From Yuukianura sp. NJ FZ-2021 (taxonomy: Eukaryota): 64,000 nt of DNA. The notes beneath the pieces are model-generated. The model had not been told where the DNA came from. It saw only the letters and a list, made by a program, of their open reading frames with translations, and made no database searches. The position numbers and the translations under genes are program-made. This document shows, one piece after another, positions 1-64,000 of the stretch (position 1 is the first letter of the stretch; the number at the start of each line of letters is the position of its first letter). The stretch spans positions 2,790,001-2,854,000 of the forward strand of contig CM102286.1 in the NCBI GenBank assembly GCA_046563655.1, written 5' to 3'.

Positions 1-2024
1 AAAATTTCTCCATTGAATTTTATGTTCCTACCATGTAGTATGTAAATTTCAATCATATTCTTTCCTTTCTCTTTACTTTCTCCATGTCTCATGTCTTTCA
101 CAAAAAAAAGTCGTGTGCGTGTAACCCAGCCTAAACCTACGGATAAGTTCTTAGCAAAAAAAAGTTATTGTGAAACCTTGGAAGAAAGTAGTTTGTTGAA
201 GACTAAGGAAAAAGAAGGAGGCCACATTTGCATTGACTAGATCACCCTTTGGCTTCACCTTCTTCCAGTAATGCCCAACTGTAGGAGCATTGTCATCTAA
301 CACCTTGCCCTGTGGTAAAGACAAAATGGAAAAGAGAATGAGTTGAACCATAGCGGCATTTCCATAAGTAACATAAAACATTTCTCCTGCTTTTCTCAAA
401 ATTTCCCAAGTTTCCTTAGCTTTTCCCCAAAATTTCCTCAGTTTTTCTCAGTTTCCCCCCAAAATCTACTCTCAGTTTTCTGCTGCAGACTTTCTCCAGC
501 ATAAAAATACGACGCGCTGTTGATTCCGTTGCAGCCTTTTGTTTTCAGCAGGCTTTCTCCCAGTAAATAACACGCTCCACTCCAACTTGTTTTTTTTTTC
601 CCCTTTTGAAATTTCCAATTTGCTTCTTCAACCTAACGTAAATTTTAAACTAAAAAATTAAACTATCCTGGACCTGGTTACAAACTGGCCGAAAGTTGGC
701 CAGTTTTTGGCTCTGAGCTTATTGACAGAAATGTTGAGCCCAATACAGAATATTATATGAAAAAAAAAAACTACCAATGTGCGGGCGTGACACCTCTAGT
801 GCGTTACAAGTTCTGCGAAAATGTTACCTAGCATCTTCCAGAAGATTGGGTTTTTGTGTCCTGGCGGGAAAACCGAGAGAATAAAGCAATTTGAAATACA
901 TAAGGGTCAGGGACTAGGTTAGGGTAGGCCTAAAACCTAACCATTGGAATGGGATTGGAACTCTAAAGTCAATTCCTAACCCTGCCGAGGGAGTCACACA
1001 ATGGAACGGGAGAAAGTGGAAGTGGAGCGTTTGGAAGGCGAAGAGTCATCAGTATTCTGTAGTACACTTTCCATTTGAAACTTATTTAAAATCAAGGGGC
1101 TTCGTTTCGCGGGCTTTTCTTCTTCCTTTCGCGTTTGTGTGAAGAAGAAAGTGCGTTTCTAAAGCTGACAAATTATTTGTTTCGTCTCATTGACTTCAAA
1201 AAGTCAAAGAAGAAAGTCCCCTCCATTTCTTTCCGCCTTTGAAAATGGTTCTCCAATTAGACTCCGCTGCTTCTCGGTAAAATTAGGGTTTGAAAATGGG
1301 CGGGAGAGCACACGCGAAATGAAAATTTTAAATTGACTTTTTGGCCCGCCAAAAACAGTCGACAGTATTTCACACACTGTGCTGTGTGTCAACCCTCGTC
1401 TTGTTTCATTAACGAAATTCAATAAGTGGAAAATCACTTAAAACAGTCACACTTAAAAATTTGGAAAGTGTAGTTAGCGGGAAAATTGAATTTTTTGAAA
1501 ATACGCGTGGTGGTTTCTTGAACAAAGGGGTTCCATGTTTCTTTTTTAAATTAAAAATGTCTTTTGGGTAGAATACAAAATGGTCTCACGTTTTCACTAA
1601 TTTCAAACGCTTTTAGAATGTTCCTCTTTGAGGATAATGGAACTTCAATTTCATTTGAAATTTTTCTTTTTTGAAAAAGAAAGATTCGAAAGAGTGAGAG
1701 ACTCTCCTTATGGCTTTTCCCTTGGAAATTAAATAAGAAATATGAACATCTTTTTTGAACATGGTTTCTACTTAAAAAGAAAAGGAAACTTTGCATTTCC
1801 AAAAAGTAAGTTCAAAAAGAACCGCGGCGGCAGCAGGGGAGTGCTGAAGCAGCTTTCTCCACTTTCTCTTGATGAGAATTTTATATTCCCATAAATTAGG
1901 CCCATCTTAAAGAAAAATTGAGCAGAAAGAGAAGCTAATGATTCCCCTTTTTCTTTTTTGAATTTTCAGGTTTCTAGAACAAACTTTTGTTCAAACAGGA
2001 GCGGGATTGTTTAAATTTCGCAAA

Positions 2025-2541
2025 ATGTGGAACACGGGAAGACTCCGTTGCGGTCAAGTCCTCAACTTTTGCTCAAATTCCAACATTCTTTGGACTGTTG
2101 TGTTCATTTTCCTGATGACACTTGACTCTGCTCTGCCCAAATTTGCTTCAACGGAGGAACTCAAGCGGAGACGAAGTGACTTTGGAGAAGGGACTGAAGG
2201 GCCCATTCCCTCTGACACTTTCATTCAATGCTACTTCAACCCACTTTGTTTCTGCAAGTATGATCAAAAAACACAAGTACTGGACTCTATTTCAAAGTTG
2301 TGGCAGTTAGTAGGGTTCAATGGATCAGAGTTCACGAGAGTGGTGGGTCAAGCACTGGACTTGATGACCTCTGACCCCAACACACTCTATTTTCTCACAA
2401 GATCAGAACTGACAGCGTTTGCTCACTTGGTGGCAAACTCTAGCTCTACCGCGGCAACTTCTTCGCGCCAAATGCTGTTTGAACCTGGTCCGGTTTTTGA
2501 CATCGAGTGCAGTGATGTCCCAATGGCACTTGTTCCCACAG
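2025..2541 (+). CDS. First coding exon of a probable secreted/membrane LRR protein (chaoptin-like N-terminus); downstream exons not found in window
   Basis: Acceptor ttttcag ends at 1969, ATG at 2025, donor AG|gtaatt after 2541. Hydrophobic segment ILWTVVFIFLMTLDSAL, then CYFNPLCFC ... DIECSDVPMALVP, resembling the Cys-capped LRR N-terminus of chaoptin-like proteins. No LRR repeats are visible. Confidence 0.55.
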
Positions 2542-2713
2542 GTAATTTTTTGAATTTCCAAAATTTTAACATTTCCAAATTCATTTATGAATTTAATTTT
2601 TTTTACCCTCGAAATAATACAATTAGTTTTAACCATGAAAAGTAAAAATACGGAGAAAACGTGGAGTTGGGAATTTCCAGACAAAAATTTTGGAGTGAAA
2701 ATTTTCAAACAAT

Positions 2714-5053
2714 TTAGATTCCGTCTTTTTGGTTTTTGTGCTCATTCACTATGTCTTCAGCGGCTTTTTCTGCGATGACAATAACAGCCGTGTTTGTATT
2801 TGCATTAGTAACTTTCGGCATAATTGAAGCGTCCACAACTCGAAGTCCTTTAAAACCATGGACACTAACAGAAAACAAAAAGTTTGACCTTTGACCTATC
2901 AATTAAGCTTGAAAAGTTTACAAAACAGGGAAAACATACCGTAGTTTTGAGTCAACAACAGAATTTGAATCTTCCGCTCCAAAACCCATTCTGCAAGTTC
3001 CCGATGCGTGGTACCACAAGATCCCTTTCTTTTTAATGTAACATTTCAAGTACCCATCACTTGGAAATTTGTTGGCTTTGGCACATTCTGGATCCTTTAC
3101 ATGTTCTGTGTCGAGCTCCCTGAACGCCTTGGTTTTAAAAAATTTCAGTGCCGTTTTCATTCCTGTCAAAATTTGAGTCAAAAAAAATTGTTTACGTTTT
3201 GTTTAAATTTTGCGTAACTACTTCGTGTATTGTCATATTTTAATTTCACCATATTTCAGCACGCCATAATCCTCTTTGTTTTCTAAAAACTTGTAGTCAA
3301 TTACAGCCAATTCAGCATTATCAATTGAGTGTTGATTGAGAGCTGTAGTGTTCAGCGTTACGGTACCAAGCGAAACATTGCTGTTAGTACGACCGACCAG
3401 CACTGCTATTATGAACTGGTCTGGCGGTAACTCGTAGATACCTTTTGTATCAAAAGTTGTACCAATAAAGAAATATTGTACATCAGGCCAATCCGATTCT
3501 CCGCGACTTTTGGCTTGCGGTGAAACAAGAAAACCTTGCGTTCCTACCCCATTTTCAGAAAGAACAATTTCAGGTCTGTGATTCAGGTAGTCTTCGAAGA
3601 TTTCTTCTGTCAAGTTATTATTTACACTTGAAATCTTGCTTGGATCGTTGATTTTGAACGGACCAAATGAAATTCCTTGATGATTTTGTAAATTTTTCCC
3701 AACGGGAAGCTCTTTGCGCAGTTCAATTTTGGCTTTGTCCAGAACATCTTTTGGTCCAATACCGGATTTTTGGAGCACAAGAGGCGAAGAGTAAGTACCA
3801 GCAGAAATTATGACTTCTTTTTTGGCGTAAGCTTGGAGTTTGACGCCGTGCCGGACGTACTCTACGCCAATGGCTTGGTTTCCGTCGAACAAAATCTTAT
3901 GTACAAAAGCGTACCGGACAACAGTCAATTTTTTTCTTTTAAGGTGAGGTTGAACGTATGCGGTGTAAGTAGATACACGCCGACCACATTCGTGCATTAT
4001 ATCTGATGGAGTGAATCCTGAAAAAGTTTTGAATTAAAACGATTTCTAAAAAAGCTCGAGTACCGCGGTACTACGGTACCGCAGGATACCTTCACGTTGT
4101 GGTCCATTTGGATCGAACACGTCGTAACCAAGTTCAGCAGCAGCTTTCTCCCAAACTGGATACATTGGTCGAGAAGATGTGACTATTGTCATTGGTCCAT
4201 CCGTTCCATGTTGATCTTTTAAAAAAAGATTACTTTTGATATTCTTAAAGTTTGAAAAATGTGGTAAAAAAAAGTTTGAAAGTTCATGTTTAAAACAAGC
4301 TGCAAGACCTGATTTTGGCCACATCCCATGGTATGACTCTGCTTTTCGAAAATATTTCAGCAAAGATGCATACGTCCAACTGCTGTCCTTTGAAACTTCT
4401 GCCCATAGGTCATAATCTTTTCTAAAAATTTAAAGAACGCATTTCAAAATTTGATATTTTTAAGAATTTGCTAAGCGTTGCTTACGGATGTCCCCTGTTG
4501 TAAATGATTGCATTGTGGGATCCACTCCCACCGAGCATTTTACCCATAACATCATCCAGTTTCTGTAATATTATTGAATATCATGGCAAAATATGCTTCA
4601 ACATTAAAATTAAATGCTCAATTTACGCGATTGTTGACATTCTTCTGTGGTACGGTAGTGTAGAAGTAGTTGATGTCTGGTGAACTTCCGATGTATTCGT
4701 AAAAGGCGGGTACTTGACCTAAAAGCGGTGGTTCACCACCAGCTTCCAGAAGAAGCACTTTGAAATGCTCCGATAAACGTCCAGCCATGACACATCCTCC
4801 CGTGCCACCCCCAACTAAAACACAAGTCAAAATTTTTATTAGTATTTTAGGAGAATTTCTAAAATTTGAAAAAATTTAAACAGCAAAAATATATCAAATA
4901 CTTACCAATTATAAAATCATACGTAGGCTTCGACGGGTGTTTTCCTTCGGCATGAAACTGTTTTTCGTCAATTCGTCGCAGCTCATCAGTTGCCTGACGT
5001 ATAACATACGGGAGTGCCGTAAGAATTATTGCAGCAAATGAAGCAACTCCCAT
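2714..5053 (-). CDS. GMC oxidoreductase copy 1 (glucose/choline dehydrogenase-like flavoprotein), 8 exons, 597 aa
   Basis: Exons 5053-4906, 4814-4627, 4562-4486, 4421-4309, 4215-4090, 4017-3250, 3162-2940, 2864-2714, all GT-AG, sum 1794 nt in frame. Motifs: [53 protein letters not shown]...[49 protein letters not shown]...NTNTA (His/Asn catalytic pair). Confidence 0.95.
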
Positions 5054-5375
5054 TCTTAACTTCTGTGGTTACTTAAGTATTCAATCCTACCAAAAAGTCA
5101 AACTTGGTTCAAATGGCGTCGAAGCGGCAAATTTAAACCAAAGTTTAGTTTTCAAAATACAGCGCAGTTTTGTAAAGACAATGCCTTTTTAGTTGAGAAT
5201 TGAATAATAAAAGGGAAACCTTGAAATTGACATTTCTGATTGCACTTTAGATGGTTCCATTTTACGTAATTTTCTAAGGACACCGCAATAACGTCGCTAC
5301 CTTTTGAATTTGACATGTTGAGCGGTTTATTTACATTAATTTGCAGAATAATTGCATTAGGTTAGTTTTTTGTAT

Positions 5376-5642
5376 TCACGCAGTAGAGGCTTTTTCTGCT
5401 ACAACTGCTACAACTACAGCGGCGTTTAAATTGGCATTTGTAATTCGCGGCATGATTGAAGCATCCACAACTCGAATTCCAATAAATCCATGGAGACTAA
5501 ATAGAAAACAAAAAACTCTTGGTTGACATCCAGTGATATAAAGATTTGTAGATATTGAGCAATTAGGAAGAGGATATTTATACCGTGTACGCCGTAGTTT
5601 AGAATCAACAACGAATTTGAGTCATGCGATCCATAGCTCATG
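5376..5642 (-). pseudogene. GMC oxidoreductase remnant: end of exon 7 plus exon 8 only
   Basis: Reads MSYGSHDSN then a 1-nt deletion (aat tc gtt gtt gat tct aaa cta cg vs aat tct gtt gtt gac tct aaa cta cg in copy 2). Last exon [39 protein letters not shown] has a duplicated gttgtagca and an early stop. Exons 1-6 are absent. Confidence 0.85.
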
Positions 5643-5900
5643 CTGTAGTTTCAGTTTTAGTTCGGTAGACAATAATACCTATGTCAAGTTGAAGCCTAGC
5701 ATTGTCTAATTCGTTAAATTAGAGCTCAAATCTGCCTACGAAACTACAATTCCATATCACCTAATTTTTGAAAACGGTTAGTTGGTTTGAGAAGGGGCGT
5801 TGTATTTTGTATGTAAATCAACATTGAACCAAATTATTTAGCGCCTGCTTCTTTATTTCACCACTTCCAATTAGTAGTTTGATTATGGTTATTTTTGAAT

Positions 5901-8247
5901 TTAAATTTGATACTCGTGCAATATATCTGCTGCTGCTTTCTCTGCGATGCCAATTACTGGCGCATTTGTATTTGCGTTTGTTACGCGCGGCATAATCGAA
6001 GCATCCACAACACGAAGTCCCGTAAATCCATGAACCCTAAATTCAATCCAAAAAATTGAACTTTGACCTCTACTGAAAAAGTTGGCAAATTTTAAATAAT
6101 GAAGACTACCGTAGTTTAGAGTCAACAACAGAATTTGAATCTTGCGGTCCATAACTCATTCTGCAAGTTCCCGCTGCGTGAAACCAAACACTTGCTTTCT
6201 TCTGAATATAACAGCGCCAGTAGTCATCGCTCGGGAATTTGTGGCTGTTGGCACATTCTGTATCCTTCACAAATCTTGTTCCAATAGCTTTGAATGCATC
6301 ACTTTTGAAAATTTTTAACGCCGATTTTATGCCTAAAACCAAAAATAGAATCATTTCGTTTGAGTTTTGTGTAAAAAACAAAGAATTTCATTCGAGTAAT
6401 ATTTTTTACGAATTCCAAGTCTTACCAAATCTGAGCACTTCGTAATCTTCTGGGCTTTCTAGGAACTTATAGTCAATTGTAGCCAATTCCGCGTTGTCAA
6501 TAGATTGTTGAAGGAAAGCGGAAGTATTCAGCGATACTGTACCAAGCGACTCTGCATTAAATTCTGGACGACCAATGAGAACTGCCGAATAAAGGTAATT
6601 TGGTGGTGTAGCTGCGATTCCGCCACTACCAAAATTTGTGCCTATAATAAAAAATTGTACGTCGGGCCAACTTGATTCTCCACGACTTTTAGCTTGCGGT
6701 GAGACAAGGAACGCTTGTGTTCCTAAACCAGTTTCAGATAGAACCATTTCATGTTGCAGGTTTAAGTAGGCTTCAAAGTTGGCCTCGGTTAAGTTATTGA
6801 AAACATTGGATAGTTTGCTTCTGTCGTTGACTTTGAACGGACCAAGTGAAAGTCCTTGGTGATTTTGTAAATTTTTTCCAACGGGAAGCTCTTTGCGCAG
6901 TTCAATTTTGGCTTCTTCCAGAACATCTTTAGGTCCAATACCAGATTTTTGGAGGATCAAAGGAGATGCGTACGTTCCAGCAGAAATTATGACTTCCTTT
7001 TTAGCGTAAGCTTGCAGTTTGACACCATGTCGGACGTATTCTACACCAATGGCTTGAGTTCCGTTGAATAAAATTTTGTGTACAAAGGCGTATCGCACAA
7101 CGGTCAATTTTTTTCTATTAAGGTACGGTTGAATGTAACTGTTGTAAGTGGTCAAGCGTCGACCGTCTTGCCGCATGAAGTCTGATGGAGTGAATCCTGA
7201 AATAAAAATTTTGAATAGAAATACCTATATTTTTTCGACACAACATGGTACCTTCACTTTGTGGTCCGTTTGGATCGGAAGTTTCGTAACCCAGTTCTGA
7301 CGCGGCTTTTTTCCAAGTCGGATAAATTGGGCGCGAAGATGTGACAAGTACCATTGGTCCATGTGCTCCGTGTTGATCTTTTCACAAGTCATATTTTTTT
7401 GGTTAGATTTTTTTTTTAAATTAACTAAAAAGAAAACGAGTTTTTGTTAAAACTGAATTAAAAAAAATACCCGATTTAGGCCAAATCCCTTGGTATGATT
7501 CCGCTTTTCGAAAATATTTCAGTAAAGACTCATATGTCCAACTTGGATCTTTTGAAATTTCTGCCCAACTATCATAGTCTTTTCTAAAAAAAAATTCAAA
7601 AATTTAACTCAGAAGGTTATTTTGAAATTTAGAAATGTTGCAAACGTACGGATGACCTCTGTTATAAACCAGAGCATTGTGAGACCCGCTTCCTCCAAGC
7701 ATTTTGCCCATGGTATCTTCAAGTTTCTACAACAGTATCACAATAATGTGTCAGCTAACGCATTCACATGAACGTCGTAATACTAAAGCTAGAAGTAGGG
7801 TTATGAATTTTCAATTTTACACGGTTGTTGGCGTTTTTTTGCGGAGTAGACGTGTAAAAGTAGTTGATGTCTGGTGAGCTACCGACATATTCGTAGAAGG
7901 CTGGTACAGACGTCAAAGGTGGTGGTTCACCACCAGCTTCGAGAAGAAGTACACTGAAATGTTCTGACAGTCGCCCGGCAACTACGCATCCAGCCGTTCC
8001 AGCGCCAACTAAAATCATTTCGAAATTACACAGAATGTAATTTAGAAAAACGTTAAAAACATATGTTAACAATATACACAAAATGTTTTAGTTACACACC
8101 GACTATGAAGTCATAGGAATTTTTGGAACTGTGCTTCCTTCCGGCAAGAAATTGTTTTTCGTCAATTCTTCTTAGCTCATCTGTTTCTAGGCGTAGAAAG
8201 TAGGGAAGAGCTGTAAGAATCGCATTAGCAAAAAATGCGACACCCAT
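5901..8247 (-). CDS. GMC oxidoreductase copy 2, 8 exons, 593 aa
   Basis: Exons 8247-8100, 8008-7821, 7726-7650, 7583-7471, 7377-7252, 7196-6426, 6332-6110, 6036-5901 (1782 nt). Intron positions match copy 1. Motifs [64 protein letters not shown]. Confidence 0.95.
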
Positions 8248-8672
8248 CCTTAAGGGTCTGGACTTAGCAACTCTTTAGCAAATTTACAGGACTTAACTTA
8301 CAAATTAATGCGTGTTAATCTATAGACACTAATTTGTTAAGTTGTAGTCTAGCGTCAAATTTGAAGCTCCTTGGAATTAAAAATCGATTGTAATTTGAAG
8401 TACTGTTTTACTGCTCCATTTGCCGAGTCGTAAACTTTCTTAAATTGTTTGAGACCAAACATTAAGTTAAGCTTACTGAAGCACATCATAACAATGTTCC
8501 AATTTTTAATAACAATGAAACCTATACTTTCTCCCTTTAAAATTTATTCGAATTTCAAAAATGAGTTCCAAAGTTTGGAATATGGAAACCCAGACTTTTT
8601 GAAAAATATTTGGCGCCGTTTTCCTCATTACCACAACTATACTAACTATAGATATTTTCGTAATATTTAACT

Positions 8673-10989
8673 TTAATTTTGATGTTCGCGTAGAATGTCG
8701 TTTGCCGCCTTCTCGGCGATGACCACCACTGCTGCATTTATATTTACATTTGCAATTCTCGGCATGATTGAAGCATCTATAACTCGAAGTCCACTAAATC
8801 CGTGCACACTAAAGACAAGACAAGAACTTTTAGTTTGACCTTAAGTAACAAAGGTTTACAAAATTTTGAGTAAAGATTGTGTTTATACCGAAGTTTTGAG
8901 TCAACAACAGAATTTGAATCTTGAGGTCCGTAGCTCATTCGGCAAGTTCCGGCTGGGTGAAACCACACAGTCGCTTGGTTCTGTATGTAGCAGCGCCAGT
9001 AATCATCGCTTGGAAATTTGTACTTTTTGGCACATTCTTTGTCTTTTACATATTTTGTTCCAATAGCTTTGAATGCCTCTGTTTTCAAAATTTTTCTCGC
9101 CGCTTTTATTCCTAATAAATTAAAAGGTACTGAGCAAAGTTTTTCCTTTGACAATTCCAAAATTTTACCAAATTTTAGCACTGAGTAGTCTTCTCGGCTT
9201 TCTAAAAACTTGTAGTCAATTAGAGCTAATTCTGCATTATCAATGGACTGTTGCTGAAAAGCAGAAATGTTTAGCGATACTGTACCAAGCGATACTTCGT
9301 TGAATTCTGGACGACCAACGCGTACTGCTGCATAGAGGTAATTCGATGGTGTAGCTGAGTTAACCTCAGCGCCAATATCTGTTCCGACTACTGGAAAAAT
9401 AAGTACGTCAGGCCAACTCGATTCTCCACGACTTTTGGCTTGCGGTGAAACAAGAAATGATTGTAGTCCTGAGGTAGCTTCAGAAAGAACGGCTTCATGT
9501 TGTAGGTTTAAGTACGCTTCGAAGTTAGCTTCCGTTAAATTATTGTTAACAGTAGATAATACGCTAGGGTCCTTGACCTTGAACGGACCAAGTAAAACTC
9601 CTTGGTGATTTTGTAAATTCTTGCCAACCGGAAGTTCTTTGCGCAGTTTAATTTTGGCTTTGTCCAGAACATCTTTTGGTCCAATACCAGATTTTTGGAG
9701 GATCAAAGGAGATGCATAAGTACCGGCAGAAATTATGACTTCTTTTTTTGCGTAAGCTTGAAGTTTGACCCCATGTCGGACGTATTTTACTCCAACGGCA
9801 TGATTTCCATTGAACAAAATCTTATGAACGAAAGCGTATCGGATAACTGTTAATTTTTTTCTGTTATTGTGGGGTTGAACGTATGCGGTGTAAGTGGATA
9901 CACGCCGTCCATCCTGGCGCATGACATCTGACGGAGCGAATCCTAAAATTATAATTATGAAATTCAAATAATTTCTATCAGGTTTGTGGTTCGCGGTACC
10001 TTCGGTTTGTGGTCCATTTGGATCAGAGAGTTCGTAACCGAGCTCGTATGCAGCTTTCTTCCAAATGGGATACGCAGTTCCTGAAGACGTAACCAATGTG
10101 ATTGGCCCATTTGTTCCATGTTGGTCTTAAAAAAAAATTACTATTTTATTTTAAAAACAAAAAACTAAAGTGCTAAAACTAAGAATTTCCCGTCCGTCAA
10201 ACGAAGTAAAATCACAAACTTACTTGACTTCGGCCAAATTCCTTGGTAAGATTCAGCCTTTCGAAAATATTTCAGTAAAGAGTCATATCTCCAACTTGGA
10301 TCTTTTGAAATTTTAGCCCAGTTATCAAAACCTTTTCTAAAAAAAATTGGAAACTTATGCGATGCCTTATTTCAAAATTACAAACATAACAACAGAAATG
10401 CCTTACGGATGACCCCTGTTATATTCAATTGCATTGTGCGACCCACTTCCTCCTAGCATTTTACCCATAGTATCCGTAAGTCTCTGCAAGAAGTGACAAA
10501 ATTTGAATAACTGTCAACTGTGTTATTTGAAGTAAATAATTTGAAGCTATTACACTTACACGATTGTTGATGTTTTTTTGCGGAATAGACGTGTAGAAGT
10601 AGTTGATGTCTGGTGAGTTTCCGACGTATTCGTAGAAGGCTGGGACAGAAGCTGTAGGCGGTGGTTCGCCACCCGCCTCAAGAAGAAGCACATTGAAATG
10701 TTCCGACAAACGTCCAGCCACGATACATCCAGCAGTGCCGGCACCAACTAAGAATTATTTCGAAACTGCTCCAAGTGTGTAACTCAAAAACGTTAAAAAC
10801 TTTTTTTTTGACAAAATATGAAAATTGTTGGTAAAACGTACCGACTATAAAATCATACGTATTTTTAGAGTTGTGTCTTCTCTCGTTAACAAATTGTTGT
10901 TCGTCGATTCGTCGTAGCTCGTCTGTTTCCAGACGCAGAATATATGGAAGGGCTGTAAGAATAACTGTAGCAAATGAAGTGACTGCCAT
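8673..10989 (-). CDS. GMC oxidoreductase copy 3, 8 exons, 594 aa
   Basis: Exons 10989-10842, 10747-10560, 10483-10407, 10336-10224, 10125-10000, 9942-9169, 9111-8889, 8808-8673 (1785 nt). Exon lengths 148/188/77/113/126/774/223/136 match the paralogs. Motifs [18 protein letters not shown] and [10 protein letters not shown]. Confidence 0.95.
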
Positions 10990-11250
10990 GGCTAAAGTCT
11001 AACGTGGATTGGCTTCAGTTGGAGTTGAGGTGAAGTTAAGTAAGAAATTCGGTGCAAATTAATGCTGTGACACCAATGTGTCAAAATGTAGTCTAGTATT
11101 GTCTAATTCGTTTTTGAGCTCAAATCTAACTAGAAATCAATAATTGTTAAAAAGAAACCCGTTTTGTTTCGGCGAAGGGGAGGGGGGGGCGAATTGTATT
11201 TCAGATGCAATGATTATGATTATAACTTTGATTATGGTTTATTTTTGAAT

Positions 11251-11831
11251 TTAAAATTGATACTCGTGAAGTATTTCTGCTGCTGCTTTTTCTGCGATGG
11301 CCACAACGGCTGTATTTGTATTTGTGTTTACAATTTGCGGCATGATTGAAGCATCTACAACTCGAAGCCCCGTAAATCCATGGACACTAAACAGAAAGCC
11401 AGCAAGTTGACATTTTACATCTACTGAAAAAGTTTGGACATTTTTAAGAATGAAGGCTACCGAAGTTTTGGGTCAACAACTGAATTTGGATCTAGCGGTC
11501 CGAAGCTCATTCTACAGGTTCCCGCTGGATGATACCATAGACCTGCATTCTTCTTAATGTAACAGCGCCAGTATTCATCGCTTGGGAATGTGTGTGTTTT
11601 AGCACATTCTGGATCCTTTACATATTCTGTGCCAATCCTCTTGAATGCATCAGTTTCAACAATTTTTAGCACCGTCCTCATGCCTACCCAAACCAATGTA
11701 AAGAAAATTATTCGCTTAGAGTAATATTTTTTTTTATGAATTCCAAGTTTTACCAAATTTTAACACTTCGTAGTCTTTCCGGTTTTCTAGGAATTTGTAG
11801 TCAATTCTCGCCAATTCCGCGTTGTCAATAG
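11251..11831 (-). CDS. GMC oxidoreductase copy 4, 3' part only (5' part lost in the assembly gap)
   Basis: Partial exon 6 (11831-11754, [25 protein letters not shown]), exon 7 11683-11461 (223 nt, [11 protein letters not shown]), exon 8 11386-11251 (136 nt). Exon sizes equal those of the paralogs. Confidence 0.9.
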
Positions 11832-11931
11832 NNNNNNNNNNNNNNNNNNNNNNNNNNNNNNNNNNNNNNNNNNNNNNNNNNNNNNNNNNNNNNNNNNNNN
11901 NNNNNNNNNNNNNNNNNNNNNNNNNNNNNNN
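11832..11931. other. Assembly gap (100 N, placeholder length)
   Basis: Exactly 100 N; truncates a gene on each side. Confidence 1.
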
Positions 11932-11979
11932 TGGATTCCAATGCATTTTTTCGTCTAAACAAGATCATTTGTGTTGCAG

Positions 11980-13747
11980 GCGATTCTGGTTCTGAACATG
12001 ATTCTGAAGTCGTTTTTGGAGCTGACTTCCGGAAATTCTTCCGAACATATCTGAAAAGAAACAAATCGATCATTTGCTCTCCAAGATTTGGCGAAATCCA
12101 ATGCACTTCGGAACCAGAGTGGAAGTTTGATTTAGGTACTAATCTCAATTTTCAAAATTTTGAAGTTTGCGCCTGCGGAATTTTGAAATTCTGTTTTCTT
12201 TGGGTAGACGAAAGGGTGATCTTATTGGTTGATATGGACTGCTTTGCTGTTCAAGTGTACGGTGACCGCGATGATGTTGGACAACCAAGAGCTGTTTTCA
12301 ACGGCCCAGTGTAAGTGCTTTCAAAGGTTAAACCATTTCGAATTCAAATGGGCATTTTTTAATATTTTGTTTTGCTTTTTCACTCCAAAAGTTTTAGTTT
12401 TATGTTTTTTGTTTTTGTCAATTTTTTTTAGAATTGAGTCTGTCAGTTACGAAGCCAAGCAAGTCGGGGTCAAACGGCGCATGACACGAGAACTGGCACG
12501 GCGGACTTGTCCCAATCTAATTGAAATTGAAAATCCAAAGAGAAGAAATGGCCGTCCAGACAAAATCCCTGGAATGACTGCGACAGCAAACATCAAAAAG
12601 TCCATTTTGAAAATTCTGAATCAATATGGAGACTTGTCCACTTTTGAATTTGCCTCAAAAGACGAATTCTACATCGACTTGACTGAAGTCATCAACAAGC
12701 AGGAATACCGTGGAAGTAGAAGCAACCTTCGCGGTATGATTCCAGCCGGGAATGACTTTTGGTCATCCGTGTACATATACGGAAGTCGCACGGTTGGACA
12801 CTCCAGGAGACCGACATACTTGTTTCATCGACTTCCCTGTCTTCGTAGAAAGTCCGGAGCATATACGGAATTTGAACGTCAAGAGATTCGACTTCTTTAT
12901 GGAACTTGGATTGGCAGTCAAATTGTGAACAGCATTCTACAGGATACTGGCTATCAAGCGTCAATTGGAGTCGGGTCAAACAAGGTCACGGCCAAAATTG
13001 CCTCTGATACACACAAGCCTGGATCAATAACGGTTTTCCCGCCAGCAAGTTACGATTCAGTTGCGGAATTCATTGACTTTCAAAAAGTACCAGGATTTTC
13101 AGCTAACTTGGGTGACACTGTTCGAAATGAATTTGGAACCGAAACGATTCAAGATCTTCAGCACATAAAAGTCCATCGACTGGTGAATTTGAATTTGCGC
13201 GGGAATAATGGCAATAGAGAATATCTAGAAGACGTACTCCAAGGAGCTCATTTCATATGTGACGAAGATGTCGAGCCAATTGATGGATTCAAAACGGCAT
13301 CTTGCAACAGAAATTTCAAATACGGTCAGCAGTATATCAATATTTTAAAAATTCAAGTTTTGTCTTAAATCGAATTCGCATTTTTAAAATGTTTTTTTTT
13401 CATTTTCAGGTGAAGTATCTGAGCAGTATGTTTTTGAAGAAATGCTGCGGGAACAGTACGAGGAAATGCTGGAACGCCTTCGGTTTGAACACAGAGTTAA
13501 TGGACGTCTTCCATACTCAATCAAGTTGGCGGTAAAACTGAATCGACACAATGGTGGAACTTCAACAAAATCGTTCAGAATTTCGGGATCTCCGATATCC
13601 GCCAGACTCTTGACAATGAGATTTTTGAAAAATGCTTTCACAAGCGAGAACAATCGGGCAAAATATCGCGATTCAATTCTTCCTTGGGATGAAAACATAT
13701 TCTCAGGAGTGAGCAATATCGGCCTAGTTGCAAATTTTGGACAATAG
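11980..13747 (+). CDS. Divergent Y-family (Pol eta-like) polymerase, copy A; 5' end lost in gap
   Basis: Exons 11980-12135 (frame also open back to the gap), 12208-12310, 12432-13324, 13410-13747, phases consistent. Motifs: VILLVDMDCFAVQV (I), IESVSYEAKQVGVKRRM (II), EFASKDEFYIDLT (III), GYQASIGVGSNKVTAKIASDTHKP (IV), QKVPGFSANLG (HhH/thumb), little finger KTASCNRNF ... EEMLERL. Confidence 0.88.
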
Positions 13748-14634
13748 GAAATTCCTATTAGGAATCAAGACTGATTTAAACAAAGTAGCATAACTAATCG
13801 GCAGCTTAGGTTAGTTAATATAGAATATATAAAATTCGAATTATATAAAATTAGCTTTTTGTTGTTTACTAATGTTAAACAGTGGTTAACCCTTCAGTAG
13901 TGAAATTATTTATGACCAATGTTAAGTAGAAATTAGTTTAACTTATCATATTAATATATTACGATCGTATTAATTTAATACACAAAATATACAACTTATT
14001 TTGGTACGTTGATGTAAAAGAAACTTTTACATATTAAAGTTCAACAATAGACTTATGCAGATCTTCTGGGAAAAAATTCCATAAAACTTTAATTTTTAGT
14101 TGAATTAAAACAGTTCCAAAAATTCGGAAATCCTATAAGTAATGTTGCTTTCTGAATTCAGTGAACCCAAATCTAATTTTTTGAAAGTGTATTAAGCTTT
14201 TTATGCATTCAAGGCTTCAGTTCGTTTATAATTTTTTCTTTCATTTGATTCTTTACCAGAAACATTTCTGGACTAGCACTGGAGAAGTAACGAAAGATTT
14301 GAAGATCTTATCATTCAAACGTGTTTTGTGTTTTGTAAGAAAAAATGTATAATTCTTCAACAAGTTTTACAACTACAACGCTACTTTATGAAGGAATGGG
14401 CAAAAAGCCATAAAATTTGCTACGCCTCTGCCTTATGACCTCGATTAACAAGATTATTCCCCCCTCAAAAGCTTATGTTTAGTATGTTACGCATGTTATG
14501 CTGCATATATTGTAGCTAAGAAACTAAAAACACAGATTGTGGTTCCTCAAGGTTAGTCAAAAAACGTTTTTGGTTGATACACATCATACACGTCAGAGCT
14601 TTTGAACTAATAGTAAACCGCACCACAAAATCTC

Positions 14635-14640
14635 TATAAA
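14635..14640 (+). promoter_or_regulatory. Possible TATA box of Y-family copy B
   Basis: ctATAAA ~130 nt upstream of the ATG at 14769. Weak evidence in AT-rich DNA. Confidence 0.3.
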
Positions 14641-14768
14641 CGTCAAAGTGGTTCTGGATTTTAGCATGAGACTTTCACACAACAAGCTGCAGTCTTTAGT
14701 TTGACTACAGTCTTGGTAGTGTCTGCAGATTAACAAGTTAAAATCGCTGATTTTTAGAAAGTTGTAAT

Positions 14769-16989
14769 ATGGCTACTGAAGATTTGTTCGGAGAAGTAAT
14801 AGTGAACGGATTTCGTGGAAGTGCGAAATTTCAAATGTTTCAACGATTTTCTACTATTACTCCACGTTTAGCTCAAGGATTGGAGACTTTCATGGTTTCT
14901 ATTGCAAATGGAAGAAGTATGGGCCCTGCTGTTAGAGTCCCCTTGATTTTAGGTTCCAATTTATCCAAAATCAATTGGACGCTATACCTCTGCAATGATT
15001 GCGGTAAGTTTTCATTTATGTTTTGTAAGACTTAGGGTGAAATTCTATTCTCATTTTTACCGTAAAACTTCTAATAGACGCCTTAACGCCCAAGCATTTA
15101 TTCAACATCTCATCTTCTACCCCTGACATGTACGAGTCCAGCGTTTATTTTTAGATTCATGGTTCAACCCCTGGAGCTTTTTACCGACTAGAGTTTGTTA
15201 GAAGTTTTACGGTAAATACAATTAACTAAAATTTAACAATTTTGTTTTTGTTACAGACACTTCTGAAGTTGTTTTTGGAAACGACTTCCGGAGATATTTT
15301 CAGACAAACTTTGCAGAGCCGATTCCAACCATTGTGTCTCCAATATTTGGTGAAATTCGGTGCACTTATGCACCAATATTGAAATTCGCATTAGGTATTT
15401 AGTAATTAATACAAGCTACTATAACAGTAATTAAATTAAGGCTTAACAATTTGAGTTTTACACATGCGTCTAAACGTTGAAATTTTGAACAGATGACAGT
15501 GTAATTTTACTAGTGGATATGGACTGCTTTGCTGTGCAAGTTTACGGGAGTCCAAATGATGCTGGAAAGCCAAGGGTGGTATTCAGTGGACCAGTGTAAG
15601 TGCTACATAGCAATTTTTTCTAAACTTCAATTTTCTTGCTTTCGTTATTTTAAAACTTGTGGGATTTCCCGCCTTTTGTAGAATTGAATCGCTCAGTTAC
15701 GAAGCGAAGGAGAGAAACGTCAAGCGATGTATGACAGAGGAGCAAGCGTTAAAGGAATGTCCTGAACTTGTTATAATTGAAAATCCTGAGAGAAAAAACG
15801 GCTGTCCAGATAGGATTCCTGGGATGAAGGCGACCGCGAAAATCAAAAAAGCCATTTTGGAAGTTTCGAATCAATACCGTTCGGCAATTTTCGAATTTTC
15901 GTCGAAAGACGAATTTTACATTGACGTTACGCAAGCTGCTGACGACCAGGAAAATAGTACAAGAAATAACCTTCATCTCATGATTCCAGACGGGACCCAT
16001 TTTTGGCCATCGGTCTACTTGTACGGAAGTGGCACCACGGGCAAATCTATGCAACCGACATATTTGTTACGACGGCTACAGTTTCTTAACAGGAAACGTT
16101 CTTCGTACTATTCCGACTTTGAAAGACAAGAAATTCGATTGCTGTTTGGAACTTGGATTGCGAGTCGAATTGTGGAAAATATTTTAAACAAAACTGGATA
16201 CCAAGCTTCGATTGGAGTGGGGTCCAATAAGGTCGCCGCCAAAATTGCTACCGGGGTACACAAGCCGGGATCCATCACTGTTTTCCCGCCTTCCAGTTAC
16301 GATCAAGTTTCAAAATTTATTGAGTTTGAAGACGTGCCTGGATTTGCATCCAATTTGGGTGACAGCGTTCGCGAAAACTTTGGAATCACGACGATTGACG
16401 ATCTTCAGCGCATTACAGTTGGAAGAATCTTGAACACGAGCTGGAACAACTGGACTGAAAAAGATTTAAACAAAAGACTCAGAGGATGCCACTTCATTTG
16501 TGATGAAGTGGTAAAACCAATTAGCTGTGCAAAAAGTACAACCTGTACAAGAAGATTTTGGAATGGTAAGTGTCAATTCAGTAATTGAATTTTCGTATTC
16601 ATAGTTAGAATGACTTCTTTTATTAAGAAAAATTTTTTGCTTCAGTTGACGTGTCTCAGCATTACCAACTTGAGAAAATGCTGGACGAGCAGTACGAGGA
16701 AATGCTGGAACGACTCTGGTTTGAACTGCGACATAATAAACGTCGTCCTGTTTCAATCAAACTTGAAGTAAACTTTTACAACCAAAATGGCGGAAGTTCA
16801 AACAAGTCACTCAAAATCAGTGGATCTCCACTACCTCGTCAAATGCTAAACGTTGTTGCTTTAAGAAATGCTTTCATAACAGAAAACAACAAACTAACGA
16901 ACAGCCGCAACGATTCAGTTCTTCGCTGGAATCAGCGTACATACGGAGGTGTCAACAGTATCACCATAACTTCAAATTTCGAAAAATAA
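14769..16989 (+). CDS. Divergent Y-family (Pol eta-like) polymerase, copy B, 5 exons, 567 aa, with ~125-aa N-terminal extension
   Basis: Exons 14769-15003, 15257-15394, 15493-15595, 15682-16565, 16646-16989, sum 1704 nt, all GT-AG, no stops. Motifs: VILLVDMDCFAVQV, IESLSYEAKERNVKRCM, EFSSKDEFYIDVT, GYQASIGVGSNKVAAKIATGVHKP, EDVPGFASNLG, KSTTCTRRF ... EEMLERL. The last three intron positions are shared with copy A. Confidence 0.9.
15056..15216. repeat. Inverted repeat (24-bp arms) in intron 1 of Y-family copy B; MITE-like or RNA hairpin
   Basis: Left arm tttaccgtaaaacttctaatagac (15056-15079) vs reverse complement of 15193-15216, tttaccgtaaaacttctaacaaac: 22/24 identical. Confidence 0.75.
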
Positions 16990-17293
16990 GCCCAAACTAT
17001 AAAAACCCATTACTTAACCTAACTTTTTCTCAAAAACGCTAAAAAGAATCGCAATATCTACAATATAGATCAATTCAGTTCAATTAGTTAAAATCGATAT
17101 TCGAGAGACAAAATTAGTGTTAAATTCTTAGGAAATATTTTGATATTGAAAAGTAGTTCACAGTGGTGAGTATGGAAATTATTTATGATGTTGCATTAGT
17201 TGAAGTTAAAATGCTGCAATCACATATAAATTATTATAAATTAATATTAACTGTTAGGTTATCTTTGACTTTAATTACAAAGTGAGTTGAAGA

Positions 17294-18466
17294 TTAAACA
17301 TTTCTTTCTTCATGTCCATCAGTATGGTCAGTTCCAGCGCAGGTTCCACAGTAAATGACATTGCATCCGTCACAACCATCTCCACTGCCACCGCCACCTT
17401 CACAACTCCCTCCACCAATTATCATCAGTATGAACAGCACAATCATAAACACTACTGTCACGATCAAGAAGATAGACAGAGCAGCAGCAACATAATTTTC
17501 TGGACGAAATTGACAGCATTCTCCGGACATAATCGCTTGCGTGTAAATGGCAAGGCAGGTCGATAGTCCTAAACTTGCTAAACCACAAACGACGATCATT
17601 CCGGGTTCCTCCGGTGGAAATGCATAGAGCAGCAGAAGCGATATCAGCGCCACTGTGGTCAGCACTATCAGCAAGTGGCCGTACCATTTGAGATCAAATT
17701 TGGACTGGACGCTTGAGTACAGGAGCACCACGGCGCATGGGCAGAGTAGAATTCCAAAAGCGTAGACGACATGGTTCTGTCTATTGATAAACAAAACAAG
17801 TTTTAAGAAATGAATTTTGTGTAAAGGTCAAAGGTCATTGAACTTACTCTGACAAAGTAGCCAGAACTGCCACGCCAAATCCAAATGTTAGAGTGAACAA
17901 TCCCAGAAGGATTAAATTGGCAGGAAATATTTTCATAAGTGGTTTGTTGCAGAACAGGATGAGAAAAATTACAAACGAAAATACAAAAGCAACCGCCGAA
18001 AATACAGACCAGCCTTCTTGAATAACGCATCTTATCGAAGTGATGAAATTTGTTAGCACGATGAGAATTAGAGTTGTGAGTACTTGAGCCGTAAATATTC
18101 CGTAAATTTTTCTGCAACAAAACAATTTACCAAATTAATTTCTAGTATTTAAAATTATTCAAAAATTTTTGATTCCTCAAAAATGTAGAAACCCGAAAAA
18201 GTTAAAAGAGAAATTTCAAAATTTTGTCAACTCAATCTCTTCTTAACGCGTTAAATTTTTGCAAAATTTGTAAAACACGCTTACCTAAGGAATCCAAGGC
18301 GAATTGAGGCGTCACTAAAATTTGGTTGTGCAGGTAGTGATAAATGTGCTTGGACACTTGTTGCACTTTGACCTCTGTTGTAGATTGCACTAAAATCGTC
18401 ATTTTCATCTGGCAGGATTGAAGTTTTAAAAGTGCTGTTTGTATTGCCGTTCATTTTGGAGCTCAT
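17294..18466 (-). CDS. TMBIM/Lifeguard (Bax inhibitor-1 family) membrane protein, 3 exons, 310 aa
   Basis: Exons 18466-18285, 18111-17848, 17780-17294 (933 nt). Family motifs FSDASIRLGFLRKIYGIFTAQV, FPANLILLGLFTL, QSKFDL, TQAIM...PENYVAAAL; multiple hydrophobic helices. Confidence 0.88.
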
Positions 18467-21400
18467 TTGACTCAATAATTATCACTGTCGAGTCTTAATC
18501 ATTCAAAAGCGAATAAACCTCTGCATTGCACAAAATAAACAAACAGGATTTGAAACCACAAGACCAAAACAGAATACCGAATACCCTGTTGAGTCATGAC
18601 GCAAATTCCACGAAAGTTTTCTACTAGGATAACAGTATTTAACGGTAAAACATTATAGAAGCTGGAACCTATATTGGCGTATAGTGTATGTTATTGTGGC
18701 CTTGGAAAACAAGTTCTGCTTTTTCTTTCAAATCGACATGCTATTGGTAATGACTTTCAGAAAAGTTTCATGTTCGTGTTTAGCAAAAATCAAATCGTAA
18801 CTAACTGTCAATTGAAACAAGGAATTCTTAGAAATGGCTTTGCCATGGCAATTTTTTTTTCTAATTATTGGAAAAATGAATTCTGAGAAGTTTTTTTTTT
18901 GACGTTTCAGCATTTGACCTAAAGGTCAAAATTTATTTGTGGTAAACATTTGAAGGTCAATTGGTTTGGAAGCGTTAAGGTCATGGAGCCAGACTACTTG
19001 GGGCTCTGAAGTAGTCTGGATCCTAACCATGTTAAAACGGAAAATCACATCAAGATAGCATTTTTCAAAACTGAGAGTTGCACAAGAGTCATTCCGAAAT
19101 ACAATATGTTTCTAATCGTACTGATCCTAATAATATAATATATTTATAAGTTTGTATAATTATATTATATCAATATTACTCAAATTTATCTCAGGTTGGC
19201 TTTAAAATTGCATTATAATTTCATAATTCATGCACCCCTCTTCAGTTCCATGACTTTGATGAAGAACAACTTCTAAAGATAGCATTTGGACTAAATCTAT
19301 GTTTGACTGCTTTTCAACATTTGAGTAACTTTCTAAGTACTAAGTATTTGAAAAGAGTATTAATAAGTTAAAACAAGGTGGATGTAAACTTCTAAACTTT
19401 AGATTTTTGAACATTTCTCTAGCTTAAACTTTTAACCAACAAAATTTATCACACGATTCGGAGATGATTATTTTTGGTTCTGGTTTTTGAACAATTCAAT
19501 TGTTCTTAAATGTTATAATTTTCTACTCCAAATTTAAATTCTGTTTTTATGCACCCTGTTTTCCCTGATTTACTAACACCGATTTAAATTCAATTTAAGT
19601 ATCACAAATAATAAAATGGCCATTAAAATTATCGCATCATTACTTTTTGGGTTTGAATTTGTTAATTTTATAATATTAATATTACGATAATTTTTATAAT
19701 CTTATAATAAATTAGAAGATGATACATATACAACAGTTTTAGAATCTTCCAAACATATACCTTTCCCAGACGAATCACATACTCAACTTTCTCCTCAATT
19801 CAAAATTTGGCAATTTTTGAAAAACATATTTTTCCCTCTAGAATGGTACTCACTTTACGAAAATTAAAAACTTGCACCTTGGTTTCCGTTTGGTGATATT
19901 TCTTCAACAGGCTGAAGCAAATTTTTTCAAATCCGAAGATATGAAAATTTATGATTTTACAACCTTGATGAGATACAAGTCTGGAGTTGCACATTTTGCT
20001 CCAAATTTCAAATTTTCAAAAATTTTGCTTATGATTGATTATATGATTAATGTAAAACTAGTAATGAACAATGGTACAAATCTTGTTCAAGTTGTAACAT
20101 TTCTAGTGAGAATTGCTTTTTTGAAATTTGGAAGTTACGCAAAAACGAAGCTCCTGATTAGGTTAGGTTATTTTTTCTTGTTAGCCGGTTCATTTTTTTT
20201 TGTCCGCTGGCTGTCATAGCTTGTCGGAAGTAGTAAATGAATCATCCAAAAGTTTGAGGGTGGACGTTGTAGGCGTCACTCTGCGTGCTTTTGTTGTAAG
20301 AACTTCAATTTAGCCTCCTCCCTGCAATTAGGTTCAGACAAAAAAGAACAATGAAATTATAGTTCCCCATGGACTGTACTCTAATAAGTGAGATTCAGTT
20401 TCAGTTTTTTGGGCGGGATTCGTTTTTTTAGAAGATCTAACAAAAAAAAAAGCTGGAGAAAGAAGCGGTTGAAAGGAAAGTGAAAGTCCAGAAGTCGGAT
20501 GCTTTCTCTCTCCATATCGCTTTTCCATGTTCCTCAGAAGCCACTTACGGAAGTGGACTTCATCTTTTTTTGAAGGAAGTTTGAAACATAGTACTAGACC
20601 AACGTAACATCCATCTCCATCATCTCTTCTTTTTCCCGCTCTTTTCAAATTAACATGCATCACACGAATGGGGTTAGCCCGCTCCGTGCCCGGAAGGTAA
20701 TGGATTAGATGCCAACGGGAGCGGATTTTGGTTTGAAAAAGGCGCCTAAGCCTTTGGTCCGGGCAACCGAATAATCGATCCATGCTGACTATGTTGTGCC
20801 TATTATGTTTTGCTGACTATGTTACGTTATGTTCTAGGTTTAGTATGATTCAGAAGGCGATGAACCACTAAAATGGAATCAACATCTCTTCCATGACTTT
20901 ATGCCACTTTCGGAAGCAATAAAAAAGAGACACAGTTGAGTTTATGAGTTTCATTTTACAAAATACAGACTTTCCAAGTTCCCGCGCTTTTGAAATTGCC
21001 TCAGCTGCGGCTCGTATTAACTTTGTTGGAAATGAAATGTAGTGTGACGGTTTTTACACCTTTAGAGAACAAATGTAATGTAAGTGACTAAAGTTTTCAT
21101 TGTACAAGCTACTTTGAAAAGAAATCGAGCGGCTTCTGCCAGGGCGTGTTTTGTAGTCGCTTTCACAGTGGAAACTAATCATGCTAAACTTTCGAATTAG
21201 GTTAATTAGAGACAGAAAATTTGACAAGTTTCATCAAAAACAGAAGTTTTCTGCCGACCCCTATGGAGAAGTAAAACGCGTTTGACAGCTTCCAAACAAA
21301 AATTGCCAGAATTAATCACATCAAAAACGCGTTTTTTCTATAAAAAGCCCTACGGAAGCGAATTTTATATGTTTTAATGCTGGTGTACATGATTAAAGAA

Positions 21401-24400
21401 CGGTGAAAATTCAAAAGATAAACAAAATTAAGCAAAATTTTGGTGTACAAAAAGAATGACGTCGAAAATTCATAGACTTTTAAGTGAAATAGATGAAACG
21501 GCAAACTCTTTAGAATAAAAGTGCGTAGTATTTCTAAAAATTCGAATAAAGCTGCATCACGGTTTTAAAATGCAAGTAATTTTTTTATTATTATTGCTGG
21601 AACGACCTTTGACCTCGAGTAATGGAAAATGAAAGTACTCGACAATTCCATTTTGTTCATTTATAGCCTACTTATGTCACATGTAGGTCACCCGTCGCTG
21701 AACTTCATGCTTGGAACAAAACACTAAACGCCGAATGTCGTCAAAATTTAATATTTCAGAGAAATAGGAAATTGTGAAAATGGGATTCAAAGACATAAAT
21801 AAAAACATGAGAGGACTATAACCTTCTGATAATAAAAATTTAATAAAAAGTCTATTAAAAACGCAAGTGGAACATAACATAACTTTCTATCTAACATTTG
21901 CCGCCATAAAATTATGAACAAAAAAAAATATGTTATTAGTTCTTGTATTAGAACGCCAAAAATTTCATAAGTTGCTGCAGTTGTCGTAATTTGCTTTCTT
22001 CCAGGAGTGAGCAAGAGTAACAAAGATTTTGATTCCAGCATTCAGTATTCCTTTCAATACTTTGTATAACATTAAAATAACATTTGTAAAAACGTTATAG
22101 TTTCTATTTTTCTGTAATTTTTTATATACAAAAAGAAACAAATGGAATGAAGCTGTGAGATGTTTTGGTTCATCCTATTCTAAATGGTGACAGTCGCTTT
22201 ATTACTTTTCCCCAAAAATTGAATTTGCCAACCCAAAATTGCTTTTTGTATTGCGTTGTATACAGTTTTTTTTGTCCAACTACAACCATAGTAAGTTGCA
22301 CGGACAAGAAAGTAATACAAGTATTGTTATAAATTAAGAAAGTTTGGCTTGGATCCAATGCAAAGTGTAAGTTGTGACATGACAGCGAAAAATTTTCTAC
22401 GAAAAACCTCTATGAGGAAAAACTGGAAAATTGAATTTACGTTTTCCCATGACGTGTGCTGCGTTGTGCCTTCTTCCAAATTAATATCACGGTATGAGGT
22501 CTCACCTAACATAGCGTTGTTAGGAATGTACAAGTCTTAGTACTAAAGGATCAAGTTTTTTGGCCACACCCAAGAGACATAATCCTTTCCAATTTTCTAC
22601 GAACAAAAAGGAAAACGAAATTTTTCCACCATAAAAGCGCAATTTCAAAACAAAAAAAAAAGCATAAGTTGGAGATTTTACAAGAGTCCAAAAATGTATA
22701 GAAATAAAATAGCGGGAATTTAAAACAAATGAGCTCAGAACCAAATTAAAGTTTACCAATGAACCAAATTCAATATTTGCCTTTACTTGGCAATACCAAA
22801 ATCCGCACAATTCCAAATTTGCACAAAATGACTTTCATTATTTAGTTGGAATGTAAATAGAAAGCGAGGCTACACGTGGAATCGTAATCAAAAATTGATG
22901 AAACTAGGTGCGGAGAATGTTGAAATAAGGTTAAACGTCATCTTAGCTTTGTAGTACACTAGAATAATACGTTAGAGTAAAACTTAATGTTTCAGTCACG
23001 TTTCAAAGTGAAATTTTATGAAGAAAATGAGAAAATGATGGAGAGTGCTGTTGCTGTAGTAGTCTAGGTTTTGTGAAGGAGATCACAAAAAGATTGGAAA
23101 CTGTCGAGCTCCATTTAGAATTCGTTTTGAAGTTTCTTCTGAAAGTAAAACCGACGTTTCAAAATTAAAATGAAATTAACAGACTAAAAATAAGTTTGGA
23201 GAAGTTGAAATTTTCTCGTTTTTGTAACAAATGGGCTGTGTGGGATCATAGTCAGAAATTTTCAACTTTGAAAATGAGTCAAAACATATCACTTTTTCAT
23301 ATCTACGAATTTTCAAGTCTCGCGTCTGAACTTTCCACAGAACAAACTTTAAAAAATTTTCTAAAAATTAAAAATGTTGCTTTCTTGCCTTTTTGTATTT
23401 GAAGTTGAAACTTTAACTTTTCGCTTTAGCAAGGAAAAAGTTATACTTTTTTGGAGTACAGAATTAACAAACTTTTCGACATTTACAAAATTATGCCATT
23501 TTTAAAAAAAAAAGGGAAATGATTGGCATAGTGTGGCATCCTAAGCCGCCACAGGCATGCTTTTCTCTCAATTTTGTTAAAAATGTTAAAAGTGAAAAAA
23601 CTAAAGTTGTGACAAATGATTGTATCGCCTTTAGGAAAATTCCAAAAACTTTTACATTCTGAAAGTTAGTAAAGTTTTAGTACATATAGCTTATTTCTCT
23701 AGGCGAGGTTCGGATTACTTTTGGTAATTAAAATCATGCAAAACTTTTCGTTTTAATTAAATTCCTTTCATGAAGTATACGTCAATTCCAAAAATTCGTC
23801 TTTTCAATCTGCAGAATAATTTTTGGCGTTACTTATTTTCTAAAATTGTGGCCATATTTTCTAACACTTGAGCATTTACACTGTTGAAGCCACAACTTCA
23901 AGTGACAAAGAACAAACGAACCTTAATACAGATCTGTAATCCTGTTCCTGAGGACTTTGTCTTAAGTTTTGCTGAAGTTGTGTAGGCAGAGACAGAAACA
24001 AGTAGAACACAAATTGGATTTCAGTCACTTTGGGGAGAATGATGTATGATTTGAACACTAATAAATCCTATGTCAGACGAACAAGCAATAACACAGGAAA
24101 TTGGCACTTTATACTGACATTCCAACCGGAAAATGTTTTGTTCCGTTGATAAGAAATACTGAAACAAGGACAAATTCTGCAAAACGAGAAATGAATTCCT
24201 ATTTAATTATTTGTTACAAATATTTTGCCTATTTAGAAAAAAATTGTCCAGCAATTCATTTTTACAGCATATTTCTTTCTAGTTAGATTGAACAAAGTCT
24301 ATGGATTTTTTGAGAACTGTTAAAGTTCAAAGCCGTCCTTGTTTGATTTTTCCTAAAAAGTTTTATTATTTGCCTTCTTATGCTTCAAAATGCGAAAAAA

Positions 24401-25480
24401 AAGTCGAAGAAAAATGTCTGAACTTTTAGCGCCATCACTGATCTGCCATTTCTTCAAACCCAAATTGGATCCGTACTTTGTTTGAAAGAAAACGTATGGT
24501 TCCCGCATATTTGAAAATTCTAACCAAACGAGTGCAAATAACTTTTTGATGTCACAGAAGTTTGGAACAAGATTGATGCAAAGTAAAGTCAAAGCTCAAG
24601 GGCTTCAGAAACCTCCAAAAAATGTTGCTTTCGCAAAAATACCAAATGTATGAAAAATTTGAAAAGTTCAAAAGAAGGGAATGTTATAAAATTGAAAACT
24701 TTGAGAAAAGAAAAGTTGATAAAATTAAATTTTGGACAAATTACAAACCACTTTAAATCCAAGCTTCATATTAAAAACAAATTGAAATGTAATTTAAGCT
24801 AAACTTGTAGAGTTTATTGCACTCTGTTTAAAAACACACTGTTGGTGAGCATGTAATTCAAAGTTATTAATATCCAAACCAACATTTCCGTGCTACCAAA
24901 TGTATCGCTTTGAAAAGGTCACGCCCTGGAAGGTGAGTTTTCAGGTTTTTGCAAAGTTGATTTCCTGAATACTGATCTTGAGAAATGATTTACACTCCCA
25001 CTCAAAAGAAAATGTGTCACGTTCTACGTTCTGGGTAGCCGGAATCAAAAAAGTTAAGGTGTATCTGGACCTATACTGTTAGTCTTAGATTCTTAGATTG
25101 TCAGAATCTTCAAAGACTAGAAAAGTACCCAGGATTGCAAGATCTCCAAAGCACTTGAAATGACGCTCACGTCCTCTGACTCTTCTCCATTTTCTTCCTG
25201 ATGGAAAATAACATCCAACTTTCTCCTCTCTCCAACCTCTTGTGATCTTCGAGTCACACTGAAATCAAAAATTGAACAAAGTCTTGACTGATTGTCTCAT
25301 GCCGTCCAAGAAATCACTTCAATCGCTTTTCCATTTCTACAAACGTCCCTTGTCATCTGAATTCCAATTCACAAATTGTACCAATGTCAAATATTCAAAA
25401 GTTTATACAAATGTCAGTCAAACTACTTTCAAGCAAAGTGCAAAATTTGGAAGAAATATGTTCTGCAATAGCTTCGGTTG

Positions 25481-25717
25481 CCAACACTAAAGAAAATTTC
25501 ACTCTCCCTGGGTTCGAATGCGCGCCCCGCTCAAGGAGAAAGTGAAGAAACGATTTTTCAAACATGAAACGTATTTGGAACTTAAAAATTGCCTGAAATG
25601 GCGGCCTCCATCCGTTTTGTGAAGGAAAATTTGACAGCGACGTGGTGTTTCGTTTTTCTTCTAAAGAAGCGACGCGGGTTCGAGCCCAGGTAAGGGTGAA
25701 CTTTGTTTTGGCGTTGT
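25481..25717. repeat. Degenerate inverted repeat whose arms contain tRNA B-box-like GGTTCGA motifs
   Basis: Reverse complement of 25481-25518 (ttcgaacccagggagagtgaaattttctttagtgttgg) aligns with 25679-25717 (ttcgagcccaggtaagggtgaactttgttttggcgttgt). No full cloverleaf seen. Confidence 0.45.
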
Positions 25718-27306
25718 GAACTTAAACTATACCGCAGCATTTTTTTTACATGCAGAGCACAAGGGTAATTTTGAAATTAAAAAACCTACTTAAATTCAAA
25801 AAAATTTGGCGGAAGACATAAACTGGGATAATTCGAACCCAAAGTTTTTGAACTTTGCTTGTCGTTGCAGTTTCTGTTCAAATAAACCCGCCCAGAACGA
25901 TTTCCTTCAGTTCAAGTCCAATTTGAGCTCAAAATTGGTTTCGATCGCCTATTTTGATATACTTTAGTGCAACCTTTGCAGAATAAAGTATTGCCCTCAT
26001 GTTGCATTTTATTCACGAAGCAGTTTTTTGTTCAAATTGAAAACAAATTGAACTCCACATCATTTCCCGCGCTTTCTTTTTCTTTTGCCATACATCTCAT
26101 TTTCTTCACTGTTCCAAAATGATTTGGTAAATGGAGCGATGGTGCTAGGTCGGAAATGATCATGCTAACTTGAAACTTCCTAAAAGTTTTCCAAACCTCC
26201 ATTTTGGGTGCAACAGAACAAAGTTGTCTAATCCACTGAAGTAATTAATTAGAGCGACGGCTGAAGTGGAATTAAGTCTGATTTGTGATAGAAAGTTTTG
26301 TATGTCGGAAACTCTTTGCCCAGATAAAATAGGGGCGCTAAAGTTTAGAATCATTTGGGCTTACTATCAATTTGCGGCTTTACTACAAGTCGTTTGCCTA
26401 CATAAGTTAAAACCTCTAAAAGCAAATTGAATATCTTGTAAAAAATCTAAAAAATTAAAAAAAAAAATTCGGGAAGGAATGGACAAAATATGCTCCAAAA
26501 ATTTTTGAAACCTTTTTGTTTAAATTTTTGAAGTGATTCGTTGCTTAAATTTTGAAACCCAGAAAAACCCCCGTCGTTTGCCAACCTTGGAAATGAAAAA
26601 TTTGAGTTTTTGTTGAAAAGAACTTTAGCTTATTTGAACAACAAATTTCTTGCCGGGAAACTTGAAACTTTTGCTTTGTGCAAATAATGAGACCTGCATG
26701 TGGTATGTGATGCCCATTTCTCCTTTTGTGTTTATTCCAGAGGATTTCTGGAGTTGAAAATTGTTATTACAAGGCTTGAAAAAAAACAGGGTTTTGTGCC
26801 CAAAGTCATAAATAAGATGAGCTCTCATGTTCCAAGTCCTTCACTTGTCAAGAAAGAACAATGGACAAGAATAAAGTTTCTCCTGAGAAAGAGTGGGAAA
26901 AGAGAAAATTTTTGAGTTTTTAAAGTAGGACAAGTTTAGAATTGAACAATATGGATGTAAGAGGAGACGGTTGGGAGGAAGTGAGGAACATAACAAAGAA
27001 AAAGTACTTTTTCCATTTGAAATGACAAATGGGCGCCACGTATGAAGTCCATTATGCCAAATGCTTTTGTTTTCTTTTCCACCTAGCCCAACCAACAACG
27101 CTACACGCTTATGCTGCCAGCTACATTCGCTTTTTTTTTAAAAAACGCCTGCGCAATAACAACATTTCAAAATAACTTTTTTGAATTTGCCAATTTATCA
27201 GCGGGAAATATCGCTCAACTTGACAGTGACGATGCCAAGTGAATTGGAAATTTAGAAAGCCCAAAACTTTTCAATTTCTTTTTTAAAATTGGTTGAAACT
27301 TTGAGC

Positions 27307-27601
27307 CAAGGTTGATAAACATCAAAATATTTTTTCTTTAACAGGTTATGTAATAACTCCAGTTCTGAATTTTTTGAGCACAACTCGAAAATGAATTCAC
27401 TTAAGTTCATTCTTCGTTGTTAAATTTCAATTCGAAAAAGGTCCAGAAGATCAAAATTCAAAAAAATTTGACAACTGAAACCGATTTTTTAACTCGTATA
27501 AAAAATTGGTTCCATTTTTTGTTTCTTGGGGGAATTTTTCCAACAATCGACTTATTGCCTAACCTGTTATAGAAAACCTACTTCGTTGTCAAGACACCTT
27601 G
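27307..27601. mobile_element. MITE, CAAGG...CCTTG family
   Basis: Ends caaggttgataaac / gtcaagacaccttg, with subterminal ctttaacaggtt / aacctgttata inverted motifs. TSD degenerate. Confidence 0.7.
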
Positions 27602-27792
27602 GTTTTAACTTACCTTGGAAGAAAGTTTGAACATCCGCAGCATTTGGTTGAAACGGCTTAAAAATTTAAAAGTTTGAGGCACTTTGTGAACAAAATGTTG
27701 TTTTTGTGTGTGAAGGGGGTCAAATTTTAGGTCACTGGTCATAATAAAATCTCTTCTGACGTGAGTGTCCACAGAAGAGGACCGTCGTGGCG

Positions 27793-30700
27793 TCACGCGT
27801 TGTAAGAAATTTGAATTTGGTTTCCCGCTTCTTCCTGGTCGACATCCTGTGACGGAGGTCTGCTATTTCTCGAACTGTTTTTGGCTGAAGATTGTTGGCA
27901 ACTTTCTTTTGGATTTGGAGTGATACTGAATGGAACCAATCGGCTGAGCATTACAGAGGTAACTGGCGGGGGTGAAGAATGGTTAGGGTGAAATGGTTCA
28001 TTGTAAATATTGTCGTCGTCGGTAGTCGAACTGCGACTACTTGTAGAGTATTCCAAGTAATAGTCATCAACAGTTTGAGTTCCTTTGGTATGTAATTGAA
28101 CAGTTTTGGGTGGGTCAACTCCAAGGTCGGTGTTTTGACCTTGAGAAGAACGACGGAGATCTCTCACATTTCCTTGCTGAGTGTCAAACAACCTCCAGTC
28201 GAATCCAATTCCTGAAAGAAAGTAAAATTTCGGTGAAAGTTACTTTCAAAAAACTTTTGAATTTTTAGAACCCTACAAAGTTTTTGACGGAGTTCAAATT
28301 GAAATTGCAAACATAACTTTTAGTTTTTTTTTTTGAATTACCGTCACTTTGAGTCGACGTGTCAGTGGTAGTTTTTGGCAAATTTTTGGGTGTGAGGTGA
28401 TTGGCATTTGTGAATGCAGTCATTTGAAACTGTTGTGTTTGCTGTGGTTGTTGCGTTGGAGCTTGGAAGCCAGCTTGATTCGATTGTTGTTGAACAGCCG
28501 AGTAGCGAGCGGCCGGCATCATGCTTTGCCTAACATTGCGTTCAGGGTGGATCAAAATTATGTACAGCTTCGGTACGAACAGACACGCCACCATGACAGT
28601 TGCACTCAATCTAAGCATTTTAATGCAAATGTTTTATTTTTAACATTAACAAAATAATAAATATAATAGTGAAAATTTTTTTGCTTACGAAATTGCCACC
28701 GTCATGCTCATGATTCGTAGCGCCACCTGTAAAAACACACAAAATAAGACCAATTTTTTTATTTGAAAATTTTCGTTACAACCTTCCAAAATTTTATTTT
28801 TCAAAACATTTTCTTCACAAAGTGGCTGAGGGCGAACACTTCTTAACATAATCTAACTTTCGAAGGTGTTTGTTTTCACTTTCCCTTTGTATCAATATTG
28901 CGCGGAAAACAAAAGTAAGGCTCTAGAAGGGCTTGAACGTCCTGAATTTTCAAAAGTTTCAAAAACTTTGTAGAGTAAAGTGAAAGTGATGCATAATTAA
29001 TTGTTAGGAAGAAAGTGAAGCCTAGATCCCTTACCCCAGGAAATCCATGAGCCTCAAGGCTAAGCTTTGTTCAAAATGAATGGGAAAAGAGAAAAGCAGC
29101 AGGAGGGATTTGTGGGTTGATGGCGGGAAAGGTCATGAGAGCGGGAAGATTTGAAATGAAGTCGGTAGGGATGATTTAGTGGTTGGATTAAAATTAAATA
29201 GTGTTTTAGAGCTCAGAGAGGCCTTGCTTTCACACTACCCGTTCGGATGAAATAACAGCACAGACATACATTGTGCTGAAAAACAACAACATCCCACGGG
29301 TCACACGTTCCAAAGTCCCTAGGGTGTCTACCAAATTTCTCAATGTCGGAGGGCATCAAAAACAAACCGCTGGTTGGACTTTGGGAGGTTCAGACAATGA
29401 TGAAATGCAAACAAAAGACAGAACTGTGCAATTTGAAAAACGGAAATTGCCGCCATTTGTTTTAAATTTTTACCTGTCCAGCCGTGGAGAAGTAGATGGG
29501 CACAAAGGCCAACCAGATGATGCAGGTCGTGTACATGGTAAATCCAATGTACTTGGATTCGTTGAAGGCTTCTGGAATCTTGCGCGTGAGTACGGCGTAG
29601 ACGGTGCAGACGACGATTAGCGTAAGTGGATATGCAAAAGCAATGGTGTATGAGGCATTGATGTACGTGTTACACACGAGCAAATTTGCTTTACGATGTG
29701 GATGTTCATTCGTGGCCTTGGGAGGTTGTAGAAGCATCCATACGATGTTGATAATCACCTAAAAAGTAAAAAAAAAAAGTTATTCAAAATTCAAAACTTT
29801 GTTCAAAATTGTAACAAAATTGGACAACTTTCTAAGGGTTTGAATTCAGAGCAAATTTTTGGGTAACGCTGGGAAAAAATAAACATGAAAATTTGCTGCT
29901 TTTTAGCTTTTCTATTTGGAAAAATAAGTTTACTAAGCTTAAGTTTGAAGACCGCTTTAATTTCGATCCACATAAAGCCTGTTGAGGTCAAATTTAAGGC
30001 ATTTCTTTCTGCGTTAGTCAAAGTTAGGTCAAGTATAGTATAGAAAACGGTGATTTCAGCACGCTGTGCTTTCACTCGGAGAAAGTTTCATTTGGCACAA
30101 GATCCATTGCCAAAGTGGCTACCACGAAAATGAGGATTTAGTGAATAATAAATCTAGATTCTGCTCATCTCTCGTCATATTATTCTCCGTACACAGCCAC
30201 TTCCTGGGCGTCTAGTTTGCTTTTTACACAAGAGTACGTTATGCCCAACCCGCCCATGCTAGCCATATCCGTGCCCAGGGACTCCAAAAACTTTCTTCAT
30301 TCAAATTCCCAATCCCAAATGGCAGGTTCTGAATTTAAAGACCTCATTTTCAGGACACGGTGCACACTGTTAAAAAGACGCTACTTTTCAACATAAAGAA
30401 AAAGAGAAAGTGATGTTCGATTCACTCAAGTTAGGAGGAGGGGCAGAACTTCGACAGAAACAAGCCTAAGTACTTTTTGATTAATCCATCCAATCCATTC
30501 ATTCTCCATTGAGCTCTAGGCGTTCTCGTTAAACTTCACTTTTGTTCATCATACACTAAGAAAGTTGGCATGGAAAACTTAATGTAAACGGGACAAAGTT
30601 AGACTTTACTGGAACTGACGTTAGGTTTTCACTGAAACAGGCCTCTAGCTGCTGCTCATGCCAAAGTCACTTCTGTTTTAAAGCAAGCAGACCGGTTCCG

Positions 30701-33700
30701 TTTACCATCACTTATTCCTTTGAACTAATTACACTAAGACTCATGAACAGAAATTGCAATTCTAAGTTCAGCTGGTGCTTTGAGTGTTAGTTACTCCCAC
30801 CATGGTAACATTTTGAACAAAAGAGACGATGACGGTCTAAAGGCTGAGCAGCTTGTTAGACCTAAGGTTGAGCACTCTAAGCTTTGAAAGCTAGCAAAGA
30901 CAAATGAGACTTTGAGCTTGATAGCATCACTAGAAAGTGACTAATTCTAGCTTGTCACCTTCTGGAATTCAAATGGGTTTAGACTAACCTAACATAGGTT
31001 AAACCTAATCTATTCGTGACTCACCTGAATACAAAGAAGAAGTGAACAAATGACTAGCTGAGACCGAGGTGAGATGAATGAAGGACGTCGAGCCGACTTC
31101 TTGCCGGCTTGAAAAATCCGGGCAATTCGGTTCGTCTTGGTAAGTAAAGCGGCGTAGACAATGGTAAAACAGAATCCAGTACTAAACTGCTGGATTCCAC
31201 AAATGACATCAGATGGGCTGCAAAAGCAGAAAAAAATTATGTAAAATGAAGGGTCGTAAACAAATAAAAATGTTTTTCTACAGCAGGTTGTGCAATAACT
31301 CGACGTTTTTAATTTTGTTAATTAATTTGAAAAACTTGACTTCCCGTGCGGTAATGATTTGAATGTAATGTAAGTAGGAATTTGGGGAGGGGAATAATTG
31401 TTTGAAAGAAGATCTTTGCAAATCCTGAGTTATTGGACAACCTGTTGTACAAAATACACTTCGGTTGTCAAAAACCTTGCGTAAAATGAAATTGAAACTT
31501 TTTTTTTAAAATTGCATTTGTTTGCTTTCTAGTAACTTTTTTGTCTTTGTAGTCTGAGCAAAATCCAGCTTCAGGAGTCTAAGCTTCCAACTTCATCATT
31601 GTCACAATTTCTTTCCAAAAAAAAAGTGATTCTGGACCAAATCTTTGTGTCAACGTTACGTACAGAAAATGGATGCGTTTGGATAAAAGTAGCCGCCATC
31701 TTGTTTTCTTATCTTACATTGTGCCCAATTTTTGAAAAGTGGACGTGCACATTTCAAAGTAAATGCCCATTTCCGACGTTTTGAAAAGGCGGCGGTGCAT
31801 GAAAAGTGGTACTAAATTTTCTTTCTTTTTGCTTTTAAGATGAGGACAAAAGACTTTAATTTATGATATGCACTCAAGTGTGGTTTGCATATTAAATATA
31901 TTGCATATACTCAATGTTAAACGGAAAACTTTCGCCAAAAAAGCGCAAAAAATCCATATGAGAGTTTTCTCTTACAAAATCTTATTGGCCCAAAGCTTAT
32001 TATTTTGAGTCCAGCATCATTTTATAACACTTTTATACATGCATAATCTTGTTGTTTTTTTCATAAAGTTTAAATTTTTTTTATTTTAGTTGCAACTGGT
32101 TGTTTCATTAATGCAGTTATTCACAAAACGTATTTTCTTTTACTTTTTTCAATTTCCAATCTTTGCTCAAATTTTTCATTTCATCAATCAATCGTCGCCC
32201 ATCGTGCCGAAATTTTTTGAATGCTTTCTTTTTTTTCAATTTTTTGAAAACAACTAAAAGATAATTTCATTTTTGACTGAAATTTTTTTGTGATCAAATT
32301 TAGTCTTCTATCTCGCGACAACCAATGACGACACCTTTGGGAAGACAGTAAGGGCAGATCTATGAAGTTTGAGTTTGATTGATTAGCCGATTAGTAATCG
32401 ATCAATCGTCAGTGACTACTTTAATCAATCAAATTCAACTAACGACATTTTTTTCCAAAATTTTAGAGTAGGTTGATTGGAACTTACCGGACGACGAAAA
32501 GAAAAGTTAAGGAATAGCAGAGGAAGAGGCCGCCGAGTAGAACGTACGACACTTCTCGACCTGAAGCTCTTACAACCGGCGTGTCATTGTGAATTGTGAA
32601 CACTGCTGACACGAACAGCGTTAAAAGAATTCCCACGCCTGCAAACGTCATGGCTCCAATTGCCCATCCACTACAAAAGTCCATCAAAGAATCAGATCAG
32701 ATCTATCCTGTATGGTCATCCATGTCACTTAAAGTTAGGCCCAAATACATAATTCAGTAAGCATGTTTCTCTTTTTGACAATTCCTTTTGATCAACTTCC
32801 TGGAGTGCACACAACAACCTGTCGTCAACATTCTGCTCCTGTCTTTCATTGTCTCTCATCATCCAGAAACGGGGAAGTCTTCATTATTTACGCCACACTT
32901 CTTCCAACGGGAACTGAATCACAAGTGACACTTTCCAAATATGATCTGTCCCCAGTGCAAGGTTTGTTGACTTTGATTTTCTTTAACAGGTTGAGTAATA
33001 CCTCATGTTTTTTTGATTTTGCAAAAAAAAAGTATCTTTTGATTCCAGGGAACCGTAGTCATAACAAATAAACCGAAGTTTTGAAATTTTGCATACAAAT
33101 TGGTACCATTTTCTGTTTTGTTTCTTTGTCAACAAGCAAAGTAGAACCCAACCTGTTAAAGAAAATTAATTTTTCGTTGTCAAGGAACCTTGCTCCGGTG
33201 GGCCAAAGCCAAACATAGGCATGCTTCTTCAAATTATAAAGACAGAAATACATGGAAATGGAAGCGTGGTGGCTTCTTGTCTGACAGGACTGGAATAACT
33301 CTCAAAAGCAATTCTGCCTAAACAGGAAAAATGGAATCCGGGTGTCAGAATTTTAGAATTTCAAAATGAGGCATACCCCATGCATACCTTAGTAGTTTCT
33401 AAAAAATAGCTCGCTATAGCTTCTAATTTGTACAGCTAAAACCTGAGTATCCACTAAAATGTAACGTGTTAGCCGCAAATCAGATTTTACTAAAAACGTG
33501 GTTTGCAAAGTTTTAATCCCACGGTATTGACCGACACCGCCCTTAGCGCTAAGCTAACATTGCGGTTTTTTTGTTTATTCTAATTTATTCGCTTAAAACT
33601 GTCTTTTTTGTGTTTGAAATTGGTTAGAGTGAAAGTAAAAGGCTATGGTAGATTGGGCAATTTAGAATAAACTTTGCCCAGGTAAGCTCAACTCCGCCCA

Positions 33701-36700
33701 CAAAACCTTTCACTCGTTCAACATTGAAATGTTTACTTTTAAGCTTAAAATTCTCCAGGAAAATTGATGAGCAAAATGTACTTTGTTCCAAAAACGTTCG
33801 ATCGCCTCAAGCGTTGTTTCTGTTTTTCTACTTTAACTTTTAAAATGCTCAAGTGCTACAGAGAAACCGCCTCAAATAAAACACGACTTTCTCCGCTTTC
33901 TATATTTGCTAAAATTTGACATTTTTTTACGTATGAAAAAAATTCTGTGCTCACGGCTAAACTAAGCAAAAAAGGATATGAACTTGATCTTATTTTTACA
34001 AAAATAGTATTTGTAGAGTTTATGTTTTTTTTACTTATAGCACAACTGCGTTAAGTGTACTTGCCTGGAGGAGTGTAGCTGGAAAATAGCGGTAAATGCA
34101 TACCGCAAGTTAAAGAAGCTGGGAAAAGCAATTTTGTGGAAGAAGAAGAAGAGGAAAGCTTACGCCTTCAACTTTTCATTTATTATCTTTCATCCACAGC
34201 CTTAAGCTGCTCTCCCTACATAACAAAACACACTTTGCTTTATTTTCCGTGAAATTTCCTATTTATTTACTTCCAATCCACGCCAAACCACTTTCTTTTC
34301 CGCCCAAACCTAATGTTAAACAAAATAAACCGTCCAGGAAATCTACTTAGGCAAACCGCCGAAACAAGGTCACCAACACAAAGCGGTTTTTCAGTAAATT
34401 ACTTTGGCAAAGACATTTTCTCCGCTCATTTGTGGTTTTCCTAAGCCTTTGTTGTCACAGCAACCCAGGATCTACCGTACTCTGACTAATTGCGACTTTT
34501 CAAAATTTAGGACAGCGGTGGAGTGAGTGGCAGGAGCAAGTTATTTTTAAGTGATATTTGACAACTAATTACTTTAAGAAGTATGCTAGGCACTCTTTGT
34601 GATTAAGTGTCTCTCTAGAGAGGCTCAATTAACTTGGAGACACTTTGCTAATTAAAATTGAGAGCCCTTACCTTGAGGGTTGAAGGTATTCTTCTTCAAT
34701 TGGAACACAATGTGTAGCATCATCGTTTGGAAATGTGTTGGGTGAACAGGACACGCAGAGACTTTCATCCGTTTCATGTAGAATCTAAAAGGAAGTGTCA
34801 ACAGAAGAGTCTCAACATGAAATATGAAGTACACTGTGATAGATGATGTTTGAACTAACGATTATTTTAACAAAATGACAAGACGAAAATCTTTAAAAAC
34901 TTCCCTCCAGCTTCTTCTTAAAGAAAAACACTTCAGTTTTAGAAATTAAAATTTGACTGCAAACTTCAAAATTTTAAAAGCATGTTAAAATAGTTACAGT
35001 TTGAGTAGTATTTAGTAAATTTATTTGCCTCCAGCATATAGCAAAAAGCTTTGAACTTCAAACGAGCTTTTAGTCATTTGGGGCAAAGCGAGAAAATGCG
35101 TCTAATATTTACTTTCTCCCGTTGTAAATTAAATTATAAACCGCGTCTGATCAAATATACTTATCAAAATAAATATTTCTGTTAGCTTAAGTTTTTCCTC
35201 TCAGAACTATTTCAGATTCTGTTTAACAGGATGCAAAATTTCTAGAATTTTGAGAGTTCTGCCAAAAAAAAAACGCTGGACACTGGAGAACACTATGCAG
35301 CAAATTGAGTTTTCCCTCTGATTTGATGACTTTGCCTTTTGAAAGGTTGTGGAACTTTATACAGCATTAATAATTAAATTCGGGATTTCATTAGTTGAAA
35401 CGGCCCTCTGGAGAATGAAGAGGGACCATAATGCCAACCTCTGCAAACTTTATAATTAAATGGGCCGTTTCAACCGAAATCCTAATTCAGTTTCTCCTGT
35501 AACTACATGTACTTGAATACATATATAGTCAAAGTTACCTGGTCTCCAGTGCATTTGACACAATTCCAACAGCACATTGCAGAGTTTCCAGATACCCGGT
35601 TTTTGGATTCTCCTGGACCACATTCATCTGAACACACCGAAACTGGAACGTTTGTTCCATGTGCAAATTGAATCTCTGCAAAAAATTATTTATAGGTTTA
35701 GCAACAAAAAACATAATTTATAGGCTCAAAATTAGATTAAACCACATTTCGATTATCCAAACATTCCGAGTTTAATATGACCTGCGTATGCAATTTCTGA
35801 AAATCTTGTTACAAGCCTGTTTCTCTTATATTTCATTCATTGTCAAAATTTGGTTTTTACAAGCGAAAAAAATTGAACCTTGGGAAAATTTTTACTTTTT
35901 TTGCTCTTTTTTAAATCCTTTTATTCTTCTAAAAAAAAACATAAAGACAGAAACATTTTTACTCCAAAATCTTAGAGCAAGTTCAAAGTAAGACAGAACA
36001 TCTTTCGAACAGAGCAGAATTAACCTCCCGCCGTGTTTTTTTCTCTCTTTTTGGCCAACTTCTGTGTCCGCCCAAATGAACCCTTTGAACTACATAAACA
36101 GGCCTGTCAAACATATGTACTTACATATAACATATTTTTTAAATATTCAGGCGCTTTCGACGGAAAAAAATATTTACGTTTTTAGTAAATATTTACGTAC
36201 ATATTTTCGCTTTTTCGTCACTTTTTTGTGAAAAACAACTGAAAAATGACAGTTTTCGGACTATTTCAAGACTTTTCGGACTTTTTCCTCTAACCTAACC
36301 TATGTCTGGGCGGCGATCCGTTTGATCGGTAAAAATGGCGGTTTCTAGAAAGGAAACCGGTCAAAGTAAACCAGAATTTCGCCCGTTCGATTACAGCGCG
36401 TGCCGTACGCCACGGTATTTGTAACCACACAATCGATGCACTGAGCGGATGCAATGAGAAATGTTTTTCCACAACTAATCCTGTTATGTTTGTTTTAATT
36501 AAAAGCGTTTTAATTTTTGTATTAAGTAGCCCCTTATACTTTTCATAGACCAATGAATGTGAGTTCGTGTCAGCCGAAGGAAAACCCGAATCCGAAAAAA
36601 AAACAGTATCCGCATTTTAATTTGCCGTGTTCATTTTGTCGGTGGCAAGTATGCCTGAGTCTATATTGACGCACATAGCGTAGAGGTTCAAGGAATACAA

Positions 36701-39700
36701 TTCACGGTTACGTCGTACATTGTTCTCCTGCCTTTACATGCTTTATCCGACAAACACATAAATGTATTTATAGTTTCACAGGCTTAAAAGCATCAGGAAT
36801 TTTGCGATTCCTTTTTAAAAGTCATAAATATTGAACTTTTAGTAAATATGTTAGTCCATATTTCACGGTTTTTGATACATATTTAAATAAATATTTTGGT
36901 GGTTTTTAGCACATATTTTTGACAGGCCTGTACATAAAGTATGTTTTAAAGTTTCTGCTTTCTCTGCTTTCTCTCACGCAAAGTCCAACCACTGCCGACA
37001 CGAAACAAGAGCAGAGATTTAGGACCTTGTTCTTCGAATTTTACAATTCTAGAAAAGCAGCTCTTAACTTCTAGATTTTTTTTTTGTAAAAGCTGCTTTT
37101 AAGAGCTTAGAAATATGAAAAAGCGGAGAAAGGAAAAGAAACTTTAGTGCCAAAATGATTTTCACTTTGAAAGAGAAAATCATTAAGTTTTACTCAAATT
37201 CGACTCAGGTTCTCATTAGGAAAACGAGTAAAAGGAATACATTATAAACAGCAGTTTTACTCTGTTCTGTTTGAATAGCTAAGTCCTTATGAAAAATAAA
37301 GCTAAAGTGAAGAAAACTTGTTTTTAAAAGGAAAATAAGCATAAGATGAAAGGAAAAGATCTGTTTGTAGGCTTACTTTCACTTTGCAGTTTCACTTTGC
37401 TTTCTGCAAATTCTCTTAATGCTAACGTTTCCTTAAGTAATTGCTTTCTCTTTCAAAAAAGTAATCTTAGCAATCTTAATAATTTAACGACAGCAACTAG
37501 TGGCTTGTTGCTCCAATTTTCTGCTGTATGCATTTTGTTTAAAAATTCAACACTTTTATGAAACATACATCATGCATCATTGGTTTCTTCACATACATAA
37601 CTGCATGACATGAACAAACACTTCGGTCTACCCACGTAGTAGAAAATTTGAAGTTAGGTGGAAAGTCAACAAGCAGAACCGTAAGCTATTCTCTTTGAAG
37701 TTTTGCTCGTTATTTGAAAATTTCTGTTATTTTAGGCAAACATTTTTTGAAGTTTGAGTTTTGAGCAAAACAAAAATCATCCGAACCAAGGTTCCTTAAC
37801 AACCGAATTGTGTTTCCTACAACAGGTTGTCTGACAACTAAGGGTTTTCAAAAATCTTGCTTTAGACAACTTTTAGCACCACCAGTTTAGCACCATTCCC
37901 ATTTAGATTACACGCAAAAAATTGCCTTAGAAAGGCAGATTTGCTACTTTCAGACAAATTTAAAAACTTCGAGTTATCGGACAACCTGGTGTAGAAAAAG
38001 CTTTCTTTTTGTTTACAAACCTTGCTCCGAACCAAACTCCCTTGTTATTTTGAAGCACTCATAAGTTGCTATTTCTGAAAAAAACGTATTCTAGCGCAGA
38101 TAGTACTACAGGGCTGTCAAGTAGTGAACAGAATGCTGTTATGCTAACGTCGCGATGATGACATCGTGACATGTTTTGTTATGCTTCGCAGTTATGCTAA
38201 AAAGAGACTCACTTGACATGTTCAAAGTCAGGGTCCCTTCGTCATACTCCCCTACTGGAATCCATCCGTACTTTTGCTTTTCCTTGTCCAGGGCACGGAA
38301 GTGGATGATGTTGTAGCGAGCTGGGCCGTCACTGAGAGCATCAAAGTGAAAAGTGTCGTTGCTCAGTCCTGCAAATGGAAAAATTACATTAGGAATACTC
38401 TGTAGTCACGGATATGACAACGTATAGATCCAGGAAAAAACATGCGGGGAATTTCAAAATGTCCTTTTCAAAATTCTTCAATCACGAAATGCAGATTCAA
38501 TTTAGTTTTGACCGGGTCATATGACATGTCGTGGCAGAAACAAATTTCTGGCTTCTGAAATCCCTTGAAAACGCAACCTCGGAGTAGTGGTTCAGTGCAC
38601 GCATCATTTCACTTTAACCATTAGGTTTGAATTTGTTGTTAACTTAGTTAGGCACTGCTTTGTTATGTTATGATAAAGTTAGGTTTCATATCTTCAACGA
38701 CTTCCCTAATGACATATTCTACATGGAAAGAGAAGCAGCGTCATTCAAGCCAAGTCCCGCTCATTTCCTTACAAAAGTATCTCAGAATCGGCTTAAAAAG
38801 TTGCAAGTAAAAAATTAGCCCGAAATTTAAAGATTTTGAACATCGGTTATTTTACAAACAAGAATTCAAAGGATGGATTAGTCACTTTGAAATTAAGCCG
38901 AGATTTTCAAGGAGTTGTCATTAGGCACCTTGGTCATGTTACTTTGACAAGGTTTTATGTTCTCTTTTTAAAGTTTCCGCCTCAAGGGGACACGCGTACT
39001 TTTCAAACACTAGGGTCACTCGGGGAGTTTTTGTGACTTACCTACAAATGAGACGTTTTTGAGATAACCGAGTAGAGTGGTTCCGTCGACAGGCTTCATT
39101 TTGCTACAAACTCCCGGGTTTTTCTCTCCACCACAAATGACCTTGTGCATGTCCCTGTGAAAGTTGCGACCCAGAAAAAATAAAAAAGTTGGAGTTACAG
39201 CTAATTCACTCTTTTTCTCTTTGATTGAAGTGGAACGACCACTTTTTCAAGAGATACGCTATCCTCTTCGTTTGGAACTAACAAAGGGCTCAGGTTTCTT
39301 TTTTTCAGTTACTTTGAAACGAACTTACTTTCAAATTAGTTCAAATTTCCAATTTTTTTAACTTCAAGTTAATAGTTCTCACGAATCATCAAAACAAGTA
39401 AAACGACACTTTGTTTTCGGTCCGTAATTAGTTTAGTTACATTATAACGAGTTATTCAAGACTAAATGTAATGGGATTGTGTAAATTTAGTTAACTTAAG
39501 TTACATTGTACAATTTATTTTTGTTACAATGTATATTTCAATATTTATCGCCTTTTTTGAAAAGTGACGTTATTTGTCGTTGTAATGTTGAGATAGCGCT
39601 GTGGTGAAAGCTGTTACTGTTGAAATTTCCGCGTATATTTTTTTAGGCCAAATCAGTTTTTGGTGGAACTTTGAAAGTGAAAGTGACCCTGATATACTTT

Positions 39701-42700
39701 TGGCCTACAGCAAATCTCGTAGTGTTTCTTTGAAATAGAAAAGACTTTAAGAGAAAATCGTAAAAGGAGGTTTGAATTCGTGCGCGCCTAAGCGTGTGTG
39801 CCTTATTTGAAATTCTGGTTGAAAATCCTTTCCTGGATTTCCTGTTTCAAGAAATGGAGGTTGCGGCCGGAAGCGTAGGGTTTCATGGTTCACAGAGGAA
39901 TGCTCAGTTAGACTAAAATGTTCCGTTGGGCTAAAATGTTAGGCTAAACTAAAATGCCATGTTAAGGACGGATTTCTTACCGAAGTGCATGTGCTAGAGC
40001 CATCACGGCATCAGATACGAACTGCAACTGAGCTTCAAATTGAGTATTTCCTTCTGTCAGTTTCTCATCTCCGGTACACGTATCGTTGAACGATTTGTGT
40101 CGAGCTATCGTTGTATTTGGGAATTTACATTTGAAATGGTGTTCCCAAAATTCTGAAACACAAACAACAGTTTTTCCAATCTTACTTTTTCAATTTTTTT
40201 TTTGAAATTGAACGCTTTAGAACGTGAACTGAAGAGTAAAGCTCCAAAGTCCTATTTGAAGGAAAAATAGGAATTGAACTGAAGAGGTCGAAATCTTTTG
40301 TACAAGACGAGTTGCCCAAGTGAGTGTCTGATTTTGCCAAAATAAATCTCTGTCGTCATAAATTATTGTGGAAGGGGCGGGACGCTTCTTTCTTCTCAAC
40401 TTTCTCCATTTTTGCTCTTGCTAGCACTGTTCAAATGCACTACATTCACATTCCAGTGGGAAAAGTGCCGCTTGGCCTTAGCTGGTCGAATTGGATTTGA
40501 ACCAAAAAGCAGAGAAAGTGGGACAGATCAGAAGGAAAATGACAAAGTTCCTATTGGAAGAGTCCTCTCAAGTGAGTCCTCGTAACCACAAAATAAATCA
40601 ATTAACGCTGCCAGGATTCGAGAACGATTTATGAATCCCTTATTCTCCATCACCACCGATTCCAAAGTCATTCAACAACACTACTTTCGGCTCTAGTCAA
40701 TACCAAACACACTGTCATTAGCACCCAAAACATTTCCGCATTCCAGATAAATAGGAAAAGCGTGCTTTTCATAAAAAAAAAACTCGCGAAAACCGCGCGT
40801 TTGTCATCGCTTAACACAAAAAAAGAGAGTTATGGCGCCAAAAATGAAAAAGAAAGCAAAACAAAATGTAATGAAGTAAAAAAAAAAGAAGTTAAAAAAT
40901 ATCTGGAAGTATTAATGAAGTTGGCCAAGGGGTGGGCAAATGAAAGCATAAAAAGGGCGATTCTAGCCTAGCCTAAGTCTACACACACAAAAAGACTAAA
41001 CTTACGCCCATCATGACCAAAAATATTGAAAACTTTGAAAAATATTTATTGTTTTGCAAAATAAAATTGATTATTTTAAACATTTAATTCTTTTTTTATA
41101 AGCAACAGAATCCATTGAAAGTAAATTTCAGTTCAATCAAACACCAGATTTTAATAGCTTATTCTAAACCGAATTTCAATTCAATTTTTCTTCTTATTTC
41201 TCTTACCTGAGAGATAAAAGAGATAAATTTAAAATAAAAGTAGGTCAATAAAAATAAGTAGAAAAATTTACTTTGTCGTTTACTAAGTTTTTTGAAACTG
41301 CTGAATAGAAATTGGAAGGTTAATGGAGCATTGAAGCCGTTAAGAAAAAAAGAAAGATCAACTGTACTTTTACTCCGTGTCCCACAAGACCACTTTCCTC
41401 CGCCTTAAAAAAGTTTAATCTCCATTTTTTAACCGCAGGGAACAAAAGCATTAATAGACTCGCTGATAAAAGAAAGCAGAAAAAAGCTTTCCGTAAGGAT
41501 TTCTTGTTCAAAGTTCACAAAACGGCTTTCGTTTTCGTTCATCCGGAGAAGTTCAAATTTTTAATGGAGTGAGCAGAAAACAGGAAAAGTATTTGCAGTT
41601 ATTTTCGTTTCAGTTCTCTAGAGAAATCTGGCTAAAGTTTAACCTAAATTGAAAAGCAAAACTGCTGGAGAAGAGTTTTTGGGTCAGCTTAAAAACTTTA
41701 ACTTAATTTGACGTTTGGCGGGGTCATCTTCATCACAAACTAAACTTTTTGAATTCCCGAGACACTCATTTCCTTTCCGCCCTTGTCGATTAAGTTTCCT
41801 CGCTTTCTCAATTTTTAATCTCAACAGTTCCGCTGAGAATTCAAATTACTTTCTTCAACGCCGTTTTCACTAAAGCCAAAAACCGTGCGGGAGAAAGTAG
41901 ATTTGCAAACGAACCTAAACGCCTATTTCCTTACCGGTTCAATTTATATTCCTACTGGAAAACTAACACAGTAATCACATCAAACTTTCACAGAAAATTT
42001 GCTCCTGCAAAATTTTGCAGTAATCTTCAACATGGGCGTCCGCACGACCTGCCCCTAGGTTCCTATAGCAACAAAATACTTTTCCTTTAACGGGTTAGGC
42101 AATAAGCCTTGTTTTCCAAAAATCTCGCCCCAAACAATTTTTTCCTCCAATCCATTTGATGAGAAGGCATGGTGAACCATGTATTGCTAATTTGTCAACA
42201 AAATTTAAAAAGTTCGAGTTATTGCCTAACCTGTTGAAGAAAAGACTATTTCCTTGTTTACAAACCATGACCTGCCTTAACTTTGTCTTAAAAAAAGAGC
42301 AGCTAACTTACCAACAAACCAAGGGTTTCTGGTGTTTGTTTTGACATTGAGATTGAAAAAGTACTGGTCAAACCCAATGACTTTGTTGGCTCTAGGCTGG
42401 ACACTCAGCGTTCCCTCCACTGCCTCTTCGTTGCCATTGGACACGAGTGTCCGGGAGCTCCATCCGTCGGATCCGATCCAAGTGAAATGACCTGTAGCAT
42501 TTTGACGTCGCACTGCAGCCATTAGTTCTTTGACTTCTTGATCGGATCCAAAGATAATCACGCCTGAAAGGAAAAAAGAGACCGGAAATTGATCGCACAA
42601 AAGTCCTGCTATTTCTTTTCAAAATCACTTTGTCTCTGTTGCAGGACAGAGAAAGGCCGCGTGTCATTACCTCTGCTTTCACCATCAAACTTCTCTCGTA

Positions 42701-45700
42701 AAATTTAATGACAACCCTAATGAACCTTCTTTTCATTTTTGAAAACCTTTGTTCCCGCTTCAAATCAAATTCGTTCAAAAAAATTTCACGTCCTCTAGAA
42801 ACCGAAACATGTCTTAAACCAACGAAACAAACAAGAAATGTTGAAAACCAGAAATGTCCATTTTCAGAAGTTTCACATTTCCGAAGACGCGTTTTTCTGC
42901 TTATCTTTATATCACTTGTGACAACGGTCAGAAATGAAAAAAAAAATTATTAGCACTTTCCTAGAGATAATTTGTTTTTGCAGTTATGGAACACGCCTGC
43001 AAATTTGAAATAAAAAATTTCGACGAAAGTTCAAGGGGTTGCTCTAGTTAGTCTTCGCGTTAAAGTTATGTTATACTGAACTGTTTATATGAAAAGTGAC
43101 AAAATATGAGCTGCTAGCATATGCCTTTGTTGTCAAAGATTGGATTAATGGAGCAAATTTATTATTTTTGGCGGACAAATTTATAACTTTATTATGAGTG
43201 ATTTGAAAAAGTAATTTACGCAGGAAATTGGAAAAGTTGTGGAAAAAGAAGTTTGCGTTTGTTAAGAGTCTTTTCTTGTTAGATAAAAAGTTACCCATCT
43301 TTTAGGCTAAAAAGCCAATAATTGATTTAGAGTGCTTACTTAAGTCACTTTAACGTGCATCTTTAAACACGAAATGTTGGTAACTTTCTTTTCATTTTTG
43401 CGTCCAAAAATAAACTGATGAAGATTAGAAAAGCTTTTAAAAAAGTTATACTGTCATTTCCAGACGCAAGTTTTCTCAAGAATTCTTTTTCTTAAAAACT
43501 ATCTACAACGCAAGTCACTTTTAAACTTTCTCCTTACAAGATTCTTCGTTCTTTGTTTAAGAAGTGGGAAGAAAAGTTTTCGAAGCTGAATTTTTTTCCA
43601 CAATAGGTTTGAATTGGATGCATAACTTATTAGGTCTCTGATCAATATTTATGTGAAACTTCTACCAATTCTTTTTGTAAAAAACTGCGTTCAAATTTTT
43701 TTTGAAAACAGTAAATCAAAATGGGCGCTTAGGGATTCTATCCTGAGTTCTTATAATAAGAGATGAACAAGGCTCGTGTTTTTCAAAAACGAAAATCTTG
43801 TTCATTTTCTTTTCACATGTCATGAAAGAGATTGAATTTGATTTTATTTTAGATTAGATTGGACGGAGATAGAATCCTCATCGGACCATTCCTACTGGTC
43901 TTTTTCATTTTAAATTTTAAAAATTTGAAAAAATTTATTGCGTTGAACGTAGACAACAGATTCTGCAGGAGTTCGTGTCTCGAGGTGGTTAAATTTAAGG
44001 ATTTTTGCACTTTTGTTCAAATTGCTTCTTTTTTGATTCTTTAGCAGATTTTTTGAGACTTCAATTTTATTTAAGTTTCGTGAGTGCATGTGCACAAGCA
44101 GTTGAGAAAATGTTAGTTTTATGTGAAGATTTTAAGTTGAGTGACCTTTTGCCCGCGGAGCTGCTTGTATCCCTCTGACAACGTCGTCGTATGACTTCTG
44201 TTCCGCCACTCCGGAGTCCTTGACGAGCATCTCCTTTGCGGCAATACAAATATTTCGTTTTGGCAAAAGCTTTTCCAATTCCTCCAGGGCCTGAAAATAG
44301 TGTAAAAACACAATTTAGATCCCACAGCAGGGGTGGAGACAATACGAACTGCTCAAACTGCGGTGCGCACCAAAGTTGCCGCTGAATCCCAGCCTGGAGA
44401 AAGTCAATATTTACGCTGCTCTACCTCAATTTAAAGTTGCGCGACGCTCTCAACATTTCTTTGGCGCTTAAAATGAAAAAGGTCTGTCAAGTCAATTTTA
44501 AAAGACGGAAAAGTCCGTATGACAAGGAGATCGCAATTCCGGTGGGAACATAAATTCACTACTTTCCCACCTCCTTTTCTTCATATTAAACTTGCTTTCC
44601 CCATTTCACGGAAAAGAGGAGGAAGAGAGAGACTTTTTGAAAAATACAGTTTTTGAAAAAACATGAAGTTTCAGTTTGCGCTGGAATAAAGCCCAAACGC
44701 AGAGGTGGGAGCCTAAATCAACTGAAAAAGAAAGAGCGCGACGGTTTGAAACGCATTTTCGGTTGGCCTGTTCTGCCATTTTCCAGTTGGAAAATGAGGA
44801 ATTTGCAGAAAAAAAACTGAAAAAAGGAGAATTGGGATTTAAGTGTGCAGAAAATATGGCTTGGATCCAAATCTCTTGGCGAGGTCAACTCCGTATAAGA
44901 GTTCTACTGTTGAACCAAAAAAAGTTAAGATCAGTTGACAAGCTGGTTCAGTTCTGGCGGGAAAGAAGATGAAACCAGCGAGCGGGAAAAGCTGAACAAG
45001 AAAAGGCGGGAAACAAAGGAAGATTCAAAAAAGAAGAGGAAAAGATCTCATAAAAGCCGAAAGTCTATGAGCTTTGTCAATGAGACACTAGCGTAAGGAA
45101 GGGATTAAAAGAAAATCAAGATAGTTTTTTTGAAAAGGCGCTTTCACTTTTGTGTTGATGAAGCTTAGAACTTGACGTGTGAAAGCGCGGCAATTTTTGA
45201 AAGTGATTGATTAGACAACTGCCATGTTGTTAAGAAGTGAAGAAGCATCTGGCAGTTTAAGCTTCAAGAAGAGCAAGCTTATACTGTCTATCGATCTCTG
45301 ATTAAATCTGATAGTTTCAAAATCCGATCTCATCACTTTAGACCAAGATTGTTTTTGTGCTTTTTAAAATTTCGGTGCGAAGTTCTAAAACTTTTAGAAA
45401 GCCAGCGTAAAAACGAATAAAATTGAGTAACTGAAACTCCTATGGCATTCCATTATCTTTTAAAAATGCAGACAGTGAAAGACTTTCCCGCGCTTTTATT
45501 ATTATTACCCGCCTCTGCCAAATTCTTAATTTGGCAGTAGAACGTTAGATAAATTTTGCCAGAAGGCTTCTTTTAAATAGTTTATGAAATAACATTTGGA
45601 AAGTTCATAGTTCATTATTAGTTTCCTCGACTTTTTGGAATTTTGAACACAATTTCAACTTAAAGTTAAGCAAAAAGAATGTTTTGACTCAAAAATTCTT

Positions 45701-48700
45701 GTTAGACTTTTGACTTTCGAGATTTTTTTAAGATTCAGTTTTTACTTTAGGGTTAACGGCCCATCTCATTCTATTTGTCAATAATAAAAACTGAGTTATG
45801 GATTTTACATTTTGCCAAATCTCGCAAATCGCGTTTCGCGCATCTTCGCACTCTGAGTAAATCTCTTGCTTTTGTTGAATCTACTACGGTAGACTGTGTG
45901 AGTGCAGCTTTTGTAGTATAGAGATCAATCGATCTGGAAAAAAGTGATTTTTTGCATCATAAATTTTTGAAATCTAGTTTTACCTTAGTGCCGTAGTTTG
46001 ACTCTTCGTAGATGATTGAAATGTACTTCCACCCAAATCTGTCAATGATGTCAAACATCACTTGAACCTGGTTCTTGTCTGATGGAATAGTGCGTGCAAA
46101 AAAGTCATAGCGTTGCTTGTTACTCAATTCCGGACTCGTCGAGAAAAATGACACCTAGAACCAATAAAATTTTTGAAGACATTTGGTTTTTTCACAAAGA
46201 AAAGAAAGGACAAGCTTTTGCATAACTTTTGTTAGAAATTTTCAAACTATTTACCAAATTCTTAAGCTGGGTGATTCAGTTACTCTCATTACGCAAAATG
46301 CTCATAATCCAGCTTTTGTAAAGTTTGAAAATTTGAAAATCACTGCCATTTCTTCTTACCTGTGGAATTTTGAAAAGCCTAAGAAGATTGGCCACTTGAA
46401 TGGACGTGACCGACGAAGAGGCTCCAACTACTCCCGAAATTACTTTGTTCTTTTTCACAGAATCGTTTGCACAACGGCCCACGTCCACATCGTCAATGTT
46501 ACTAATGGAACCTTTTGAAAACAGAAAAGAAGTCATTTCAGCTTAAAATTCATGACGAGAGGATTTTGATGATTTCTTCCTTGGAATTTTCAAATTTCAA
46601 GTTTTATGGTTGAATAGTTTGCGTACGGTTGACTTAAAATGGCCTCATCGTACAAGGTTCATTATTTTCAAAAAACATATTTTGAATAGAAGCATAATCA
46701 GAAGAAAATTTTAATTTGGGTGAAAGCAAAATGAATAGGAGATGCGAAATAGAAATTCTTTTGAGACTTTTTTGCTTTAAAAATTTCAAAAGTATCTACC
46801 ATGACTCCTGCTAATAATAGCCAACAGTTATTTTTCTTCCTCGCTCAAAATTTTACGCTAATTGAGCTCTCCAAAAATTCAATTCCTTAGAGGGCTTTGT
46901 ACAAAGAGCTCTTGAGAGGATTCAAAATGAGCTCTTGCTGTTTTTTGAAATTTATGACATCATAACTACTGTTGCCTGTCACCCACTTGCCCCCTCCACG
47001 GACGCCTCTACACAGCCTCAAACCGGGAAATTAGATTTTGAAAATCTGAAGAGAGAAAGCAGTGGGAGAGCAACGCAGTAACAAATGTAACTAACCACCA
47101 CGCCTTGTTAATTTTTCCATCTCATGGTCGTTACCGTAACTTTCACTCGTTCCTCTCCAAACTACAAAACAAACTGCACGCTAACCAATTCCAATCACAT
47201 ACTTACACATACAGTAATAAAAAAACACTTTCTTAAAAAAAAAACTACCTAAAAAAGAATTCCGAAATGATTTCTCCACATACCAAAGTTGAGTCATTCA
47301 TTCTGCAATAAAACAACAAGATTGCACCAAAGTAATGGTTTTTTCTTTGTTATTTTAACTTCGCGCGGCCATATTAATATTCAGTGTTTTTGTTTTGTAA
47401 GCAACTTACGGATAAAAACACAAATTGCAGCTAACTGTGCAACTTTTTTGTGCTTATTTGGAATTTTAACCAATTTTTGATTTAAACCACAAAAAAAAAA
47501 TATTGCTTAAATCAAAAACCATTCAACCCTGCTTGAAAGTGAAAGTTAATTTTCTCCTGCCTATGCTTCAATGTAGTATGTCTGTTCCCGAAGTTTTAAA
47601 TTAAACTTCGAAACTTCAAAATTTTGAAATCTAAAAAAAAGTAAAAACGTTCGAGTATGACTAGACCACTCTAGTCGACGACCTCCAAAATTTCAAGTTT
47701 TTTACACCTTTTGTAACAATAAAGTTGGAATCGAATCCTCAAACTTTCTCTTTCCCACTCCTTCTGTAAAATAAAGATGAAAGAGCAGCAGGTACCTGCT
47801 ATAGAATGGAAAGGACTTTTTCAAAAACTTGAAAACTTTTTTCTTTTCAAGAACAAGCACTAGGCGGATCGTAATCATATTTTTTGAAAAGTTCAGAGCT
47901 TTCCTATTGCGTTTTGAACCCGTCATTTACTTGGCACCGTTCCCAGCATCCTATTCTTTTGATTTGATTTGATGCTTCCCGCTCTCTTTTGCTTTCACTG
48001 TACCTCCATTACCACCTTAGCATGAATTCCACCTTTACACTAACCGGTGACAAAAGAAGATCCATTTTCCTACTATACTGAAAGTACTATAAGCCATTAT
48101 ACTATATAAAAATACTATAAGTCAAAAGACTATAAGGCTCTCGGCTCTTGGGAAAACCACTTTCACAGAAACCCAAAGAACAATGGACTTTTTAGTGTTT
48201 TTTACGCTAAGATTTTTCATTCTATGAAATGCTGCTGCGCCTACGTTAACATAGAGCACTTTTGGATATTAAGTAGGGCGAGACACAAAATGTAAAAAGT
48301 GTCATAAGCAGAAAGTGCAATGTTGCAGTTCACCATCTGCTTTCACTTGAGTAATGTTCCAGTTCCACAAGCAACACAAAAGTACAAAGCTGTATTTTCA
48401 AAAGTTTGGTTCAAACTCCAGCCATTCCAGACTGAGGTTTAACAATGGTTCACGACGGTACATAATAGCTTGTGACTCGCATCCATGCACCGGGGAGTCG
48501 TAAAAGCTTGACCACAACAGTCCATCACCAAAACTTTTTTTTTCTTATTGTTAGTTCAACTAGTGTTCACCGAACCGGCGCAGAAGTTCAAACACCAAAA
48601 GTCAATGGGAATGCAACTTTCGTCGTCAAAAGAAAAAAGACTTTCATTTCCTCGGTCAACTTTTAGTGTTGGAAATTTCCTGGTGGAGTCTCTAGGGATG

Positions 48701-51700
48701 GAATTTATGAAGGTTTTGTGACTGCCGCCCATTTGTAATTACGTTAATACTTCAAAGCCCCTTTCGCGTCCCTAGGCTCAATCACTTTCGTTTTTCTCCG
48801 TGTTCACTCAAGAGAAAGTTCTAGGAGGCCCTTCACATCCAGCCAAAAGTGTATGTTCTCATATGTCACAAAATGTGCGTGCAGTCCATGACACACAAAA
48901 AGAGAAAAATAAAATCGATTCTCATCCACGGAATGTTAGGCTAGGTTCCAAATTGACTTTTTCCTATTGCCAAATTCAAACAAAAGGAAAGAGATTTTCA
49001 AGTCACACATTTGAAAAGCAAATTAAAGCCCTTGATATGCATATCACTCTCTAAAATTCCAGCCAAAATTTTGGAAAACACGTTTATCCAAAATTTGCCA
49101 TTTTTTGATTTTGTTATGAAAACCAATACCAAGAGAATTTAAACATTTTGCCAATAGCCAAGGGACAATTTGAGCCTATTGGAAAACGAGAATTGAGGTC
49201 AAAAAGTCAACTGAGACGGTTTTAAGTATAACCAAACCCGAAATGAATAAAGTGTTTTCGTTTAGGTGTGCTTGTTCTCATTTTACTTTATAATAAATGG
49301 GTTCTGCTCGACGCGCAACACGCCCCGATGTCAAACAATTCCACACTGCTATGCTTTCTGTTCAAGAGAAAGTCCTGTTTTTCCCAAGCCGGAAAAACTA
49401 AGAGGTTTGTCCAGCCCATATCGTGTGACAGATGACGGTCGTGAGTTAGCTTACTATTTTCACAAAACCGGTAAAAGCAAGGTTCCTATAGCAACAAAAT
49501 AGAAGGTTAGGCAATAAGTCCCACTTTAAAAAAATCTCTCCCCATACTTTTTTTTCTCACCCAAGTTTCACCCAAAGTTGTTTATCGCTCTTTTTGTGCA
49601 AAAATGTAAAAGTTTGCATCACATTGAACGGTCAGAATGAATAAAAAAATTTGGTTTCCAACAATTGCCAAGGAAACGACAGTTGCCGTGGCTGTCTTTC
49701 TATTTTTGGGAGAAAAAATAGAAAGCGACTTATTGCCTAACCTGTTAAAGAAAAACTATTTTCTTGTTTATAAACATTGGGTAAAAGCCCGTTTTCGGGT
49801 AAAATAGGGAAAATTAGTTCCAAAAACTTGGAAACTTAATTCCAATCCTTCATGGACTCAACAAGCTACAAAAGAGTAAAAAGAAGCCGGAAATTAGGGT
49901 CTAGTGATCCATGGCCACTAGTGCTGAAGTTTGTGGTTGGAATTATGTGTAGTAGTAAGTAGGAGAGGAAATGTTAGGTTGAATAATCTAACCCTAACCT
50001 AAAAAATAGGTTGTAGCTGTGTAGGTATAGATTATGTTTAGTTGAAAAGTAGTAGTTGTTGAGAATGTTTTGTCTCTATTGTTCTTTTCCTGCGGATAAA
50101 GTTACGAAGGCAGGAAGTTAGAATGGCGGGAGGAAGGAAGACAAAGCAGAAATCGATGCTTTCTTTTTTCTTTTCTTACAGGAAACGTAACCCAACTTTT
50201 TCCTGTTCCGTGTTAACGTTTTTTACATTTAGGTTAGATTTAGGCTAAAGTAAAAAAGAAAAGGTGCCAAGCTTTAGCCACTACCGCTGCGATGGAATTA
50301 CAAACGACACCATTGACTTGAATTTGTTTTTTTTTTCTTTTTCCTTTTTTTTTTTGAAATTTTGTTTTCTAACGAACAAAACGATAGAGTTCCATCCTTT
50401 GTTACAATTTGTGAAGTCTCTGTCAAACTAATTGAAAGTCACAAAAGTTAACATTCAAAAGAGAACTCTGACAGTAGAATTAAATAGAACAAACAAAAAT
50501 CGATTCGTTGTGGACTGCTTTTTGCTGTTTGTTGTGAGACAATGGCTCTTCAAACGGAAATAGTTGCGTCGAAATTGAAATTTCAGAAAAACTAGTTATG
50601 ACTAAAAACAACCAGAAATTTAACTGAAATACTTTTTGAAGATGGTCTTGTTAGCCTTTGTCTATGACACCATTAGCTGAATCAACGAAATAAATTTTCG
50701 CCACCAAAATACAAACTTTTTTGAAAAAAGGGAAAGTTGACATGTAAAAAGTAGAGTACGGTTGGTTAATCATAGTAATTTGAATAAAAAGCCAAGCCAT
50801 TGTAAACTTTGAAAATTTTCCTTTCATCCATCACACTAACATTTTTATGCCTAACACTTTTTTCTTTCCTTTTTTGAACTTTTGACAAGGAAAGAATGTT
50901 TGAAAAGACTAACTTTTTAGATGTCTGAAAATTTATGAGAAGTCAATTTCCTTGGACTGAGAAGCATAAATTCGGCAGAAAGTTGACAGCGGAAATTGGA
51001 TTTGAGGCTACTTCAGTTGACTAATTTCTAATTCATTCGAAACTACTGTCGGTCCACTTTGAATGTTCCCGCATAAAACTGATCTAGTGGAGGGATGAAG
51101 TGGGAGACCAAGAGTGTGATTAGTTGGAATTATCCCTAATTCATGTCAAATTTGTCTTATTTTCCGCTCTCTAAAACTAATTCAATGATCCCATGGTTTA
51201 GATTTAAACCTTCCAGCCTCCACTCCAGCCACATCCAATCCAGGAAATCTGGAGTGGAAGTGACAAGATTGAGTGAACTCCGGTGGGCCCTTCCCCACCG
51301 TTCACAACCAGTTTGCTTTTTCAAGTGGATCCTAAATCGAAAACGGGAGTCTTTAACCACAGTGCAGCTCAACTAAACCGAAACCGCACTTGACTTAATT
51401 TGCAGCAGAAAAAAACTGATCCTGCGGCAAGCCAACAAAATTCCAATCTTGGCTAATCCCTTCCTGACCGGAAGATAATCAATATACGGTAGGTGCATTT
51501 GCGCGGGAATTTTGATTCTAGAATCTAGGTCACATGTAGCCTATCCTGACTTCATCAAAACTAACCTGAAAAGTCATACCTCACCTGAATTACGGTAGGT
51601 TACAAAAAAAAACAGGTTTCATGAAAACTAACCTAATTTAACTTGTATAACATAAACTTAATGGTCTTATATAAAACTAAACCTGATCTGATTTTGAAAA

Positions 51701-54700
51701 GAAAAACCAAGTTTTATTTATTGTAAGCAAGACAAAGATTTGTTAGAAAAAAAGGAAAACATTTGAGCAAGAATTTCTTGAAAAAGTTTCATGTGTCAAT
51801 TATTTTGAAAGAAATAGAAGAAAGCATCATTAAGTTATGAAAGAATTGAAGAATTTTTTTAATTTTTTGAAAACAAAAACAAAACTGGAAAAAGTCTCCT
51901 GCCGGACCTGTGAATTGTAAATCTAGCATAAGACATATTCTCCAAGGATCAATTCAGAATACGCCCAGGGGAATAGACGGAGTGTTTCTCTGAAAACTGA
52001 AGATGAAAAATTAAGTTTCATCAAATATGGATTCCAGCGTAGGAGGATGAAGGCGACTCAAGCTCATCCATCACTCAACTCTGATTTTTTTTCTTCAGTG
52101 ATCTTGTTGTCCTTCATCCGAAGAAAGTAGAAAGCTCAGCAGAGACCAAACACAAAAGCCGCTTTTCAAAAACCTTAAGGAATAACAGTTTTTTAGCTAC
52201 TTGGAGATTTGAAAGAAGATCTGCAAACAAATCCCTTCTCTCTGGTGGTTTTTCGTGGCATTTGGCTTATGAATTTTCCATGCATTGGAAATTGAAGCTC
52301 TTTTCTGGAATAAATCAAAGTGAGGGGTGTTTTGAACAGGAGAAAAGCAGTAGGGATAAGGATGCTTTTTAGACGTTTTACCGCGCAGAGATTTTGAAAT
52401 GGTTCCCGGAAAGAAGAGTAATGGTGTGGTGGTGGTGGTGGGGCAATCGACGGTGGTAGTGGAGCAAGGCGGGTTCGTTACGGGAACGGGAAGATCCAAT
52501 AACTAGGAAGTTTCCGCATGAAACATGGAACCAATATCCGAGAGCAAAGTCGGCCTTGTAGTTCCGTATGCCAAGAGTATGAAGGTTCCCAGTGGCTTGT
52601 TTCTACAGAAAAGAGAAAGTGTTGGCCATATCTCTCTTTTCACACTCTCGAATTCACTTTCACTTTTTTAAATTTTCGAGAGCCAGCAGAATGTCCTTGG
52701 CTCGGAACAATTTCTTCTCTCCCGCCGAAAGACACACACAAGCTCTGTCTCCTTTTCCCGCTTGCCTGATTACTCGTTCTTATTTAAATCTTGGCGCTTT
52801 CTTTCTCTGTCGGATCAACCTACACACCCAATCACGCCTCACTTCCTCCAAACATTTTATACCGTCACCAAGAAAATCTAGCAAATAACTCAAAGGACCC
52901 GTATAAGCCCTAGATGCCACTCTCCGAAACTTTGGAGCTTTCTTTTTTAAATTACCCACTAAATTTTTTTCGACGAGCTTAAAAATGAGTGCCAGATTTC
53001 AGATATTACAATTGCTAAAACTCAGTCGCTTTTGTATTAAAAATGTATAAACATTTCAAGAAAATATGACTAAATTATGAGAGGAGGCAAGGTTGATAAA
53101 CACAGAAATACTTTTTCTTTAACAAGTTAGGCAATAACACGAGATTTAAGTTTTTTGGGTAAAATTTTCAAATTGAAATTGTCCAATTTCAACCGCCGTT
53201 GGTATGGTCAAAAATTCAAATACATAGGGCTTTGCACAGTCAAATTCAAAGTAGAAAAATGGAAAAGAAAAAAGGTAAAAAAAATTGTTTGGATCAAGAT
53301 TTTTTGAAAAGTTAGATTATAGCCTAACCTGAGAAAGTTCAATTTTTTTTGTCAAGGAACCTTGGAGAGGAGGTACTCTGACTATGAATTCTCACATCAC
53401 CCCAAAACTAAAATTTTTGCTTCCGGTGATGCCTAGTTGGAGGAAAGGTACAAGAAATAAGGAGAATAAAATAAATTCAAGTTCTTTGTGCATTTTTCAA
53501 AAAATTTTGCGTTCAGGATGATGAGTTATGCTTAAAACGAAGTTGAATGTTAGCTCCTACATAAACGTTCCTTTTTATGTGACTGCAGTGCAAACTTTCG
53601 CTCTAAAATTTTTTTCAGGTGAAAGTTTTACTTGAACTGAAGTTTCTGCAGGAACAGTACTAACAAGGCGCTAGACTTTTGTTTCAAAAATGATTTTCAA
53701 AAATTATTGAAACTGGAATATGTAAAGAACCAGAATTCATTACAAATAAAATAGATTTTGGTTTTTATCAAGAAACCAGAAGGGGGTAACTTGGCCTGTT
53801 AAATACGAAGACACAGAGTGATTTGAAGTAGAAAATTAGAATTTGCTAGCTTTCTAGGACCCTCTTAGACCATTTCTTAGCAGACTTGAATAAAAGCTAG
53901 GTAAGGAGAAAGTGTTCTAACCAGATCGTATGTGTTCTAAAAGTCTTTCTGGTTTGTGTCCTAACGCAGCCCAAGACAAAGTTAGTCTTTTGTCAGCCAT
54001 TCAATTCAATATGAACAAAACCCAAAGTTAGGCAGACGGAAGGAGGAAAGCGGGATTAAAAATTCAATTAACTCTCCTCATTCCCTGCTCTAGAAACTGC
54101 TCAGGAAGACAATTCTCTTGAATTTCAAAATGTTCATCTCCATTATCTCCTTCACTTGAATTATACAAATAATAGAGTTTCAGTTTTAGAACCTCCTGAG
54201 ACTCACAAAATTAGGAAATGAAAGTCAAACTTTCTCTTTTCAAAATCTTCAGAAACCTAAAACTGGAAATTCTTTTCAAGAGGATCTTATGGTTTCTAAT
54301 TTTCTCAGAAACTCAGAAAAAACTAAGGAAATCGAAAGCTAATGTATCCTTATGTGACAGTTTGCGACATTCCTAGAGGTTAAGCTGTCTGTTCTTTTGA
54401 AATTGAGAAAATTTTAGGGTGCAGTTGACATTAAAAGGAATGACAAGTAGATGGGTTCGTCGTTTTCATTTCGATGCAGAAACTTTCAAGTTGTCAAAAA
54501 AGCACTTGAAGAGTGAACATGAATTTGGTGGAGTTTGGTGACATTTGACGCTAAAGTGTGCCAATTCTCATGCAATGAACTTTCACTTTTGACAAGGTTT
54601 GGAAATCGAAACCTAAGCTAAAATTGTATGAAAAGTCATTTGGATTTCAAGTAAGGTCAAAAGTTGAATTTCTTTGTTAATGCAATTACAGTATTCTCAG

Positions 54701-57700
54701 GGTAGACTTCTTCGTTTTAGCAAATTTTAAAGTTTAGAATTCATTTCCATTGCAAAGTGAAGGAATGAGGTAATCAAAGTCTCAAGTCAGGAAAAGAAAA
54801 GTTCTTTTTTCGCTGCAATTTCAATTCAAAGTGATCCTCATGCATTTTCAGTTCAGACTTAAGAAAGCCTTTTCAAGCCAAAGACGGCTAGAAACGTTAG
54901 GAGTTAGGCGCATTATAACGCAGACGCCAAAACTTTTGAAAAAGAATTGCCTTTTTGAATTTGAAAAATGCCAAAAAAGACGGCGAAATGCTATACAAAT
55001 TTCCGTCTGGTTGTCAAAAAACAACTTTTTTTTTTGTAAAAGATTTAAACTTTAGAGTTTTAGAAAGAAATTGTTTTCAAACAAATGCTGGCTATTGACG
55101 AACTCCAAAACGTTTGTCAATCATAAAACAAAATCAGGATCCAAATCAATTTCCATACCTATCCTGTCTCTTGTTCAACCAAATGCAGTTTCATGCAACA
55201 ATTCACAACTTTCGCTGACCGTTACTACAAAAGTGAAACCGGCCGCTGCTGCTCATTTCCTGTTTGATGAAATCCAAAGATCAATACATGCCAGTGCCTA
55301 TTCTTCACCTACGCCCATCCTTAGCTTCTGGACACACAATGACATTTCCGAAGAATAGATCCAACCAAGTATAATTGTTAGACTTGAATGATCCGACTCC
55401 ACTTTGGCCACTGAAGGTGTCATTACCTGAGCCCATTTGGACTCAATTCACAAAGAAGATCGAAGAAGTTCTTCTCGCGGAGCCAATGACAATGCCAATG
55501 GCACTGGCATTGTCATCAAACTCATCCGAATTTTTCCGGAGGCCAATTTTCGTCCAAAGCTGTCTCTCCTACTGCAATGGTATGCTGCGGGGGAGGGGCT
55601 TCAGGGTTCGCAGCACATTGCCAGTATATAGTAGTACACTAAAGGGGTCAATGCCGTGCTGATGGTGAAATTTGGCATTGCTAGCTATGGATCCAGAGTA
55701 TAGCACTTGTTTCAGATGAAATTTGCACAAAATCTTAGAGCAAGGTTCCTCGACGACGAGAAGTTAATTTTCCTCAACAGGTTCAGGACTACCGTGGTTG
55801 TTGACAAAAAAAAACAAAACAAAAATTGGTACCAACTCCCAAAAATTAATGCCAATTCGTATATAAAATTTAAAAAAAATTGACTGTATTGTTATGACTA
55901 CGATGCTCAGAAATGAAAAGTTTCAAAATCGAAATAACATGAGGTATTACACAACCTGTTAAAGAAAATCAAAGTCAACAAACCTTGGCCTTAGAGTGTG
56001 GCGTAGAATGTTCAGATCATGTCGGTTTCCTGATTATATTTTGTAAAGAGAGGTATGAAAATTGATTAACTTCCCTTTGCGTTAATTAATTGTGAGAAAT
56101 TTTCAGAAATCGAGATGAAGTAGTTTTTTTAATGAAAAATGTTATACAACACCATTAATTTCACTAATCCATTAATATGTTGGAAGATAGATGAGAGTTT
56201 TACAATAGCTTTGTTTCAAGAATTTCGAAACTTTATCTTTTCAAAAATTTCACGAAAGGAGTTTCCAAAGGATTCCTTTACTTTCAAAGAATAATTTTTT
56301 CCTTTCATCCTTCCTCAGTAAAGGATTTCTCACAGACTGAGATGCTGCAGCAGGTTGTCAAATTTTTACATTTCAAAGTAAATCTTCCAGTTTTTTAAAT
56401 TCGAAAAAAATTATCCAGGAAAAGCTCACTCTCAGAATGAAGTATAAATCCCACCATCCTATCAACTTTTCCTCCAGATTTTTTTTTTCAATTTTGTATT
56501 AAAAAACTTTCACATGATGATCCTTCTACTCCTCTCTTTTGACAGAATTTTAGCATTTTAGGAGAAGAAAAACGTTAGAGGGATCTTCTATTGTTCCGTT
56601 TTTCATATCCAACCGGATAAAGCTAAAGCTTGAAACATGTTTTTTTGTATTTTCCCGCCATTTGAGAAAAGAACGCAGTACACGGTGATTCTCTAGCGTG
56701 AGGTTAAATGGGCTTCATTTATGGCAACGTCGATAAGTTCCTCATCCATTTTTCAGTATGATGCTCACTTCCAAAATTTGAAAACACCTCCACGACGATG
56801 CCTTTGAAAGTATGGCATCGTGGAAAAAAAAATACAGCCGTGGTGGAAAGCGTGTGCAAACAATTTCGCTCGTTTTCGTTCACGCTGAGACATTAATTAG
56901 AGGTGTGAACTTTCTAACGCTCGGGAGTGGAGGCAGTGAAAGTAGAAAGTGTAGGAACTTAGGCTGGGTTTATTGCCCTAATCTTAAAAGAAAAACAACA
57001 CACCGGCCTTGACGGGAGTAACTACGATTCTGTTTTCTCAGCATCGAAAAAAGCACTTTCCTTTTTTGCTAAAAGGCAATCTCAACTACAGCTACAAAAA
57101 AAAAAACTACAAAAATGACACCAACATGAGAAAGCAAAATAGTGTAGCTGTATGTTTAAGGATGGGCGGATCATGTTAGCTTTGACCTTTGACCGAATAC
57201 GACATTACACGAGTTGCCGTTCAGAAGGCAACAGAAACAAAAAGAGGAGAAAACTATAAAAAGTCAGTTTAAGTTTCTATTTGATTGCTAAGGGACAATG
57301 ACATTTTCAAAGAAAATTGGATTCTTAAAGCCGCCTCGAAAACACTCTTTTCCTGTCTTTATTGTGGGGACATAAACAGGAAGGAAAGGAAATTAAAGGA
57401 GGAGATTTCCGTCTTTAGAAACTGCTAATAAAAGACACCGGAATAGGTAAATACTTTTTTAAATTGCAAGCTCAAACAAAAAAAAAGACTACCACATAAC
57501 TGACACAGCGACATCAGTAGTTAGTTCGTAGTAGAACTTATTAAGAGCAAATTAAAAATTATACTATATGTATAAAAAATATGTTGCTGTACTGTCAAAA
57601 CAGAAAATGGAAAACATGAGAGCTGATACCAGCGCAGTAAAATTTTTACAGCAAAACCAGTTTTTAGATAATTAAAATTGTAAGCTGCTTTTGAGCTCAG

Positions 57701-60700
57701 CCTTCGTTTGAAATTCCTCCAACAATACATATTATTATATGCTTTTCCATTTTTCAAGTTATGATTTTTAGTTTTCATTTTTTTTATTGTGTTAAACTTG
57801 AATGTTAGCTGGAATGAGATCAAAGTGTAATCACAATATCACAACTTTGAGTTCATAAAAACTTTTTAGTTCTGAACTTTTTTTTTGAAAAGTGCTAATG
57901 AATTTAAATAAAAGTTTAAAAGTAGATTTTGTCTACTAACCAGGCCACGACAAACGAGGAAACTGTGCCATCTCAACCGCTCATACGAACCTCAACTTTA
58001 TTTTTCAAACTTTTTACTTTTTTGTTAGAAATTCGGTTTTGGCATAACTGAAGTGAAAAAATTTATGAGATAACTATGATGGAACGAACAGAATATTTGG
58101 TGAAAGTTCACTTTTTCAGTTTTTCTGACAAAAATTCCCAAATTAAATAAAATATCTCGCGGTTATATGTAAAATATTGACGCTAGAAAGTTTTTCAGCT
58201 CAAAGGTTCAAACAATTTTTTCCAAGGAATCACTGCTTTCCTTTAAAGCTTCAGTGTTGAAAGAGGAGCAAACGAAGACGTATGTATCAATTTAAAAAGA
58301 AAATTTTTTGAATGCGAATCACTAGCAGGTCTTTCCCTCTTGAGACTTTTCGAAAAAAAAAAACATTGAAAAGAAGAAAGTTGAGGGAAAAGAAACCAAG
58401 AAAGAAGCATGGAATCATTGGCCTTAGAAGTTCCGTATTTCAAAAAGAAAGTTTTTTTTTTCAAAATGCGCTGTTTGGGCTTTTATATGCGTTCTGGCTC
58501 AACACAAACTACGCTCATCCGCTTTTTCTTCTTTTTTTAAATATGCAGAGGCGCGGAAAGATTTTGGAAAAAAAAATGGTACAAATAAATCCTACTTTGC
58601 TTCTTTGCTCGTCGGGGTTTCATATTTTGAACAACAAAAAAGAAGCTTTCACCTTATTCATAATATTTTTCATCATGCTAATGAGTTCCAATTCTTCATG
58701 CACATTCATGAGTTAGTAAAAAAAAAGTTGCAAAAGTGAAAAAAAGTAAAAACGTGAAAAAGAAAATATAGGCAGAATTTAAATTTTTTGAAAAAAAGAA
58801 GAAAACTTTTCCAGCGTTTCGCCCAGATCCTTATGCTTACTGACTTCTTAAGGCTTTCTGACACCTTTATGCTTTTCTTTCTCTTCTCTGAGAGTATTAC
58901 GGTTAGGGAAGAAAGTTGTGGCTTGAGGGACCTGGTATGAAAAGTTTTCAAACTTTTTTTTTTTTGAAAAAAAAAATGAAAAAAACGAAAACTTTTTTTT
59001 ATTCATCTTGAAATGCGGAGGGAAACAAAAGAGAAAGTTTGTAGAATACTTCCAGTTTCAAAAGAAACTTTCACCAAGAGATGCCACTTTGTGCATAATT
59101 ACATCATCTCTAAACTATGTGGACGTGAATATACTAGTGCATGCGTATTACAACAAATATGAAATGTATTTGCTCCTGCTCCATTCATAGTACAGACAAC
59201 TTTCCAAGTTAGAAAAAGTGCAAAATACAAAACAAATGGCAATTGGACCACAGAGGGGTTGGTCCAATCGCCATTGCAATATCGATCATTTACCATTTCA
59301 TACGTCACTTTGTCGGTTTAACGCCAAGTATTATGTATATATCTGTGTATACGTGTAAGTTATTTTGTAGTCCTCAACTGCCACTGCCATTGATTTTGTA
59401 TTTTGCACTTTTTCAAACCTGAAAAGTTGTCTGTACATATATGAATATGATCTGTGTTGCTTTTGCACCAACGCCTTAGCACAAACCACAAAATTTGATT
59501 CCTTGTAAACAAAATATTACTCAAAAAGCTCGGGCCTTTTTTGAAATTTTTTAGAAGAATTCTAAAGTTGATAACTAAAATTTGTTTTATTCGAAAGTTG
59601 GCAAAGGTCAAAGTTGTAACAGTTCAGCGCAAAATTCTTGAAATATTTTTAGTGGTGAACTGTAGACTATGAATTCACAAAATTGTTATTGCTCTGTGCT
59701 TTGCATCTCCGATTAATTTTTTTTTAAATTGAAAAAGAAACTACCAGACTTCATCATGTATAAAAGGCAATGTGTTGAAAAATAAAAAATAAATCTCCAG
59801 CTTCGATATTTACTCAATTTAATTGACAACGCGAAGTCAATAACACGTTTTTTTTCGTTGAGCACAATGACTTAAGTGTCCGCAAATTCGACAGAAATTG
59901 CGAAACAAAAAGTCCTTTTCAGATGAAAGAAAAGTGGTGGATAAGCTTCTTTTTTTGTTTGTCTTGCTCAATTTCTTTCCGGTTTGTTAAAAGCTTCCAC
60001 TTTTCTGTTCACTGCTTTTGATAAAGTAACTAAGGCAACTTCTGTTTAAGTTTTAGTCACAACTAAAAGAAAAACCTCTTAGGCTATTGTCCGTTCAAAC
60101 TAGTCAAAGAGTTGCATGCCTTTTTCTTTTTCAAGCTTCACTAACTATTTCGTAGATCGAAAACACGTTTTTGTAAACGTGTTCAAAATATTTCTTGCGC
60201 GTGCAGCTAACACAAGTTTGATTTCTTTTTAAAACTGGACGCTAGCAGAAGCTGAAAAATTTTCTAAGTTGAAACACATTTGAGAAAACATTGAAAGGTT
60301 ATGGTCTTATTGAAATTTCGAAAGTTGTTGTAAAAACCAGCTTCTGCTTCTACGTAGCTTTAGTATCTGGAAAGTAAATTTTTAAATTTTGCAAAAATTC
60401 GATAAAGCTGAAAAGGAAGTACTTGGTAACTAAAAGGCGCGATTTGAAACTTCGAAAACTAAATCTTTTGTTATTAGATTTCTGCAAAACTAAAAAACTA
60501 CGTTGGTGACCAAAAGTACAGCATTAAAAGACTCAAACCCTATTGCAAAAAAATCTTTGAAAGCTAAAGTTTTGTCATTAGTTTGAAACAAGCTAAAAAC
60601 TATTTTGTGTAAACATTACACAAACTCATTTTACTTTTGGAAGAGGATGGAGGAATTTTAGGATAGGCGTCAGAGGTCAACTTAAGAAAACTTTAATTAA

Positions 60701-62533
60701 TCCAATCCCTTAAAGTTTAACATAATTTGGGGGCCCTTAAGCTTTGTCCTGAACCGTTTGACTTCTTTTCTCAGAAAATTCTCCTCAGAGTCAAGATTTG
60801 TTGAGGAAATTTGAGCCAAGGGAGCCCTTTGACATAAAAATAATTAAAACCTTCGACCCGCTTTCTCCTTTCTTCTGGTGGTTGGACAGAACAGGGCAGG
60901 AATGCAACGAGGCGGACAGACAAAGCAGTCAACTGGATAACAAAAAAAAAGTCTAGTTTAACAAAGGACTAGGATAGTAATATATTCTTTTGTGAAATTT
61001 CTGGAGATGAGAGATCAGGACATCACGCGTCTTTAATCTAAGACCAATTCAATCTTCCAAAGTCAGAAAGTACAAAACACGGATGTCAAGATGCTTGAGA
61101 TTTAAAAAAAAAACATGTCCAATTTCAGCTGTCTGTTCCAGAGAAAGTCTCAAATGTGGCTCAAGAGCCGACAATTGTGACTTGAACAAATATTATCAAA
61201 TTTTGAATCGTAAAATTTCAAAAGAATTACTTTTTAACTGAGGCGTACGAAAACCTGCGTACCTCTGAAATCACTTTTTGTTTATTTGCTGAATTGTGAG
61301 GGGAAAATAGTTTCATAAAAAAACCAAAAACCAAAATGATTGTTTTGTATCAGATTCAGAGTTTTCAGCTAAAAAGTTAGGTTTTCCTTTCTATACTTTT
61401 AGTTGTCACCAGGAAAAAAGAATTTCGACTCTACTGGTTTTCATGCCCCTCACTGCAAATCTTTGTTGAAACCTTAACTTTTCATTTTATACTTTTTTAC
61501 TTTTGTTTAAAAACTTTTGTTATCTGAAGTCTTTTGAAGAGGTTTGGAGAAGTTTGTCAGCTGGAAGAAATAACTTCATCTTAAAAATAGTTTTCATCGG
61601 CTGTTGCGATTTGACCTCAAAGGGGACTACGAATTTCTGGAATTCTTTTGACTTTCACTTTTTTTTTTAAACCCAGACAGCTTTATCTGGAATTTGAAAA
61701 AATAGGAAAGTAAAAGTAAAATTCGTCGAAATTCTTTTGTTTATCTTGGAGTTGTTAAATATTCCCCAGCTATTTCCATGTTTGCTCTTCTTCTAGATTT
61801 TGTCAAGTGGAAACTTTAACCAAAAAAATTATCCATTTGGAAACCTGAAGAAAATTTCCACGTGAAAATTTCTTTTTTTCCCCTTTAGTTATTCTTTCTA
61901 AAAACTAAGTGGCGTGTTCACCGTAGCTTAAACGGGAGAAAGTGGAAAAAGCGACACATCATCGCTTATCGACTTGATGGGATCATCAAAAGGGCAGTCA
62001 TTTGTAAACTCATAATTAACCCTGTTAGGCCCGCAGTCACGAGCCCATTAGTGTCACCTCCTTCAGCACAGAAGTGGAAGTTAGGCTATCAGTTTAGCTT
62101 TGTTAGGTTAACCTGAGTACCATACAGATTAAGTTAGGTGTATAGAAAATGATAGGTTGGAATCAGAAACCATTAAGGCTTATAAAATAAATTTGACCTC
62201 CAGCGTTTTCGTTGCCGCAGGCAATTTTGTTTCGCCTTCTTCCGATATCGTTTTACATTGGTTTTTACTACGGGGCTATTCGAGACTTCGGGAAAACTAA
62301 CTTTTAGGTTAGGCGTGGGATTACTTTTGAGGAAAATGAAGTCAAAGGGCTTTGTTTCTAGCCTGGATCATACCTTTAATAAAGTCCAAGCTCTCCTGGA
62401 GCCCGCGTGTGTCCGTGTCACAGTCATCTAGAATGTGGACTCCGAGTTCAATTCCAGGCAGGATTTGTCCATTTTCCTTTGCGTTGATGTAGTCTACTGT
62501 GTACAGCATTGTTTCCAACGCCTGGATTCCGCC
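27793..62533 (-). CDS. mtt: Class C GPCR, metabotropic glutamate receptor-like, mangetout/DmXR type; 16 exons in window, 5' end beyond the right edge
   Basis: Exons 62533-62374, 46511-46360, 46154-45984, 44290-44146, 42563-42312, 40152-39981, 39154-39042, 38368-38213, 35675-35539, 34784-34672, 32670-32488, 31217-31025, 29758-29474, 28726-28689, 28610-28342, 28211-27793; sum 2958 nt, in frame. Venus flytrap domain (ILDDCDTDT...[81 protein letters not shown]), Cys-rich domain (SVCSDEC...CCWNC), 7TM ([62 protein letters not shown]). The [26 protein letters not shown] strings match my recollection of Drosophila mangetout rather than mGluRA. Confidence 0.92.
31248..31479. mobile_element. MITE, CAAGG...CCTTG family
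   Basis: Ends gaagggtcgtaaac / gttgtcaaaaaccttg; flanks tgtaaaat / cgtaaaat (7/8 TSD). Confidence 0.7.
32958..33192. mobile_element. MITE, CAAGG...CCTTG family
   Basis: Ends caaggtttgttgac / gtcaaggaaccttg; flanks ccccagtg / ctccggtg (6/8). Opposite-orientation relative of 55741-55987. Confidence 0.8.
36099..36930. mobile_element. Non-autonomous hAT-like DNA transposon (832 bp)
   Basis: TIRs caggcctgtcaaacatatgt / acatatttttgacaggcctg (19/20) and perfect 8-bp TSD tacataaa on both sides. No transposase ORF. Confidence 0.88.
37787..38024. mobile_element. MITE, CAAGG...CCTTG family
   Basis: Ends caaggttccttaacaac / gtttacaaaccttg; flanks atccgaac / ctccgaac (7/8). Close relative of 62605-62840. 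Confidence 0.8.
42055..42269. mobile_element. MITE, CAAGG...CCTTG family
   Basis: Ends ctaggttcctatagcaac / gtttacaaaccatg; internal ggttaggcaataa / ttattgcctaacc; flanks acctgccc / acctgcct (7/8). Confidence 0.75.
49478..49779. mobile_element. MITE, CAAGG...CCTTG family
   Basis: Ends caaggttcctatagcaac / gtttataaacattg; internal aggttaggcaataagtc / gacttattgcctaacct; perfect TSD ggtaaaag. Confidence 0.82.
53088..53365. mobile_element. MITE, CAAGG...CCTTG family
   Basis: Ends caaggttgataaac / gtcaaggaaccttg(g); flanked by direct repeat (g)agaggagg. Confidence 0.82.
55741..55988. mobile_element. MITE, CAAGG...CCTTG family
   Basis: Ends caaggttcctcgac / gtcaacaaaccttg(g); flanks tcttagag / ccttagag (7/8). 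Confidence 0.8.
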
Positions 62534-62604
62534 CTGCAATATATCGTAAAAGTTCAGACTCCCGAAACAGCAATTTGACACAGAAACAGAAAAAAAAAGT
62601 TTTG

Positions 62605-62840
62605 CAAGGTCCCTTGACAACCGAACTGTATTTCCTACCACAGATTTTCCAATAACTCGGGGATTGCAAAAAAATTGCTTCAAATGACTGTTTTCCCCAG
62701 TTTTCCCTTAATTCCAATTGCTTAAAATGAAAATAATTACTATAGGAAAAAAGTTTTTCAAATTTTTTTAACAAAATGAAACACATCGAAAAATTGGACA
62801 ACCTGGTGTAGAAAAACTTTTTTTTTGTTTACGAACCTTG
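62605..62840. mobile_element. MITE, CAAGG...CCTTG family
   Basis: Ends caaggtcccttgacaac / gtttacgaaccttg; perfect TSD aagttttg. Confidence 0.85.
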
Positions 62841-64000
62841 AAGTTTTGGAAGGGAAAAATGATAAACCGAATTAGTCTACAATGCTCTCCATTTCCTGCA
62901 CCTTCCTAGGCTAAGATGGAAATCATAAATTCTGTCAAGATTTTTGAAATATACTACAAGTAAGTCTGCTTCTACGCGAGTTAATCGATTAATACCAGTG
63001 GTTGATTTATATCAGTTAACAATGAAATTGAGCGTAGAGGCAAAGGTTGTCTGTGGTTGAAGTGGAGGCGGGTGGCGGATCAATTTCATTCGGTTTGATG
63101 CGGCTGACACGACGTGAAATTGGGGCTGAGGGCCCTCAGCCCCTCAGCAGACGTGCCACAAACCAAACAGCACTGCAAGAATAATGTACGAAATAGACAG
63201 ACTGTGACGTTAGATGAAGCGTGGAACGGAATTTTGTTGACAGGATTCATTAACACTACGGACTTGGAAGTGTGAGTTCAGGTGTGTTTGTGTACAACTT
63301 CATTTTTCCATAGTTAGTGAATTTCAGAGTTCGAACCCCACAACTCATTTCAACAATTCAAAATTAAAAAAAAACACATTTCGAGGAAAAACAACTCCAA
63401 AAATGTATTTTTCAACGAAATGTATCTGACTTAATTTAGAAGCGTTTTCAGAAAAGCATTTCAACACTGCAGGCTTCGCAGTTTTGAAATTAAACAAAAA
63501 CAATTTGAGTAGCGTACTCCAGTGTTCAAAATGAAATTGACCTGGCGTACATAACTCTGCTCTTAAACAAATTGTTTTTTATCTTCAAACATTATACTTT
63601 GTTCAACGCGAACATTTATTGCACCACAACAACTTTTTTTATAAGATTTATTAGATTTAACCTTAAAAACAAAAGTAGATAAAGACTTCAACGTCAAAAG
63701 CATAACAGTTTAGTCCAAAAAGTTGGAATTGTCATCGGATATGGACATGAAGCACGAATTCAGCGGGGGTTTGCAGAACAAGATTTTACTACAAAATGGC
63801 AGCAAATCTTAGAAAAAAGGAGCAAGAAAACATAAATCTGCCTCCAAGTGGAGAATTATGTAGTTTTCTAGCTCTTTTATTTAGGTAATTACACATTCTG
63901 AACATGGAAGAGGGATGGAGACGTGGGGTAAGGCTTCAGCTAGCGTTGAAAGTTGCTGTTAAGACTTAAGGGCTGCAAAAGTGACTCATTCAAGAGCTTT

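Follow-up and report, generated by a model that had tools for sequence, protein, structure and literature searches.

A tandem pair of Pol eta-like genes in Yuukianura with alanine at the steric gate, and possible ribonucleotide use

Two adjacent genes of Yuukianura sp. NJ FZ-2021 encode relatives of the damage-bypass polymerase Pol eta in which a small alanine occupies the position of the aromatic steric gate, the bulky residue that ordinarily excludes ribonucleotides, and they raise the question of whether an animal enzyme might use ribonucleotides when it copies or patches DNA. They lie in a stretch of 64,000 nucleotides (contig CM102286.1, positions 2,790,001 to 2,854,000; hereafter the window), for which an initial annotation had proposed a neofunctionalised, ribonucleotide-incorporating family with no described natural animal example. 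The statement about animals stands, in that our literature search found none, but as a claim of novelty it is narrowed by bacterial cases, DinB2 and MsDpo4, that are already known.

The two genes are arranged in tandem on the + strand, copy 1 at 11980-13747 and copy 2 at 14769-16989, and their exons, together with a neighbouring assembly gap, are as follows.

11832..11931, no strand: assembly gap of 100 N, hiding exon 1 of copy 1 (from sequence)
11980..12135, + strand: copy 1, second exon of the gene and first visible, C-terminal half of the N-terminal domain with EVVFGADF, aligning to copy 2 exon 2 (AG acceptor, GT donor, phase-1 joins)
12208..12310, + strand: copy 1, motif-I exon, 103 nt, VILLVDMDCFAVQVYG (AG/GT borders)
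12432..13324, + strand: copy 1, large exon with palm, fingers and thumb (SYEAK, VKR, SNKVTAKI..HKPG)
13410..13747, + strand: copy 1, last exon, little-finger-like, stop codon immediately 3' (spliced model)
14769..15003, + strand: copy 2, exon 1 with ATG start, N-terminal half of the putative retropepsin-like domain (spliced model, homology to the metagenome locus L001)
15257..15394, + strand: copy 2, exon 2, C-terminal half of the N-terminal domain with EVVFGNDF (spliced model, alignment)
15493..15595, + strand: copy 2, motif-I exon, 103 nt, VILLVDMDCFAVQVYG (AG/GT borders)
15682..16565, + strand: copy 2, large exon (Pfam, alignment)
16646..16989, + strand: copy 2, last exon, little-finger-like region and stop codon (spliced model)

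Both copies had been described as intact. This holds for copy 2, which is complete from ATG to stop (five exons, 567 aa), but not for copy 1, of which four exons (495 aa) are in the window while the first, 5' exon is lost in the gap, 48 bp upstream of the exon at 11980. A tblastn search found no homolog of copy 2 exon 1 upstream of copy 1, and no further copies besides the two within the 64 kb window. The same run of N hides the 5' part of an upstream minus-strand GMC oxidoreductase gene, a GMC-like ORF entering the gap.

The missing exon, together with the fast evolution and long tree branches of these sequences, would be expected if the pair were functionless, either as decaying duplicates or as an artefact of annotation or assembly. 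Such an account is very improbable. The frames of four and five exons are open throughout, all introns of both spliced models are GT-AG, and the copies, which are identical at 177/299 residues of the large exon (59%, where about 60% had been estimated by eye) and at 285/491 overall (58%), give a dN of 0.32 and a dS of 1.18 over 491 codons (ratio 0.27 by NG86, 0.31 by LWL85). A dN/dS near 0.3 at a dS near 1 speaks against decay or artefact; the initial argument against sequencing error or decay had been drawn from the divergence of two intact copies. The exon structure is shared by L001, whose five exons splice to an open frame of 571 aa, and a further relative, P0013, is an uninterrupted ORF of 425 aa on a contig of 1401 nt; since this ORF runs straight through sites where the genomic copies carry introns, it may well come from a spliced transcript. 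The window copies are real, selected genes.

By their sequence, both products are Y-family polymerases nearest to Pol eta, with a complete palm-fingers-thumb core and a little-finger-like region. The core reaches 72.5 and 71.3 bits with Pfam IMS (cutoff 23.2; E 1e-19 and 4.5e-20), the match of the little-finger-like region to IMS_C is weak (E 0.12), and among solved structures human Pol eta comes closest, aligned over the whole large exon (E 2.7e-14). The initial assignment to Pol eta is upheld by these matches and by the tree described below. The catalytic pair lies in the large exon of each copy.

12661..12666, + strand: copy 1, catalytic Asp-Glu codons, in SKDEF (sequence, alignment)
15908-15913, + strand: copy 2, catalytic Asp-Glu codons (sequence, alignment)

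All three metal-binding carboxylates are kept by both copies, as are the contacts to the nucleotide phosphates (the Tyr of SYEAK, a Lys at the Arg55 position, Arg61 and the HKP Lys). The motifs SYEAK, VKR, SKDE and SNKVxAKI..HKPG were all found in the pair, so that the metal ligands and the SYEAK, VKR and NKVxAK...KP elements first listed as retained are indeed present. The sugar pocket, which differs from that of human Pol eta, is marked by the following codons.

12246..12248, + strand: copy 1, gate Ala codon GCT (alignment)
12258-12260, + strand: copy 1, Tyr codon at gate+4 (alignment)
12439-12441, + strand: copy 1, polar-filter Ser codon (alignment)
15531..15533, + strand: copy 2, gate Ala codon GCT (alignment)
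15543-15545, + strand: copy 2, Tyr codon at gate+4 (alignment)
15689-15691, + strand: copy 2, polar-filter Ser codon (alignment)

The coordinates originally given for the Ala and Asp-Glu codons are all correct in the sequence, and an ungapped, unambiguous alignment places Ala at the gate of both copies, as had been claimed. Motif I, on its exon of 103 nt, reads DMDCF-A-VQV in each, within a 16-residue block that is identical between the copies and is the most conserved stretch of the pair; since this identity persists at a dS of about 1, and since relatives in other organisms also have a non-aromatic gate, a chance origin of the Ala is excluded. The surface under the incoming sugar has been rebuilt, the gate Phe/Tyr being replaced by Ala and the invariant Glu at gate+4 by Tyr, with further changes of Ala49 to Ser, Ile114 to Lys and Ala117 to Phe in the alignment to human Pol eta. 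Human Tyr92, presumably the conserved Tyr for which pi-stacking against the gate has been reported, is aligned to Gly by MAFFT and to Thr by HMMER in the window copies.

The pair is not alone in this trait. Motif I was located by pattern in 122 sequences, of which 105 have Phe or Tyr at the gate and the remaining 17 A, E, Q or S; these 17 reduce to 12 distinct proteins once six Folsomia entries from a single 90% cluster are counted as one. In the tree, 16 gate-less rows form a single clade (SH-aLRT 93) nested in a 34-row group (84) that contains all named metazoan Pol eta, and a Pol iota-like clade falls outside this group; the placement is provisional, because the branches are long and the tree search was quick. 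The window genes are thus a fast-evolving, lineage-specific offshoot of animal Pol eta. Named members of the clade come from springtails (Folsomia, Orchesella) and an oribatid mite, the springtail members standing in public records as 'DNA polymerase eta' or with no name, and wherever motif I can be read in the clade, the gate is non-aromatic (A, E, Q or S). Neofunctionalisation private to the pair, as first envisaged, must therefore be given up, the trait being shared across a clade whose paralogs from springtails and the oribatid mite are on record in public protein sets. In most members the gate residue is Glu and not Ala, and the clade as a whole therefore does not conserve an empty gate; the state that looks ancestral combines a gate Glu with an aromatic side chain at +4, rather than leaving the pocket empty.

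The ends of the proteins have also changed. PIP-like and UBZ-like motifs were found in none of nine clade proteins, and both window copies are without either, compared with 11/12 (PIP-like) and 8/12 (UBZ-like) of the canonical Pol eta. The subclade of the window carries an additional N-terminal domain (about 125 aa), in which copy 2 and L001 are 36% identical. Its pattern, ..VNG..G.A.. followed by ..ILG.DF.., we take from our own reading to be retropepsin-like, with FQMFQ of copy 2 placed by eye presumably at the D-T/S-G-A loop; the site of the catalytic Asp is R-T-G in L001 and Q-M-F in copy 2, the Asp being missing from both. The reading of copy 2 derives from its homology to the L001 exon, for which the ESM Atlas gave 30 neighbours; the nine of these that are listed are all retropepsin-like or aspartyl-protease clusters (scores 0.90-0.92). 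Structure models of the domain are of low confidence (pLDDT 52-53), human DDI1 RVP (3s8i_B) had the top TM-score, 0.39, among weak Foldseek rows, and neither Pfam nor PDB gave a sequence match. The resemblance to an inactive retropepsin is a lead only; our literature search found no fusion of a retropepsin-like domain with a Y-family polymerase.

The best explanation, to which we give somewhat less than even confidence, is that the pair encodes active, template-dependent nucleotidyl transferases that would not depend on the PCNA-ubiquitin route and might dimerise through the pseudo-protease domain. Their pocket may select poorly against the 2'-OH, and ribonucleotides or other 2'-substituted nucleotides would then be inserted during gap filling or lesion bypass, for which human Pol eta F18A and mycobacterial DinB2 offer parallels. 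Ribonucleotide use is plausible by analogy, since F18A almost abolishes sugar discrimination: the rNTP/dNTP efficiency was reported to rise from 0.0004-0.003 to 0.32-0.74, polymerase activity and CPD bypass being kept (PMC13716900). The primase-like or template-free activity also proposed at first is unsupported. Against ribonucleotide use stand the polar-filter Ser, the nearby new aromatic residues and the loss of the gate+4 Glu (E39), a residue reported to be indispensable to the yeast enzyme (PMC5264235, citing Kondratick 2001). The best explanation is further weakened by the Glu at the gate of most clade members, by the catalytic residues lost in some of them, by the weak IMS_C match and by the provisional tree placement.

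Another side chain filling the gate, an alternative raised initially, is a live possibility, because the +4 Tyr, the Phe after the catalytic Glu and the polar-filter Ser are all new in the window copies. The Tyr, one helical turn from the gate, or the Phe, which is clade-wide, could refill the pocket. The enzymes would then be active and dNTP-selective, with the aromatic relocated and a Ser polar filter gained, and the clade would be specialised for lesion or template preference or for partners, rather than for sugar choice. Gate and +4 covary strictly, Glu occupying +4 in 103/105 sequences with an aromatic gate and in 0/17 of the others, where the residue is Y in 10, H in 3, W in 2, F in 1 (aromatic or His in 16/17) and Q in 1. 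Ala117 is changed to Phe in 8/10 clade rows and in 0/10 canonical rows, and the polar-filter Ser is present in 7/10 clade rows and both window copies, against Ala in 10/10 canonical rows. Introduction of Thr at the polar filter is reported to reduce rNTP use sharply even in the gate-less MsDpo4, this filter alone giving back selectivity (PMC6846668). As a full account, however, a compensated gate is on the doubtful side: the window proteins have exchanged the gate Glu for Ala while +4 remained Tyr, and so are one bulky side chain below their relatives, the presumed stacking partner of the gate, the Tyr aligned to Tyr92, is also lost, and a side chain one helical turn away is not obviously within reach of C2'.

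Constraint on catalysis is not uniform across the clade, as shown by losses in L002 (catalytic pair D-Y), in the Oppia protein P0011 (D-G and D-D in its two modules) and in P0013 (first Asp to Asn, Tyr52 to Ile, Arg61 to Cys). These lost carboxylates and nucleotide-binding residues, the missing yeast-essential Glu, an N-terminal domain likewise without its catalytic Asp and the missing PCNA and ubiquitin modules would all suit proteins that keep the fold and DNA binding with catalysis lost or vestigial, serving as a DNA- or damage-binding scaffold or regulator, perhaps as a dimer via the retropepsin-like domain. This is unlikely for the window pair, however, since Asp13, Asp115, Glu116, Tyr52, Arg/Lys55, Arg61 and the HKP Lys are kept in the pair, L001 and most members, despite an identity of about 26-38% between the window copies and members outside the pair; such retention, with motif I as the best-conserved stretch between the copies, would scarcely be expected of proteins that do not bind nucleotide and metal.

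Among known systems, retropepsin-like (clan AA) domains such as DDI1 RVP and the bacterial Asp_protease_2 / RVP_2 resemble the N-terminal domain in sequence pattern and as ESM Atlas neighbours, and differ in having the catalytic Asp that copy 2 and L001 lack. Eukaryotic Pol eta (POLH / RAD30) gives the best core match and the tree position, and the pair shares with it DMDCF, SYEA(R/K), Arg61, the catalytic Asp-Glu and SNK..AK..KP; the pair is nevertheless only about 25-30% identical to canonical Pol eta, with gate Ala, +4 Tyr, Ser49, Gly92, Lys114 and Phe117, Asn or a gap in place of Gln38, no UBZ or PIP tail and the added N-terminal domain. Laboratory steric-gate mutants (human Pol eta F18A, yeast F35A, Pol iota Y39A, UmuC Y11A) carry the same Phe/Tyr-to-Ala change at the same position, and those of Pol iota and Pol V are reported to behave as F18A does, whereas in the window the Ala occurs naturally, is fixed in both paralogs and sits in a rebuilt pocket. 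Cells with F18A are reported to be more UV-sensitive than knockout cells (PMC13716900), so that a natural enzyme of this kind would need another job or other targeting. A natural non-aromatic gate residue is shared with mycobacterial DinB2, which has Leu, readily uses rNTPs (PMC4176160, PMC4227753) and is described as 'naturally adept' at this (PMC4176160), and with MsDpo4, described as missing both the steric and the polar filter (Cys47; PMC6846668). These two belong to the bacterial DinB branch and are without a retropepsin-like domain, whereas the window pair belongs to the Pol eta branch and has Ser at the polar-filter position.

In textbook terms, DNA polymerases keep ribonucleotides out by means of a steric gate, and in the two tandem Pol eta-like genes on the forward strand, copy 1 at 11980-13747 and copy 2 at 14769-16989, the gate position directly after DMDCF is occupied by Ala. 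The initial annotation had reported such a pair; the observation is confirmed in both copies, and the positions that it gave for the Ala codons, the Asp-Glu codons and the 103-nt exon bearing motif I match the sequence exactly.

Features of the window (coordinates, strand, description)
2921-11831, minus strand, tandem array of four paralogous GMC oxidoreductase genes, matching GMC_oxred_N and GMC_oxred_C
11832-11931, assembly gap of 100 N, ending 48 bp upstream of copy 1
11980-12135, 12208-12310, 12432-13324 and 13410-13747, plus strand, exons of copy 1 (495 aa; first exon absent)
12246-12248, plus strand, Ala codon GCT at the gate of copy 1
12439-12441, plus strand, Ser codon of copy 1 at the human Ala49 position (PDB alignment)
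12661-12666, plus strand, Asp-Glu codons of copy 1
14769-15003, 15257-15394, 15493-15595, 15682-16565 and 16646-16989, plus strand, exons of copy 2 (open 1704-nt frame, 567 aa)
15531-15533, plus strand, Ala codon GCT at the gate of copy 2
15689-15691, plus strand, Ser codon of copy 2 at the human Ala49 position (PDB alignment)
15908-15913, plus strand, Asp-Glu codons of copy 2
17297-18134, minus strand, two Bax1-I (TMBIM/Lifeguard-like) ORFs directly downstream of copy 2 (weak, E ~5e-4, below the Pfam cutoff)
29465-62707, minus strand, class C GPCR exons (7tm_3 at 1.6e-26 and 1.1e-15, with ANF_receptor pieces)

Both genes have short GT-AG introns and carry motif I on a 103-nt exon. The exon joins of copy 1 (12135/12208, 12310/12432 and 13324/13410) were compared with those of copy 2 and of L001, a related metagenome locus with the same five-exon structure, a spliced open frame of 571 aa and Gln at the gate; intron positions and phases (1, 1, 2, 1 in copy 2) are common to the window genes and L001, at a protein identity of only ~37%. 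Both copies had been described as intact, which is demonstrated for copy 2 alone, with its 567-aa open frame; the first exon of copy 1 is absent from the assembly beside the gap. In tblastn searches of the window, neither a homolog of copy 2 exon 1 upstream of copy 1 nor a third copy was found. The 100-N gap must hide the first exon and promoter of copy 1 and at least the 5' exons of the minus-strand GMC gene, the last of the four paralogs, which runs into the gap, so that its 5' half is absent from the assembly. The class C GPCR exons are spread over ~33 kb and are therefore separated by long introns. A mobile-element origin of the locus was considered and rejected, since it lies among ordinary host genes, and transposon domains occur in none of the 68 ORFs scanned.

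The identity of roughly 60% between the copies, first estimated by eye, is borne out by counts of 177/299 (59%) in the large exon and 285/491 (58%) overall. Between copy 1 and copy 2, dN is 0.32 and dS 1.18, a ratio of 0.27 (NG86), and the LWL85 method gives 0.295/0.955 = 0.31. These ratios are not near 1, so that purifying selection has acted on both copies ever since they arose by an old duplication.

The family assignment rests on profile, structural and phylogenetic comparisons. The large exons match Pfam IMS (PF00817) with 72.5 bits for copy 2 and 71.3 bits for copy 1, both above the curated cutoff of 23.2 (E of 4.5e-20 and 1.1e-19). A search of the PDB returned 73 Y-family sequences at E <= 0.01, with human Pol eta as the best solved relative (2.7e-14, the alignment spanning residues 3-295 of 298). 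Next come Pol iota (2.3e-9, a local stretch), Dbh/Dpo4 (~1e-8) and Rev1 (1.5e-4); Pol kappa is absent among the best 60 matches listed. The proteins are thus closer to Pol eta than to Pol iota, Rev1 or, among the matches listed, Pol kappa. The three metal-binding carboxylates, the Asp of motif I and the Asp-Glu of motif III, are kept in both copies, in DMDCF and SKDE, the latter aligning with Asp115 and Glu116 of human Pol eta. The little finger (IMS_C, or PAD) is less easily recognized: the last exon of copy 1 gives a weak match (E 0.12, 13.2 bits, cutoff 20.7) and copy 2 none; in P0013 and P0156, two relatives from the databases, the region can be aligned with its canonical counterpart.

A HMMER scan of 1.84 billion representatives returned nothing above 39% identity to the window proteins. 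Among the closest matches are the springtail proteins OXA37822.1, OXA41349.1 and XP_035715905.1 of Folsomia candida and ODM91094.1 and ODM87662.1 of Orchesella cincta, all recorded as 'DNA polymerase eta', together with CAL8100778.1 of O. dallaii ('unnamed protein product') and XP_054159717.1 of the oribatid mite Oppia nitens ('uncharacterized'); the next-best matches are canonical Pol eta of tapeworm, amphioxus, nematodes, sea urchin, sawfly, cephalopod, sponge and rotifer. Among 30 proteins checked by name no canonical Pol eta of a springtail occurs, a result that speaks neither for nor against its presence. Word-index protein searches gave no close relative when a single exon was compared with longer proteins, two weak matches only among proteins of similar length, and no new members with the family profile. 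In a metagenome scan, two of the 80 loci kept (L001 and L002) belong to the same group; none of the 23 pattern matches in viral contigs, nor of the 57 in prokaryote genome contigs, is related.

In a 57-row IQ-TREE phylogeny, obtained by quick search and with long branches, the 16 gate-less rows fall together in a single clade (SH-aLRT 93), which is nested in a 34-row group holding every named metazoan Pol eta (SH-aLRT 84; neither value is starred). The window pair (99) joins L001 (88), and then the Folsomia proteins P0156 and P0008 (96). A clade containing the Pol iota-like P0028 falls outside the Pol eta group. The grouping with metazoan Pol eta is provisional, in a tree that lacks named Pol kappa and Rev1 and whose root is to be disregarded, as the intended outgroup (P0154, P0155 and P0149) turned out to be Pol eta-like and not monophyletic.

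The gate itself separates this clade from its relatives. Motif I is readable in 94 of the 150 best matches, and 88 of these have an aromatic gate (Tyr 81, Phe 7), the remainder having Glu (5) or Ala (1); the window copies have Ala. The set was enlarged to the best matches, their cluster members and three spliced models, in which the motif, defined by a pattern devised for this analysis, is readable in 122 sequences. An aromatic gate is present in 105 of them, and the residue four positions later (+4) is Glu in 103 and Ala in 2. The other 17, which represent 12 distinct proteins once six Folsomia entries that share a 90% cluster are counted as one, have a non-aromatic gate (Glu 12, Ala 3, Gln 1, Ser 1) and at +4 carry Tyr (10), His (3), Trp (2), Phe (1) or Gln (1), never Glu; both window copies have Tyr at +4. 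By standard geometry, residues i and i+4 lie on one face of a helix, and in most clade members the Glu and the aromatic residue have in effect been swapped on that face; the window genes, with Ala and Tyr, are one step beyond the swap. Judged from the aligned motifs, the non-aromatic gate is a trait of the clade that covaries with +4. The interpretation first placed on the pair is partly upheld: the fold family, the ligands and the selection stand, and the gate change is not private to the pair.

Further changes accompany the one at the gate. Human F18 and E22 are taken here to be the gate and +4 residues of Pol eta. The F18 numbering is confirmed in the literature (PMC13716900). The other human numbers below come from the PDB alignment, and the counts from an L-INS-i alignment of 10 clade and 10 canonical rows, in which motif I aligned ungapped.

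Further positions in canonical Pol eta, the window copies and the clade (human Pol eta numbering)
Ala49 (polar-filter position): canonical Ala 10/10; window Ser; clade Ser 7/10
Arg55: canonical Arg; window Lys
Arg61: canonical Arg; kept in the window copies
Tyr92: canonical Tyr; window Gly (MAFFT) or Thr (HMMER)
Ile114: canonical Ile/Val; window Lys
Asp115 and Glu116: kept in canonical rows and window copies
Ala117: canonical Ala 10/10; window Phe; clade Phe 8/10

The metal and phosphate ligands are retained and the sugar-side surface is rebuilt. The gate Phe is reported to pi-stack on a conserved Tyr that stabilises the fingers, and D30, E39 and D155 of the yeast enzyme to be essential (PMC5264235). 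Yeast E39 is the Glu at gate+4, and the stacking Tyr would correspond to the residue aligned with human Tyr92. In the clade the gate residue, this Glu, the presumed stacking Tyr and the polar-filter residue change together.

The polymerase module also ends early. In both window genes a stop codon directly follows the little-finger-like region, and Pfam finds no UBZ match in either copy. With patterns devised for this analysis, PIP-like motifs (xxx[LIMV]xxFF) occur in 0/9 clade proteins versus 11/12 canonical ones, and UBZ-like motifs (CxxC...H...H) in 0/9 versus 8/12. Clade proteins extend ~200-230 residues past the (N/H)KP motif, as against 312-612 in canonical Pol eta, the longer exceptions being P0156, a partial model, and P0011, which has two modules. 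The tail that serves ubiquitin-PCNA targeting is thus missing.

At the other end, copy 2 and L001 have in common an N-terminal domain of ~125 aa that is split between two exons (36% identical in exon 1), and copy 1 has the second of these; P0013, the Orchesella proteins and Folsomia XP_035715905.1 are without it. Inspection by eye reveals a retropepsin-like pattern with the catalytic Asp replaced: at what is presumably the triad position, no Asp-Thr/Ser-Gly is present, and copy 2 reads F-Q-M-F-Q and L001 F-R-T-G-Q. In the ESM Atlas, the best 9 of 30 matches of the L001 exon are all retropepsin-like or aspartyl-protease clusters (scores 0.90-0.92), with 118-142 of 256 features shared, below the 170 typical of true family members, and a uniform list of this kind can arise from shuffled sequences as well; exon 1 of copy 2 gave no usable match. 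Single exons of the domain gave nothing in Pfam at E <= 10, be it RVP, Asp_protease_2 or gag-asp_proteas, a PDB profile search gave no match, and the AlphaFold models have a pLDDT of 52.2 and 52.8. Searched with VIA wide, the domain reached a best Z of 4.0, which is not significant, and Foldseek found nothing at E <= 0.001; the highest TM-score among its weak rows (0.39, E 4.3, rank 39) belongs to the RVP domain of human DDI1. The pattern tips the balance modestly towards an inactive, retropepsin-like domain of clan AA, a lead rather than an assignment.

Some relatives have lost catalytic residues. L002 (1082-1704), which comes from the metagenome that also yielded L001, has S-N-D-Y at the place of the catalytic Asp-Glu, with no motif-I exon visible on its 1858-bp contig, and is possibly an inactive paralog or pseudogene. 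P0011 (Oppia nitens XP_054159717.1, 919 aa) has two tandem Y-family modules with Ala and Ser gates, neither of which keeps the catalytic Glu (they read D-G and D-D). The protein could be a true double-module polypeptide or a merge of two tandem genes by the gene predictor, an arrangement reminiscent of the window pair. P0013 is an uninterrupted 425-aa ORF on a 1401-nt JGI contig that spans the intron positions of the genomic copies and therefore probably derives from a spliced transcript. In it the first motif-I Asp is changed to Asn, Tyr52 to Ile and Arg61 to Cys, so that it is probably an expressed but inactive member of the clade.

Gate-less Y-family polymerases are already known in bacteria, and laboratory-made steric-gate mutants of Pol eta serve as tracers of polymerase usage (PMC13716900). 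A natural eukaryotic example was not found in the openly accessible literature searched, in agreement with the initial annotation, which knew of no natural animal example. Nor were a description of springtail (Collembola) polymerase eta or a report linking a retropepsin domain to a translesion polymerase found there; for springtail or oribatid translesion synthesis, the ten best matches concern ecology only. The sequences of the clade are already public under generic or misleading names, and their existence is not new; what would be new here is the recognition of the clade and of its gate/+4 swap, the Ala state of the pair and the retropepsin fusion, if real. For the question of how a polymerase encodes its choice of sugar, a natural animal clade, selected and multi-copy, whose gate is rebuilt would provide an experiment already carried out by evolution; it might also bring to light a role in animals for repair synthesis that tolerates ribonucleotides. 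Several public springtail annotations as 'DNA polymerase eta' are flagged as not being POLH orthologs, and the possible fusion to an inactive retropepsin domain would be a new polymerase domain architecture.

As to function, the window proteins would be active polymerases with weakened discrimination against the 2'-OH, by the precedents of human F18A, DinB2 and MsDpo4. Human Pol eta F18A retains polymerase activity and CPD bypass, with an increase in rNTP/dNTP efficiency from 0.0004-0.003 to 0.32-0.74 (PMC13716900); DinB2, with Leu at the gate, is naturally adept at rNTP use (PMC4176160), and MsDpo4 is without a steric filter (PMC6846668). Against ribonucleotide use speaks first the Ser at the polar-filter position, which is Ala49 in human Pol eta: the polar filter is a Ser or Thr at the position of Thr43 in E. 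coli Pol IV, equivalent to human Ala49, and Thr at this place restored selectivity in the gate-less MsDpo4 (PMC6846668). The pocket could also be filled again by the Tyr at +4 and by Phe117; the Glu reported as essential in yeast is absent, and catalytic residues are eroded in L002, both Oppia modules and P0013. Human cells with F18A are more sensitive to UV than knockouts (PMC13716900), so that a natural gate-less enzyme would be expected to be kept away from canonical TLS sites, and such exclusion fits with the missing PIP and UBZ modules.

Soil microarthropods might, in a broader and rather unlikely scenario, possess a class of Pol eta-derived enzymes not described before. These would work without PCNA, form dimers by way of a domesticated, inactive retropepsin domain and have an opened sugar pocket; by building with ribonucleotides (or acting on RNA-containing substrates) they would mend the DNA of tissues that are dNTP-poor, non-dividing or desiccated. 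The order of a protease-like domain followed by a polymerase would then echo retroelement Pol polyproteins, and the enzymes would be to animals what DinB2 is to mycobacteria. The window copies differ from the DinB2/MsDpo4 type in having Ser at the polar-filter position, where that type is without Ser or Thr (PMC6846668); they resemble it in the non-aromatic gate, Ala in the window and Leu in DinB2.

Follow-up and report, generated by a model that had tools for sequence, protein, structure and literature searches.

Tandem Pol-eta-like genes with alanine and glycine at the sugar-gate positions: candidate natural counterparts of gate-less Pol eta mutants

The window analysed here, a 64,000-nucleotide stretch of DNA from Yuukianura sp. 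NJ FZ-2021, contains two tandem, intron-bearing, Pol-eta-like paralogues on the same (+) strand, copy A and copy B, in which Ala stands at the position of the steric-gate residue F18 of human Pol eta and Gly at that of its partner Y92. Judged from the sequences and by analogy with engineered mutants, their products may be template-directed polymerases with little steric exclusion of ribonucleotides, that is, natural F18A/Y92-loss enzymes, a reading to which we give an even chance.

Results

All exons described below lie on the + strand. For copy A, 495 amino acids are visible in the gene model predicted from the sequence (exons 2-5); its first, ATG-bearing exon is probably hidden in an assembly gap of 100 N (11832..11931) upstream of exon 2, because exons 2 and 3 are without a usable start codon. 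Exon 2 (11980..12135), which has an AG acceptor and a GT donor and aligns with exon 2 of copy B, encodes an N-terminal extension of no known family. Exon 3 (12208..12310) encodes the first beta strand and motif I, with D13 at 12231-12233, D15 at 12237-12239, Ala18 at 12246-12248 and Tyr22 at 12258-12260. Exon 4 (12432..13324), whose 297-residue product is referred to as P0001, encodes the fingers, palm and thumb and includes the equivalents of Y52 (12448-12450) and R61 (12475-12477), Lys for R55 (12457-12459), Gly for Y92 (12571-12573), Met for R93 (12574-12576) and the motif III tetrapeptide S-K-D-E (12655-12666, with its Lys at 12658-12660). Exon 5 (13410..13747) encodes a probable little finger and ends in a stop codon, no C-terminal tail being predicted.

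Copy B is predicted from the sequence to comprise five exons and 567 amino acids. Its putative exon 1 (14769..15003), likewise a sequence prediction, begins with ATG and consists of 78 codons plus one base, with a GT donor whose phase fits exon 2 (15257..15394), which encodes the N-terminal extension. Exon 3 (15493..15595) carries motif I, with Ala18 at 15531-15533 and Tyr22 at 15543-15545, and exon 4 (15682..16565; P0002, 294 amino acids) carries Gly for Y92 (15821-15823), Met for R93 (15824-15826) and S-K-D-E (15902-15913, with its Lys at 15905-15907), followed by exon 5 (16646..16989), again a probable little finger and a stop codon. Between the two copies, identity is 64-74% for corresponding exons (0-15 gap columns per exon) and 56-65% for introns (5-44 gap columns per intron). 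Within the window, tblastn matched only copies A and B, with no third Pol-eta-like copy. A Pfam scan of the N-terminal exons found no family and an Atlas search with exon 1 of copy B gave no usable match; the Atlas search with P0002 returned generic Y-family clusters only, one word-index protein search found no match and a second gave two weak ones, covering 27-28% of the query at 33% identity, and a metagenome locus search with a six-row alignment gave two loci.

The Pfam IMS profile (PF00817) matched the two copies with 71.3 and 72.5 bits (cut-off 23.2), and the best match in a PDB sequence search was human Pol eta (E 2.9e-14), Pol IV and Dpo4 matching query residues 158-248 only, at E ~1e-8 to 1e-5. 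An AlphaFold model of P0001, which is without the 35-residue motif I exon, reached a pLDDT of 89.9 and a pTM of 0.88, and the best 50 Foldseek matches to it, with TM up to 0.75 and a probability of 1.00, were without exception human Pol eta. By their IMS profile, modelled fold and catalytic carboxylates, the window proteins are members of the Y-family DNA polymerases. The best matches being Pol eta, descent from the DinB/Pol IV branch was not borne out. At the C terminus, IMS_C scored below its cut-off on copy A (E 0.12) and did not match copy B, although a single-sequence hhalign of copy A exon 5 gave a weak, co-linear alignment with canonical residues 339-374 (E 0.025) and the clade profile alignment runs through canonical column 369. 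The frames end 111-113 residues past the thumb in both copies, and the Pfam scan of exon 5 found no UBZ family, whereas canonical matches carry PF18439. The predicted proteins thus appear to end with the little finger, without a ubiquitin- or PCNA-binding tail, though the coding sequence might continue in an additional downstream exon that escaped recognition.

The assignment of residues at the gate depends on the alignment register, for which human Pol eta numbering (G85...Y92 R93...S113 I114 D115 E116) was taken from the PDB alignment. An earlier note on this DNA had aligned GRPDKIPGMTAT of copy A (coded by 12550-12585) and GCPDRIPGMKAT of copy B (coded by 15800-15835) with human Pol eta without gaps, reading Y92 as Gly and R93 as Met; translation confirmed the Gly codons that it had named, and three further comparisons upheld its register. 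A MAFFT L-INS-i alignment of 53 rows was ungapped here, with the same two substitutions. An hhalign comparison of the divergent clade described below (23 rows) with canonical Pol eta (26 rows; probability 100%, E 2e-66) paired K44 with L89, G47 with Y92, M48 with R93 and A50 with A95, the 7-residue length difference falling after the helix. In the AlphaFold models, DSSP has the helix begin with residue 45 of P0001 and residue 90 of the human-numbered canonical control, an offset of 45 that equals those of D43/D88 and G47/Y92. The two copies share 9 of the 12 residues of this 12-mer, a likeness that is not due to chance, because the copies are only 58% identical overall and their dS is 1.2 (synonymous sites saturated).

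Both copies retain the metal-binding carboxylates D13, D15, D115 and E116 together with S113, Y52, R61, K224 and K231, all in common with canonical Pol eta (POLH/RAD30; human core PDB 3MR2 etc.), which is their best match in sequence and fold and has the same domain order; D115, E116, K224 and K231 are present in all 53 alignment rows. The window proteins differ from canonical Pol eta at F18 (Ala), E22 (Tyr), Q38 (Asn or Ser), R55 (Lys), Y92 (Gly), R93 (Met) and I114 (Lys). The loss of both aromatics that the earlier note had pointed out was evident on inspection of motif I, which reads DMDCFAVQVY with Ala18 in both copies, and motif III is SKDE in both, as it had also stated, with Lys for I114 beside the catalytic Asp. 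Column 18 is Tyr or Phe in all 28 canonical rows having a residue there. Column 92 is Tyr or Phe in 29/29 canonical rows and in none of the 23 divergent rows, a single one of which has His, and Ile or Val at column 114 is likewise found in 29/29 canonical rows and in 0/24 divergent rows; at column 93, Arg is present in 29/29 canonical rows and Arg or Lys in 17 of 23 divergent rows, Met being confined to the window pair. In canonical Pol eta, the residues at positions 18, 22, 92, 93 and 114 flank the incoming nucleotide on its sugar side.

The window copies also lack the UBZ/PIP tail of canonical Pol eta and possess an N-terminal extension, and the helix that follows residue 90 is 14 residues long in canonical Pol eta and 24 in the window protein, according to the AlphaFold models. 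Given the gate, Tyr/Phe92 and Arg93, the core residues, the tail and the grouping in the tree, the window proteins are, as far as their sequences are concerned, not canonical Pol eta. A quick IQ-TREE analysis (midpoint root) split 24 divergent rows from 29 canonical rows with an SH-aLRT of 99, and FastTree with DinB-type outgroups gave the same split; the basal position of the divergent clade may be a long-branch artefact. The named members of this clade are all springtails (Folsomia and Orchesella): OXA37822.1, XP_035715905.1 and OXA41349.1 of Folsomia candida and ODM91094.1 and ODM87662.1 of Orchesella cincta, all annotated as 'DNA polymerase eta', and an unnamed product of Orchesella dallaii. 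The named relatives are 23-38% identical to the window exon-4 protein.

Across the whole clade, positions 18 and 92 are non-aromatic and Ile or Val is missing from 114. Among its 11 sequences with a real motif I, position 18 is Ala in two (the window pair), Gln in one (L001) and Glu in eight; P0007, P0050 and P0161, whose N-termini are without Asp-x-Asp, were left out of this count. The N-termini of these three look like mis-called starts or intron read-through. The named springtail proteins resemble the window pair in that positions 18 and 92 are non-aromatic, position 22 is aromatic or His and position 114 is neither Ile nor Val, but differ from it in having Glu18 where motif I is visible, Leu, Ala or Val at 92 and mostly Arg or Lys at 93. 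Ala18 together with Gly92 (and Met93) is confined to the window pair among the clade sequences compared. In terms of sequence, the window pair is no private oddity but lies at the far end of a clade that is remodelled as a whole at 18, 22, 92 and 114.

Discussion

The substitutions in the window pair include two positions, 18 and 92, that have been altered by mutagenesis. In human Pol eta, F18A is described as raising the relative efficiency of rNTP over dNTP use from ~0.0004-0.003 to 0.3-0.7 while CPD bypass is kept (excerpt of PMC13716900), and Y92 is described as stacking on F18, with Y92A relaxing ribonucleotide discrimination (excerpt of PMC10639073), in agreement with the packing of Y92 under F18 as a second rNTP barrier that the earlier note had stated. 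Because F18A and Y92A both loosen discrimination, template-directed polymerisation by the window enzymes would most likely proceed with poor or no exclusion of the 2'-OH. In the engineered mutants, F18A and Y92A of human Pol eta and F35A of the yeast enzyme, the same positions have been made small by single changes, whereas the window genes are natural and combine both changes with those at 22, 93 and 114.

A natural precedent is DinB2 (MsDpo4) of Mycobacterium smegmatis, in which Leu replaces the aromatic gate and which is portrayed as adept at ribonucleotide incorporation (excerpts of PMC4176160 and PMC6846668). The DinB2 clade shares a naturally non-aromatic steric-gate residue with the window pair, but belongs to the bacterial DinB/Pol IV branch and has a Leu gate, whereas the window enzymes belong to an animal Pol-eta branch and combine an Ala gate with a Gly backing; the likeness is one of functional analogy only, not of membership. 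We propose that the window enzymes would act in sugar-promiscuous (rNTP-capable) bypass or gap-filling, in functional terms as a eukaryotic counterpart of mycobacterial DinB2. Judged from the absence of the tail, they may be recruited by something other than ubiquitin-PCNA, perhaps via the N-terminal extension.

The alternative that survives best, although we consider it rather unlikely, is that the gate has been rebuilt and that the enzymes are still dNTP-selective bypass polymerases in which the hydrophobic F18/Y92/I114 stack has been swapped for Tyr22, Lys114 and Met93, possibly with a polar filter, a packing with which a 2'-OH would still clash. The earlier note overlooked that position 22, a helical turn further along than position 18, has changed from Glu to the aromatic Tyr, a gain that speaks for this alternative: Tyr, His or Trp occupies position 22 in 11/11 clade sequences with a real motif I, the 26 canonical rows of alignment A3 without exception have Glu there, and positions 18 and 22 share one helix (H17-25) in the control model. 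Among the best 150 library matches, 93 have a motif-I match, a spurious regex match in P0093 being disregarded, and 83 of these 93 combine Tyr/Phe18 with Glu22. Between them, Tyr22, Lys114 and Met93 could occupy some of the F18/Y92 space and may rebuild a barrier, and sugar selection in the Y family is said to depend also on a polar filter, which can carry part of the selectivity (excerpt of PMC6846668). That the relatives carry Glu or Gln, both with a long side chain, at position 18 points in the same direction; this residue might itself gate, and the clade ancestor may therefore still be sugar-selective. Against a rebuilt gate, the window pair has the smallest residues of the whole clade at both 18 and 92, and F18A alone is described as abolishing most discrimination in human Pol eta (PMC13716900, in the same excerpt).

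It is improbable that the two copies are decaying or non-catalytic duplicates, whether under relaxed constraint or converted into a DNA-binding protein that has stopped polymerising. The branches of the clade are long, and some relatives have lost catalytic residues, P0010 having Asn for the first Asp and the mite sequence P0013 having SSDG and SVDD at motif III; against decay, however, the window copies have kept all catalytic residues, give a confident AlphaFold model and maintain open frames over 4-5 exons, with intact GT-AG splice sites and a dN/dS of 0.26 despite saturated synonymous sites. On this sequence evidence both copies are intact and under purifying selection, and a pseudogene reading was rejected on the open frames, the splice sites and the dN/dS.

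A register error, with Thr51 of P0001 as the true equivalent of Y92 and Ala52 as that of R93, is likewise quite improbable. Pairwise phmmer did produce this pairing by placing a 4-residue gap just after GRPD, and such a helix shift keeps the hydrophobic pattern, but this register was dropped because the 53-row alignment, the profile-profile comparison and the helix starts in the models all agree on the ungapped one; the Lys/Arg-Pro/Ala-Asp ... Ala-Ser/Thr motif is also gapless across the clade. Read from the sequence, either register puts a small non-aromatic residue at the Y92 site. The earlier note's own reading, a pocket enlarged to take 2'-modified, NAD-like or other substrates of more bulk than an rNTP, is very improbable: only the shrinkage of the two side chains (from Phe to Ala and from Tyr to Gly) and the Lys gained beside the catalytic Asp favour it, nothing points to such a substrate, and the residues for triphosphate binding and template handling match an ordinary templated polymerase.

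To our knowledge, the aromatic steric gate is treated as near-universal among Y-family polymerases, and F18A Pol eta serves as an engineered tool to map where polymerases are used. An Ala gate with a Gly backing, present in two copies under purifying selection within a clade of multiple sub-families, would constitute a natural experiment on sugar selection. If the window enzymes are sugar-promiscuous, they would represent deliberate ribonucleotide use in animal DNA repair and could serve as scaffolds for the enzymatic synthesis of RNA or modified nucleic acids; if they are still selective, they would represent a second, non-aromatic way of building the gate. More tentatively, and with somewhat less than even confidence, we suggest from the sequences that springtails, and perhaps other soil micro-arthropods, possess a multi-gene, tail-less, Pol-eta-derived family in which the gate has been abandoned, with the window pair as its most open members, dedicated to ribonucleotide-inserting or RNA-synthesising repair, which would be the first natural gate-less Y-family polymerases of eukaryotes. 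If this is true, such a family might be of use under a shortage of dNTPs, for instance in tissue that is non-dividing, desiccated or UV-exposed.

Results

Two tandem copies of a Pol eta-like gene

The window has the features of eukaryotic DNA: its G+C content is 31-40%, and its introns are short and of the GT-AG type. Positions 11980-16989 contain one gene twice, on the same strand (copy A and copy B). Copy B is predicted to consist of five exons (14769-15003, 15257-15394, 15493-15595, 15682-16565 and 16646-16989) with an open frame of 567 aa. In copy A, four exons are visible (11980-12135, 12208-12310, 12432-13324 and 13410-13747; predicted, 495 aa); because its exons 2 and 3 offer no usable start codon, the first exon is probably hidden by an assembly gap at 11832-11931 (a scaffold gap with a nominal length of 100 N), which lies between an oxidoreductase-like array and copy A. 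Every exon junction in both copies is GT-AG, and a tblastn search revealed no third copy in the window.

The two copies share 64-74% nucleotide identity in their exons (0-15 gap columns each) and 56-65% in their introns (5-44 gap columns each), and their proteins are 58% identical (285/491 aligned residues). The value of dS is about 1.2, which is saturated, with a dN of 0.32 and a dN/dS of 0.26. The duplication is old, and purifying selection acts on both copies.

Two neighboring features were observed. On the minus strand, there is a tandem array of four or more long ORFs or gene fragments that resemble each other (3233-4033, 6406-7224, 8777-10126 and 11457-11964), the last of which is interrupted by the assembly gap; their motifs make them candidate GMC-type oxidoreductases (glucose-dehydrogenase-like). 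Directly downstream of copy B, also on the minus strand, an ORF (17294-18125) would encode a hydrophobic, multi-pass protein, one end of which is rich in Cys and Gly.

Fold and domain ends

The large exon-4 proteins of copy A (P0001, 297 aa) and copy B (P0002, 294 aa) match the Pfam IMS family with 71.3 and 72.5 bits, respectively (cut-off 23.2), and the closest solved structure by sequence is human Pol eta (E 2.9e-14). An AlphaFold model of P0001, based on a 53-row alignment, had a mean pLDDT of 89.9 and a pTM of 0.88, and the best 50 PDB matches that Foldseek returned for it were all human Pol eta, with TM scores of at most 0.75. This model covers exon 4 only, position 18 being encoded by the separate motif I exon.

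In both copies, the last exon has approximately the length of the little finger. Its match to IMS_C is weak in copy A (E 0.12) and absent in copy B, and its hhalign match to canonical residues 339-374 is co-linear but weak. Both reading frames end with this little-finger-length exon, and the predicted proteins are too short to include a ubiquitin-binding zinc finger and a PCNA-binding tail such as canonical Pol eta matches carry (PF18439). At the other end, approximately 125 residues precede the polymerase core in copy B (exons 1-2, 14769-15003 and 15257-15394); the corresponding segment of Folsomia relatives, for example P0048, is only approximately 13 residues long. No Pfam or Atlas match was found for this extension, the exon 2 part of which is common to both copies (copy A counterpart, 11980-12135).

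Replacement of the sugar-side residues

Motif I is encoded by exon 3, a short one, and its sequence is DMDCFAVQVY in copy A as well as in copy B. In human Pol eta numbering, position 18, the steric gate, is therein Ala (12246-12248 in copy A; 15531-15533 in copy B), and position 92, which backs the gate, is Gly; the loss of both aromatics claimed in the earlier note was thus confirmed. In place of E22, an invariant residue of canonical Pol eta, both copies have Tyr (12258-12260; 15543-15545).

The assignment of position 92 depends on the alignment register. The earlier note had aligned this region to human Pol eta without gaps, yielding Gly for Y92 (12571-12573; 15821-15823), Met for R93 (12574-12576; 15824-15826) and S-K-D-E as motif III (12655-12666; 15902-15913), and we found these residues in both copies; the human numbering was checked in the PDB sequence alignment (Y52, R55, R61, G85, Y92, R93, S113, I114, D115 and E116). 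From the conserved Gly to the catalytic Asp, the window stretch is 7 residues longer than the human one. Three family-level tests agreed with the ungapped register. First, MAFFT L-INS-i, applied to 24 divergent Pol eta-like rows (including the window pair) and 29 canonical Pol eta rows, aligned R-P-D-K-I-P-G-M-T-A-T with K-A-D-L-T-R/K-Y-R-E-A-S/G, ungapped. Second, a profile-profile comparison by hhalign, with 23 rows of the divergent clade and 26 of canonical Pol eta (probability 100%, E 2e-66), paired K44-L89, I45-T90, P46-K91, G47-Y92, M48-R93 and A50-A95 and located the 7 additional residues entirely behind the helix. Third, DSSP placed this helix at residues 45-68 in the P0001 model and at 90-103 in that of the canonical control P0148, whose core numbering equals the human numbering; the helix starts are offset by 45, as the ungapped register requires, whereas a pairwise phmmer register would need 41. 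In the phmmer alignment, GRPD is followed by a gap of 4 residues, so that Thr falls opposite Y92 and Ala opposite R93; this register was set aside on the strength of the three tests, and the residue that it gives at position 92 is likewise small and non-aromatic. Given the agreement, we are highly confident that Y92 is replaced by Gly and R93 by Met.

Elsewhere in the active site, D115, E116, K224 and K231 are present in 53/53 rows of the family alignment, and D13, D15, S113, Y52 and R61 are kept in both window copies, in which R55 is replaced by Lys and Q38 by Asn or Ser. Thus, the machinery for nucleotidyl transfer and triphosphate binding is conserved, and it is the sugar-side residues that are replaced.

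A divergent clade whose named members are from springtails

HMMER, run exhaustively against 1.84 billion representatives, gave 1121 matches at E ≤0.001, only four of which reached E ≤1e-30 (34-41% identity); the window's own proteins were not found in the protein collections searched. The named divergent members are all from springtails (Folsomia candida, Orchesella cincta and O. dallaii) and are annotated 'DNA polymerase eta' or unnamed. Judged by these relatives, the DNA of the window probably stems from a springtail or a near relative of springtails. In a quick IQ-TREE analysis, a branch with an SH-aLRT of 99 split the 24 divergent from the 29 canonical rows, and the window pair (98) fell within a six-row sub-family (99) that includes a Folsomia protein. 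The family diversified early, since Folsomia and O. cincta each occur in two sub-families. With DinB-type outgroups, the divergent clade was placed outside all canonical Pol eta, which is likely a long-branch effect and not a sign of great age.

The remodelling extends across this clade. Column 92 holds Gly, Leu, Ala, Val, Pro, Gln, Ile or His, with Tyr, Phe or Trp in 0/23 divergent rows as against Tyr or Phe in 29/29 canonical rows. Column 114 is Ile or Val in 0/24 divergent versus 29/29 canonical rows, Lys occupying it in nine divergent rows. Column 93 retains Arg or Lys in 17/23 divergent rows, and Met occurs only in the window pair. Motif I could be recognized as genuine in 11 members of the clade, namely both window copies, seven proteins and two metagenome loci; P0007, P0050 and P0161 were left out for their mis-called N-termini. 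Position 18 is Glu in eight of these, Gln in one (L001) and Ala in the window copies only, and all 11 carry Tyr, His or Trp at position 22. Among the best 150 library matches, motif I was matched in 93: 83 had Tyr/Phe18 with Glu22, two Tyr18 with Ala22 and six Glu18 with an aromatic or His22; of the remaining two, one is from a mite and combines Ala18 with Phe22, and the other is a spurious match. The change of Glu22 to an aromatic or His seems to define the clade, as though the aromatic side chain had been shifted by one turn of the helix, from 18 to 22. Within the sampled sequences, Ala18, Gly92 and Met93 of the window are the smallest-residue extreme of this clade-wide remodelling, and this state must predate the A/B duplication.

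Separately, motif I of the clade member P0010 reads NADSFEVQVY, with Asn instead of the first of the catalytic Asp residues, and some clade members may be catalytically dead.

Outside the springtails, a protein of the oribatid mite Oppia nitens (P0013, XP_054159717.1, 919 aa) contains two fused Pol eta-like modules whose gate positions hold Ala and Ser and whose motif III is degenerate (SSDG, SVDD). FastTree placed it as sister to the springtail clade; there is therefore a second soil micro-arthropod lineage with gate-less Pol eta relatives. The very long predicted protein P0058 (4385 aa) matches the query in 17 separate stretches; it is possibly a tandem run of Y-family modules that were joined in error.

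Discussion

In human Pol eta, Y92 stacks on F18, in line with the earlier note, and Y92A relaxes ribonucleotide discrimination (PMC10639073). Human F18A is reported to retain polymerase activity and CPD bypass, and to use rNTPs, relative to dNTPs, with an efficiency of 0.32-0.74, up from 0.00036-0.0031 (PMC13716900). DinB2 of M. smegmatis, with Leu for the aromatic gate, is described as naturally adept at ribonucleotide incorporation (PMC4176160). From these precedents, we infer with about an even chance that the window enzymes would be active template-directed polymerases that hardly exclude the 2'-OH sterically.

A possible, though less probable, alternative is that the gate has been rebuilt and another barrier restores sugar selection. 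The aromatic gained at position 22 would sit one helical turn past residue 18 (helix 17-25 in the P0148 control model), Lys114 and Met93 may fill space, and a separate polar filter is reported to contribute to sugar selection in the Y family (PMC6846668). That the pocket is enlarged for a substrate bulkier than an rNTP, as the earlier note proposed, is very improbable, with nothing in its support beyond residue sizes.

The loss of the regulatory tail and the gain of an N-terminal extension suggest that the enzymes may be recruited in some way that does not involve ubiquitinated PCNA.

A full-text literature search, with subscription journals largely outside its scope, returned nothing relevant on Pol eta of Folsomia candida or on Collembola Y-family polymerases, and in databases the divergent-clade proteins carry no annotation beyond DNA polymerase eta. 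In bacteria, Y-family enzymes without the gate are already known (DinB2); to our knowledge, there is no natural gate-less example from the eukaryotic Pol eta branch. The facts read from the sequence are solid, the function is what we infer from them, and the predicted change in sugar selection would be directly testable.
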